Assembly: GCA_045837725.1 (NCBI GenBank)
Contig: JBEWZL010000095.1
Coordinates: forward strand, 1 to 64,000
Length of the DNA stretch: 64,000 nucleotides
Direction of reading: 5' to 3'
DNA from: Vermamoeba vermiformis
Taxonomy: Eukaryota
Part shown: one piece after another, positions 1 to 64,000 of the stretch
Numbering within the stretch: the stretch's first letter is position 1
Layout of the letters: every line of letters starts with the position of its first letter
Made by a program: the position numbers and the translations under genes
Notes under the pieces: model-generated
The model's input: the letters and a program-made list of their open reading frames with translations, nothing else
The model's database searches: none
What the model was told of the DNA's origin: nothing

Positions 1-1271
1 GGCTCAATCGCTGATGCCAAAAGGATCGTCCAACAATTGCCGTATTTAGTAGATTTACACTACATAAACGATAGAGATCAGACAGACGACGCGTTCGATT
101 TGGTGAAGGAGCTATCACATCTGACAAATTTGTTCGTGTACTATACTGAATGGAATGCGGCGAAAGAAGAAAGCACGAAGTCTCTTTCGAATTTGAAGCA
201 AGTAACTTGGATTTCACATTCTGGCACTGTGGAGGCATCATTAAAGTACATGACGGCACTAGAACAGTTAAATACATCAATTTCCTTTCACTCGGTTACC
301 AGCACGCATATAACGTCTTTAGTCATTTGGGAACACGCAATCAAGTCAACGGTGGAGAATCACGTAAAATTTTGCAAATTGAAAAGCTTGTCAGTAACGT
401 TCGATGAAGAGGCTCCACCCTTTGGGGAGGCACTTGCATCGTTCACAGCACTTGAAAGTTTAACGCTCAGGAACTGTTCAGATGAGCACTGCGATGCGAT
501 CAACACCTTGGTGAAGTCAACCAACTTGATAGACCTTCAACTTTGCCACTGCAAATTACCTCCGCTTTCTTTTACTTCGCTGACCAAGCTTGCACTCGAC
601 GATGTGAGCGGAGATTGCGGAGGTTTGAGCAATTTGGTTTATTTGACTCGGTTAGATGTGTCCTCTGAGAGTCTCCAAGGCACGCTTTCGGCTCCGCTGA
701 CCAATGTCAAATGCTTGGTGTGGCGTTGCAGTAAAGCGAATGTAGATCTCCGTCTACTCACAAGTCTCGAGTACTTGGACTTGTCGTTGAACAACTCGAG
801 CATGTTGACGGGCCTCGAAAGAGCAACGAATCTGACAAATCTGACACTTGCTTCACAAGAAAATATCGTCGTGGATTTTGGATTCTTAAAGAATTTGACG
901 GTGATGAAAGATCTTTGCATTGCAAACATTATATGCCAGAATCTTTGGCAGCACTTGGCTGGCTTAAAAAACCTCAGATCCCTCGAAGTGCCCCGGATGG
1001 AGCGAGAAGAACAAGTCTTGTTGTTAACGAATATGACCGCTTTGCGGCATTTAAAAACAACGGCGCAGTATGTCAAAGGTAAGGACATATTTAGCTATCA
1101 CAGTACGGCACGCTCCTGACTAACCCAATCACTATTACAGGTGTGCATTTGACGCTATTGACATCACTGCAAACCCTTGAGTTTAGGTCTAATCTGGCGG
1201 CACAAACTATTTCGGTCGACAAACTGTACAGCGCTTTGACGAGTTTGGAATCGCATGAGTTCGGCCGGTGA
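1..1271 (+). CDS. Leucine-rich repeat protein, 5' end outside the window; exons 1-1078 and 1141-1271
   Basis: Frame is open from base 1. Repeated LxxLxxLxL units (LTSLEYLDLS, LKNLRSLEV). Intron 1079-1140 (GTAAGG...CTGACTAAC...ACAG) splices in frame to another LRR (LLTSLQTLEF), ending TGA at 1269-1271. Confidence 0.8.
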
Positions 1272-1727
1272 TCAAAATTTCTTTGTCCAATTTGGGGGTT
1301 GTCGCGTTGTTAATAAGATAAAGCTGACTTCAGTCACTCATGCAATGATGTTTTCTTTTCAGCGAGGTTTTGTATTCACTTGCCACATCCTCTTGAAACG
1401 TCAGGACAGATCGACGTTATTTTACAGTGTCAGTAAACCAACGGATCGTAGTAAGCAATTATTTTACAGAATTATTTTACGTTTGTTATTGCTAAAAGCG
1501 AATTTAGGGTCCAGATCTGGTTTGTCTGACGAAAAAAAATTAAAAAATAAACCTGCGGGTCAAAAATTACTAAAATTCAAGTGAGTATGCTTCAAGCAAC
1601 GCGTAGAAACTATATACAAAATTAGAGTAATTTTTGGACCGGTTTTTGGAAGCGATCTGATCTAACCCGGTTTTTCTTCCTTAGTGATGTAAATAAAGGG
1701 CAAAACCGAGTACTCAAAAGTGATATA

Positions 1728-2537
1728 ATGCATCAAATCGAGAAAAATGATGACGATGGCTCTACCAAACGAGTTCTAGCACCAGATACCGATCAGCCCA
1801 AGCTGCAGAAGGTTTTGGCCCAAGCAGGCGTTGGATCTCGTCGGGGAGTCGAGCAATTGATTGAAGAAGGACGTGTCACAGTCAACGGCGAGATAGCACA
1901 CACAGCACAACGAGTGCTAGTTACAGATCGGATCGCAGTCGACGGCAAGCTCATCAGAGTGCGTGTGGATGAATTACCAACGCGCGTTATTGCCTATTAC
2001 AAACCTCTGGGCGAAGTCGTCACACGCAACGATCCACAACAACGACCGACAGTATTCAACGCGCTGCCCAAGCTGCGTGAAGGCAAGTGGCAGAACGTTG
2101 GCCGATTGGACATTAACAGCGAAGGACTCTTGTTGTTCACCACATCAGGTGATCTCGCCAATCAGCTCATGCATCCACGCTTTGGCATTGATCGCGAGTA
2201 CGAAGTGCGCGTGTTTGGCACGCTAGAAGACAGCGCACGTGCCAAGTTATTGAAGGGCGTGATGATCGACGGACAGCTGGCCTCGTTCACGAGTGTCACG
2301 GACAGTGGCGGCTCAGGCATGAACAAATGGTACCGCGTGGTCATCAACGAAGGACGCAACCGTGAAGTGCGAAAGCTGTTCGACGCTGTTGGGTTGCAAG
2401 TCAGCCGACTCATTCGCATTCGGTACGGCAGCGTAGTACTCCCGCGTGACTTGGATAAAGGCGCGTGGTTCGAGCTCAGAGACAAAGATATCACTGTGCT
2501 ACGAAATAGCATTGAGCAGAGCGGAGACAACAAGTGA
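1728..2537 (+). CDS. rluB: Bacterial-type RsuA-family pseudouridine synthase (RluB-like), intronless
   Basis: S4 domain (KLQKVLAQAGVGSRR...EGRVTVNG), YYKP, catalytic GRLDINSEGLLLFT, LMHPRF and EGRNREVRKLF...VSRLIRIRYG motifs. Confidence 0.9.
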   Translation: MHQIEKNDDDGSTKRVLAPDTDQPKLQKVLAQAGVGSRRGVEQLIEEGRVTVNGEIAHTAQRVLVTDRIAVDGKLIRVRVDELPTRVIAYYKPLGEVVTRNDPQQRPTVFNALPKLREGKWQNVGRLDINSEGLLLFTTSGDLANQLMHPRFGIDREYEVRVFGTLEDSARAKLLKGVMIDGQLASFTSVTDSGGSGMNKWYRVVINEGRNREVRKLFDAVGLQVSRLIRIRYGSVVLPRDLDKGAWFELRDKDITVLRNSIEQSGDNK

Positions 2538-2898
2538 TCTGTAGTAGTGGTGTCATAACTCACCTAATGTTCGGAGGTATCTCCGAAATACGCACCACTT
2601 TCTCCCATACATTTGTACTGGACGTGGGTGTCCACTAATATTTACTTACCGGTACCTTACTTCTGACTTCGTGACCGGTACTTGGCAGCAACAGTGTAAT
2701 AAATGAAGATTTACCTTGGTTATTGTACCAGAATGAGGGCTCGGGCTCGGGAGTTCCTGGAAGAGCAGATTTCCCGGAATTTAGGTCGCCACGTGGCATT
2801 TGTGTGATCTTTTCGGATTTTTTTCTGACGAGAGGCAGACATAAATTGGCGTTCATTTCGCAATCAAAATAGTTAATTATCGACACTAACCATTAGCC

Positions 2899-5800
2899 AT
2901 GGATTTTATGCAGTTCCCCGGCTTCGGCCAACAAAAGGCGCCCAAAGTAGAAACTACCGTTGAGAATCTTTTAAAAGAGGAGACTTGGGCTCGCTTTCAA
3001 TCTCTTGGCGAATGGGTAAAGAAAGGTATTTACTACATTAAGTTTAAAGTTTTTTTGGATCGTTTTTTTGGATCGTTTTGAGATCCGCTTACGAAACCGG
3101 TTCAATTGTACCACAAATATTTTTAAAAATATTACGCGTACTGACGTAGCATCAATGTGAATATATTTTCTCGTTCTGTTGGATGTGACATTTTATTTTA
3201 GTTCCCCAACAGCTACACACGCTTTGGACGAGCAAAAATGCCGCTGAAGTGCATGATGCATTACAAAATCTTGTTAGTGCATTGTTATTAGCACGTAAGA
3301 AAATTACAGAGCCCGAAAATGAAGAAGTGAATGAAGACTCAGAGATCTTACTCGTTGAACTTCTAATTGAAAGTACGTAGTCTTGATAGATCTATGAGGT
3401 AATTAACATCAACGCCATTAATCTTACAGTTATTCGATTTTCGTGGCCGATCCTGAAGAGTGATGCCTTGCAAAAGGGGACGCTTTTTAAACGTACGTTG
3501 AACCATATCAATATCAGTTCACTGAATAACTAGTTATTTAGAGCTTATGATTTTGGCGAATGACTTCGAGATTCCGTCAGATCAACCTTGGGGTGGTCCT
3601 CCATCCCCTGTTCGAGCATTAAGTAAAGCTGCCGAGTTCCTCGATGATCTCTTGGCCAGTGCTAACGGTACGACACTATTTCAATAGTTATTGGGTCTGA
3701 CTGATCGTTTCTTAAGGTGACTTGAACATGTTGCAATGCTGTGCGATGGTCGCGATTCGCTCGGGCATGGCAAGCTCCACGGACAACGACTTGATTGCTA
3801 AGTTAATGCAGCCGTTGACTACTGTCACTGACGACGCTACGAGGTAATAATAGCTCCTGTCACGTTACAGCTGATGGATATAAGTCATTGCTAACATCGT
3901 GTCTTTCAGAGCATGCTTCGTGTACTCCGCGGCTAATTTGGCCAAAGAATCGTTCTTCGTCAAGGAAGAAAAGAGGCAACAACTGGCAGACATTTGCCAC
4001 AACTTCCTCTCGTTACCTGACGTGTCACTCACCAAGTTGATGGCCGCGCTGGTCACTGCCAGAACTCAGACTAATCAAGTATGTTTGCCCTTCGAAGACG
4101 AATGTTTGCTCGAATTGAAGCTAAAAAGGCGCTTTTTAGGCCTCTGCTGACACACTTCATATCTTGGCTGATTATTTGTTGCACTTTGAAGAGTACGAGA
4201 AAATATTCGAGTAAGTTTTCAAATTCTTTGTCGGCTTGTTCCACGATGACTAACTGCTTGTATCATAAGTACTACGCCGTTAGGAAATGTTATGGATCTG
4301 TCTTACGCCATTCGTACGTACAAAGTTCCTGCTCTTGCCTATGACCATTGCTTATCTTTCTTGTGCAGCTAACTTTGTGAGCACGTTGAACCCTGCGAGT
4401 GACATATTCTTCACGCGAGTATTGGAGAATATGAAGGTGCTCAACGCCAAGTCTGATGCGGATTCCATGGCACTCCCGATAGCTGTATTGCTATCGTTCA
4501 ATTATGGCATGAAGGAACCTATTCTGCCGGGCATGAAAGTCATCGATTTGCAGCCACTGTCAGTCAGGTTGTTGCAAGCACTCGTTGAACTCGATCAAGT
4601 TTGGACCAACGAGAAGATCCTCAACTTCATGGAGAAGCGAGGTGTTCCGCTGAAGAAAGAAGCTCTTGCTGAGTTCTTGGCAGACAATGTCGATGATGGC
4701 ACGAAGAGGCTCCCCAAGTTTGCAGGCATCGATCAGATTCCGTGGGACAAGCTGGGTCACGCGTACGGCGAGGCTACGGATGTTCCCGACATTCTGAGAA
4801 TGTTGGCTTCGGTCAATCAAAGAAAGCGCAAACAAGCACAGCACGCTTTGTACGGAAATATCTATCACCAAGGCACCACTTATTCAGGTAATATTCTCAT
4901 TTTTTTTTTATCGACGCTTGGCTAACACTTCTGTCCTTAGCCACACCTTATGCAGTGCCGTACTTGATTGAAATGTTAGAATGTACACTAGTGCAAGACA
5001 AGCCGCACATTTTGATGTACTGCGTCAACTTGCTGGCGAGCTTCACCGAAGGATATTTCTGCAAGAAAACTGGATTTGACGTCAGTGTCGAGTATCCGCT
5101 GAGCAAAGATGAAGGCAACAACGAGAACGAAGAAGAAGGTGAAGGCGAAGGTGGCTACTGCGGCATCAAACACAAGATCGAGCAGCACCTCGTCAATGGA
5201 CTGCCCGTGTTTTTCCAACTGCTGAAAGACCCCAACCCTCAAAGTAAGTACCTTGTACCAGCTTTTGCCGTACTAATTTTTGTTACACAGTTCGCGGCTG
5301 CACAGCTTTCGTTCTGGCGTTCTTGCCACGAGTCGCGGAGCAAACAGTGCCGAAGATCAAAGAACAGTTGCAAGCGGAGACAGACTCGAGTGCGAAGGGC
5401 AGTTTGTTGTTGGCACTTGGCATGCTAATGTCGCGCGTTGCAAGTCACGAAGAGTGTTTGCAATTCTTCAACGCGCAATGGGATCTCGTCAAAACCAGCG
5501 ATGATGAGAGTAAGTCAGTTGATATTTGAACCTACGTCTCGAGAGTATTTAATCACACTTATTTTACAGCGGTGAAGTTCTGTGTTGCAGCATGCGTGTG
5601 CCGATTGTTGATTGGTCAAAAGGCACCAAAATACGCGATGGATCAGCTGCTCAAAGCTGTCGGCAAAGAGGACTCAAATATTGATTATCACGTAAGGACT
5701 TTTATTTAAACGTTTAAGGGAAGTGTATTTTGATTATTGTTTTCAAGGCCTTTGATAATCCTTCGACATTGGCCATGGGCTTAATTACAATTTCGAAGAC

Positions 5801-6175
5801 TGACGACGCCTTGCCGCACATCATTCAGCAGTTCAAAAACACTACGTACGATGACGCTATTAATGCTTTCGTTAAAGTAATGTTCTAATTATGTTCATTA
5901 GAAAAATGTTCGACGTGTTGCCCGTGCTGCGATCGATGCTGTCAATGGCATTCAGATTCGAATTGGAGAACGACAAGCCCATTAATCCTGCAACATTGAA
6001 GCCAGAACAGCTCGAAGTGTTGCAAGCCATTGTGGATCACGGTGACGACCTCGTGTGGGGCTTTGGTAATGCTTCGATGATGTTGAGAGATGAGTTCCAA
6101 CTGCCTGGCGACAAAGACCGTTTGATTGAGTTCATTGAAAAAGCCAAGGCCAGCAAAGATGTCATGGAAATGTAA
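2899..6175 (+). CDS. Multi-exon alpha-helical HEAT/ARM-like protein with a bacterial-type W..L.HAYG domain
   Basis: ATG at 2899, more than 10 GT-AG introns, stop at 6175. Central exons encode GIDQIPWDKLGHAYGEATDVPDILRML...LYGNIYHQGTTYS|ATPYAVPYLIEML. Several exon boundaries are approximate. Confidence 0.7.
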
Positions 6176-6657
6176 ATGGAGTAAAGCAAAGGGCGATTCA
6201 AAATGTGAGTCATTTGTCCAGGAGATTTCCAAGGCGAGTGCCTTCGGACCAACGCCAAAAAGAAATTTTTGGTTATTCGATATTCCTTTCTTTCTTTGAG
6301 GCAAACACAACAACCCTTAATCTTTTCGTGCGTGAATTTTAGCTTCATCTTCTCGTATGCGAGCCCGAACAGTTGCATGCCTAGAAACGGCTCCGGTTTG
6401 TGCAAGATGAATCTTCATCCTGGATGGCATAATTTAATTAAAGCAGTGGTTCGCAATTCTATCTCTTTTCGTTTTGTTTTTTTGGCTGATCTATTTTGTG
6501 GCTATTTTTAACGCTGCTCGTTTCATTTTTATTTCCTAAGCAGGAGTTCAAACTTAACAAAGCAAAACCAGGGATTTCAAGAAGAACCAGCGCGAATAAC
6601 ATAAATAAAAGATGTTTTGGGGTTCTTTGCAACTAATCCGACATTTGAGCCACAAAA

Positions 6658-7325
6658 ATGAGGTAAGGCAGCCAAAAAGGGCACTCAAAATTTTCGCTTA
6701 TAATTTATTAGCAATCCGGGCACTCCTTACGCATGCGATTTGGGTTTGTGTTACCAAACAGATGCATCCCGCACTTACGAAAAAGAAAAAAACGGTAAGT
6801 TTTGATTGGTCATTACAAATCAAAATTTTACTGGCAATTTCAATGTATTAATGTAAATTAGATTTTGACACCGCATCTGCTTTCGAAGACGAGGTTGGTA
6901 CCAATTACAGCGCATTTTCTCCAAGTGAAGACAGCGATGCGAGCGCCAACAGTAATGAGACTGCTTCTCCGCAAGAATTTTCCGAAACTTCCATGCCTCC
7001 TGCCGTCAATCGAGTAGAAGACGCGTTCAATTTCGCTGTCGCAATGAGGACTTACGGTGGTGCATTCGACTATCTCGCGATGATCGAAGCCTATTTGTCG
7101 ACAATGCCAGGTCAATTTAGCGACGTCACAATCCCCGCACACGCTTTACACGAATTTGCTCGTCGCGTACATGCGATTGTCTTTTGCTTTAACAATCCTG
7201 GAACTCCAGACTGGCGCGTGACAAGATTATGGACTTGGCCTTTACTCGAATTGCATTTGCAACAACAAGGCTGGATTCGCCAAAATGTTACCGAGCACGA
7301 AATCGTATTGCGCCAGTATTATTGA
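6658..7325 (+). CDS. Hypothetical protein, 3 exons
   Basis: ATG AG|gtaagg; exon 6712-6794 |gtaagt; acceptor at 6861. Splicing keeps the frame into the 6993-7325 ORF. No recognisable domain. Confidence 0.55.
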
Positions 7326-7578
7326 GTAGAGATTAAAACAATAAAATTAAAAAGTATTAGATATTATATTAATAAAAAGTAAAAATTACTGATTTAATGT
7401 TTATTCATTTACCAATGTTTAATCATTAATTATATCATTATATATACTTAAAATTAGAATAGCTCGTGTGCTCTTTTGCGAAAAGTAGGGTCAGTTTAAG
7501 CGCACGTTCGGAATGGTAGCCAGAATGAAAAAGGACAACTCCAAATTGAGACTTTTAATTACTTAAATGAACATGCAC

Positions 7579-8144
7579 TCAGTAATAAGTGAATGGTTTT
7601 TTTGGGGTAAATACGAAGTACTTTTCTCCGTCGCGCAGCGCAATCGTGCAATCGTAGCCATCTTGGTTGCGCGTAATGCACTCGCGCAAACTCGTCCAGT
7701 TTCGCTGACGTTTCGTCGAATAATTTTTGTGACAGATCCGCAATTGATAGCACCAGCGCACCAGCGCTTCTTTGGTGGTTTTGTCCGTGACCTTGATGCG
7801 TATAGTCCCGTCTTCTGCCATCAAACCGAGTTTGAAGGCGACAGCCCGAAAAGTCTCCTCCATCTGCACCGTTGTAGTGACTTTGGCTCGATGCTGCGCG
7901 GGATTTTCTGATTTAGATAGGCTTTTGGCAACACTTAGTCGCTCCGTTATAGTTTCGATTAGTTGAGCTTCGAGCGCAGAATTATTTGCTAATACAACGA
8001 AAGTAAATATAACATCTTGAGTGGCCAAAAATTCACTTACCAATAGGCGAGAAAGATGTTTCGCTATCAGTGAAATTGTTGCTAAGGTGCAATCAGAAAA
8101 AATAGAGAACAATTAGAAAAATAATGTTAAACTTACGAATCCAT
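7579..8144 (-). CDS. Hypothetical protein, 3 exons
   Basis: ATG at 8144; two GTAAGT introns splice in frame (MDSNNFTDSETSFSPIANNSALEAQ...) into the 7579 ORF. Confidence 0.55.
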
Positions 8145-8858
8145 TTCGAGTTAACTCGTGTGCCAAGTGTTGTAATTGCGGTAGGTATGTAACTAATATT
8201 TGATAAATTTTCTTTTCTTCACTTATCCTGTTTCAATTCTAGAAGTGTCTAGATTTCGTGCTTTTGATCCCATAAAGCTGGAAACTGGAGTATACTGTCC
8301 GTGGGCAACTTGTTCGAATTTTGTCTTGCTACTTAATTAATTCAGCCTGAATTCCGAGCCTCGGAGGCTGTTCCGAGGTTTTTCGGTGGATCAGAATTGA
8401 TTCTTGTCCTTCGATTTTTCATTCTACAGATCTGCCATGCGTACTGACCGCACAAGATTATTTTGCATGAGATATCTATGTAAGAAGCACAGCTTGGTCA
8501 TGAGGGAAAGAACCCGGAAAGCACCCAAATCCATGGCGCTGGTGCAAGCTTAGGATCTAATTCAGCCGTGGTATCATCATTGGGGCTTGGAAAAAAATGG
8601 CTTGTCATTTGATTTGGCAAATCAAAAATTGGCTTCGGCAATCGTCCTACGATGAGGCCAATTGCCCAGTTCAGTTTTTCCGCCACAAACAGCTACAAGC
8701 GCAATTCTGCACCAGTGGCGTTGCAAGTTTAACGCATGTATGCATAGGGTATCACAGAATAAAAGGAATGAGTTTCGTATTTTGGTAGCGTTTCGATGGA
8801 TTTACCTTTTTATGTCTTTTGACACTTATACAACAACCACAAGTCGCTTCAGAAAAGA

Positions 8859-10345
8859 ATGGATTTAAATACCGAAAAAACTTTAGGCAAACGCAAAAGA
8901 GAGGATTTGGGCCAAGAGGAGAGCCATATGAGGTAACAAAATCTCTCGTGCTTTAAGGCGAAACTTGATGATTCTTTGACGTCTTTTTTTTCTTCACCTG
9001 TGTATAATATGCTTCCGAGCATATTAATTAATACACTTGCTAATTACCAATTGTCCAGCAAAACGGAAACATTGCAAATTCCCCTTTATGGCATTAGGAT
9101 TGCGTATCTATCGGCAAAACAGATAGGCAACTTTAATAAGAAAGAGGAATTAGCTCATGCGATTCTCAACAAAGCGGAAATTGCACCGAATCCGCTGCGG
9201 GTGAAGATGCGCAGTACTATTTATTTACTTATAAACACGCAGGCTCGACTTTCCATCAAGAAAACAACCCCTTTACGCGGAACAAAACCCCTTACAGTTC
9301 CAATGGAGACGACGATGGAGCATAACGAGGGAACTATTTACAAGTTATATTTTCCAAAACAGGCAGCAGAGCATCAGTTAGAGTGGTTAAGAGTGGACGA
9401 CAATGCAGTAATAGCAACATTAAATATTATAGTACTTGAGCCGCCCAAAGAGTTGAGCCCCGACGAAAAGCTAGAAGCTTTTCAAGTCGATCTGACTGAA
9501 AAGCGCTTGCATGAATTCGTTTCTCTATCGCATGAACAAGCTCCTTTTAATAATACAAACCACGACTATGAGTAAGTAATGGATTTTTTTCGAAACACAA
9601 GATTTAAATCGAATTTAATTAGGGAAATCCATGACCTTAATCCTGAGATCTGCAACGGGTAAGAAACTTTGCTAAAATACTTTATGCAGTTAATATATGT
9701 TTCTTTAGATATCCGTATCCTTTCCCGACGGATTGGAAAGGCGGAACAATTCCGCTGAATTCGCATACTAATGCGCTTGTTTCTCCGGATCAAGAGCACT
9801 CTGTCGATACTTCAATGCTATCACACGAAAGTGGGTCAAGAATTAACTTGTTGATAATACTTGACACGCCATTGGTCGAACTGATTGTTAAGATCTTGGC
9901 TGATCAAGGCTTTCTTACAAATATGCTCAGCGAAGGTCGCGTGCAGTGCTGGCGCTCGTCACTACGCTCCATAACGGCGCGAATTCTGTTGTTCCCTTTG
10001 CGGAGTCTTACTGACTTGTACGATCTGTCGTTGTTCTGGGGAACTGCTCGTGAGACATTGCTGTTGATAGAACAGAACCACAATTCTCTGGTATTGGCTC
10101 TGGAACGAATCACTCTTGGCCCGACCGTATTGGCGCAATTTAAAGAGTCGTTTGGTTTAATATCTTCTGGTGAAGCTGATATCTCAAAGTTCGACGCCAA
10201 GTGGAGCTCGCTGTTTTGGCTCATCGCACGGAAATTCTCCGATAAGTCACATGCAATTAATGTTGTAGCAGTGACGCGCCCTATGCCAGTGGATCATCCG
10301 TTACTCTCTCAGTATTTGACAATTACGATTTGCATGTCGCTGTAA
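8859..10345 (+). CDS. Hypothetical multi-exon protein with an NLS-like N-terminal GKRKR
   Basis: MDLNTEKTLGKRKRE then a gtaac donor; the ORF pieces 8976-9575 and 9815-10345 can be joined through short introns. Confidence 0.5.
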
Positions 10346-10376
10346 TCTTGCGTTGTGTACTAAAGTAGTAGTTTTA

Positions 10377-12746
10377 CTAAACGACTTTGCGAATGGTCCA
10401 ATTGTCAAACAACCTGTTCAAAATCTTGTCGTAATTTCGTCCCGGAATGTACTTGAAAATGTGTAGCCAGACGTCGTGGGGAAATATTTGCAAAGATTGA
10501 CGTGCGTGGTGACGTGCAATGTTGAACAGGGTCACGATCAGATCGTTGTGGTACGTCCGTTGAATCGTCTTGTTTCTCGAAGTGTATTCATGAAGGAGTG
10601 GTTCATGAACGATGTCTGCCGTGACTGATATTTCCATTTTAGTAAGTGTAGTATTGGCGGTAAATAGTTCATGAATGACAGCTGATAATTCATCGTCGGA
10701 GAATTTGTGTTGCGAGTCGTTGATCTTCAAAGAGAATTGTTGCAAAGTTTCGTTTGACTTGAGGGCCTGCAATAAGCGCGTGACTTCCTTGTTTGGAAAT
10801 CGAAATCCGCTCACTTGCAACCGTTTGAGCGTGGTGTTAAATTTCAAAGATTCACTGAACGGCGTCAAGTCACTGTCAAGCTGTCCGATACTGAGTTCGG
10901 TTAAAGTCTTGTCGCTCGTCAATAATTTTTGCAAAGACTCCATTCCTTTTTTGGAAATATTTTGCTGCAATGAGACACTAGTAATTGTCTTGTTCATGAA
11001 CAGCTGATCAATCACGTGCTCGAGAAGACTGCCTGCACGTTCCTCGGCACATCCAAAAAAGGCAATTTCTTTAAGAGTCTTGTTGTTCTTCATTATTTCT
11101 ATAACAGGCAAAGGGTCCGAAATTTCACATTCACTGAACACCACGGACGTAATAAATTTGAATTTTCCGCTGCTGAGTCTTTCGTAAATAAATCGTGTTT
11201 CGCTTGGCTTCTCCTGGCTGCAGCACGAGTTAAATTCTAAAATTAACTTCGTGAGCCTGGTGCTGGTCTCGAGCACGTGATTCATCATTGCAATTCTTTT
11301 CGGTGAAATATTCGCAAAGTATCTGGCACACAAGACAATCGATTGGACTTTGGTCTGCGGGTCCAGCAGTGATTTGCAGAGCTGTTCATGAACGAGATCC
11401 GTGCCAGGGAAATCATGCGTTGTAAAGATTTTCATATTAATCGCGCAGTCTTTGCCGCACTCCATCGCCAATTGGGCATAAAAATTATTGCTGGCGATCA
11501 GCTGCAAGGGTTGTTAGAGACATAACCAAATTTGGTAATATGGTTTTGTTTACCTTGCCGGTACGTGTGTCCCAAGTCAGAAATTCTTGGAAATTTGAAC
11601 GAGTTTGTGGCAGAGTATGAAACCGATGGTAATATTCTTCAAATGGAAATGTCGTGCCGCTCTGGTCTTCTTGCTGCGTAACGGAAAATACAAAAATTAA
11701 TTTAAAATCATAATGAGGATATTATTATTAATCATTCATACTCTGAATAAATCATTGATTTTCACTGAAACGTTAATCCCCTTCGCTTGTTCTTTGGCCA
11801 GGTCCTGCAACAAAATCTTTCTCGTTGGGCCTTCATTTTCATGAATGACTCGCTCATTGGCATCAATAATCGCGTACTTGTATCTAGCAGGACTATATTA
11901 ATACTGCATCCTATTTCATAAATTTAACTCACTCTAGCGGAAATTTGCTTGGCGCTACAAAACAGTCCAATTCCCATTTGAGCACCGTGTACTGCATGGT
12001 CTTGCCGCGTAACGGGTCCCAACTACCGTAGTAAATTAATATATGATTCATATTAATTATGTAATACGTACTTTCCAAGAAAATTATTGTTTCCAAAGAT
12101 GACTACGCGACAACTTGGATGTGGTACAGTTGCTTTGACAACAAATTGAACTTGAATAGCGTCTTTAGGAGGTTCTAATCCATGAAATATATTAATATGA
12201 CACGTTTATAACAATATTTCCTCACTTACTGCCAAGCTGTTTTTTCTTTTCCTCCGATCGCCCAACGAGTTTTTCAATCTGGATCAACCAAGGCTCTGGC
12301 ATACCACTGTTGTATTCCTGGAGTATATTATCATATAAGTAACTATTTTATAGCTAAAAAGTGTCCTTACATTGTATTCATCAATTATTTGGATTAGTTT
12401 TCGTCCAGGCAAGATAAGCAACGTTCGATCGAGTTGTTCTTGTTCATAGCAAAGATTAAGGTGCGAGATATATTTATATTTAATCGTCATCTCGGATTTT
12501 TTCGTCATTGTGAGTTTAATAGAGCCTTCAAAAGCGCCATCCGTTGCTGGTGTCAATTTCAGAGCTCGATCCAGACGTCCTTTTCCAAGCTCGATTATAT
12601 CTCCCGTCACAAATAAATTGCTCTTCTCCGGGGCAGTAACATGAAAGCGAATTGTGATGTCACCTGCAGAATTTTGAATCAGATCTAGAGTTCGAAATTG
12701 CTTTTACAATTTAGTACTAGATTGAATTACCTGAATTAGCTTCCAT
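10377..12746 (-). CDS. Tandem CBM20 (DPE2-like) + RNI-like LRR + C-terminal F-box-like motif
   Basis: Spliced CBM20-1: ITIRFHVTAPEKSNLFVTGDIIELG...IKYKY. CBM20-2: IQVQFVV...VVIFGNNNFLGNWDP...WELDCFVAPSKFPLEYKY. LRRs: LKFNTTLKRL, LKSNETLQQF, ANTTLTKM. C-terminus: IFPHDVWLHIFKYI. Confidence 0.75.
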
Positions 12747-13203
12747 ATTTAGTCTTATGCTCTGGTGTATCGTTGGATATATTTTAAAAATTATTCAAAG
12801 CAAAATTATCTGCGGGGCAGAAAAATGCAGGAACGCTTGTGGAACTGCAAGCACTGAAAATCTAGTCGTCTTAGGTGTAGTGTCATTGATCGGCAATACG
12901 TTATTGGTATCGATTCCAGTTGTACCACCTTCTGTTCTAGTCTGTTTTAATAAAGAATAATTTCTTTTTCCGAAGAAGTACGAGCAAGCTAATTTGTATA
13001 CGCGGTATTTTCGAACAATACCTCTATCGATTGTCCTTCGAGTTAGGTAGCATTACTAATAAATAGAAAGAGACATCAGATCCTCGAATAACAATGTGTT
13101 TTGTAAAGGAAGAAACTACGACGTATTTATAATTAGAATTTTATTGTTTGTCGCTGGAAATATTTAATAAATGTAGAGGTACTATCTCACAATAACATTA
13201 CGC

Positions 13204-15791
13204 TTAGTAGTCGTCAGGTTGAGGGTGCTCTTCTTCGGCGAACACGATCTGCTTGCCATAAGAAAGCTTGTTGGCCTTTTCCTTGTTGTCATATACATCG
13301 ATCCAAATAGTGTACCATTCGCCCTTAGTTACACCTTCAACGGGCACGTTGAATGAGATCTCGCGATCTGTTTCGTTGACTTCGTGTCCTTGAACAATGA
13401 ATGACTCACCTATTAATAGATATAAATTAGTATGGTGGTGCATTATAATAATTCCGTATATTGATTTCATAGCCGAGTTGCCCAAAATATTGTAATGGAT
13501 CGGCTGTATCAGTATTTTTGTAACGGATGCACACTTACGTTGCGCGGGGTTTTCAAAATTGACTTCAACATAATAGCCAGGCTTAAGGGCGGGCACACGA
13601 GTGGTTTGACCGTTAACAGTCTGAGTCTCCTTCAACTTGTTGGAGCGCAACTTGAAGCGGTACTCGCTCGTGGGTTTATCGGACAATGAAATGGATCTAA
13701 AGAACAAATTATCAATACAAACATTCCCTTATTATTCGATACAAATCGAGTAAAGAGTTGGAATTAATCCAAATTATGGATAGATCCAGAAAAAAATTCG
13801 TTTCTGAGAATATTATTGAATAGTTGCCAATATTATGATCCTAATACTTACGTGCAGTGGACATGAACGCCGTTGTAATAAGGTCTGACGACTCTGTTGT
13901 ACTTCTCCAAGAAGTTCTTGACCAAAGTCTTAGTGTCTTCTTCAAGAGCCCTAATAAAATATATTAATTAGTTAGCTATAATATAATACTACTACGTCAT
14001 TATTATTATAGTAATCTTACTTGGCCTCTTCTTCTCTGCCCAATCTATAAAACAAGTTGACGAGCTCGTAAGTCTGACCAACTTCCAAGCTTTGACCCTT
14101 GCTCATTTCCTTGCTCCTATAGTCATATGATAAGCTATCTATATTTAATAACTATTTGATCTTACCTCTTCAAGGTAGCTTCAGCGGATTCGAAGTTGCC
14201 TTCGTTCAAGTAGTAGCCGCACTCAGCAATCAACAAAGGAACGGTCAAAATTAGTCGACGATCTTCGGGGATATCTATAATAAAATAATTATCAATATGA
14301 GTTCTAACAACGAGTAAATTCAACCGCTAAAATTTGCGGATCTGATTTGTAACGACCGAAAATGCTACTTTAAAATTAAGAATGATAGGAAAATATATTA
14401 CATGTATATTATATGATAAAATAACGTTACCGGTAATGCTTTGAATGGCTTCAAGAGACACATCCAAGTGTTTTTTGGCCTCGTCGTATTTGCCTTGCTC
14501 CAACAACAAATTGAACAGTCTGATGTTAGCCTCGAGCAGTCTAATGTCCTCGCTGTTCTCACGGACCATCACCGGCAGCACTGCTTTCATCAAGCTCTCA
14601 GCCTCGGAGAACTTTTTGAGTTCGCGCTTAATAATCGCGAGTTCGTTGGCGATCTTAATAAACAAGTCCTTAGACTCCAATGCGTCGAATATTCTGTCGG
14701 CAATAACGAAGCTTTCTTCGGCAATGCGTTCAGCTTCTTCCATACGGTTCTAAAAAAGGAAAAATTATAAAAAAATTCAAAAATATAATTGTAAAATCAA
14801 CTAAATACAATCCAATGCTTATATTAATACTTAAAGACCATTAGTATCGAATAAATTAATTTTTGTCGATTGATTCAATACTAAAATCAGAATTCAACAT
14901 ACCTGATTGATGTACAAGCTGGTCAAGTTGCTCAACAAAGCAGCATGACCGTTGGTGTTAGGAGCACTGCGAGCGACGACGTCAACAGCTCTATATAAAA
15001 ATTAGCGTTATATTCCATTCTCAGCCCGGATCGCGATCAAAAAAGTCTTACTCTTCGAGAAGATCTGAAGCGTCACGCCATTTGCCTTGAGTAGTCAAAA
15101 TATCGAATAATACGCCCAAAACAATTCCAGAAAATTCGTCGTCAACGCCAACAGTTTGTTTGCAGTAGTTGTAAGCTTGTTTAGCAAGAACTTCTCCCAG
15201 ATGCATATCACCAGCTGATAATTCGTTAATAATGCTAGAAAAAATCATAATATGATATTGTATGATTATAGAGTATTATAATCATGTTTGATTGTTGGAG
15301 GATCTCGTGACTTCACGAAAATATTTTTTATGACAAATACTTACCCTTCATGGCAGCATCGATTTGCATGATCATTTGTTGCAGTGCCATTTGTACTATA
15401 TTAAAAATATTATTAATAAATTAGAAATACTAATACAAAATCAAGATCGACAAGAAAACAAGATCTACTGAAAATAATAAGAAAAGCAATATTTTAATTA
15501 TAATTATATTTTAACCTTACCCTCTCTTCGCTTAGAATCCATAGGCATGCCAGGTTGGCCGCCGTGAGCGGGAGATCTGGGAGGAGATTGAGACTTGACA
15601 GAGCTGGATGAAGAGCGCAACGAGGCAGATTTGCCTTTACGAGCACCACGGCCCTTAGTAGGACCTGTTTCGGGCTGGCCACGGTTAGATCCGTCGCCGA
15701 CCAAGTAACCCACAACGGCGAGTGTGGCGAATCCAGCAATCGCGGCAGCGGCATGCCACCATCGGAATCGTCCTCCAAAGTTTTCTTCCAT
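13204..15791 (-). CDS. N-terminally membrane-anchored TPR-repeat protein, multi-exon
   Basis: Hydrophobic segment WWHAAAAIAGFATLAVVGYLV, a basic/Ser linker, TPR-like helices (QGKWRDASDLLEE, KKFSEAESLM, QGKYDEAKKHL, GNFESAEATL) and a beta-rich C-terminal exon set. Confidence 0.7.
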
Positions 15792-16188
15792 GGTAGTATA
15801 TTTAAGTGTGGTTCACTAGAGCAAGAAGAAAAACAGAAAGGGATCGCAAAAAAAAAATGATTTCACCTTGTTTCTTTCGTTCATGAAGCACAATACAACT
15901 TGCAAAAATGATCAAAATAATAATGCGCTATTAGATTGTACAAAGAGGCGAGCAACCGCCTCAATGCTTTGACGTTTTTACAAAAAGTTTATTATTTTTT
16001 TATTTATTAACATGACCTAGCGATGCAGGCAGTTAATATTAGTAACATAATAATTTATAAATCGGCGAGTATTAATAATTATCGCATAGAGTAAATTATA
16101 TCAAAATTATTTTCGCACGTGCTAAATTGACCCCACAAGCCAGCCAATAGTCCCACTAACTTATTTAACCTATCACAACATCTTCTAT

Positions 16189-17846
16189 ATGTCCTGCCAA
16201 TCAGCGAATGCAATTTTTTGCCTTGGCTGTCAGCATTATCACAATCTTAGGACTGCTATTGAGGCTAATCCGCCCCAAACGCCCCAAGAAAACTGTACAC
16301 TTGACTACATGCACAACTCCAAGCAGCGCATTAATAGACAATATTCCACCTGTAAGTAGACCTTTATTTCATTTTATTTATTAATCTTGAAATTTAGGAA
16401 GTTTTAATTACAATCATGCAGCAAGATACTGCTACTATGATGGCGTGGCAATCAGTTAGCAAATATTGGCGATATTTAGCAACAGATATAAACGTTGCGT
16501 TGAATTTTATTCTAGCACATCTGCTCGAGTCAAAGTAAGTTCACATTTACTCGTACAAATATCAGATAGGTGTTAATTAATAACTTTTATTGCTTCTTCT
16601 AGAAAGATTTTCGTTGACGAGGTCCACCGCTTGAAGTTGAATCCATTACACGCAAAACAGCCGGATCCATACGATCTCCCGGTACTCGTAAGCGTCGGAT
16701 AATATTTTTGCTATCTTAATAGGCAAATAACTTTTAGTTAAGACTGATGCCGAAGTACAAGAATACTTGGCAGATCTGCACGAAGTAACAAAACGAAACA
16801 GGCGACTAATTGAGTTCGATTACTCTCAATGGCAAGAACTTTACGCTAACTACTATCACACGAGATTTTTAGAGGATAAAGAGCGAAAATTGCTATCGCA
16901 GTAAGCTAAATGCGGTTTTTTTTTTCAAAATTATTTCTTAACTCTGTTAGGTTCATTGTAAAATGTGATCTCGGGACAATACCTAATTGTCAAGTTCAAT
17001 ATAGAGTAAGTAATCGTACGATTATTATTCAAGTTTTGGCGTTAACAAGATCTAGGTCAAAAAACGTTCGCCTGGATGTGGTCAAATTTACTTCAATCTG
17101 GAAGAATATCTCGTGACGGGATTGGGCGTCGATACGCCCGCACTATTTGTTCGAGTAAACAACCCATTGGTGCTATCTCGTAAGTCGAACAATTTTATTT
17201 CAGAGAATCCACTCGGATCTGATCCACCTTTGTAGTCTTTATCTTTCCAAATTCATGGGAGTTACTCTTCGTACTGGCTCGGTTGATAGCATTCCCTTGG
17301 TGCATGTTACTCTTCATTACGTTACTGCCTCAGTACATTCTTGCTGCAATTGACTACGTGCCTCTATTAATCAGTACTTGGGACGCAATTGCAGATATGA
17401 CGCCCAGCGGAATAATTATTGGACCGTTGTGGACAGTTACAACGCTAGTTCTAGTGCCTTGGCTGACCTGGCCGTACTCGCTTTCTTTTTTTAGTAACGT
17501 CGCCCTGCTGAAGATGCTTTATTTCTATCAAAACGAAGTATATGGATATATTAATAATAAGGTATTTACTGAGCGAGAAAGAACTGCGACTGGTCTATTT
17601 TTAGCTCTCAATGTACTGGCATCATTGGATCTGAAAAACGTAATCTCGATCGGCAATATAATATGGAGAGCGATGGAACTGGCATTCTGTACTTTCTTAT
17701 CACTATTCTACATTCGTATTCGCAAGGCAGTGGACAAACACACCAGATCCGGACCATCCTTCCCAAAACTACCAAACTTGGACTTCGACTACAAATTTTT
17801 GGCTCCTATTGGGATATTAGCGTTGTATTATGCATCGTGGACATAA
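16189..17846 (+). CDS. Hypothetical multi-exon protein with a C-terminal multi-pass membrane region
   Basis: ATG at 16189 preceded by CACGTG, several GTAAGT introns, and a last exon (17283-17846 ORF) with several hydrophobic helices. Internal exon structure is uncertain. Confidence 0.5.
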
Positions 17847-17953
17847 AATCGACAAGAGCGACACCAAGGCCACCGACAATTCTAGCTGAAAGTCGGATGT
17901 CCAACCAATGACGATTAAAGCGGAGATCAACTGCTTTAGTTAGTAAACTACTA

Positions 17954-18035
17954 CAAAACCAGCGGCGGCAAATCTCCGTTAGCGCGCAAGATTCGCACAA
18001 CGACACGTGCGCTTGTGAATTGGGTGCACAAAGTT
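17954..18035 (+). promoter_or_regulatory. Conserved upstream cassette CACGTG + TGTGA(A/T)T + CACA(A/G)AGTT, first of four copies
   Basis: Same ordered motifs at 18004/18013/18027, 19289/19298/19316, 20452/20477/20506 and 21081/21121/21151, each upstream of a cluster gene. Confidence 0.7.
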
Positions 18036-18109
18036 AATCAAACGAAAATTTCCAAATTTTCATCATTATCCAATTCCTCGCCCACAACTCAACTTCGACT
18101 CTTGTTTCA

Positions 18110-18508
18110 ATGCACATGTCGCAGCAATTTGTCGTACTCTTCGTCTTGCTAGCCCTCGTTGCAGCAACTTCTGCCAGTCTTACATGCTACTCTGGTGTTG
18201 GAAATACCGTTACCACTACCACTGTGGAGGATCCAACATACATCTGCCTCAGATACGACTTTACTTGCTCCCCCAGTGATGGCGCCTGCACCGCTGAAGA
18301 AGGAGCCAAAGGTGTTACCAAAACGGCGTATATCGTAAGCACCCAAGACACATGCAATACAATGCGAGCCAATCCGACACTTTATCGCAACGTATATTGC
18401 TGCTCAACCAACCAGTGCAATGCTCCTATCGGCTCCACTAGCTTTGGAGTTGTCGTGGCTCCGGTCCTCAGCTTGGTTTCAATGACCGCCCTCTATTTGG
18501 CATTGTAA
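18110..18508 (+). CDS. Secreted, predicted GPI-anchored three-finger (Ly6/uPAR-like) protein A
   Basis: Signal peptide; LTCY...CCSTNQCN with 8 Cys; small-residue omega region followed by a hydrophobic C-terminal tail; intronless. Confidence 0.8.
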   Translation: MHMSQQFVVLFVLLALVAATSASLTCYSGVGNTVTTTTVEDPTYICLRYDFTCSPSDGACTAEEGAKGVTKTAYIVSTQDTCNTMRANPTLYRNVYCCSTNQCNAPIGSTSFGVVVAPVLSLVSMTALYLAL

Positions 18509-19388
18509 TTCACTCTTGAAGAATTGTTACAAACTTCAAGTTTGACATCAATAAACATGCTCAATAAACCGTAGTTTCGAATCATTGTGCAAGCAATCTG
18601 ATGGATTAATTGTTTCTTAATGGCCGGGCTACAACTTGACACCGGAACACAAAGTTTCGGGCCCGAAATGATTCACAACAGCCCAAAAAAGACATGAACG
18701 AGAAGAATGTGCCATGATCACAACGTTAAGTCTGTCTAATTCACCAACTTCCTACTCTATCGATAACGTCAATGCGCATTAATTGATTTCGAAATCGATG
18801 CTAATCAATCAAATGACAAAAAACTATTTTAGTTGTTTAAATTTTGGCCTCGTGGAACAAGAGTTCGCCTATCGAACTACGGCAACGGGCTTTAATATAA
18901 GCTTGTTAGGAGATTTGAGTGGAATGATCGAGTTCTGTACAGGTACGGTTTGTGATCGGCTGTAATCTGGGAAAATTAGTCAAGTGAATTATAAATGTCA
19001 TACATATTTGCAAAATAATTATTAGGACAAAACCGTAATTTTAGTACAGCTCGAGCTAATTTTTAAAAAATAAAAAAAAAATTATCCCTCTTTTCCTTTA
19101 GATCGCAGAGCAGCGGACCAATTAATTTCTTAATTGATGTAGGTGCTTATGGTGCCAAAATAGAAGATTCAAATGATTACAGCGAAGATCCACCAGATTG
19201 GGGTGTCGCGCTGATTTTGATTCATTCAAACAACAAAACCTGTAGCGGCAAATCTCCGCCAGGCAAGCGCGGAAACTCCGAACAACGACACGTGCGCTGT
19301 GAATTGTCCACGGCGCACAAAGTTGCGCCTATTTAATCGAGTGTTATTCTTTTTTGCTCAATAACACAAACACAGCCACTGCCAAAAC

Positions 19389-20386
19389 ATGCACACGCAA
19401 CGCGCTATATTCTTCTTCGTCTTAGCTTTAGCCGCGCCGCTAGCCCTGGCACAAAACTGCTACATCGCAAATACAAAATCTTCAGGGCTAACTCAATGCC
19501 AAGCCCCGCCGTTCTTCACCCGCGTTGATTTTTCAACTTCTAATGGCTGTTCCTATTCATATTGCAGTGCGAATATTACCAACAACGGCATTCAAGGCGA
19601 TCAATTTACCGGGTACACTACGGATTTCAACGCGATCCCAAAACCACTCAAGTACGTCCAATTGCAGTACTATAGTGACGTTCAATGCTTGAACCCGAAG
19701 AGAATGGAATTCCTTACCGATTCTCCCTGCGGCACGGAAACAAGTAAGAACATAATATAAGATCTCAATATCATTTTTTTAATATTTTGGCAGGTTTTTA
19801 CGCAACGTGCAACCAAACGCATGCTCGAGTGATTCAATACTCGTACGGCTGCAGTGCCGTGGTGCAAGACAGCACATATACTCTAAACCAATGTGCTGGT
19901 GGTCCTGACGAATTCGTCGTGGCCAGTTGCGGAACATCCGGATCTGCTCCGAACACTTCTCCTGTACCTACACCTAGCAGCTCACCACGCCCCTCTTATA
20001 CACCGTACTACTATCCTCCTATCACTAGACGTGCTACTCCACTCTCTTGCTATTTTAACGCGTCCTCAACCTCGATCACGCTGTACAATGTTACAGATGC
20101 GAGTCTGATGTGCGGTCGCTACACATTTATATGCCCTCGCAATGTTACATACTGCACTGAAGGGTCGGGTATCACCGTTTTTACTTCTATTAGCAAAGAT
20201 ACTTGCCAGTTTCTGATGCAAAGTCCTCAGTATCGCGACGTGATCTGCTGCGACACGAACTACTGCAATGGCCCTGGCTACTCGACACCTAATGTTAGCG
20301 GTGGTACTGCTATTGTTCCGTCGCTGGCTCTAGTCGTCATGATTACCTTATTTGCTTATCTACGTGACATTGTAATGCAAAAATAA
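19389..20386 (+). CDS. Secreted Cys-rich protein B: N-terminal Cys module, Pro/Ser/Thr linker, three-finger-like domain, GPI-type tail; 2 exons
   Basis: Signal peptide; intron about 19744-19793; LSCY...CCDTNYCN followed by a hydrophobic tail. Confidence 0.75.
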
Positions 20387-20614
20387 ATGCATTACACCTA
20401 AATAAGGTGCTTGATTATAAACGAAAAGCGCTGATTATGGATCGGATCTGACACGTGTCATTCTGTCGGCGATCATTTGTGATTCGGAGTAAGTTGCGTT
20501 CGGTTCACAAAGTTGAGTCGGACACAAAGTTAAAATAACCGTGAACTAAAATAAACAGAGATATATTATTATATTACTTCAATTCCCAATCTACAGTCAC
20601 ATCTCCTTCTTCAA

Positions 20615-21001
20615 ATGATTCGTAACCTCGTTCTTGCAATTCTTCTTGCAATTGCTACGGCAACTGCTGCAGAATTAACATGCTACAGTGGCTCGGGCAA
20701 CTCCATCACGACTACCACAACGCAAGATCCAGATGCGGTCTGCATTAGATACGAATTCACGTGTACTCCCGGCTCTTGCAATTCTGACGAAGTAGCCAAC
20801 AAGGTCACTAAAACAGCCTATGCAATGACCAACACAGAGTCCTGCAACAATTTGAGGAACAGTCCGACCATCATCCGCAACCTCCTCTGCTGCTCAACGA
20901 ATAAGTGCAATGCGCCGATCGGCTCAACTAGCACCGCCCGCACTGCCATTCCTTCAATCGTCTTGGTCTCTGCCACTGCTGTAGTACTGTTTGCTTTGTA
21001 A
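20615..21001 (+). CDS. Three-finger-like GPI protein A', paralog of 18110
   Basis: LTCYSG...CIRYEFTC...VTKTAY...CCSTNKCNAPIGSTS is nearly collinear with 18110-18508. Confidence 0.8.
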   Translation: MIRNLVLAILLAIATATAAELTCYSGSGNSITTTTTQDPDAVCIRYEFTCTPGSCNSDEVANKVTKTAYAMTNTESCNNLRNSPTIIRNLLCCSTNKCNAPIGSTSTARTAIPSIVLVSATAVVLFAL

Positions 21002-21239
21002 AAGACCAAATAAACGGATCCGGACTGGACAGTAAACTACTCAGATACTCGTAAATCATATCGGCGGTAAAACGCCGCAACACGTGATTGCGGGATAAAC
21101 CCGCTATTGAACATTAATCATTGTGAATCGGAAGCAAGTTGTCTCTCGATCACAGAGTTACCACGAAAAGAATCACAATGTTACGAAGATTTAAAAAGAA
21201 TAGCTGACAAATTAATTTTATGATCTTATTATCAACAAC

Positions 21240-21599
21240 ATGAGAACTTATATTGCTGCGTTTTTTGCTTTGTTTGTCCTTGCGCCATTGGCACTAGGCC
21301 AAGACTGCTACTTAATTGTCGCACAATCCTTCAGCTCGACACAATGGCAAGGGCCTCCGTCCTACACCACCGTGAGCCGAGATCCTTTTAGTGAATATTG
21401 CAATGCTACTCGCTGCGTAGAATCAACATATTACGGTCAGCCTCTGGAGAACTTTTTTATTTACACTCGTGATCATTGGCAACAAAGAGGCCTATGCAAT
21501 CATCAGAAGACTAAAACAAGACAACGCGTTCTTATTTTAAGCGAGTGTGCCGATCATTCCACCGCCAGGAATATTACGCTTCACGCTCGTGGGGGGTGA
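21240..21599 (+). pseudogene. Truncated paralog B' of the 19389 gene
   Basis: Signal peptide and APLALGQDCY...STQWQGPP match B (APLALAQNCY...LTQCQAPP). Similarity stops near 21478; one Cys is replaced by Trp; no downstream domains or tail. Confidence 0.55.
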
Positions 21600-21676
21600 A
21601 ACTGGCACGCGTTTATTGTGGGCATGTAGTCAGCGAGTGAAGAATTCCGACATAGCCCTGATTGACATGTGACAGG

Positions 21677-22369
21677 AGTCATGTGACTTGCCGGAGACAA
21701 AAACGAAGCAACGTTACAACCGCCATTGTCGTCGTATTAGCAAACAGAGCACCACAACAAGCTTGGTTTGTTAAATTATTTTTTCGACTTTAATTCGCTG
21801 AACAATATTCATGAAGCTTACAAGAAAGCAAAATTGCAAAAGACTGGAGCACTATTACAGGTAACACTAATAAGATAAAAAATAGGGTTAATTAATGCTA
21901 TATATAGAACTCACCGTTGCTTAATGTGATTCACGCGAATTTCACGAATGATTTGAACTCGATGATCAATGACGCACAACAAACCATGTCTAAAATCAAC
22001 TCGGCAGATCTGAGCAGTCAATTAGATCAAATGATACATTCAGACAATACACAAGACAACAGCAACGTTATATTAAATACTAATAGCAATGGCGCGCTGT
22101 CACCGGGTTTGACACTAAATACGACGAAGAAAAAGAAAAAACGAGTGTTTGACGAGATCCAGACCGAAGATGAAGTGAAGACGTATAATCCTAGTGATTG
22201 TTTATATGAAGATACGGTCAAACGATTAAAACGACCGCCGCGGCAGCAAAATCGAAGGACGAGTTCAGAGGCGAGTGCTACGAATGTAAATAAAGCTAAT
22301 ACTACGAATAGTATGATCGTTGATGAGGTTTATCTGATAATAACAGTAGCAGCGATGATTTTTGAATAA
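21677..22369 (+). CDS. Hypothetical Asn-rich protein or gene remnant with a KKKKKR NLS-like motif
   Basis: Open frame to a CAG|gtaac donor at 21861, splicing into the 21917-22369 ORF. No clear start codon found. Confidence 0.35.
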
Positions 22370-22422
22370 ACCAGATCAAAACAATTATTGATTTAATGCA
22401 TGAGTTTTATAATTAATGGCAT

Positions 22423-24143
22423 TTAAAAGAGAGCCGCGGCACCAAGCAACATCAAGCTAGCAACCATAGTTGAAGCGCTGCTAGTCACGGGAGCAGACGT
22501 AGTAACAGGAGTACTCGTGGTGCAAGCATTGAAGTTGGTTGACTTGACCAAGCAATCCTTGTACCACAATTGATGCACAACTGCTCCGACATTGTTGGGA
22601 ACTTCGAATGAGTTTGAAGACGAAGCAGCACTCACTTCAATACCTTCTTGAGCTGTCACGCGATGAGTCCAACCTGCAGTCAAGTCGGCTAAAAATTAAA
22701 TGATTCGTCAGTAATGCAATTCGTTTCCGAAAGCGATGCAGGCTTACATCTTGCAGTATTGACGGTCGCAGTGAAGGTGCTGGTCATGCCCGATGAGCAC
22801 GATTGAGGTGCGTTGACAACAACAGTCACATCAGGACCAAGCACGGCTTCACAAGCACCCCAGTTGACAATCAACGAGAGTTGATCAGCGTTCAAGCCAT
22901 GGAACAACTGAGCTGGTTCAGCATCGATCTCGGCAGCAGTGGAGAGAAGCATCTCTTGGTTCATTGCATAACCAACAACCACCATGAAGGCGATGGTCTT
23001 GCCAGCAGGGATTTGAGTGTTGTAGACGTACGATGCAATGTAATCATCCACATCAGCGTAGACCATTGGAGTTTGATCACGACCTTTGGGACCTTTTGAT
23101 AAGAAATATCATTAGTACGGTTGACAGTAAAACACTGCGTCAATGGCTCACCTCGGGCGTGAATTGAGTTGAGAATAGAGGGAATTTCAGGTCGAGTGCC
23201 CGTTTGACCGTTATCGTTGTCAAGGAATGGGAAGCTGTAAAAGAGAGCATGAGAACAGTTCATAAAACAATGGGATCTGCTTCTTACGCGGCAAAGTATC
23301 GAGAGCCAGCACTCAAAGGCGCAATGTTTGTCAAGTAGTAGTTGGTGTACCAATCTGACCAAAATGCAGCACGTTCGGCAGTGCTTCCAACGTTGGTGGT
23401 GAAAAGAATGTAACGGACATAACTCGTCTCTAATCATAGGCATGAGAAATATGTGACATTTTTTTCGAATACTCATTTTGAACGCTTACCGTTGGGTGCA
23501 GAAATGTGCAGGTAAGATTCCAAGGTTTGAATTTGGCCTCTTATGCGAAAGTCTCCCTCATGGTAGTCAAGATATAAAGGGCCGTGAAGAGCGCTGTGTC
23601 CGTCGGCACCACAAGTAAAGTTGGCGAGATGCACAAATTCGGCCCCTTCATTCCTAACAGTAGAATTTTTGCCTCCAAGCAAAGGTATTTCTGTGTAGAA
23701 AAATTAGAAGTCGAAAAGGAGGGACAGTGACAGTGTGTCACTTACGGTTGATCCAAAAGTTGCCTGTATTGCCCAAACTGTAGTCCGAGAAATATTGCCC
23801 AACGCTCGGAACATACACGGAACCGGTAGGAACGTAAAAGTCCGAGTTGGACGCTCCGTACCAACAGCAACCCATTTCAATTGCATAGCCATCGTAGTCT
23901 AAACCAAAATACTGAAGAGTGTTTATGAGCAGATACTCCGCCGATCTTTTCACTAAAACTTACCGAAGTGTTCAATCGGCCGTCCTTCGCTCCAAAATAA
24001 AGAGTTAGAGGCTTAGGGAGGTTTCCCTCGGCATCTTGACCGAAGATGAGTGGAATGCAAGTGCTGTTCGGATTCGTGAAAGTCGTTGGTCCTGCGGCAC
24101 TGCCAAGGGCAACTAAAGCGAACAAAAGTAACACTATTCTCAT
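22423..24143 (-). CDS. Multi-exon secreted, predicted GPI-anchored protein
   Basis: Signal MRIVLLLFALVALGSA; introns splice in frame; core SYVRYI...IPAGKTIAFMVV...PAQLFHGLNADQLSLIVNW; Thr/Ser linker and hydrophobic tail. Confidence 0.75.
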
Positions 24144-24789
24144 TCTGAGTTGTGATGTGTTGATGCAACAAAATCTAATGTTTGAAAATAAGCATTTCAA
24201 ACAACGTTTTTTAAGTTGTCAACTTGTCAAGCCAAATCAGAAAAATATTTGCAATTTTAATAATACGAATGATTTATATTACGAACTGCGGTGTAAAATT
24301 CTAAAAATGATTCGGAAAAGTTCCTTTAGATGGCTCGAGAAAGGTATTCGTCCCTGAGCGATCTGGAAGCTTTATGCGATCCAGTCAACCGCGGAAAATT
24401 AGATATTCAGGTATTTTTTCGTGGAACTCATTTCGTAGCGCAAATTTATCGTTCCAACTTATTCGGTCGGATGTAACTCGAAAAATTAAGGGTACTTTAC
24501 GGAGCCGAAACTCGCGCATCTCGTTATTTAACGTTAAATTCTACGTATTTGTCAACATTTGTCAGGTATGTAAAAGGGCGGAAAAGATTAAAAACCGCTT
24601 CCGTGATTTGAAAAGTGGCTTACAGCTATAGAGGCTGGTGAGGGCTGTTTGGTTACTTTGACATAGGTATTGTCGCTTCCCGCATCGTCATTCAAAGCCA
24701 AAAGGAATCAACAATTAGGATGTGGTGTCTTTTTCCAATAGGCCTGTCGGGACGTCACAGATAGATATTTTTAGGCTGAAACCCAAAAG

Positions 24790-25028
24790 GACCCGGCACG
24801 TTCTCTGCACGATGCAACGACACTCACGCGTATTTGCAGCGCTACAACACGACTGCATGCGACACGGCCCCAGTCCTCGATGAAGTCTATCCCGTGCAAC
24901 AATGCCACTGGAGCGCGGAAGGCTATGTGCTCGTCACGTGCCTCGCGAACAGTGGCGCGGTGGTCCAGCAAGTCCCTTCAATCATGCTCCTAGCGCTCTT
25001 CGTCGTAATCACTCTGTTCGGCTTGTAA
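24790..25028 (+). pseudogene. Orphan 3' exon of a Cys-rich GPI protein related to the 19389 module
   Basis: FSARCNDTHAYLQRY...C...D.VY...QC...VLVTC aligns with FYATCNQTHARVIQY...C...DSTY...QC...VVASC, followed by a GPI-type tail. No upstream exon found. Confidence 0.5.
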
Positions 25029-25300
25029 AGCAAATCCACAAAGTGCTCGCGAGACAAATTGACAGCATTCTGATGTTCGCTATATATGCCTAATGTAATA
25101 AAACTATTAGTACGAAAGAACAGCGAATATTTTTAATATTAAGCTAACCGTGTCACCAAGTGTCAAATTGTCAGTCGATTGACTTTGGGGCTTTGGACTT
25201 TTGGTTTGAAATAATTCATTAACCTAATGCCCCAAATATCGATCGTATTATTATTGTGGGGTCTGTAACCCCTCAGCGCCAATATTGGGGCACGAGCAAG

Positions 25301-25307
25301 TATAAAA
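25301..25307 (+). promoter_or_regulatory. TATA box
   Basis: TATAAAA about 90 bp upstream of the ATG at 25395. Confidence 0.55.
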
Positions 25308-25394
25308 CCAGATCTGATCCGGATTCATTCTTTTCATCAAACCAACAACAACTAATCATATAAGTAGATCTACTTACTAATCCAATCACCGACA

Positions 25395-25865
25395 ATGTCA
25401 CTTCAAATTCGCAAGGCTCAAAAAGAGATGGAAGAGTCCTCCAACTACAAACAGTTCTTCACTGCCATGAAAGACATCGTGCCCACGGTCGAAGTGATCG
25501 TGGACAGCGAGAGCATTAAGAAGCTCGACGGCACTGGCAGATACAACGGCAACGACGAGTCAGTGCCGCTCGTCTTGTTCAATGTCCTCAGAGGCTACTT
25601 CTGGAAAGGCATTTCTAACGCATTCCGTGACGCGTTGAACGACGACATGGCCAAGGAAGCTGCGGCCGATGCAATCAAGCGCGTGACCGTGACATTTGTG
25701 CAGCATGACGAGCAGAAAGGTTACGGCTGGGAGCTGGCTAAGACGCAAGACAAGGACTGGACGTTGAAGGTCATCAAGAACTGGAAGGGCCTCGTGTTCG
25801 ACACTGAATTCAACACGTATCCTAATGCGCCTGAGATCAAGGATCAACTCCTCAAGTCGTTGTAA
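25395..25865 (+). CDS. Uncharacterised 156-aa soluble protein, intronless
   Basis: Clean ORF with strong C/G third-position bias, upstream TATA and downstream AATAAA; motif DDMAKEAAADAIKRV. Confidence 0.8.
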   Translation: MSLQIRKAQKEMEESSNYKQFFTAMKDIVPTVEVIVDSESIKKLDGTGRYNGNDESVPLVLFNVLRGYFWKGISNAFRDALNDDMAKEAAADAIKRVTVTFVQHDEQKGYGWELAKTQDKDWTLKVIKNWKGLVFDTEFNTYPNAPEIKDQLLKSL

Positions 25866-26217
25866 ATTGAGCTGGATAGTTTCAATTATTTTGTAAATTA
25901 CTCCTAATAAAGGATTATTCTGGATTTATCAAGCTATTAATTAATTTCTCGATCAATAATTATATTATTTGAATTTTTGCGGCTCGCAAATGAACAACAC
26001 CATCTGAAATAGATGTGGCTGCTAAAATGAAGCTACTGTAATTATTGTAACTTCATCAATATATTAATTATTTGCAGCGTATAGGCAATAATTGCGCTTG
26101 TGTTGTGGTGCGATCGGTTCATGAACGGGTGAAATAAAATTTTCCGGAGCGACCGTTCGGTTAGATACATAACTGTTTGTATACAAACAACCACAGCTCG
26201 ATATTAAAGAAGCAGTA

Positions 26218-27906
26218 ATGTCAGTCAAGCGCCCAGTTCAATTTTTGCCAAACAGCCAAGTTGTTGTTTTGGATTACACTGATCTCCTTGACGACAATGG
26301 TAAGTTGGCTTATTTAAGGCAGCTAAATATTAAACACGTATATTTTTGCAATAAATATTGGAAATTAACCATAATTATTGTATTTTAGTTGACTTGAGCG
26401 AGTCCTTCGAAACTGCCTACGGATTTGATGGTCTGGGCATTCTTACCGTTCGCGGTGTACGTACTATAATTATTAATATTTAATTTAATATGTGCAAATA
26501 TACATCTTCGTCGGATATCATTTTGACGGTTTTTTTGGATCTGATCGCAATATTTAATTAGGTTCCTAATGTCAAAGAATTAAGACAAGCCATTCTTCCT
26601 TTGGCTCACAAGTAAGTTAATATTATAATATTGATCCTATTATATTCTCTTTGTTGCTGACCCAGATCCTAACACGCGTTCATGAAACAGATTCGCCAAC
26701 CTTCCTGAAGAAGTTAAGCAAAAGACTGTGCATGAAGAGAGCTTCTTTAGCTTCGGCTGGAGTCACGGCAAAGAGTTCTTGGAAGGCAAGCCGGATCTTT
26801 CAAAGGTACTTTCCGATCGGAAAAATCGACTTTGCTTCTTTTGCTAATAACGCTGATTAGGGCTCATATTATAACAATCCTGTACATAACGCACCCTTCG
26901 ATGACCAAGAAATCATTAAGAAATACCCCGCCTTCGCTCACCCCAACATTTGGTAAGGATACATCCGCTTTTGTAGCGCGTACTGACCACAATAATAATA
27001 GGCCTTCAGAAGATATGCCCGAATTAGAACCTGCTTTCTTGAATATGGGCAAGCTTGTCGTCTCAGTTGGTGAGCTGTAAGTGCTTACAGATCTAACGTA
27101 CGAATGATCCCACGTACTGAATTTTATTATTATTAGTGTTGCGCGTGGTGCTGATAAATATGTTAAAAGCAAGGTCGCTGCCTATCCTGACCTCAAATTG
27201 CACAAGATCATCAAGGTACATTACAATCATTCTCCTACAAACAATTAATTTACTCGAGCTGGATCTGACAACTTTTTTAGACCTCACGTACCGCCAAAGC
27301 CAGATTATTGCACTACTTCCCTATTGATAAGCCTCTTCCTGCCGGTAAGCACATACATTTATATTAATTGCTGTTACTTAGCCTCGTGTAACGTATTAAT
27401 CGTTCTTCAAAGATGGTACCTCAGATCCGTTCAGCTCGTGGTGTGGCTGGCACAACGATCACGGCTCATTGACTGGACTCGTGCCTGCAATGTACATAGA
27501 TGCTAGTGGCAAGGAAGTGTCCAACCCTGACCCTCAATCTGGTCTCTACATCCGCTCGCGCAAGGGAGATCTGGTCAAAGTCAACATGCCCGCAGACCAC
27601 TTGGGCTTCCAAATCGGTGAGACCGCGCAAGTGCACTCCGGTGGTGTCTTGCAAGCCACGCCGCACTGTGTCAGAGCCGCTGCTACTGAGAGCGCAGTTG
27701 GTGTCAGCCGCGAGACTTTCGCCGTGTTCATGGAGCCACAATGGGACGAGCCGATGAACATTCCTGACGGCACTAGCGCTGAGCAAGTGTGTCACGGATC
27801 TAACGCGAAATTGTTCCCGCCTGGCGTGCCTGTCTTGGCGACACGATGGAAGCCTGAACAGGACTTTGGCAAGTTCACTGAAATCACATTGAAGTCTTAT
27901 TATTAA
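26218..27906 (+). CDS. 2-oxoglutarate/Fe(II)-dependent oxygenase (IPNS/clavaminate synthase-like fold), 9 exons
   Basis: Spliced motifs GWSHGKE, KGSYYNNP, ARLLHYFP, WCGWHNDHGSLTGL (HxD), ATPHCVR (distal His), SRETFAVFMEP. Confidence 0.9.
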
Positions 27907-28080
27907 AATCGATATACTAATAATAAACTCGAAAATTTTACATTAACCTGGCCCGGCTCTTCTCACTTGGTCAAGATAACGAATAGCAGCTTGAGGTACG
28001 TAAGACTAACTATAGTTTATTGTGATTGAATTACAATTTAAGAACAAACTGCAGAGAATATTTAAAGCTTGTCAAAGCAT

Positions 28081-30402
28081 TTAGGTGAAAATTAGGAACA
28101 ACAGCGCGGTGACTAAGATTGATAGCACACCATGATATTCGAATAGAGCCGCAGCGGTGCTCACTCCCGAGGGAGATCTGCTTGGCGGCGTAGTAGCAGT
28201 GTAGGGAGGTGAAGTGACTGGTCCTGGTACCGACACAATTTCTGCATCAATTCGTTAGTACTTAATTGTGGATTAATAGTAAGCAGACTTACTCGCTGGA
28301 GTGACAGACCAAACCGGATTTGGATCGAAATTTTGTTTCATTTCGGGCCAATTGGTCGCATTAACCATTCTGAAATATGATTCAACAGCGCCAGGTACTC
28401 CCAATTGCACCGCATACGAGATGGCAGGCTGAAGATTGCCCCACATAGATCTGGGCCAAAATCCAATGTCATATTCGGCACTCAGCACTCCTTCTTGCGT
28501 GCTCATCCAAGTTGGTGGTGTCGCGAATGTAGCAGCGTAAACAGCGGACCAATCAGCGAGCCAGGGACCAGCGCCTGTTTGGAAGTCGGGAACGTCAACG
28601 TTTGAGACCGTAATCGTGTACGGAGCTCCATTGATGTACCAGAAGCCAGTGGACGGTCCTAATCTGCCGACAACGGACTTGGCCTTCCATTGGAAGAATT
28701 CCATGGCTTTTTGGCTGTCTGCATCCGACACTGGCAGATCTAGCGAGATCGCGTGGCCCCAAGCAGCCGTAACAAAGTCTTGTTGCCACACAGCCACAAT
28801 GCCCGTGGCCTGACCACCACTGCCGTTGTCATATGCTTCTCCAGGCTGAATAAGTCCAAAGTCGTTGTTTTGTTGCTGGATGTACTTGGCGTGGTGGAAG
28901 CGGATGTTGCTCTCCCAACTCGCTTTGAAATTGTTGCGATAGTCATCGGCATCAGGAGTGACTGAATAAGCTTGGGCGAGGGCTCTGATCATCCACGCTG
29001 AAGAACGGGTCTGCACAGCACCAACGACTGAATGCAAAATGCCCGAGCTCATATTCCGCACGACGTCGGTGCCACCATTGTCAGTGAGGCCCAAGTAGTT
29101 GGTGGTGGCTGCAAACTGCACTTGTTCCATGAACAACCAGCGGCCAGTGACTAAATAAGCCAAGTAGCCTACTGACGGTGAATGTGCAGGGTCCCATTTA
29201 GGGGCTCCAGTTCCGTTACAGCGCGGAGTGATGTCGTTCTTGCTCGAGGCACCGTTGTTGTAGTATCGACACGTGTCATCAATGACCAAATTAGGATAGT
29301 CGCTGAATCGAAGGGGTTTCAAGGTGTTTTCATCGCGCCAAATCAACGGATAACGACCAGCACTGTAGCCATTGAACACGACGCCCTTGTAGACTATACT
29401 GGCGTTAACAGAAGTCAAATACGCCACGTCGTGCTCGGGAAGCATGCCAATGGGCCGTTGATAGCCAGGAGACGGCATTGAATCGGAGTCGTAGTCGAAG
29501 TTGCCTTGCTGTAAGGGCGCAAAAGAGCCAACTAAACGACTCACCGCTGCTTGCCCCGCATCGGCATCGGCAAAATATGAAGGGACGAGAAGCGAGGCTT
29601 GCATATAGATCGTGTCGTGGTGGACGGTAACGGCGGGATCTGTTGCGCCGAACCAATAAGAAAGAGCTGTTCCCGACAACAGAGGAGTGCGTGTATGAGC
29701 AGGGAGATCGATGAGACTAGTAAAGAGAGTGTCGCCGCCCAATTGAAAGTTGAAATTAGCGGTTTTGTTGGTCGGATTGGGAACGCGGATGTAGCCGTTT
29801 TCGATCCAAGGAAGAACCTCGACCGCTCCTCCCTTGTAAAGACGCACGTCTAACCAGGCAACGAGATAAGGGTCGTTTCCAACAGGCTTACGGAAAATCC
29901 AGTTCGACATCTGCCAGCCAGAAGTCCATTCCAAGTGAGGAGAGTCCCAATCAGCATTTTGCCAGGAAACACTTCCATAGCTCTCGCAATCTATCGCTGC
30001 GGTAAGACCAGTGGCCTTCAAATCGCTCAGCGTCAGAGGAGAACTATTCGTGTCACTCGCAGATGGACCGAGCGTCACAACCAACGGGGTGTCTGCGGTA
30101 AGAGCCGCGTGGCCAGAAATTATGGCGTATTTCAATGAGCCATCGGACCAATAGTTTTTCGGCACGACTTGCATTTCGGCAAGATTCGAAGCAGCAACAT
30201 TTTGACCGGATGCAATGTGGCCCTTGACGAAAGAGAAGCCTAACGTGAATGGTGCGCTGCCAGTAACAGGACTGAGTAGCACGAAAGACATGGCGCCTGT
30301 AGGAGTTGGCACGGAGACACCGGAGTACGTCGTGTTGAGGCACAAAACGGATCTCGACAGCGAGCAAACTAACACTGCGACCAAAATAAGTCCGAGGTGC
30401 AT
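28081..30402 (-). CDS. Secreted bacterial-type ~700-aa protein with a spliced Pro/Ser/Thr linker and GPI-type tail; exons 30402-28293 and 28241-28081
   Basis: Signal peptide and a long intronless body. Intron 28292-28242 (GTAAGT...TACTAAC...GCAG) adds KIVSVPGPVTSPPYTATTPPSRSPSGVSTAAALFEYHGVLSILVTALLFLIFT* in frame. Confidence 0.85.
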
Positions 30403-30667
30403 GGTGTTGGATTATCTAAAATTAAAAATAATCAGCATTGCTTGTTCTGACAGTTAAAGGGATCTCATTGCAGTCCCGTATTTGTCCGTTGCTGAATTTA
30501 GTAAGAAAGATATTTGAATCTTTGGCGTGTGTGTTACTCCAAATCAAGACAATAAATATATATTAGACAGATTCATACTTACGAAGACAGGTAGATTTGT
30601 CAGTCGAAGGCCAGTGGACATTCAAAAGTGACTTTGTACACACAGCAGCCTAGGGCAAAAAGGATGT

Positions 30668-30750
30668 CGACAACAGCAGGGTTTGAACCTGCGCGGGGGA
30701 ACCCCATGTGATTTCAAGTCACACGCCTTAGACCACTCGGCCATGTTGTC
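30668..30750 (-). tRNA. tRNA-Ser (anticodon UGA)
   Basis: GACAACA/TGTTGTC acceptor stem, TGGCCGAGTGG A-box, TGTGA-CTTGAAA-TCACA anticodon arm, long variable arm, GGTTCAAACC T-arm, G discriminator. Confidence 0.95.
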
Positions 30751-31976
30751 ATTTTCTTGAACTCTTCTTCAGGAGTACTTTGGCTCACGGTCACTAATTC
30801 AGCAGGCCTTGCCCCGTCACGATGTTGCCCACAACAATAATTACGACCGCCGAGCGGTCAATAAAGCTAGCTATCGCACTACGAAGGATTTATCTACCAA
30901 ATCTTCACGTCCTGAAAGTCCCATCTTCAAATCGGGATTAGATGCGCAGAAAATCGTCAGGAATTCTGGAAAAATTCGTAATACCGTCTACTGCAGTCGT
31001 TAGCGTACAGCAGCGACACTTCAAATTTTCTCTTAATTTTGGCTGTACCTGGTGACCAGCTAGACAAGATCCTCATCGACTCGAGGATAGGTGACACGGA
31101 TAGAAGGTTTTTGCGAAAACCGCTTATTCTTATCTACCTATTTATACAGTAGACTTGCTAGCGGTTTCCTTCACCAAATGTTCTTGTACTGAATTTAGAA
31201 AGCTAAAATGCGGATTTTTGTTACCGGACTTTTTTTGTGCTCGTTGGATTGAAACGAAACGCCGAACAATTCGCCTAAATAACGAATTCTATTTGTTATA
31301 AAATAATTTAAGTTTAGAAAGCCATCAGATACACTGTAACGAAGATGCAGAACCACAACTCTACAAAGCCGACGCGTCTAAGAAGGACAAATAATTCTTC
31401 TATTTTGTTAATGTATATATAATATTTTAAAAATACTTGCACATATTGCATTCTATCCAATGAAAGTCAGAAACTTGGGCTGGAAACGGTTGATTGAAAC
31501 CTTAGGAGGACCAAAGCAAGCACTGCTTATACGTGCATTCGTAGGCCTTCTACGGTTCGCAGTTGCGGCTTGACATTTAGAAGTGGTGCGTATCCGTAAA
31601 AAGTTTATTAAATTGGAAAAAGCAGTATTTTGCTTTGCAATAAGCGAGGATCGATATTGTACATTCTTATACTCAGCAAGGTATGCGTTTTTGTATTTTT
31701 ATAGCACGGGACCGTGGATTTAATGCCCGTTGGGAAAAAATCACGATTGCACCTTGCAGGTACAACCTTGGCTGCTTGGTCTTCTGGTATAATACCAAAG
31801 CTCGACTTCTTCTGATTGAAATCAAGAAATTGTTACCTGTTCTTATGCGCTCTTGTCTTGTACTGAATTAGTTACCGCGAGCCAAAGTACTCCTGAAAGA
31901 GACTTCAAGAAAATGGCAACATGGCCGAGCGGAACCAAGGCGTGTGACTTGAAATCACATGGGGTTCCCCCGCGCA
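30690..31976. repeat. Inverted duplication of about 113 bp (30690-30802 vs 31863-31976)
   Basis: CTGAATTAGT...GAGCCAAAGTACTCCTGAA...TTCAAGAAAATG plus the tRNA 5' portion occurs on opposite strands. Confidence 0.9.
31915..31976 (+). pseudogene. 3'-truncated tRNA-Ser(UGA) pseudogene
   Basis: Anticodon and variable arms identical to 30668-30750, altered D-arm, no T-arm and no 3' acceptor strand. Confidence 0.9.
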
Positions 31977-32042
31977 AGCGCGGGCTTTCTTAAATATATT
32001 GGCCGGCTTAGATATACATAAGTTTATCAAATAAAACAGGTC

Positions 32043-35787
<3,745 letters not shown>

Positions 35788-35999
35788 GTTGCGATGTGTT
35801 CACTAAGATCTAAAATAATGCACAAAACTCGCTTCAAAAAATTTTGATGCTTCACTGAACAATTCGATCGAAGCCCACGTGCGATTAGTATTTATGGCTA
35901 TTTAAAGAACAACTATATAGTGCCAAATTAGTGTTGGGCCTCAAAGCACGGGATCAAATCTGAAAGACGGCATTTTTTATAGACAAGACAGCACTAAAT

Positions 36000-37702
36000 T
36001 TACAATTTGGAAGTCAATTTCTTCTTTGGTCTGTAGAGAATTCCTCTATTGATGTCGCGAACAGTTCTAAACGTGGTTTGTGAGTAAGGTGAGACGGGAT
36101 CTTTGACGATACATACCTGCATCCAGACAGCACCATGGCACTTTCTAACTCCTTGTTCAACAATGTAAGCACGGCTTTGACACCCTAAATATCGAAGGTT
36201 AGGTTATCTCACTAATACAGTTGAGATTAATCGATCGGAAAGTACCTCTTTGCCGTTATGCGCCAAACCCCTGTTGAAAATAGCAATATTAGTATTAAGC
36301 ACTATAGTATTATGGATATATGCTATACTAACCATAATACAGGTCGTCCAACAAAAACAGCTGTGAAGTGAAGAAGTCAGATCTGCTGCGAGTCACGTGG
36401 TTTTAATCATACCTCTAGCGCCCAATGCAATAGCCTTCAAGACATCAGTGCCGCGTCTGATGCCTCCGTCCAAGTAGACCTCAACAGAAGAGTCTTCTTT
36501 CTTCACTGCTGCTACTATATCGGGCAAAACTTCAATTGTAGCGGGCACTGTGTCGAGTTGGCGGGCACCGTGGTTCGATACAATGATACCGCGCACACCT
36601 GCCTTGATGGCCTTAACAGCGTCTTCGGGGTGCATAATACCCTTTACGAGCACTGGCAGCTTAGTCTTCTTGCACAACCAAGTCACATCTTCCCACTTGA
36701 GCGCTGCATCCAAGTTGCGAGCAACAAACGAGTTCAAGCCTGATTGACCCTGTCAGTTAAATTGTGTTAGTAAGTTTATACTATTGTGTAATAATAGAGC
36801 TAACGTACAGTGTAGCCAGGCAAGTGTGAGTCAGATGCGACGTCTTTGTAATGAGCTAATTGAACGCCGTTAGGCAATTGAAATCCGTTGCGGTGATCGG
36901 CCTCGCGACTTCCTAATATAGGTGTATCAACGGTCAATACAAGGGCCTTATAACCACTCTTCTCTGCACGTTGCACGATCTTGGCGGTGAATTCTCTATC
37001 CTGAAAAGTTCGTCAGGAATAATGCTCGTCGTATCAGTAAGTACGTCAATGTGTACCTTAAGGACATATAATTGGAACCATTTAAGGCCCTCAGGAACGG
37101 CTTTAGCGACGTCTTCGAGATCTGTTGTACTCAGCGAACTTTCCATTAAAATTGCGTTAATACTTGATCATGTATTTACTATTATTGAAGTTACCTAAGG
37201 CACATCAATGTCTTAGTCTCTGCAGCTGCCTTGGCAGTGGAAATTTCTCCATCAACGGGTTCCGCGAGCTTATGCATTGCTGAGGTAAAATTAGAACAGA
37301 ATCTTCAATCAAACATCGATCCTTACCCGTGGCTGCAATACAGATAGGCGAAGGAATTCTTTGCCCAAGAACTTTGGTTGTTAAATCGACCTTGGAGACA
37401 TCAACCATGAATCTGTCAAACAAAATAATTTCTAAATAAATAAATAATAATAACTACAATATTTAGATGTCAATGTTAGGCACGATCATACAAAAGCGAT
37501 TGAAATAATATTCTTACCTCGGCAATATTTTAATTTTTGTGAATGCCTCTTCGTTGTCTTTCAACGTGATCTGATCGCCAGCACCTGAAGCATAATAATC
37601 ATAAAACATTTTCTCCATTTTTTTCTCGGCACTTTTTCTAAAGTCCTCCACGCTAATGGGGAGCACAATTTTTTGAACCTGGGTAGCTTGACTGTTATGC
37701 AT
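36000..37702 (-). CDS. HAO: FMN-dependent (S)-2-hydroxy-acid (glycolate) oxidase, peroxisomal
   Basis: [33 protein letters not shown] and [18 protein letters not shown]; the C-terminus is TSKL* (PTS1). Confidence 0.93.
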
Positions 37703-37926
37703 ATTGTATCGCTTTAACAATAACGGTATGAATTATATGCTCTTAGTTAATATGATGTAATCAACTGTTGTACTGAATACAAAAATTGAGTTAAAGAAGC
37801 AAAATTCTCTCGTGGCCATTCATGAACCAATTTTCATAATTATCTTTTATTAATTAGAGGCCTAATATTCTCGTTGATATATTACCAGGGCCAATATATT
37901 TGGTATTTTGTTCCAGTTGAGAATGG

Positions 37927-38550
37927 TCAAAAGCAGCGTGCGAGCACAGGTAGACCACCAAGTATGTCGGGATCGGTAGTGCAATTATTAGTAGGCATAA
38001 CATAAGTTGCCGATAAATCCGCGCAGTTGCGGTGCAAAAAGAGCGAGAGTTTAGCTTTAGATCCGTTTGAAGTACACGTAACCTTAAACGAGTTGTACCA
38101 AGTGTTTTGAGGGCTGTAATTAATGCATGCATCTTTTTCAGTCGCATAAATATTGTACGGATTGCCCGCGCAATTCTCGGTGTTATGCAACTCAAGCGAG
38201 ACCGCATCAGATCCAAAGCCTTTGGTTACATCCGGTTTGTTAGCAGTAGTGCATGTAGAAAAATATCCATCAATACATTGATTCATAGGCGTATCGAATG
38301 CATCATTACAGTTACGGCTGCAGTCGTATCCATCGCAAGAATATGTAGTCCATGTTTTTTCGTCTTTCGAACATTCGCCATAAGAGGCTTGGCCTGCATA
38401 ACTTTGACAATATCCGGGCGAATATGTTCCAGTGGGTATTATGCTATCGTTGTTGAAGCAAGGTTTTACCAAAATCCAATCTGATCGAACCTGCGAGGTG
38501 CAGGCCAGTCCGACCAAGAATATTACGTACGACCTGAATACACCTAACAT
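37927..38550 (-). CDS. Secreted Cys-rich protein, intronless
   Basis: Signal peptide and regularly spaced Cys in repeated C...C...Y/F...C modules; no hydrophobic tail. Confidence 0.75.
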   Translation of the reverse strand: MLGVFRSYVIFLVGLACTSQVRSDWILVKPCFNNDSIIPTGTYSPGYCQSYAGQASYGECSKDEKTWTTYSCDGYDCSRNCNDAFDTPMNQCIDGYFSTCTTANKPDVTKGFGSDAVSLELHNTENCAGNPYNIYATEKDACINYSPQNTWYNSFKVTCTSNGSKAKLSLFLHRNCADLSATYVMPTNNCTTDPDILGGLPVLARCF

Positions 38551-39121
38551 AGTAATAATATTAGGTTAGTGGTAGTGGCGCTTTTTTAAAACGGTGCAAC
38601 TGATATTTTCGTTTGGTTTAAAAATCAACAAATAATAACTGCAATGATTTGACCAAGTAAGTCTAAAAAATATTAATGCTATATCGTTGCTATCGTGGCA
38701 GTTCATTAATACCCGTTTTTATTGAAAGCCAATCTAGCGTTCAGTCTTGAAGGGACTTCCACCTGGCATCCTACTTACCTTTTCGGTCAGGATATAGTTT
38801 AAATTGTGTTGTAATCGAATGGTAATAGATCGCGATCTATTGATTCATCAATTTGTCACAGATTTGCTTCGGCGCCGACGGCACCTTCTTTGCTATTTCA
38901 ATTTCAGACTTTCTGAACTAATTATCGTACTTCTAAACTGGCAATTTAAACCTAGCATCGTTTTCCTTCATAGACAAATTCATAATGGCGCCGCGGTAGG
39001 TCCGCGAAGCTTCTTTTTTTGGGTTCGCGATACTGGAGTCACGTGCCAGCCTCAGGACAAAAAGTTTTTCGCGTCGCAATGTTTTATAAACCAAAAGATA
39101 TCAACAACAACGCAACAAACT

Positions 39122-40649
39122 ATGTCTATGAACGCTATTGTCATTAACAAGCACGGTGACGTGGATGTGCTCGAAAAAGTCACTCTCCCCAAGCCTACGC
39201 CTCAACCTCGTGATTTGATTGTTCAAAGTACGTCACAGACCTAATAATTTTCATATTTTTCTCATTAAAAAGTAAATTAAATGAAAGATCTGACGTTTGA
39301 TCTTGAAAATATTTAATATCTCATATTGAAATTGATTTAGACCAGCCTTTGATTAATCTAATTTCTATTTATTGTAGTCAAAGCTGTTTCAATCAATCCT
39401 GTAGACACGAAGGTGCGCAAAGGAGGCAAGGGTCAATCAGGCAGCAACAGAATTCTGGGTTACGACGGTGCTGGTATCGTACGTGGTCGATATTCGAGCT
39501 AAATAGTGTTCATAACTTCAATATATTAATACCTCTATTAAGGTCACTGAAGTCGGTAGCGAAGTTACGAACTTTAAGGTCGGCGACGAAGTCTACTTTG
39601 CTGGTGTTATCAACAGAAATGGTACTTATCGCTAATATTATTCTTCGGCGTACAAATATTAAAATTATATCGTCTAGGAACCAACGCTGAATATACTGCT
39701 GTCGATGAACGTATCGTTGGTCGCAAGCCAAAGAAATTAAGGTGCGTGTCAAAGTGTCTAATTTGCGTGTCATATGATCGTCATTAACCTCTCAAATGCA
39801 GCTGGGAAGAAGCAGCCGCCATTCCATTGACGATTTTGACTGCGTGGGAAGGTCTGATTGAAGGTGCAGGTGCCACTCCTCGTGATCAACCTGAAGCCAA
39901 GCCCAAGACCTTGTTAGTCATTGCTGGTGCCGGTGGTACGTTGCTTAGATTAAATACGTTAGATCCAACAATATACCAACCAAAGTTTCGTTATCAAATA
40001 GGCGTCGGATCTGCTGTCATTGAACTCGCGAAGAAGATTCTTAAATTGACTGTCATCGCTACTGCTTCGCGCCAAGATTCCATTGACTACTGCAAGAAGT
40101 TCGGTGCTGATCACGTGATCAACCACAAAAACGATTTGAAAGAAGAGCTCAAGAAAGTCGGACTTGATGGCGTTGATTACGTCTTCAATTGCGCCGATGC
40201 AGGTACGCAAATAATGAGTCATTATCATATATAATATGAGCCATTACTAAAATCATTTCGACAGACCAATATTTTGACGCAGCTGTGCAGATCATCAATC
40301 CACTCGGCAAAGTAATTTGCATTACCGAGACTAAAGTGCCTCACAATATTCAACCGTTGATGTCCAAGCGTGGTTCATTCATCTATGAATTCATGTTCTC
40401 TCGTCCTATGTACGGAGCTGAACCTGTAAGTTAATTTCCTAATGTGGCTATTAATTAACCGCTCGTACTGACGAAAACGTTGCGAAGGAAAAACAAGGCG
40501 AGATTTTGAATAAAGTTGCGGATCTGTTGGACTCTGGTGTGTTCCAAAGCCGCTTGACCAAGACTTACAATTTGTGGACCGACATCAAACAAGCGCACAA
40601 AGACGTCGAGAGCGGTTCTCTTATTGGAAAGGTTGCCTTGACCTTGTAA
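39122..40649 (+). CDS. MDR-superfamily NADPH oxidoreductase (zinc-type alcohol dehydrogenase-like / quinone reductase), multi-exon
   Basis: AVSINPVDTKVR, LGYDGAG, GTNAEY, PLTILTAWEGL, IAGAGGVGS, ATASR...GADHVINH, YEFMFSRP, IGKVAL. Confidence 0.9.
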
Positions 40650-40780
40650 ATAATATGAATTAAATAAATTTCTACTACACGTTATCGAACTACTAATTTC
40701 AACGTTTATTGCGGGAACTGTACCAGTCCACACACTGTTGGTGGTCCTGCAAATTAAAAATTCTACATACAAATATAATT

Positions 40781-41068
40781 TTATTTTGGCTTTACTCTTC
40801 GCCACCCGGCACTACTGTAATCTGTACTGTAATCTGTTTTCTGTACGGCGTGCTTTGCCCACTCAGCATATTCTATATCCTCTTTTTCCTCGTCGTCTCT
40901 TGTTGGTTGGGGGAAATTAGTAGCATTATTTGTGGTCTGTTTGGAGGGCGTACGTCTCCAAGTTGCTGTATTTGGAACAATTGAAACATCTTGAGACGCA
41001 GCTTTAAACCACGTATCGTACAAGTTATCCTCTTGATTGTAAACGCTAGCTACTACTTTGTCAGACAT
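40781..41068 (-). CDS. Small hypothetical hydrophilic protein
   Basis: ATG-started 95-aa ORF between genes; no domain recognised. Confidence 0.45.
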   Translation of the reverse strand: MSDKVVASVYNQEDNLYDTWFKAASQDVSIVPNTATWRRTPSKQTTNNATNFPQPTRDDEEKEDIEYAEWAKHAVQKTDYSTDYSSAGWRRVKPK

Positions 41069-41597
41069 GGTTCCGTTGACTAATTAAAACGAAAGAATAG
41101 TAATTGAAAGAAAAAACGTTGCCAACAACGCCGCGCAATAGGTCGCGCGCTGCAAAGGCGCTACTTATTGGTCTGATGTTTTTAGTTTGCGACAAAGTTT
41201 GGCTCACTGCCGGCTGTGGTTTCTAGTGAACAGCTTGGATGTCGTTGCTGCGAAGTTCCGTTTGGATGCAAGTTGCTTAGTCGCAATTTGTACTCAAGCA
41301 GAAAAGAGAGATTGATTGCTATGTAATGTTTGTTGTAGATGAAGACACCTAGACCGATAGAAGATCATGCCCTAAAACCGCTACAAATCTTGCTAGCAGA
41401 AAGATACGAAAATTAGAATTCCATGATCGAGCCGTTAAGGATTGTTAACGCGATCAAACAGAAACACTCGGCCAAAGTGTACAAAATACTTTTTATACGA
41501 ATATTACATACGTAAGCGCTTGGCTACACGTAAAATTTCCGTGATTGGTAGCAACAAAAACGGATGGCGTACACTGGATACGCAGGCGAGCGTGGAC

Positions 41598-64000: not shown

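What the first reader, a model, noticed from the sequence alone, without database searches (positions are those of the whole stretch)
18110..21001. Cluster of GPI-type proteins with a three-finger (Ly6/uPAR/long-neurotoxin-like) cysteine framework in a non-animal eukaryote
Seen: three domains (18110, the C-terminus of 19389, 20615) share LxCY...C.RY.F.C..(5-6)..C...(T/S)C...CCxTNxCN, with a signal peptide and GPI-type tail. Established: the LxC(Y/F) start and CCxxxxCN end typify three-finger folds, generally regarded as metazoan. By-eye comparison with long-chain alpha-neurotoxins suggests both Cys of one core disulfide are absent together, while the loop-II Cys pair, the TC before loop III and CCSTxxCN are present. 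Paired loss is what a conserved fold predicts. Inference: a protist three-finger family that could extend the origin of Ly6-like surface proteins, perhaps acting in recognition or in protection from pore-formers, as CD59 does.
Basis: partly seen in the sequence, partly recalled or inferred. Interest (0 to 1): 0.78.

Follow-up and report, generated by a model that had tools for sequence, protein, structure and literature searches.

The report
Three-finger surface proteins outside animals
An amoeba carries a small cluster of surface-protein genes whose product is predicted to fold like CD59, Ly6 and snake three-finger proteins, a fold thought to have arisen with animals, and relatives turn up in several unrelated groups of single-celled eukaryotes.

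Summary
Confirmed. Three genes (18110, spliced 19389, 20615) encode signal peptide + 8-Cys domain + hydrophobic tail; the host is an amoebozoan close to Vermamoeba. An AlphaFold model (pLDDT 96.5) matches only three-finger/LU structures in ranks 1-39 of a PDB-wide search (CD59 Z 8.4; first unrelated 3.7), and the family profile's 18 PDB sequence hits are all three-finger proteins. The genome holds at least 7 copies, one as ectodomain of a transmembrane kinase, the layout of activin/TGF-beta receptors but with a kinase not shown to be of that group. 141 relatives include named proteins of Naegleria, Alphamonas, Pyxidicula and Scenedesmus, plus one animal clade. Cysteines 7 and 8 are lost together (30 vs 4 discordant); the 4-6 pair missing here is present in 7 domains. 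A 2026 survey placed the origin of the fold at animal multicellularity without examining these lineages. The fold is well supported, common descent likely (about 0.7), function untested: most likely a surface ligand-binding module; CD59-like protection is a minor rival. The window proteins fail Pfam cut-offs and lack two consensus disulfides, so this is a variant, not a canonical member.

The parts
18110..18508 (+). Gene 1: 132 aa, single exon; signal peptide (about aa 1-22), three-finger-like domain, C-terminal hydrophobic GPI-type tail
   Evidence: covered by contigs of runs X1 and X2 at 18088-18467
18176..18430 (+). Domain 1 (85 aa): Cys at 4, 24, 31, 38, 60, 75, 76, 81, then Asn; inferred pairs 4-24, 31-38, 60-75, 76-81
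19389..19743 (+). Gene 2 exon 1: signal peptide and start of a different cysteine-rich N-terminal region with no convincing Pfam match
19744..19793 (+). 50-bp GT-AG intron
   Evidence: skipped in a contig of run X1
19794..20386 (+). Gene 2 exon 2: rest of the N-terminal region, Pro/Ser/Thr linker, three-finger-like domain, hydrophobic tail with a short polar end; whole product 315 aa, 61% identical to P0109 (Vermamoeba vermiformis)
20042..20275 (+). Domain 2, same 8 cysteines
20615..21001 (+). Gene 3: 128 aa, single exon, closest paralog of gene 1 (domain 57-59% identical); signal peptide, domain, GPI-type tail
   Evidence: no depth in any of the 4 runs laid
20675..20920 (+). Domain 3, same 8 cysteines
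17955..18035 (+). Upstream block repeated, nearly identical, before gene 2 (about 19237-19325); probable duplicated promoter
   Evidence: read by eye; not tested further
21240..21599 (+). 119-aa ORF resembling the N-terminal part of gene 2, without a three-finger-like domain
   Evidence: by eye; no Pfam match

Best explanation
A small tandem cluster of a divergent three-finger (LU) domain family of microbial eukaryotes, most likely sharing ancestry with animal Ly6/uPAR proteins. Each protein enters the secretory route by its signal peptide, folds into three beta-loops on a core held by four disulfides (LU 1-5, 7-8, 9-10 plus a loop-II pair; LU 2-3 and 4-6 absent), and is held on the outer face of the membrane by a GPI or short membrane anchor. 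It has no catalytic part and most likely works as a binding module: its loops and sheet capture an extracellular or membrane protein ligand. The same domain serves as the ectodomain of a transmembrane kinase in this genome, so the anchored copies most likely act as co-receptors, decoys or adhesion/recognition proteins beside that receptor. Shown: gene structure, cysteine framework, family, architectures. Predicted: fold. Inferred: disulfide pairing, GPI anchoring, common descent (about 0.7), binding role (about 0.6), ligand unknown.
For: Model pLDDT 96.5 with five strands and a loop-III helix. Ranks 1-39 of 48,161 chains are all three-finger/LU domains, CD59 first (Z 8.4, rmsd 2.7, 67 residues), first unrelated Z 3.7; best second-look match Z 8.9, rmsd 1.8, 64 residues. 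Family profile against 177,635 PDB sequences: 18 of 18 hits at E<=10 are three-finger, best E 2.1e-4; 0 of 282 reversed or shuffled family proteins reach E<=10 with a domain-only profile. All 4 Pfam hits of gene 1 are LU-type families; language-model neighbours score 0.91-0.93 and the named ones are QVR, UPAR_LY6, Toxin_TOLIP, CD59, Activin_recp. 6 of 59 further proteins pass a curated cut-off of such a family. Cys 60 and 75 are kept together in 178, lost together in 30, discordant in 4 of 212 domains, the pair animals also lose on occasion (PMC6600238). A Cys at the LU-6 site occurs in 7 of 49 domains with a loop-I Cys and 0 of 111 without, two of them in a named amoebozoan protein. Asn follows the last Cys in 208 domains. 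Architectures match those of animal LU proteins: single anchored, tandem (up to 10 domains), and kinase ectodomain.
Against: The window proteins are below every Pfam cut-off and two of three have no Pfam hit at all. Foldseek gives no match at E<=0.001 (best 3.8e-3). Z of 7-8 is common for models without clear matches (note), identity to solved LU domains is 13-29%, and AlphaFold has seen many animal LU structures. A member with the 4-6 cysteines did not score higher (best Z 6.7, in a 198-residue model). The domains have no intron, unlike the typical animal LU gene (PMC6600238). The 7 domains with the 4-6 pair are not independent. No ligand, localisation or protein evidence; disulfide geometry could not be read from the model.
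Confidence: 0.62

Rival explanations
1. Convergence: an independent small disulfide-rich beta domain of microbial eukaryotes that reached a three-finger-like topology and a CC-x4-CN end on its own; it works as a surface binder but is no relative of Ly6/uPAR.
For: Sub-threshold Pfam scores, modest Z and Foldseek E-values, two consensus disulfides missing, an extra loop-II pair with a short helix, intronless domains.
Against: Every top structural and sequence hit is LU; cysteine registers, the final Asn, joint 7-8 loss and the occasional 4-6 pair all follow LU rules; some relatives pass curated cut-offs.
Confidence: 0.2
2. Homologous but not ancient: an LU gene of an animal passed by horizontal transfer into one microbial eukaryote and spread from there among amoebae, flagellates and algae.
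For: One clade of the same subfamily (17 rows, SH-aLRT 96) lies in animal-type DNA next to a TASK-type potassium channel and a tetraspanin-like gene; distribution looks patchy (none reported in 1,500 fungal, 169 plant and 2 choanoflagellate genomes by Pfam profiles, PMC13719153).
Against: Named members lie in four supergroups, two on long genome scaffolds (612 kb, 1.3 Mb); the animal members form one shallow clade, are intronless and lie near glycoside-hydrolase-like genes, which fits uptake by the animal (probably a bdelloid rotifer; identification inferred from recalled genome traits); the survey used Pfam profiles that mostly miss this family. No match in viral structures or phage genomes.
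Confidence: 0.15
3. CD59-like guard: the anchored domains bind assembling MACPF/perforin-type pores (the amoeba's own, or those of prey, predators or hosts) and stop insertion.
For: CD59 is the top wide structural hit and top Pfam hit of gene 1 (E 0.0079); the genome has 27 MACPF matches over the cut-off on 11 contigs; Naegleria fowleri is reported to have a surface protein that reacts with anti-CD59 antibody and binds C9 (PMC4082629, passages) and encodes a family member.
Against: CD59 is tied within 1 Z with toxins, uPAR and others; schistosome CD59-like proteins did not inhibit complement in three assays (PMC3812095, abstract); no MACPF gene was noticed in the window; a kinase-linked copy points to signalling; other protists are reported to take CD59 from host cells (PMC8616307, passages).
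Confidence: 0.12
4. Secreted toxin acting like a long-chain alpha-neurotoxin on prey or predators.
For: Cysteine register and loop-II pair align with alpha-bungarotoxin; toxins rank high structurally.
Against: All seven copies in this genome carry a hydrophobic anchor or transmembrane helix; the toxins' loop-II pair is a late gain; toxins are over-represented among solved three-finger structures.
Confidence: 0.03

Closest known systems
GPI-anchored single LU-domain proteins (CD59, Lynx1, PSCA, Prod1, GPIHBP1; Pfam UPAR_LY6, CD59, QVR)
   Same: Signal peptide + one 80-90 aa domain + hydrophobic tail; tandem gene cluster; predicted three-loop sheet with a helix in loop III; disulfide positions 1-5, 7-8, 9-10; Asn after the last Cys.
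   Different: No 2-3 and (mostly) no 4-6 pair; extra loop-II pair and a longer loop II with a short helix; intronless domain; 13-21% identity; below Pfam cut-offs; non-animal host.
Long-chain alpha-neurotoxins and other snake three-finger toxins (Pfam Toxin_TOLIP)
   Same: No 2-3 pair; a pair at the tip of loop II; CC-x4-CN end; Z up to 8.9.
   Different: Membrane-anchored, lacks the 4-6 core pair that toxins keep, helix in loop III; the loop-II pair is probably an independent gain.
Activin/BMP/TGF-beta receptor kinases (Pfam Activin_recp + kinase)
   Same: The G000:C202 paralog has signal peptide, one LU-like ectodomain, one transmembrane helix and a kinase; P0100 has the same layout up to the kinase N-lobe, 38% identical.
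   Different: Divergent kinase (HCD in the catalytic loop); no TGF-beta-family receptor among the 39 PDB hits at E<=1e-8; no Smad MH2 match in the genome, though that search's control was silent. Most likely an independent fusion.
Multi-LU proteins (uPAR, C4.4A, CD177, TEX101)
   Same: 43 of 141 relatives hold 2-10 tandem domains; joint loss of the 7-8 pair occurs in both groups.
   Different: No sign of orthology; the window genes carry one domain each.
'CD59-like protein' of Naegleria fowleri (defined by antibody reaction)
   Same: N. fowleri FDP41_010023 is a family member with a signal-peptide-like start in its longer form, one domain and a hydrophobic tail, 37.5% identical to gene 1; weak LU-type Pfam hits.
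   Different: The passages read name no gene for the antibody-reactive protein; that the two are the same is only a candidate link.

Membership tests
Ly6/uPAR (LU, three-finger) superfamily | Three beta-hairpin loops projecting from a disulfide core, 60-90 residues | tested here: met
   Predicted model only; second family member
Ly6/uPAR (LU, three-finger) superfamily | Cys 1-5, 7-8 and 9-10 in register | tested here: met
   Positions align; 7-8 lost jointly; bonding itself not measured
Ly6/uPAR (LU, three-finger) superfamily | Asn directly after the last Cys | tested here: met
   3 of 3 window domains; 208 domains of the family, next residue at most 2
Ly6/uPAR (LU, three-finger) superfamily | Core 4-6 disulfide | tested here: not met
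   Both cysteines absent in the window domains; present in 7 of 160 family domains scored. Its loss is not among those listed in the passages read of PMC6600238
Ly6/uPAR (LU, three-finger) superfamily | 2-3 disulfide in loop I (often lost in accepted members) | tested here: not met
   Absent; frequent loss is stated in PMC6600238, so this does not exclude kinship
Pfam UPAR_LY6 / Toxin_TOLIP / CD59 / Activin_recp | Score above the curated cut-off | tested here: not met
   Gene 1: 16.3 bits vs 33.9 (CD59), 12.6 vs 21.2 (Toxin_TOLIP); genes 2 and 3 no LU hit. 6 of 59 relatives pass
Ly6/uPAR (LU, three-finger) superfamily | Intron splitting the domain at the tip of loop 2 | tested here: not met
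   Domains are intronless in the window and other copies
GPI-anchored LU proteins | Signal peptide and GPI attachment signal | tested here: inconclusive
   Hydrophobic N- and C-termini by hydropathy; no dedicated predictor or PI-PLC test; gene 2 has a short polar end
CD59 (complement regulator) | Binds C8/C9 and blocks pore assembly | not testable with these tools
   Needs an assay
Long-chain alpha-neurotoxins | Secreted, unanchored, five disulfides including 4-6 | tested here: not met
   Anchored, four pairs, no 4-6
TGF-beta/activin receptor kinases (for the C202 paralog) | Kinase of the TGF-beta receptor group | tested here: inconclusive
   Best PDB hits EGFR/JAK2 at about 40-45 bits, no TGF-beta receptor at E<=1e-8 (second exon only); no kinase tree was built

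The most novel reading that the evidence does not exclude
The three-finger/LU domain is older than animals and was present in early eukaryotes: an unnamed subfamily survives in Amoebozoa, Discoba, Alveolata and green algae, animal Ly6/uPAR proteins and TGF-beta receptor ectodomains come from the same stock, the LU-ectodomain receptor kinase layout arose at least twice, and the Naegleria member is a candidate gene for that amoeba's antibody-defined 'CD59-like protein'.
Probability: 0.5. Interest if true: 0.85.

Novelty: new variant of a known kind. Interest (0 to 1): 0.74.

Why it matters
A 2026 survey (PMC13719153) found LU domains in every animal phylum examined and none in fungi, plants or choanoflagellates, and concluded that the fold arose at the step to animal multicellularity. 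If this family is homologous, that origin moves back by several hundred million years or more, an 'animal innovation' behind complement control, nicotinic-receptor modulation, gamete recognition, TGF-beta receptors and snake toxins gains a unicellular precursor, and a disulfide counted in the core consensus turns out to be dispensable. Even if convergent, it would be a clean second invention of the fold, and of the LU-kinase receptor layout. It also offers a concrete candidate gene for a Naegleria surface protein so far described through antibody reaction.

Tried and rejected
Direct in-frame reading of 19389 into the third domain: rejected, an intron is needed. Animal contamination: rejected as unlikely; 7 copies on 5 contigs, a Vermamoeba ortholog of gene 2, and eukaryotic housekeeping neighbours. 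Word-index homolog searches were insensitive and gave no taxon names: 6 hits of 965 candidates, 3 of 5, 4 of 5,091; so suspected fungal members could not be confirmed and are not claimed. 25 of the 30 relatives looked up carry no taxon name, and 111 of 141 were not looked up. P0119, on long metagenome contigs, was suspected to be viral: no locus found in viral or metagenome collections. No match in predicted viral structures (best E 1.1) or phage genomes. Prokaryotic genomes were not searched. The domain tree (112 rows, 88 columns, quick search only, 70 of 108 inner branches open, no outgroup) cannot give direction of transfer. The Smad MH2 search rang nowhere, controls included, so it is no evidence of absence. 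The second Atlas search gave only weak unnamed neighbours. No complex prediction was run: no partner is indicated. Eight paper searches showed no report of LU domains in these lineages in their listings; the library lacks most subscription journals, and database annotations such as InterPro could not be consulted, so scattered automatic labels may exist.
Full report
1. Observation. The window is G000:C95:1-64000 of a 43.3-Mb, 309-contig assembly. ORFs 18110-18508 (132 aa) and 20615-21001 (128 aa) are single-exon genes with a hydrophobic start, an 8-cysteine domain and a hydrophobic end. The 19389 ORF stops at 19760 and reaches the third domain only through a 50-bp GT-AG intron, 19744-19793, giving 315 aa. 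A contig of run X1 skips exactly these 50 bases; 12 and 17 raw RNA reads of a diverged relative (runs X20, X22) join to the same acceptor; contigs of X1 and X2, whose RNA status is a guess, cover genes 1 and 2 and not the spacers; gene 3 has no depth in any of the 4 runs laid. Six copies from this genome share Cys at 4, 24, 31, 38, 60, 75, 76 and 81 of the mature domain and the following Asn. The full framework occurs 3 times in the window and 0 times in 40 codon shuffles.

2. Host. The spliced gene 2 product is 61% identical over 313 residues to P0109, a Vermamoeba vermiformis transcriptome protein, and the loose ends of the RNA reads added under the same species label translate into P0109 (by eye). 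The host is therefore an amoebozoan close to Vermamoeba. At least 7 copies lie on 5 contigs (a lower bound).

3. Family. phmmer over 1.84 billion representatives gave 141 proteins at E<=0.001, three of them from this genome. A domain profile finds 223 domains in them: 98 proteins with one, 43 with 2-10. Of 30 proteins looked up, 5 clusters carry a taxon name: Naegleria fowleri (Discoba; 612-kb scaffold), Vermamoeba vermiformis and Pyxidicula operculata (Amoebozoa), Alphamonas edax (Alveolata) and Scenedesmus sp. PABB004 (green alga; 1.3-Mb scaffold) (supergroup placement from my own knowledge). One more comes from a marine-protist transcriptome set without a name. A clade of 17 rows (SH-aLRT 96), with extra cysteines, sits in animal-type DNA: a neighbour matches TASK potassium channels at E 1e-39, others look like a tetraspanin, NHL repeats and glycoside hydrolases (by eye). 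I read this as bdelloid rotifers, from recalled genome traits; it is not shown.

4. Fold. AlphaFold2 on 88 sequences gave pLDDT 96.5, pTM 0.84: strands 2-8, 11-17, 22-30, 48-56, 71-76 and helices 40-45, 57-64. Against 48,161 representative chains, ranks 1-39 are all three-finger/LU domains (CD59 Z 8.4, rmsd 2.7 over 67; kappa-bungarotoxin 7.6; GPIHBP1 7.2; ALK2 complex 6.3); the first unrelated chain scores 3.7. Foldseek lists only LU rows among those shown but none at E<=0.001 (best 3.8e-3); realigned, its best is Z 8.9, rmsd 1.8 over 64. By sequence alone the family profile hits 18 of 177,635 PDB sequences at E<=10, all three-finger, best 2.1e-4 and 24.3 bits; 0 of 282 reversed or shuffled family proteins reach E<=10 and the best has 9.3 bits, with a shorter domain-only profile. 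In Pfam, gene 1 has four hits, all LU-type, all under cut-off; genes 2 and 3 have none. Among 88 aligned members, 21 hit Activin_recp, 19 Toxin_TOLIP, 13 UPAR_LY6 and 5 CD59 at E<=0.1; 6 of 59 proteins scanned later pass a curated cut-off. Caveats: Z of 7-8 alone is common, identities are 13-29%, and the predictor has seen animal LU structures. A second model, of a member with the extra core cysteines, again ranked LU first (35 top rows) but scored no higher (Z 6.7).

5. Cysteines. The LU consensus is 1-5, 2-3, 4-6, 7-8, 9-10 plus Asn; 2-3 is often lost, 7-8 rarely, and the loop-II pair of long neurotoxins is a later gain (PMC6600238, section 2 and passages). Two tests follow. Positions 60 and 75 are both Cys in 178, both lost in 30 and discordant in 4 of 212 domains; taking one domain per protein, 112, 24 and 3 of 139: they behave as a pair. 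A Cys at the LU-6 site appears in 7 of 49 domains with a loop-I Cys and 0 of 111 without (p 1.8e-4; 6 proteins, not independent; 63 domains without a clear start were not scored); two such domains are in the Pyxidicula protein. The family therefore varies along LU rules, which is the best argument for common descent. Bond geometry could not be read from the models.

6. A receptor kinase. The C202 copy is the ectodomain of a gene with signal peptide, domain, transmembrane helix and kinase, with one short GT-AG intron (49 bp with the first acceptor; about 475 aa). P0100, from another unnamed source, has the same layout, is 38% identical over 237 residues and breaks off at the same point, which suggests a shared intron. 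This is the layout of activin/TGF-beta receptors, but the kinase is divergent and its 39 PDB hits at E<=1e-8 are EGFR and JAK2, not TGF-beta receptors. An independent fusion is the likelier reading.

7. Mechanism. Shown: secretory signal, anchor-like tail, tandem duplication with a shared upstream block, reuse of the domain in tandem arrays and on a kinase. From what LU domains do (loops and concave sheet bind proteins; PMC6600238) I infer a non-catalytic surface binding module: ligand sensor on the kinase, and co-receptor, decoy or recognition protein when anchored alone. The CD59-like reading has circumstantial support (27 MACPF matches over cut-off in this genome; an antibody-defined CD59-like protein in N. 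fowleri, PMC4082629 and PMC12587302, passages; the primary 2006 paper was not read), but fold does not carry function: schistosome CD59-like proteins failed three complement assays (PMC3812095, abstract and passages), and other protists are reported to take CD59 from host cells (PMC8616307, passages; PMC6495370, passages, added nothing decisive).

8. What is known. PMC13719153 (2026; parts 1-3 of 4 read, supplements not read) searched with 14 Pfam clan profiles, found LU domains in all 387 invertebrate genomes and none in 1,500 fungal, 169 plant and 2 choanoflagellate genomes, and concluded that the motif arose at the transition to multicellularity. The text read names no amoebozoan, discoban or alveolate genome. 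PMC6600238 says 'eukaryotes' in its abstract but the passages read give only animal examples. PMC12236594 (passages) holds nothing on protists. Eight searches (listings only unless named above) showed no report of such a family. Earlier notes of this scan hold nothing alike by sequence and one unrelated animal note by words.

9. Verdict. Observation confirmed; interpretation supported for fold and host, open for function. It works like an LU domain; it is not filed as a canonical member, because the 4-6 pair, the Pfam cut-offs and the gene structure were tested and not met. Fold about 0.9, common descent about 0.7, early-eukaryote origin about 0.5. New variant of a known kind; interest 0.74.

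Noticed in passing
L007:3957-5433 (- strand; G000:C202): Transmembrane kinase whose ectodomain is this three-finger-like domain; it lies head to head with another transmembrane kinase gene (L007:5593-7206).
   Followed up: partly
window 17955-18035 and about 19237-19325: Nearly identical upstream block before genes 1 and 2; a short part of it recurs twice before gene 3. Probably a duplicated promoter.
   Followed up: no
window 21240-21599: ORF resembling the N-terminal part of gene 2 but without the three-finger-like domain; low RNA depth from a relative, and a contig with a loose end at 21563.
   Followed up: partly
window 19389-19743 and 19794-19945: The N-terminal cysteine-rich region of gene 2 has no convincing Pfam match and is conserved in the Vermamoeba relative; fold not predicted.
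   Followed up: no
L016-L020 and other G000 contigs: 27 MACPF/perforin matches over the Pfam cut-off on 11 contigs: an expanded pore-former family in this amoeba.
   Followed up: no
L021-L029: Same domain subfamily, intronless and with extra cysteines, in animal-type (probably bdelloid rotifer) contigs near glycoside-hydrolase-like genes; possible uptake from a microbial eukaryote.
   Followed up: partly
P0144/P0145 (Naegleria fowleri FDP41_010023): Family member in a species long reported to have an antibody-defined CD59-like surface protein; the shorter annotated form starts after the hydrophobic signal-like stretch seen in the longer form.
   Followed up: partly
window 1626-2537, 28273-30411, 47468-47920: ORFs that look bacterial by eye (pseudouridine synthase-like, a 712-aa secreted protein, TerD-like); possible horizontal acquisitions.
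   Followed up: no
window 52421-57553: Three tandem paralogs of a secreted esterase/peptidase-like gene with Pro-rich GPI-type tails, seen by eye in the ORF list.
   Followed up: no

Follow-up and report, generated by a model that had tools for sequence, protein, structure and literature searches.

The described protein closest in fold to the one reported here is the exo-rhamnogalacturonan lyase PcRGLX of Penicillium chrysogenum (PL26; PDB 5XQ3/5XQG), in which a RIFT barrel, a β-sandwich and an α/α toroid follow each other along the chain (PF19501, PF21345 and PF21346), and whose catalytic residues we take to be Tyr458/Asp460, Arg634 and His782. Related toroids form the unsaturated uronyl hydrolases of GH88/GH105 (4Q88, 1NC5, 4XUV), which are single-domain proteins. 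The functional class comprises the virion depolymerases of phages and the lyases and hydrolases encoded in exopolysaccharide (EPS) clusters, and transfers of carbohydrate-active genes from bacteria to protists, with later gain of introns, are a known general kind of event. In bacteria that form flocs, PEP-CTERM and EPS genes are both required for flocculation, and flocs are believed to withstand protozoan predation, according to the available parts of two studies (PMC9850573; bioRxiv 10.64898/2025.12.21.693542).

The Vermamoeba vermiformis gene described here encodes a protein with the domain order of PcRGLX and its N-terminal WxDGSxK motif; unlike PcRGLX, from which it differs at all but 11-13% of aligned positions, it is about 200 aa shorter, stays below all Pfam cut-offs, carries a GPI-type tail, and has relatives in EPS-synthesis clusters and phage virion modules. 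The GH88/GH105 enzymes share its toroid (Z 9-10 over 280-295 residues) at 7-12% identity. As in the class of phage depolymerases and EPS-cluster enzymes, homologues are found in both positions, EPS synthesis loci and virion modules, whereas the amoeba model is an α/α toroid with β domains rather than a β-helix spike and the family has no PHROG or NCBIfam match. With known bacteria-to-protist transfers it has in common an intron-poor bacterial body, a new signal peptide, expansion into paralogues and host-like codon use; it differs from them in that a single intron at the domain end would supply the anchor, and in that the family is unnamed and common to two other kinds of bacterial predator. 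The transfer of carbohydrate enzymes from bacteria to protists is of an already known kind; the PL26-fold family, carried here by an amoeba and elsewhere by phages and some predatory bacteria, has no name.

Structure of the gene

The window, a 64,000-nt stretch at the start of contig JBEWZL010000095.1, carries the gene on its minus strand (28081-30402). The open frame begins with the ATG at 30402 and stops at a TAA (28275-28273) that sits inside a single predicted coding intron of 51 nt in phase 1 (28242-28292, minus strand), with a GTAAGT donor, a TACTAAC branch and a CAG acceptor; if the intron is retained, the product has 709 aa. When 28292-28242 is spliced out, translation gives 756 aa with one terminal stop, a body of 703 aa being joined via the intron to a Pro/Ser/Thr linker and a GPI-type tail. 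An earlier note on this DNA had proposed this arrangement from the letters alone, and translation reproduces both the frame end at 28273 and the in-frame linker and hydrophobic tail, as well as all the protein motifs that the note had quoted. By hydropathy, hydrophobic stretches of the 756-aa product are confined to aa 1-25 and 733-756.

Around the gene, a tRNA-Ser(TGA) lies 264 bp upstream (30666-30751, minus strand) and is mentioned for context only; no tRNA is found near the other three genomic copies described below. A possible 5' UTR intron (minus strand, 30582-30416; GTAAGT ... TTTTAG) ends 13 nt before the ATG and is not retained in the paralogues. Three neighbours are ordinary eukaryotic genes: a P-type cation ATPase with spliced introns (32383-34898, minus strand), a pseudouridine synthase (1626-2537) and, at 48711-50558 (minus strand), an ORF whose matches to ALTTAQ and integrin-EGF repeats are weak. 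Elsewhere in the genome, the main actin is closest to PDB 4EFH and 1NLV, presumably the Acanthamoeba and Dictyostelium actins, and belongs to a very large family (123 matches), six intronless copies of equal score being among the best; the actin affinity points to a host that is probably an amoebozoan.

Conservation of the intron

The intron motif by itself proves little, because a loose version of the pattern matches 28 times in the window at similar lengths (46-83 nt); the intron was therefore tested through conservation among copies. The host assembly (43.3 Mb, 309 contigs) contains two further full copies, 92% and 85% identical, each of the three full copies lying on its own contig, and one fragment. 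In both paralogues, on contigs C61 (G000:C61; intron of 49 nt) and C221 (51 nt), the intron is at the same codon, exon 2 is kept, and a stop codon lies within the intron in all three copies. As the lengths vary between 49 and 51 nt, exon 2 is in another frame in C61. Among the copies it evolves at a dN/dS of 0.13-0.21, that is, under purifying selection, close to the 0.11-0.13 of the body (at dS 0.28-1.0); such selection, in a frame that with the 49-nt intron of C61 can be reached only by splicing, supports splicing. Stand-alone bacterial homologues end 1-5 residues past aa 702-703 of the query, which is the intron position, and the observation of the earlier note that the intron falls exactly at the end of the bacterial-like part thus holds.

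Outside this assembly, near-identical proteins are known from another one (P0001, P0002), and a second species has a protein of 72% identity (P0003), whose gene is on a 557-kb contig. In P0003 the frame continues without a stop across an insert at the intron site, of corresponding length, into a tail of the same type; the residues of the insert, read from the protein only, fit the codons of a donor, a branch and an acceptor. Two metagenome scans returned no eukaryotic locus (best match 56%), and a search for short proteins with the spliced end returned one bacterial fragment only.

Three RNA runs that carry the same species label (X10-X12) show splicing of neighbouring introns and zero depth on 28019-31924 at 92% likeness; they represent a divergent strain, 90-99% alike to the assembly, and the blank is weak evidence because depth is also missing in part of a neighbouring gene. 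Contigs of a root metatranscriptome (X1), which may include DNA, match parts of the body at 96-99% identity, none of them crossing the intron. From the conservation and the selection on exon 2, we infer splicing at 28292-28242, and we have little doubt that this is a real, transferred and spliced gene of the amoeba.

The fragment, a fourth copy (G000:C200:42536-42664; L004, L153), consists of about the first 62 codons, after which the sequence passes straight into downstream flanking DNA. The DNA on either side is 89-95% identical to that around the C221 copy, so that this copy is a duplicate or a haplotype from which the gene has been deleted; the loss of most of this copy counts against the best explanation given below. 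The C61 copy (L151) lies 2.6 kb from a CEMIP β-helix gene (PF24606, 128 bits), and immediately upstream of this copy is a further ORF that has a GPI-type tail (ORFs at L151:3-2447 and L151:7470-8873); the neighbourhood is possibly a cluster of surface glycan-acting genes.

Fold and family

The AlphaFold model (pLDDT 94.8, pTM 0.95) consists of β domains followed by an α/α toroid, as the earlier note had anticipated from a β-rich N-terminus and a helical C-terminal part. Behind the predicted signal peptide, a RIFT-barrel-like β domain (about aa 37-114; 30061-30294, minus strand) is indicated by the model strands, a sub-cut-off PF19501 match and hhalign to a PL26 set; a central β-sandwich (about aa 125-262; 29617-30030, minus strand) by the secondary structure of the model and its whole-chain alignment to 5XQG; and the toroid, the putative catalytic domain (aa 263-703; 28294-29616, minus strand), by its likeness to GH88/GH105. 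Of three PDB fold searches, each is headed by PL26, the comparison that the earlier note had suggested: one with Foldseek (E 1.7e-6, TM 0.26, 11% identity) and two with VIA-align, which was run on the Foldseek list and against 48,161 representatives (Z 11.1-11.3 over 484-496 residues at an rmsd of 4.7, which is modest for a helical fold). The GH88/GH105 toroids follow at Z 9-10, and nearly all top toroid matches are enzymes. PcRGLX is the only row at Z ≥8.4 in either VIA-align list that aligns along the whole chain (model residues 14-681).

The sequence relation is far weaker than the fold relation. The PF19501 score (19.3 bits) is below the Pfam cut-off of 22.1, there is no Pfam match to PF21345 or PF21346, and neither phmmer nor a profile search matches PcRGLX, while a true PL26 homologue (L143) scores 811 bits. 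With hhalign, the N-terminal domain alone aligns to the PL26 set (probability 66-80%), including the WxDGSxK motif; for the toroid, hhalign and a segment HMM do no better than reversed decoys. Pfam at E 0.01 yields no GH88/GH105 match either, and the protein has two β domains more than these families. In the Atlas, the whole protein falls into unnamed clusters bearing PF19501 (0.96-0.97), and the toroid alone lies near PF21346 clusters (0.86-0.87, a lead only). A search of the host genome found no true PL26 gene. The family thus shares the PL26 fold and should not be filed as PL26 by sequence. It is nameless in Pfam, NCBIfam and PHROGs, and a literature search at the level of listings, covering few subscription journals, found no description of family or gene, in line with the earlier view of an undescribed family.

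Within the toroid, M309, R356, H407, R466, W470 and R473 are 93-100% conserved among 100 sequences filtered at 55% identity and are intact in all three amoeba copies; a C378/C395 pair is a further feature of this domain. In the model, helices begin at or shortly after H407 and R466/W470, and the R-x-x-x-W at the helix start resembles what we take to be a GH88/GH105 motif. The catalytic positions of PcRGLX were located in the PDB sequence: its Tyr/Asp lie in an ITYEDW segment, for which there is no visible counterpart in the amoeba protein. A conserved His/Arg/Trp set, with no strictly conserved carboxylate pair, would suggest a lyase acting on uronate, a step that draws on general knowledge of lyases, and the family probably works like a polysaccharide lyase.

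Bacterial origin

The family comprises at least 1,030 protein clusters at E 1e-10, with 199 confirmed stretches in GTDB, of which the best 79 loci were fetched, and 59 loci in IMG/VR. Its distribution is patchy: of 301 Burkholderiales genomes, 12 have a member (the centre genome of this sample was picked because it does), and of 390 genomes from the class to which the Bdellovibrio carrier belongs, 9 do. Three genomes of that class (G1206, G902, G973) have two or three members each, from different subfamilies, as would be expected if predators collect variants.

Among the best 120 of 597 matches, the nearest relatives after the amoeba proteins P0001-P0003 are bacterial and phage proteins of at most about 55% identity, the named ones being from Burkholderiales and Bdellovibrio; the body as a whole is 50-56% identical to bacterial proteins. 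The distribution in eukaryotes was viewed among these 120 and among the best 150 of 1351 matches. One sequence labelled as from the nematode Ostertagia ostertagi (P0048) resembles a GC-rich bacterial sequence of the Roseateles type; it probably stems from contamination of the nematode assembly and was not treated as eukaryotic. In a check of the C-termini of 267 homologous proteins, three have a hydrophobic end, of which only that of P0003 is of GPI type.

In all trees (a FastTree of 252 rows and IQ-TREE subsets of 40-42 rows picked around the query, with the root at the midpoint or on a chosen outgroup), the four amoeba-type rows are united, with full support, in a single clade that lies within bacterial and phage diversity, as befits the bacterial origin first proposed. 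Two proteins from Bdellovibrio MAGs are sister to this clade at 100/98 in the finished careful tree, at SH 93 in the quick tree and at 95/75 after recoding. The grouping is lost after stripping of the 25% most biased columns, which also removes genuine shared characters, and P0004 is then sister at 94/96; the amoeba and Bdellovibrio groups both have low GARP/FYMINK ratios. Independently of the trees, 8 of 351 rows have the C378/C395 pair, namely six amoeba-type ones and one Bdellovibrio protein that is present twice. Of 48 rare residues, the two Bdellovibrio rows share 8 and 7 with the amoeba rows (mean 1.8); phage locus L091 and P0143 also share 7 each. A Bdellovibrio-like donor is thus suggested as the leading candidate, by most trees and the cysteine pair, and fails one composition test. 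The original description of the protein as Burkholderiales-like stands for the family, which is rich in Burkholderiales, and does not stand for the nearest relatives, which in most trees are the Bdellovibrio proteins.

Genomic context of bacterial and phage homologues

Bacterial members are often found in PEP-CTERM/exosortase exopolysaccharide clusters. Recurrent neighbours are GT4 and GT2 glycosyltransferases, Wzx flippases, polysaccharide deacetylases and nucleotide-sugar dehydrogenases, as well as the XrtA-type amidotransferase and the exosortase-A-associated ligase TIGR03097; Wzx, glycosyltransferase and deacetylase contexts occur in at least six named genera and in distant subfamilies. 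At least two EPS-synthesis families lie within 8 kb in 24 of 79 GTDB loci, a lower bound as it derives from BLAST clusters, and in 20 of the 55 loci of at least 12 kb. The other 55 of the 79, including 12 of 13 Roseateles loci, do not have two such families, which counts against the EPS reading. Across evenly drawn Burkholderiales, TIGR03097 exceeds its cut-off in 10 of 12 carriers and 73 of 289 other genomes (Fisher p 7e-5; 9 of 11 carriers and p 2e-4 without the centre genome), the p-values being too small as the genomes are kin, and two background genomes (G587, G333) being unpublished; in seven carriers it lies within 8 kb of the family gene, as read by hand from coordinates. The link to bacterial polysaccharide and biofilm that had been suspected from the sequence is borne out by these contexts, the activity itself being a matter of inference.

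Roseateles-type homologues stand beside genes of peptidoglycan recycling: a DppA-type binding protein, an LD-carboxypeptidase and a D-Ala-D-Ala dipeptidase. In three loci (L206:38-2956, L203, L081) the homologue is opposite the DppA-type gene, and in L206 the S66 LD-carboxypeptidase and the M15 D-Ala-D-Ala dipeptidase are nearby. Many bacterial members are fused to a C-terminal propeller-like domain (weak Kelch matches). Bdellovibrio and several phages encode this domain in a gene of its own next to the family gene (L047:6643-7794, L019:7339-8421, L005:5098-6219, L091:5797-6915), and none of the amoeba copies has it attached; its occurrence as a neighbouring gene suggests that it may be a partner.

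The phage homologues have a context of their own, with no EPS-synthesis family near any viral locus. Virion genes (terminase, portal, head, neck, tail) are nearby in 41 of the 51 loci scanned out of 59, a raw count without a background rate, mostly based on one or few neighbours each and including some near-duplicates. In five loci (L005, L087, L092, L096, L100) the gene is embedded in the morphogenesis block and shares its strand. Certain phage members carry fused Ig-like domains or have fibronectin-III proteins as neighbours. Among 50,697 GenBank phages, one has a distant homologue, gp39 of EBPR siphovirus 1, encoded between the terminase and head genes and beside an annotated glycosyl hydrolase; the available parts of the paper on this phage mention EPS as an obstacle degraded by phages and are silent on gp39 (PMC3097231). 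This placement in virion modules is a point that could not be seen from the window by itself.

Adaptation to the host secretory route

A simple pattern finds a Tat-plus-lipobox N-terminus in 38 of 77 bacterial homologues and in none of 58 viral ones. The amoeba protein has an ER-type signal in its place (predicted signal peptide, aa 1-22; 30337-30402, minus strand), visible as a hydropathy peak, with a cleavage site placed by eye, and retained in the C61 and C221 copies. The GC3 of the amoeba copies (0.47-0.55) is within the host range (0.45-0.65), as against a bacterial median of 0.85. Three N-glycosylation sequons present in 4 of 4 amoeba-type rows are rare elsewhere: N333 (1 of 344 other rows), N450 (30 of 344) and N681 (18 of 344).

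Exon 2 encodes the Pro/Ser/Thr linker (aa 704-730; 28162-28241, minus strand) and the GPI-type signal (28081-28161, minus strand), in which a candidate omega site chosen by eye, S731-T-A, is followed by a spacer, a 15-aa hydrophobic tail and the stop; C61, C221 and P0003 have the same pattern. On inspection, these four sequences have the layout of a GPI signal: an N-terminal signal, small omega residues, a spacer, a hydrophobic end and no cytosolic tail. The host encodes the GPI transamidase subunit Gpi16/PIG-T (PF04113 above cut-off on two contigs). Layout and machinery agree with the GPI-type anchor of the earlier note as a predicted anchor, and we consider that the protein would be GPI-attached at the cell surface. 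A search for a host source of exon 2 found none, with one weak match (E 0.04).

Proposed role and alternatives

We propose, with a probability of roughly 0.57, that the protein is a horizontally acquired, surface-anchored depolymerase for uronate-containing exopolysaccharide of prey, while bacteria use the family to trim their own EPS and phages use it on the virion. An amoebozoan ancestor would have acquired an intronless bacterial gene of the unnamed PL26-fold family and exchanged the bacterial export signal for an ER signal peptide; a single intron, placed where the domain ends, would tie the body to linker and GPI signal. The protein would then follow the secretory route, be N-glycosylated and GPI-anchored, and be exposed on the outside of the cell and to the interior of the phagosome. 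There its toroid, lined with His, Arg and Trp, would cut a uronate-containing exopolysaccharide made by prey that form flocs or biofilms, the likeliest mechanism being β-elimination. Cutting would loosen prey cells for engulfment or digestion and open flocs. The bacterial lipoprotein form would trim or release the EPS of its own cell, and phages would carry the protein on the virion to cross the EPS layer. A surface-displayed enzyme for prey or biofilm polysaccharide had been proposed before, and the GPI-type tail, the fold and the EPS context support it; activity, substrate and mechanism, like display, are predictions from the model and the sequence.

It is unlikely that the protein is instead a non-catalytic GPI-anchored lectin that recognises or grips prey, with the phage versions as receptor-binding decorations. 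The failure to match the PL26 catalytic residues in the toroid and the Ig-like fusions and fibronectin-III neighbours of phage versions would fit a lectin, but the His, three Arg and the Trp are 98-100% conserved in bacteria and phages down to about 25% identity, as fits a catalytic site, and the top toroid matches are nearly all enzymes. It seems improbable that the protein attacks plant pectin or the mucilage of roots in the manner of PL26, whether to feed the amoeba or to open a way for it through the rhizosphere: the best fold match is indeed a rhamnogalacturonan lyase, and body pieces of 96-99% identity come from a root metatranscriptome, but the ITYEDW segment of PcRGLX has no visible counterpart, the bacterial homologues are in synthesis clusters and not in pectin-use loci, and a pectinase would be of little gain to phages. 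We also give a low probability to another envelope polymer of the prey (peptidoglycan, O-antigen or a glycoprotein glycan) as the substrate in place of loose EPS. Here the S66 and M15 peptidases that adjoin Roseateles-type homologues point to peptidoglycan, and TIGR03097, a putative O-glycosylation ligase, to a protein-linked glycan; but the peptidase context is limited to one genus-level group, in contrast to the breadth of the Wzx, glycosyltransferase and deacetylase contexts.

That the main product is the soluble 709-aa form with a retained intron, or that the tail is a plain membrane anchor and not a GPI signal, is very unlikely: the stop inside the intron of all three copies and the lack of a spliced read in the RNA runs would allow it, but exon 2 is under purifying selection in the splice-only frame of C61, the equivalent insert of P0003 has no stop, and a cytosolic tail is absent. 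Bacterial contamination or a chance intron motif, for which the intronless body and its identity to bacterial proteins might speak, can largely be dismissed, as the intron is conserved in three diverged copies on eukaryotic contigs (the argument against contamination first drawn from its presence) and near-identical proteins come from another assembly and a related one from a second species.

Beyond the surface depolymerase proposed here, a wider reading is possible and is held tentatively. Bacteria would process their own PEP-CTERM-linked floc EPS with this family, and three kinds of predator would have recruited it: tailed phages, which would carry it on the virion, Bdellovibrio, which would have it as a lipoprotein, and the amoeba, with a GPI-anchored surface enzyme, the amoeba copy coming from a Bdellovibrio-type predator. 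If true, the family would be a new one among lyases and would directly counter a grazing defence based on flocs.

The depolymerase reading makes the gene a testable candidate for how an amoeba breaks the floc grazing defence, and it offers a possible function for a family of over 1,000 protein clusters that lack annotation, among them genes in the virion modules of uncultured phages. The family may bear on floc stability in activated sludge, and the gene would be a tidy illustration of how one intron can send the product of a foreign gene to the cell surface.
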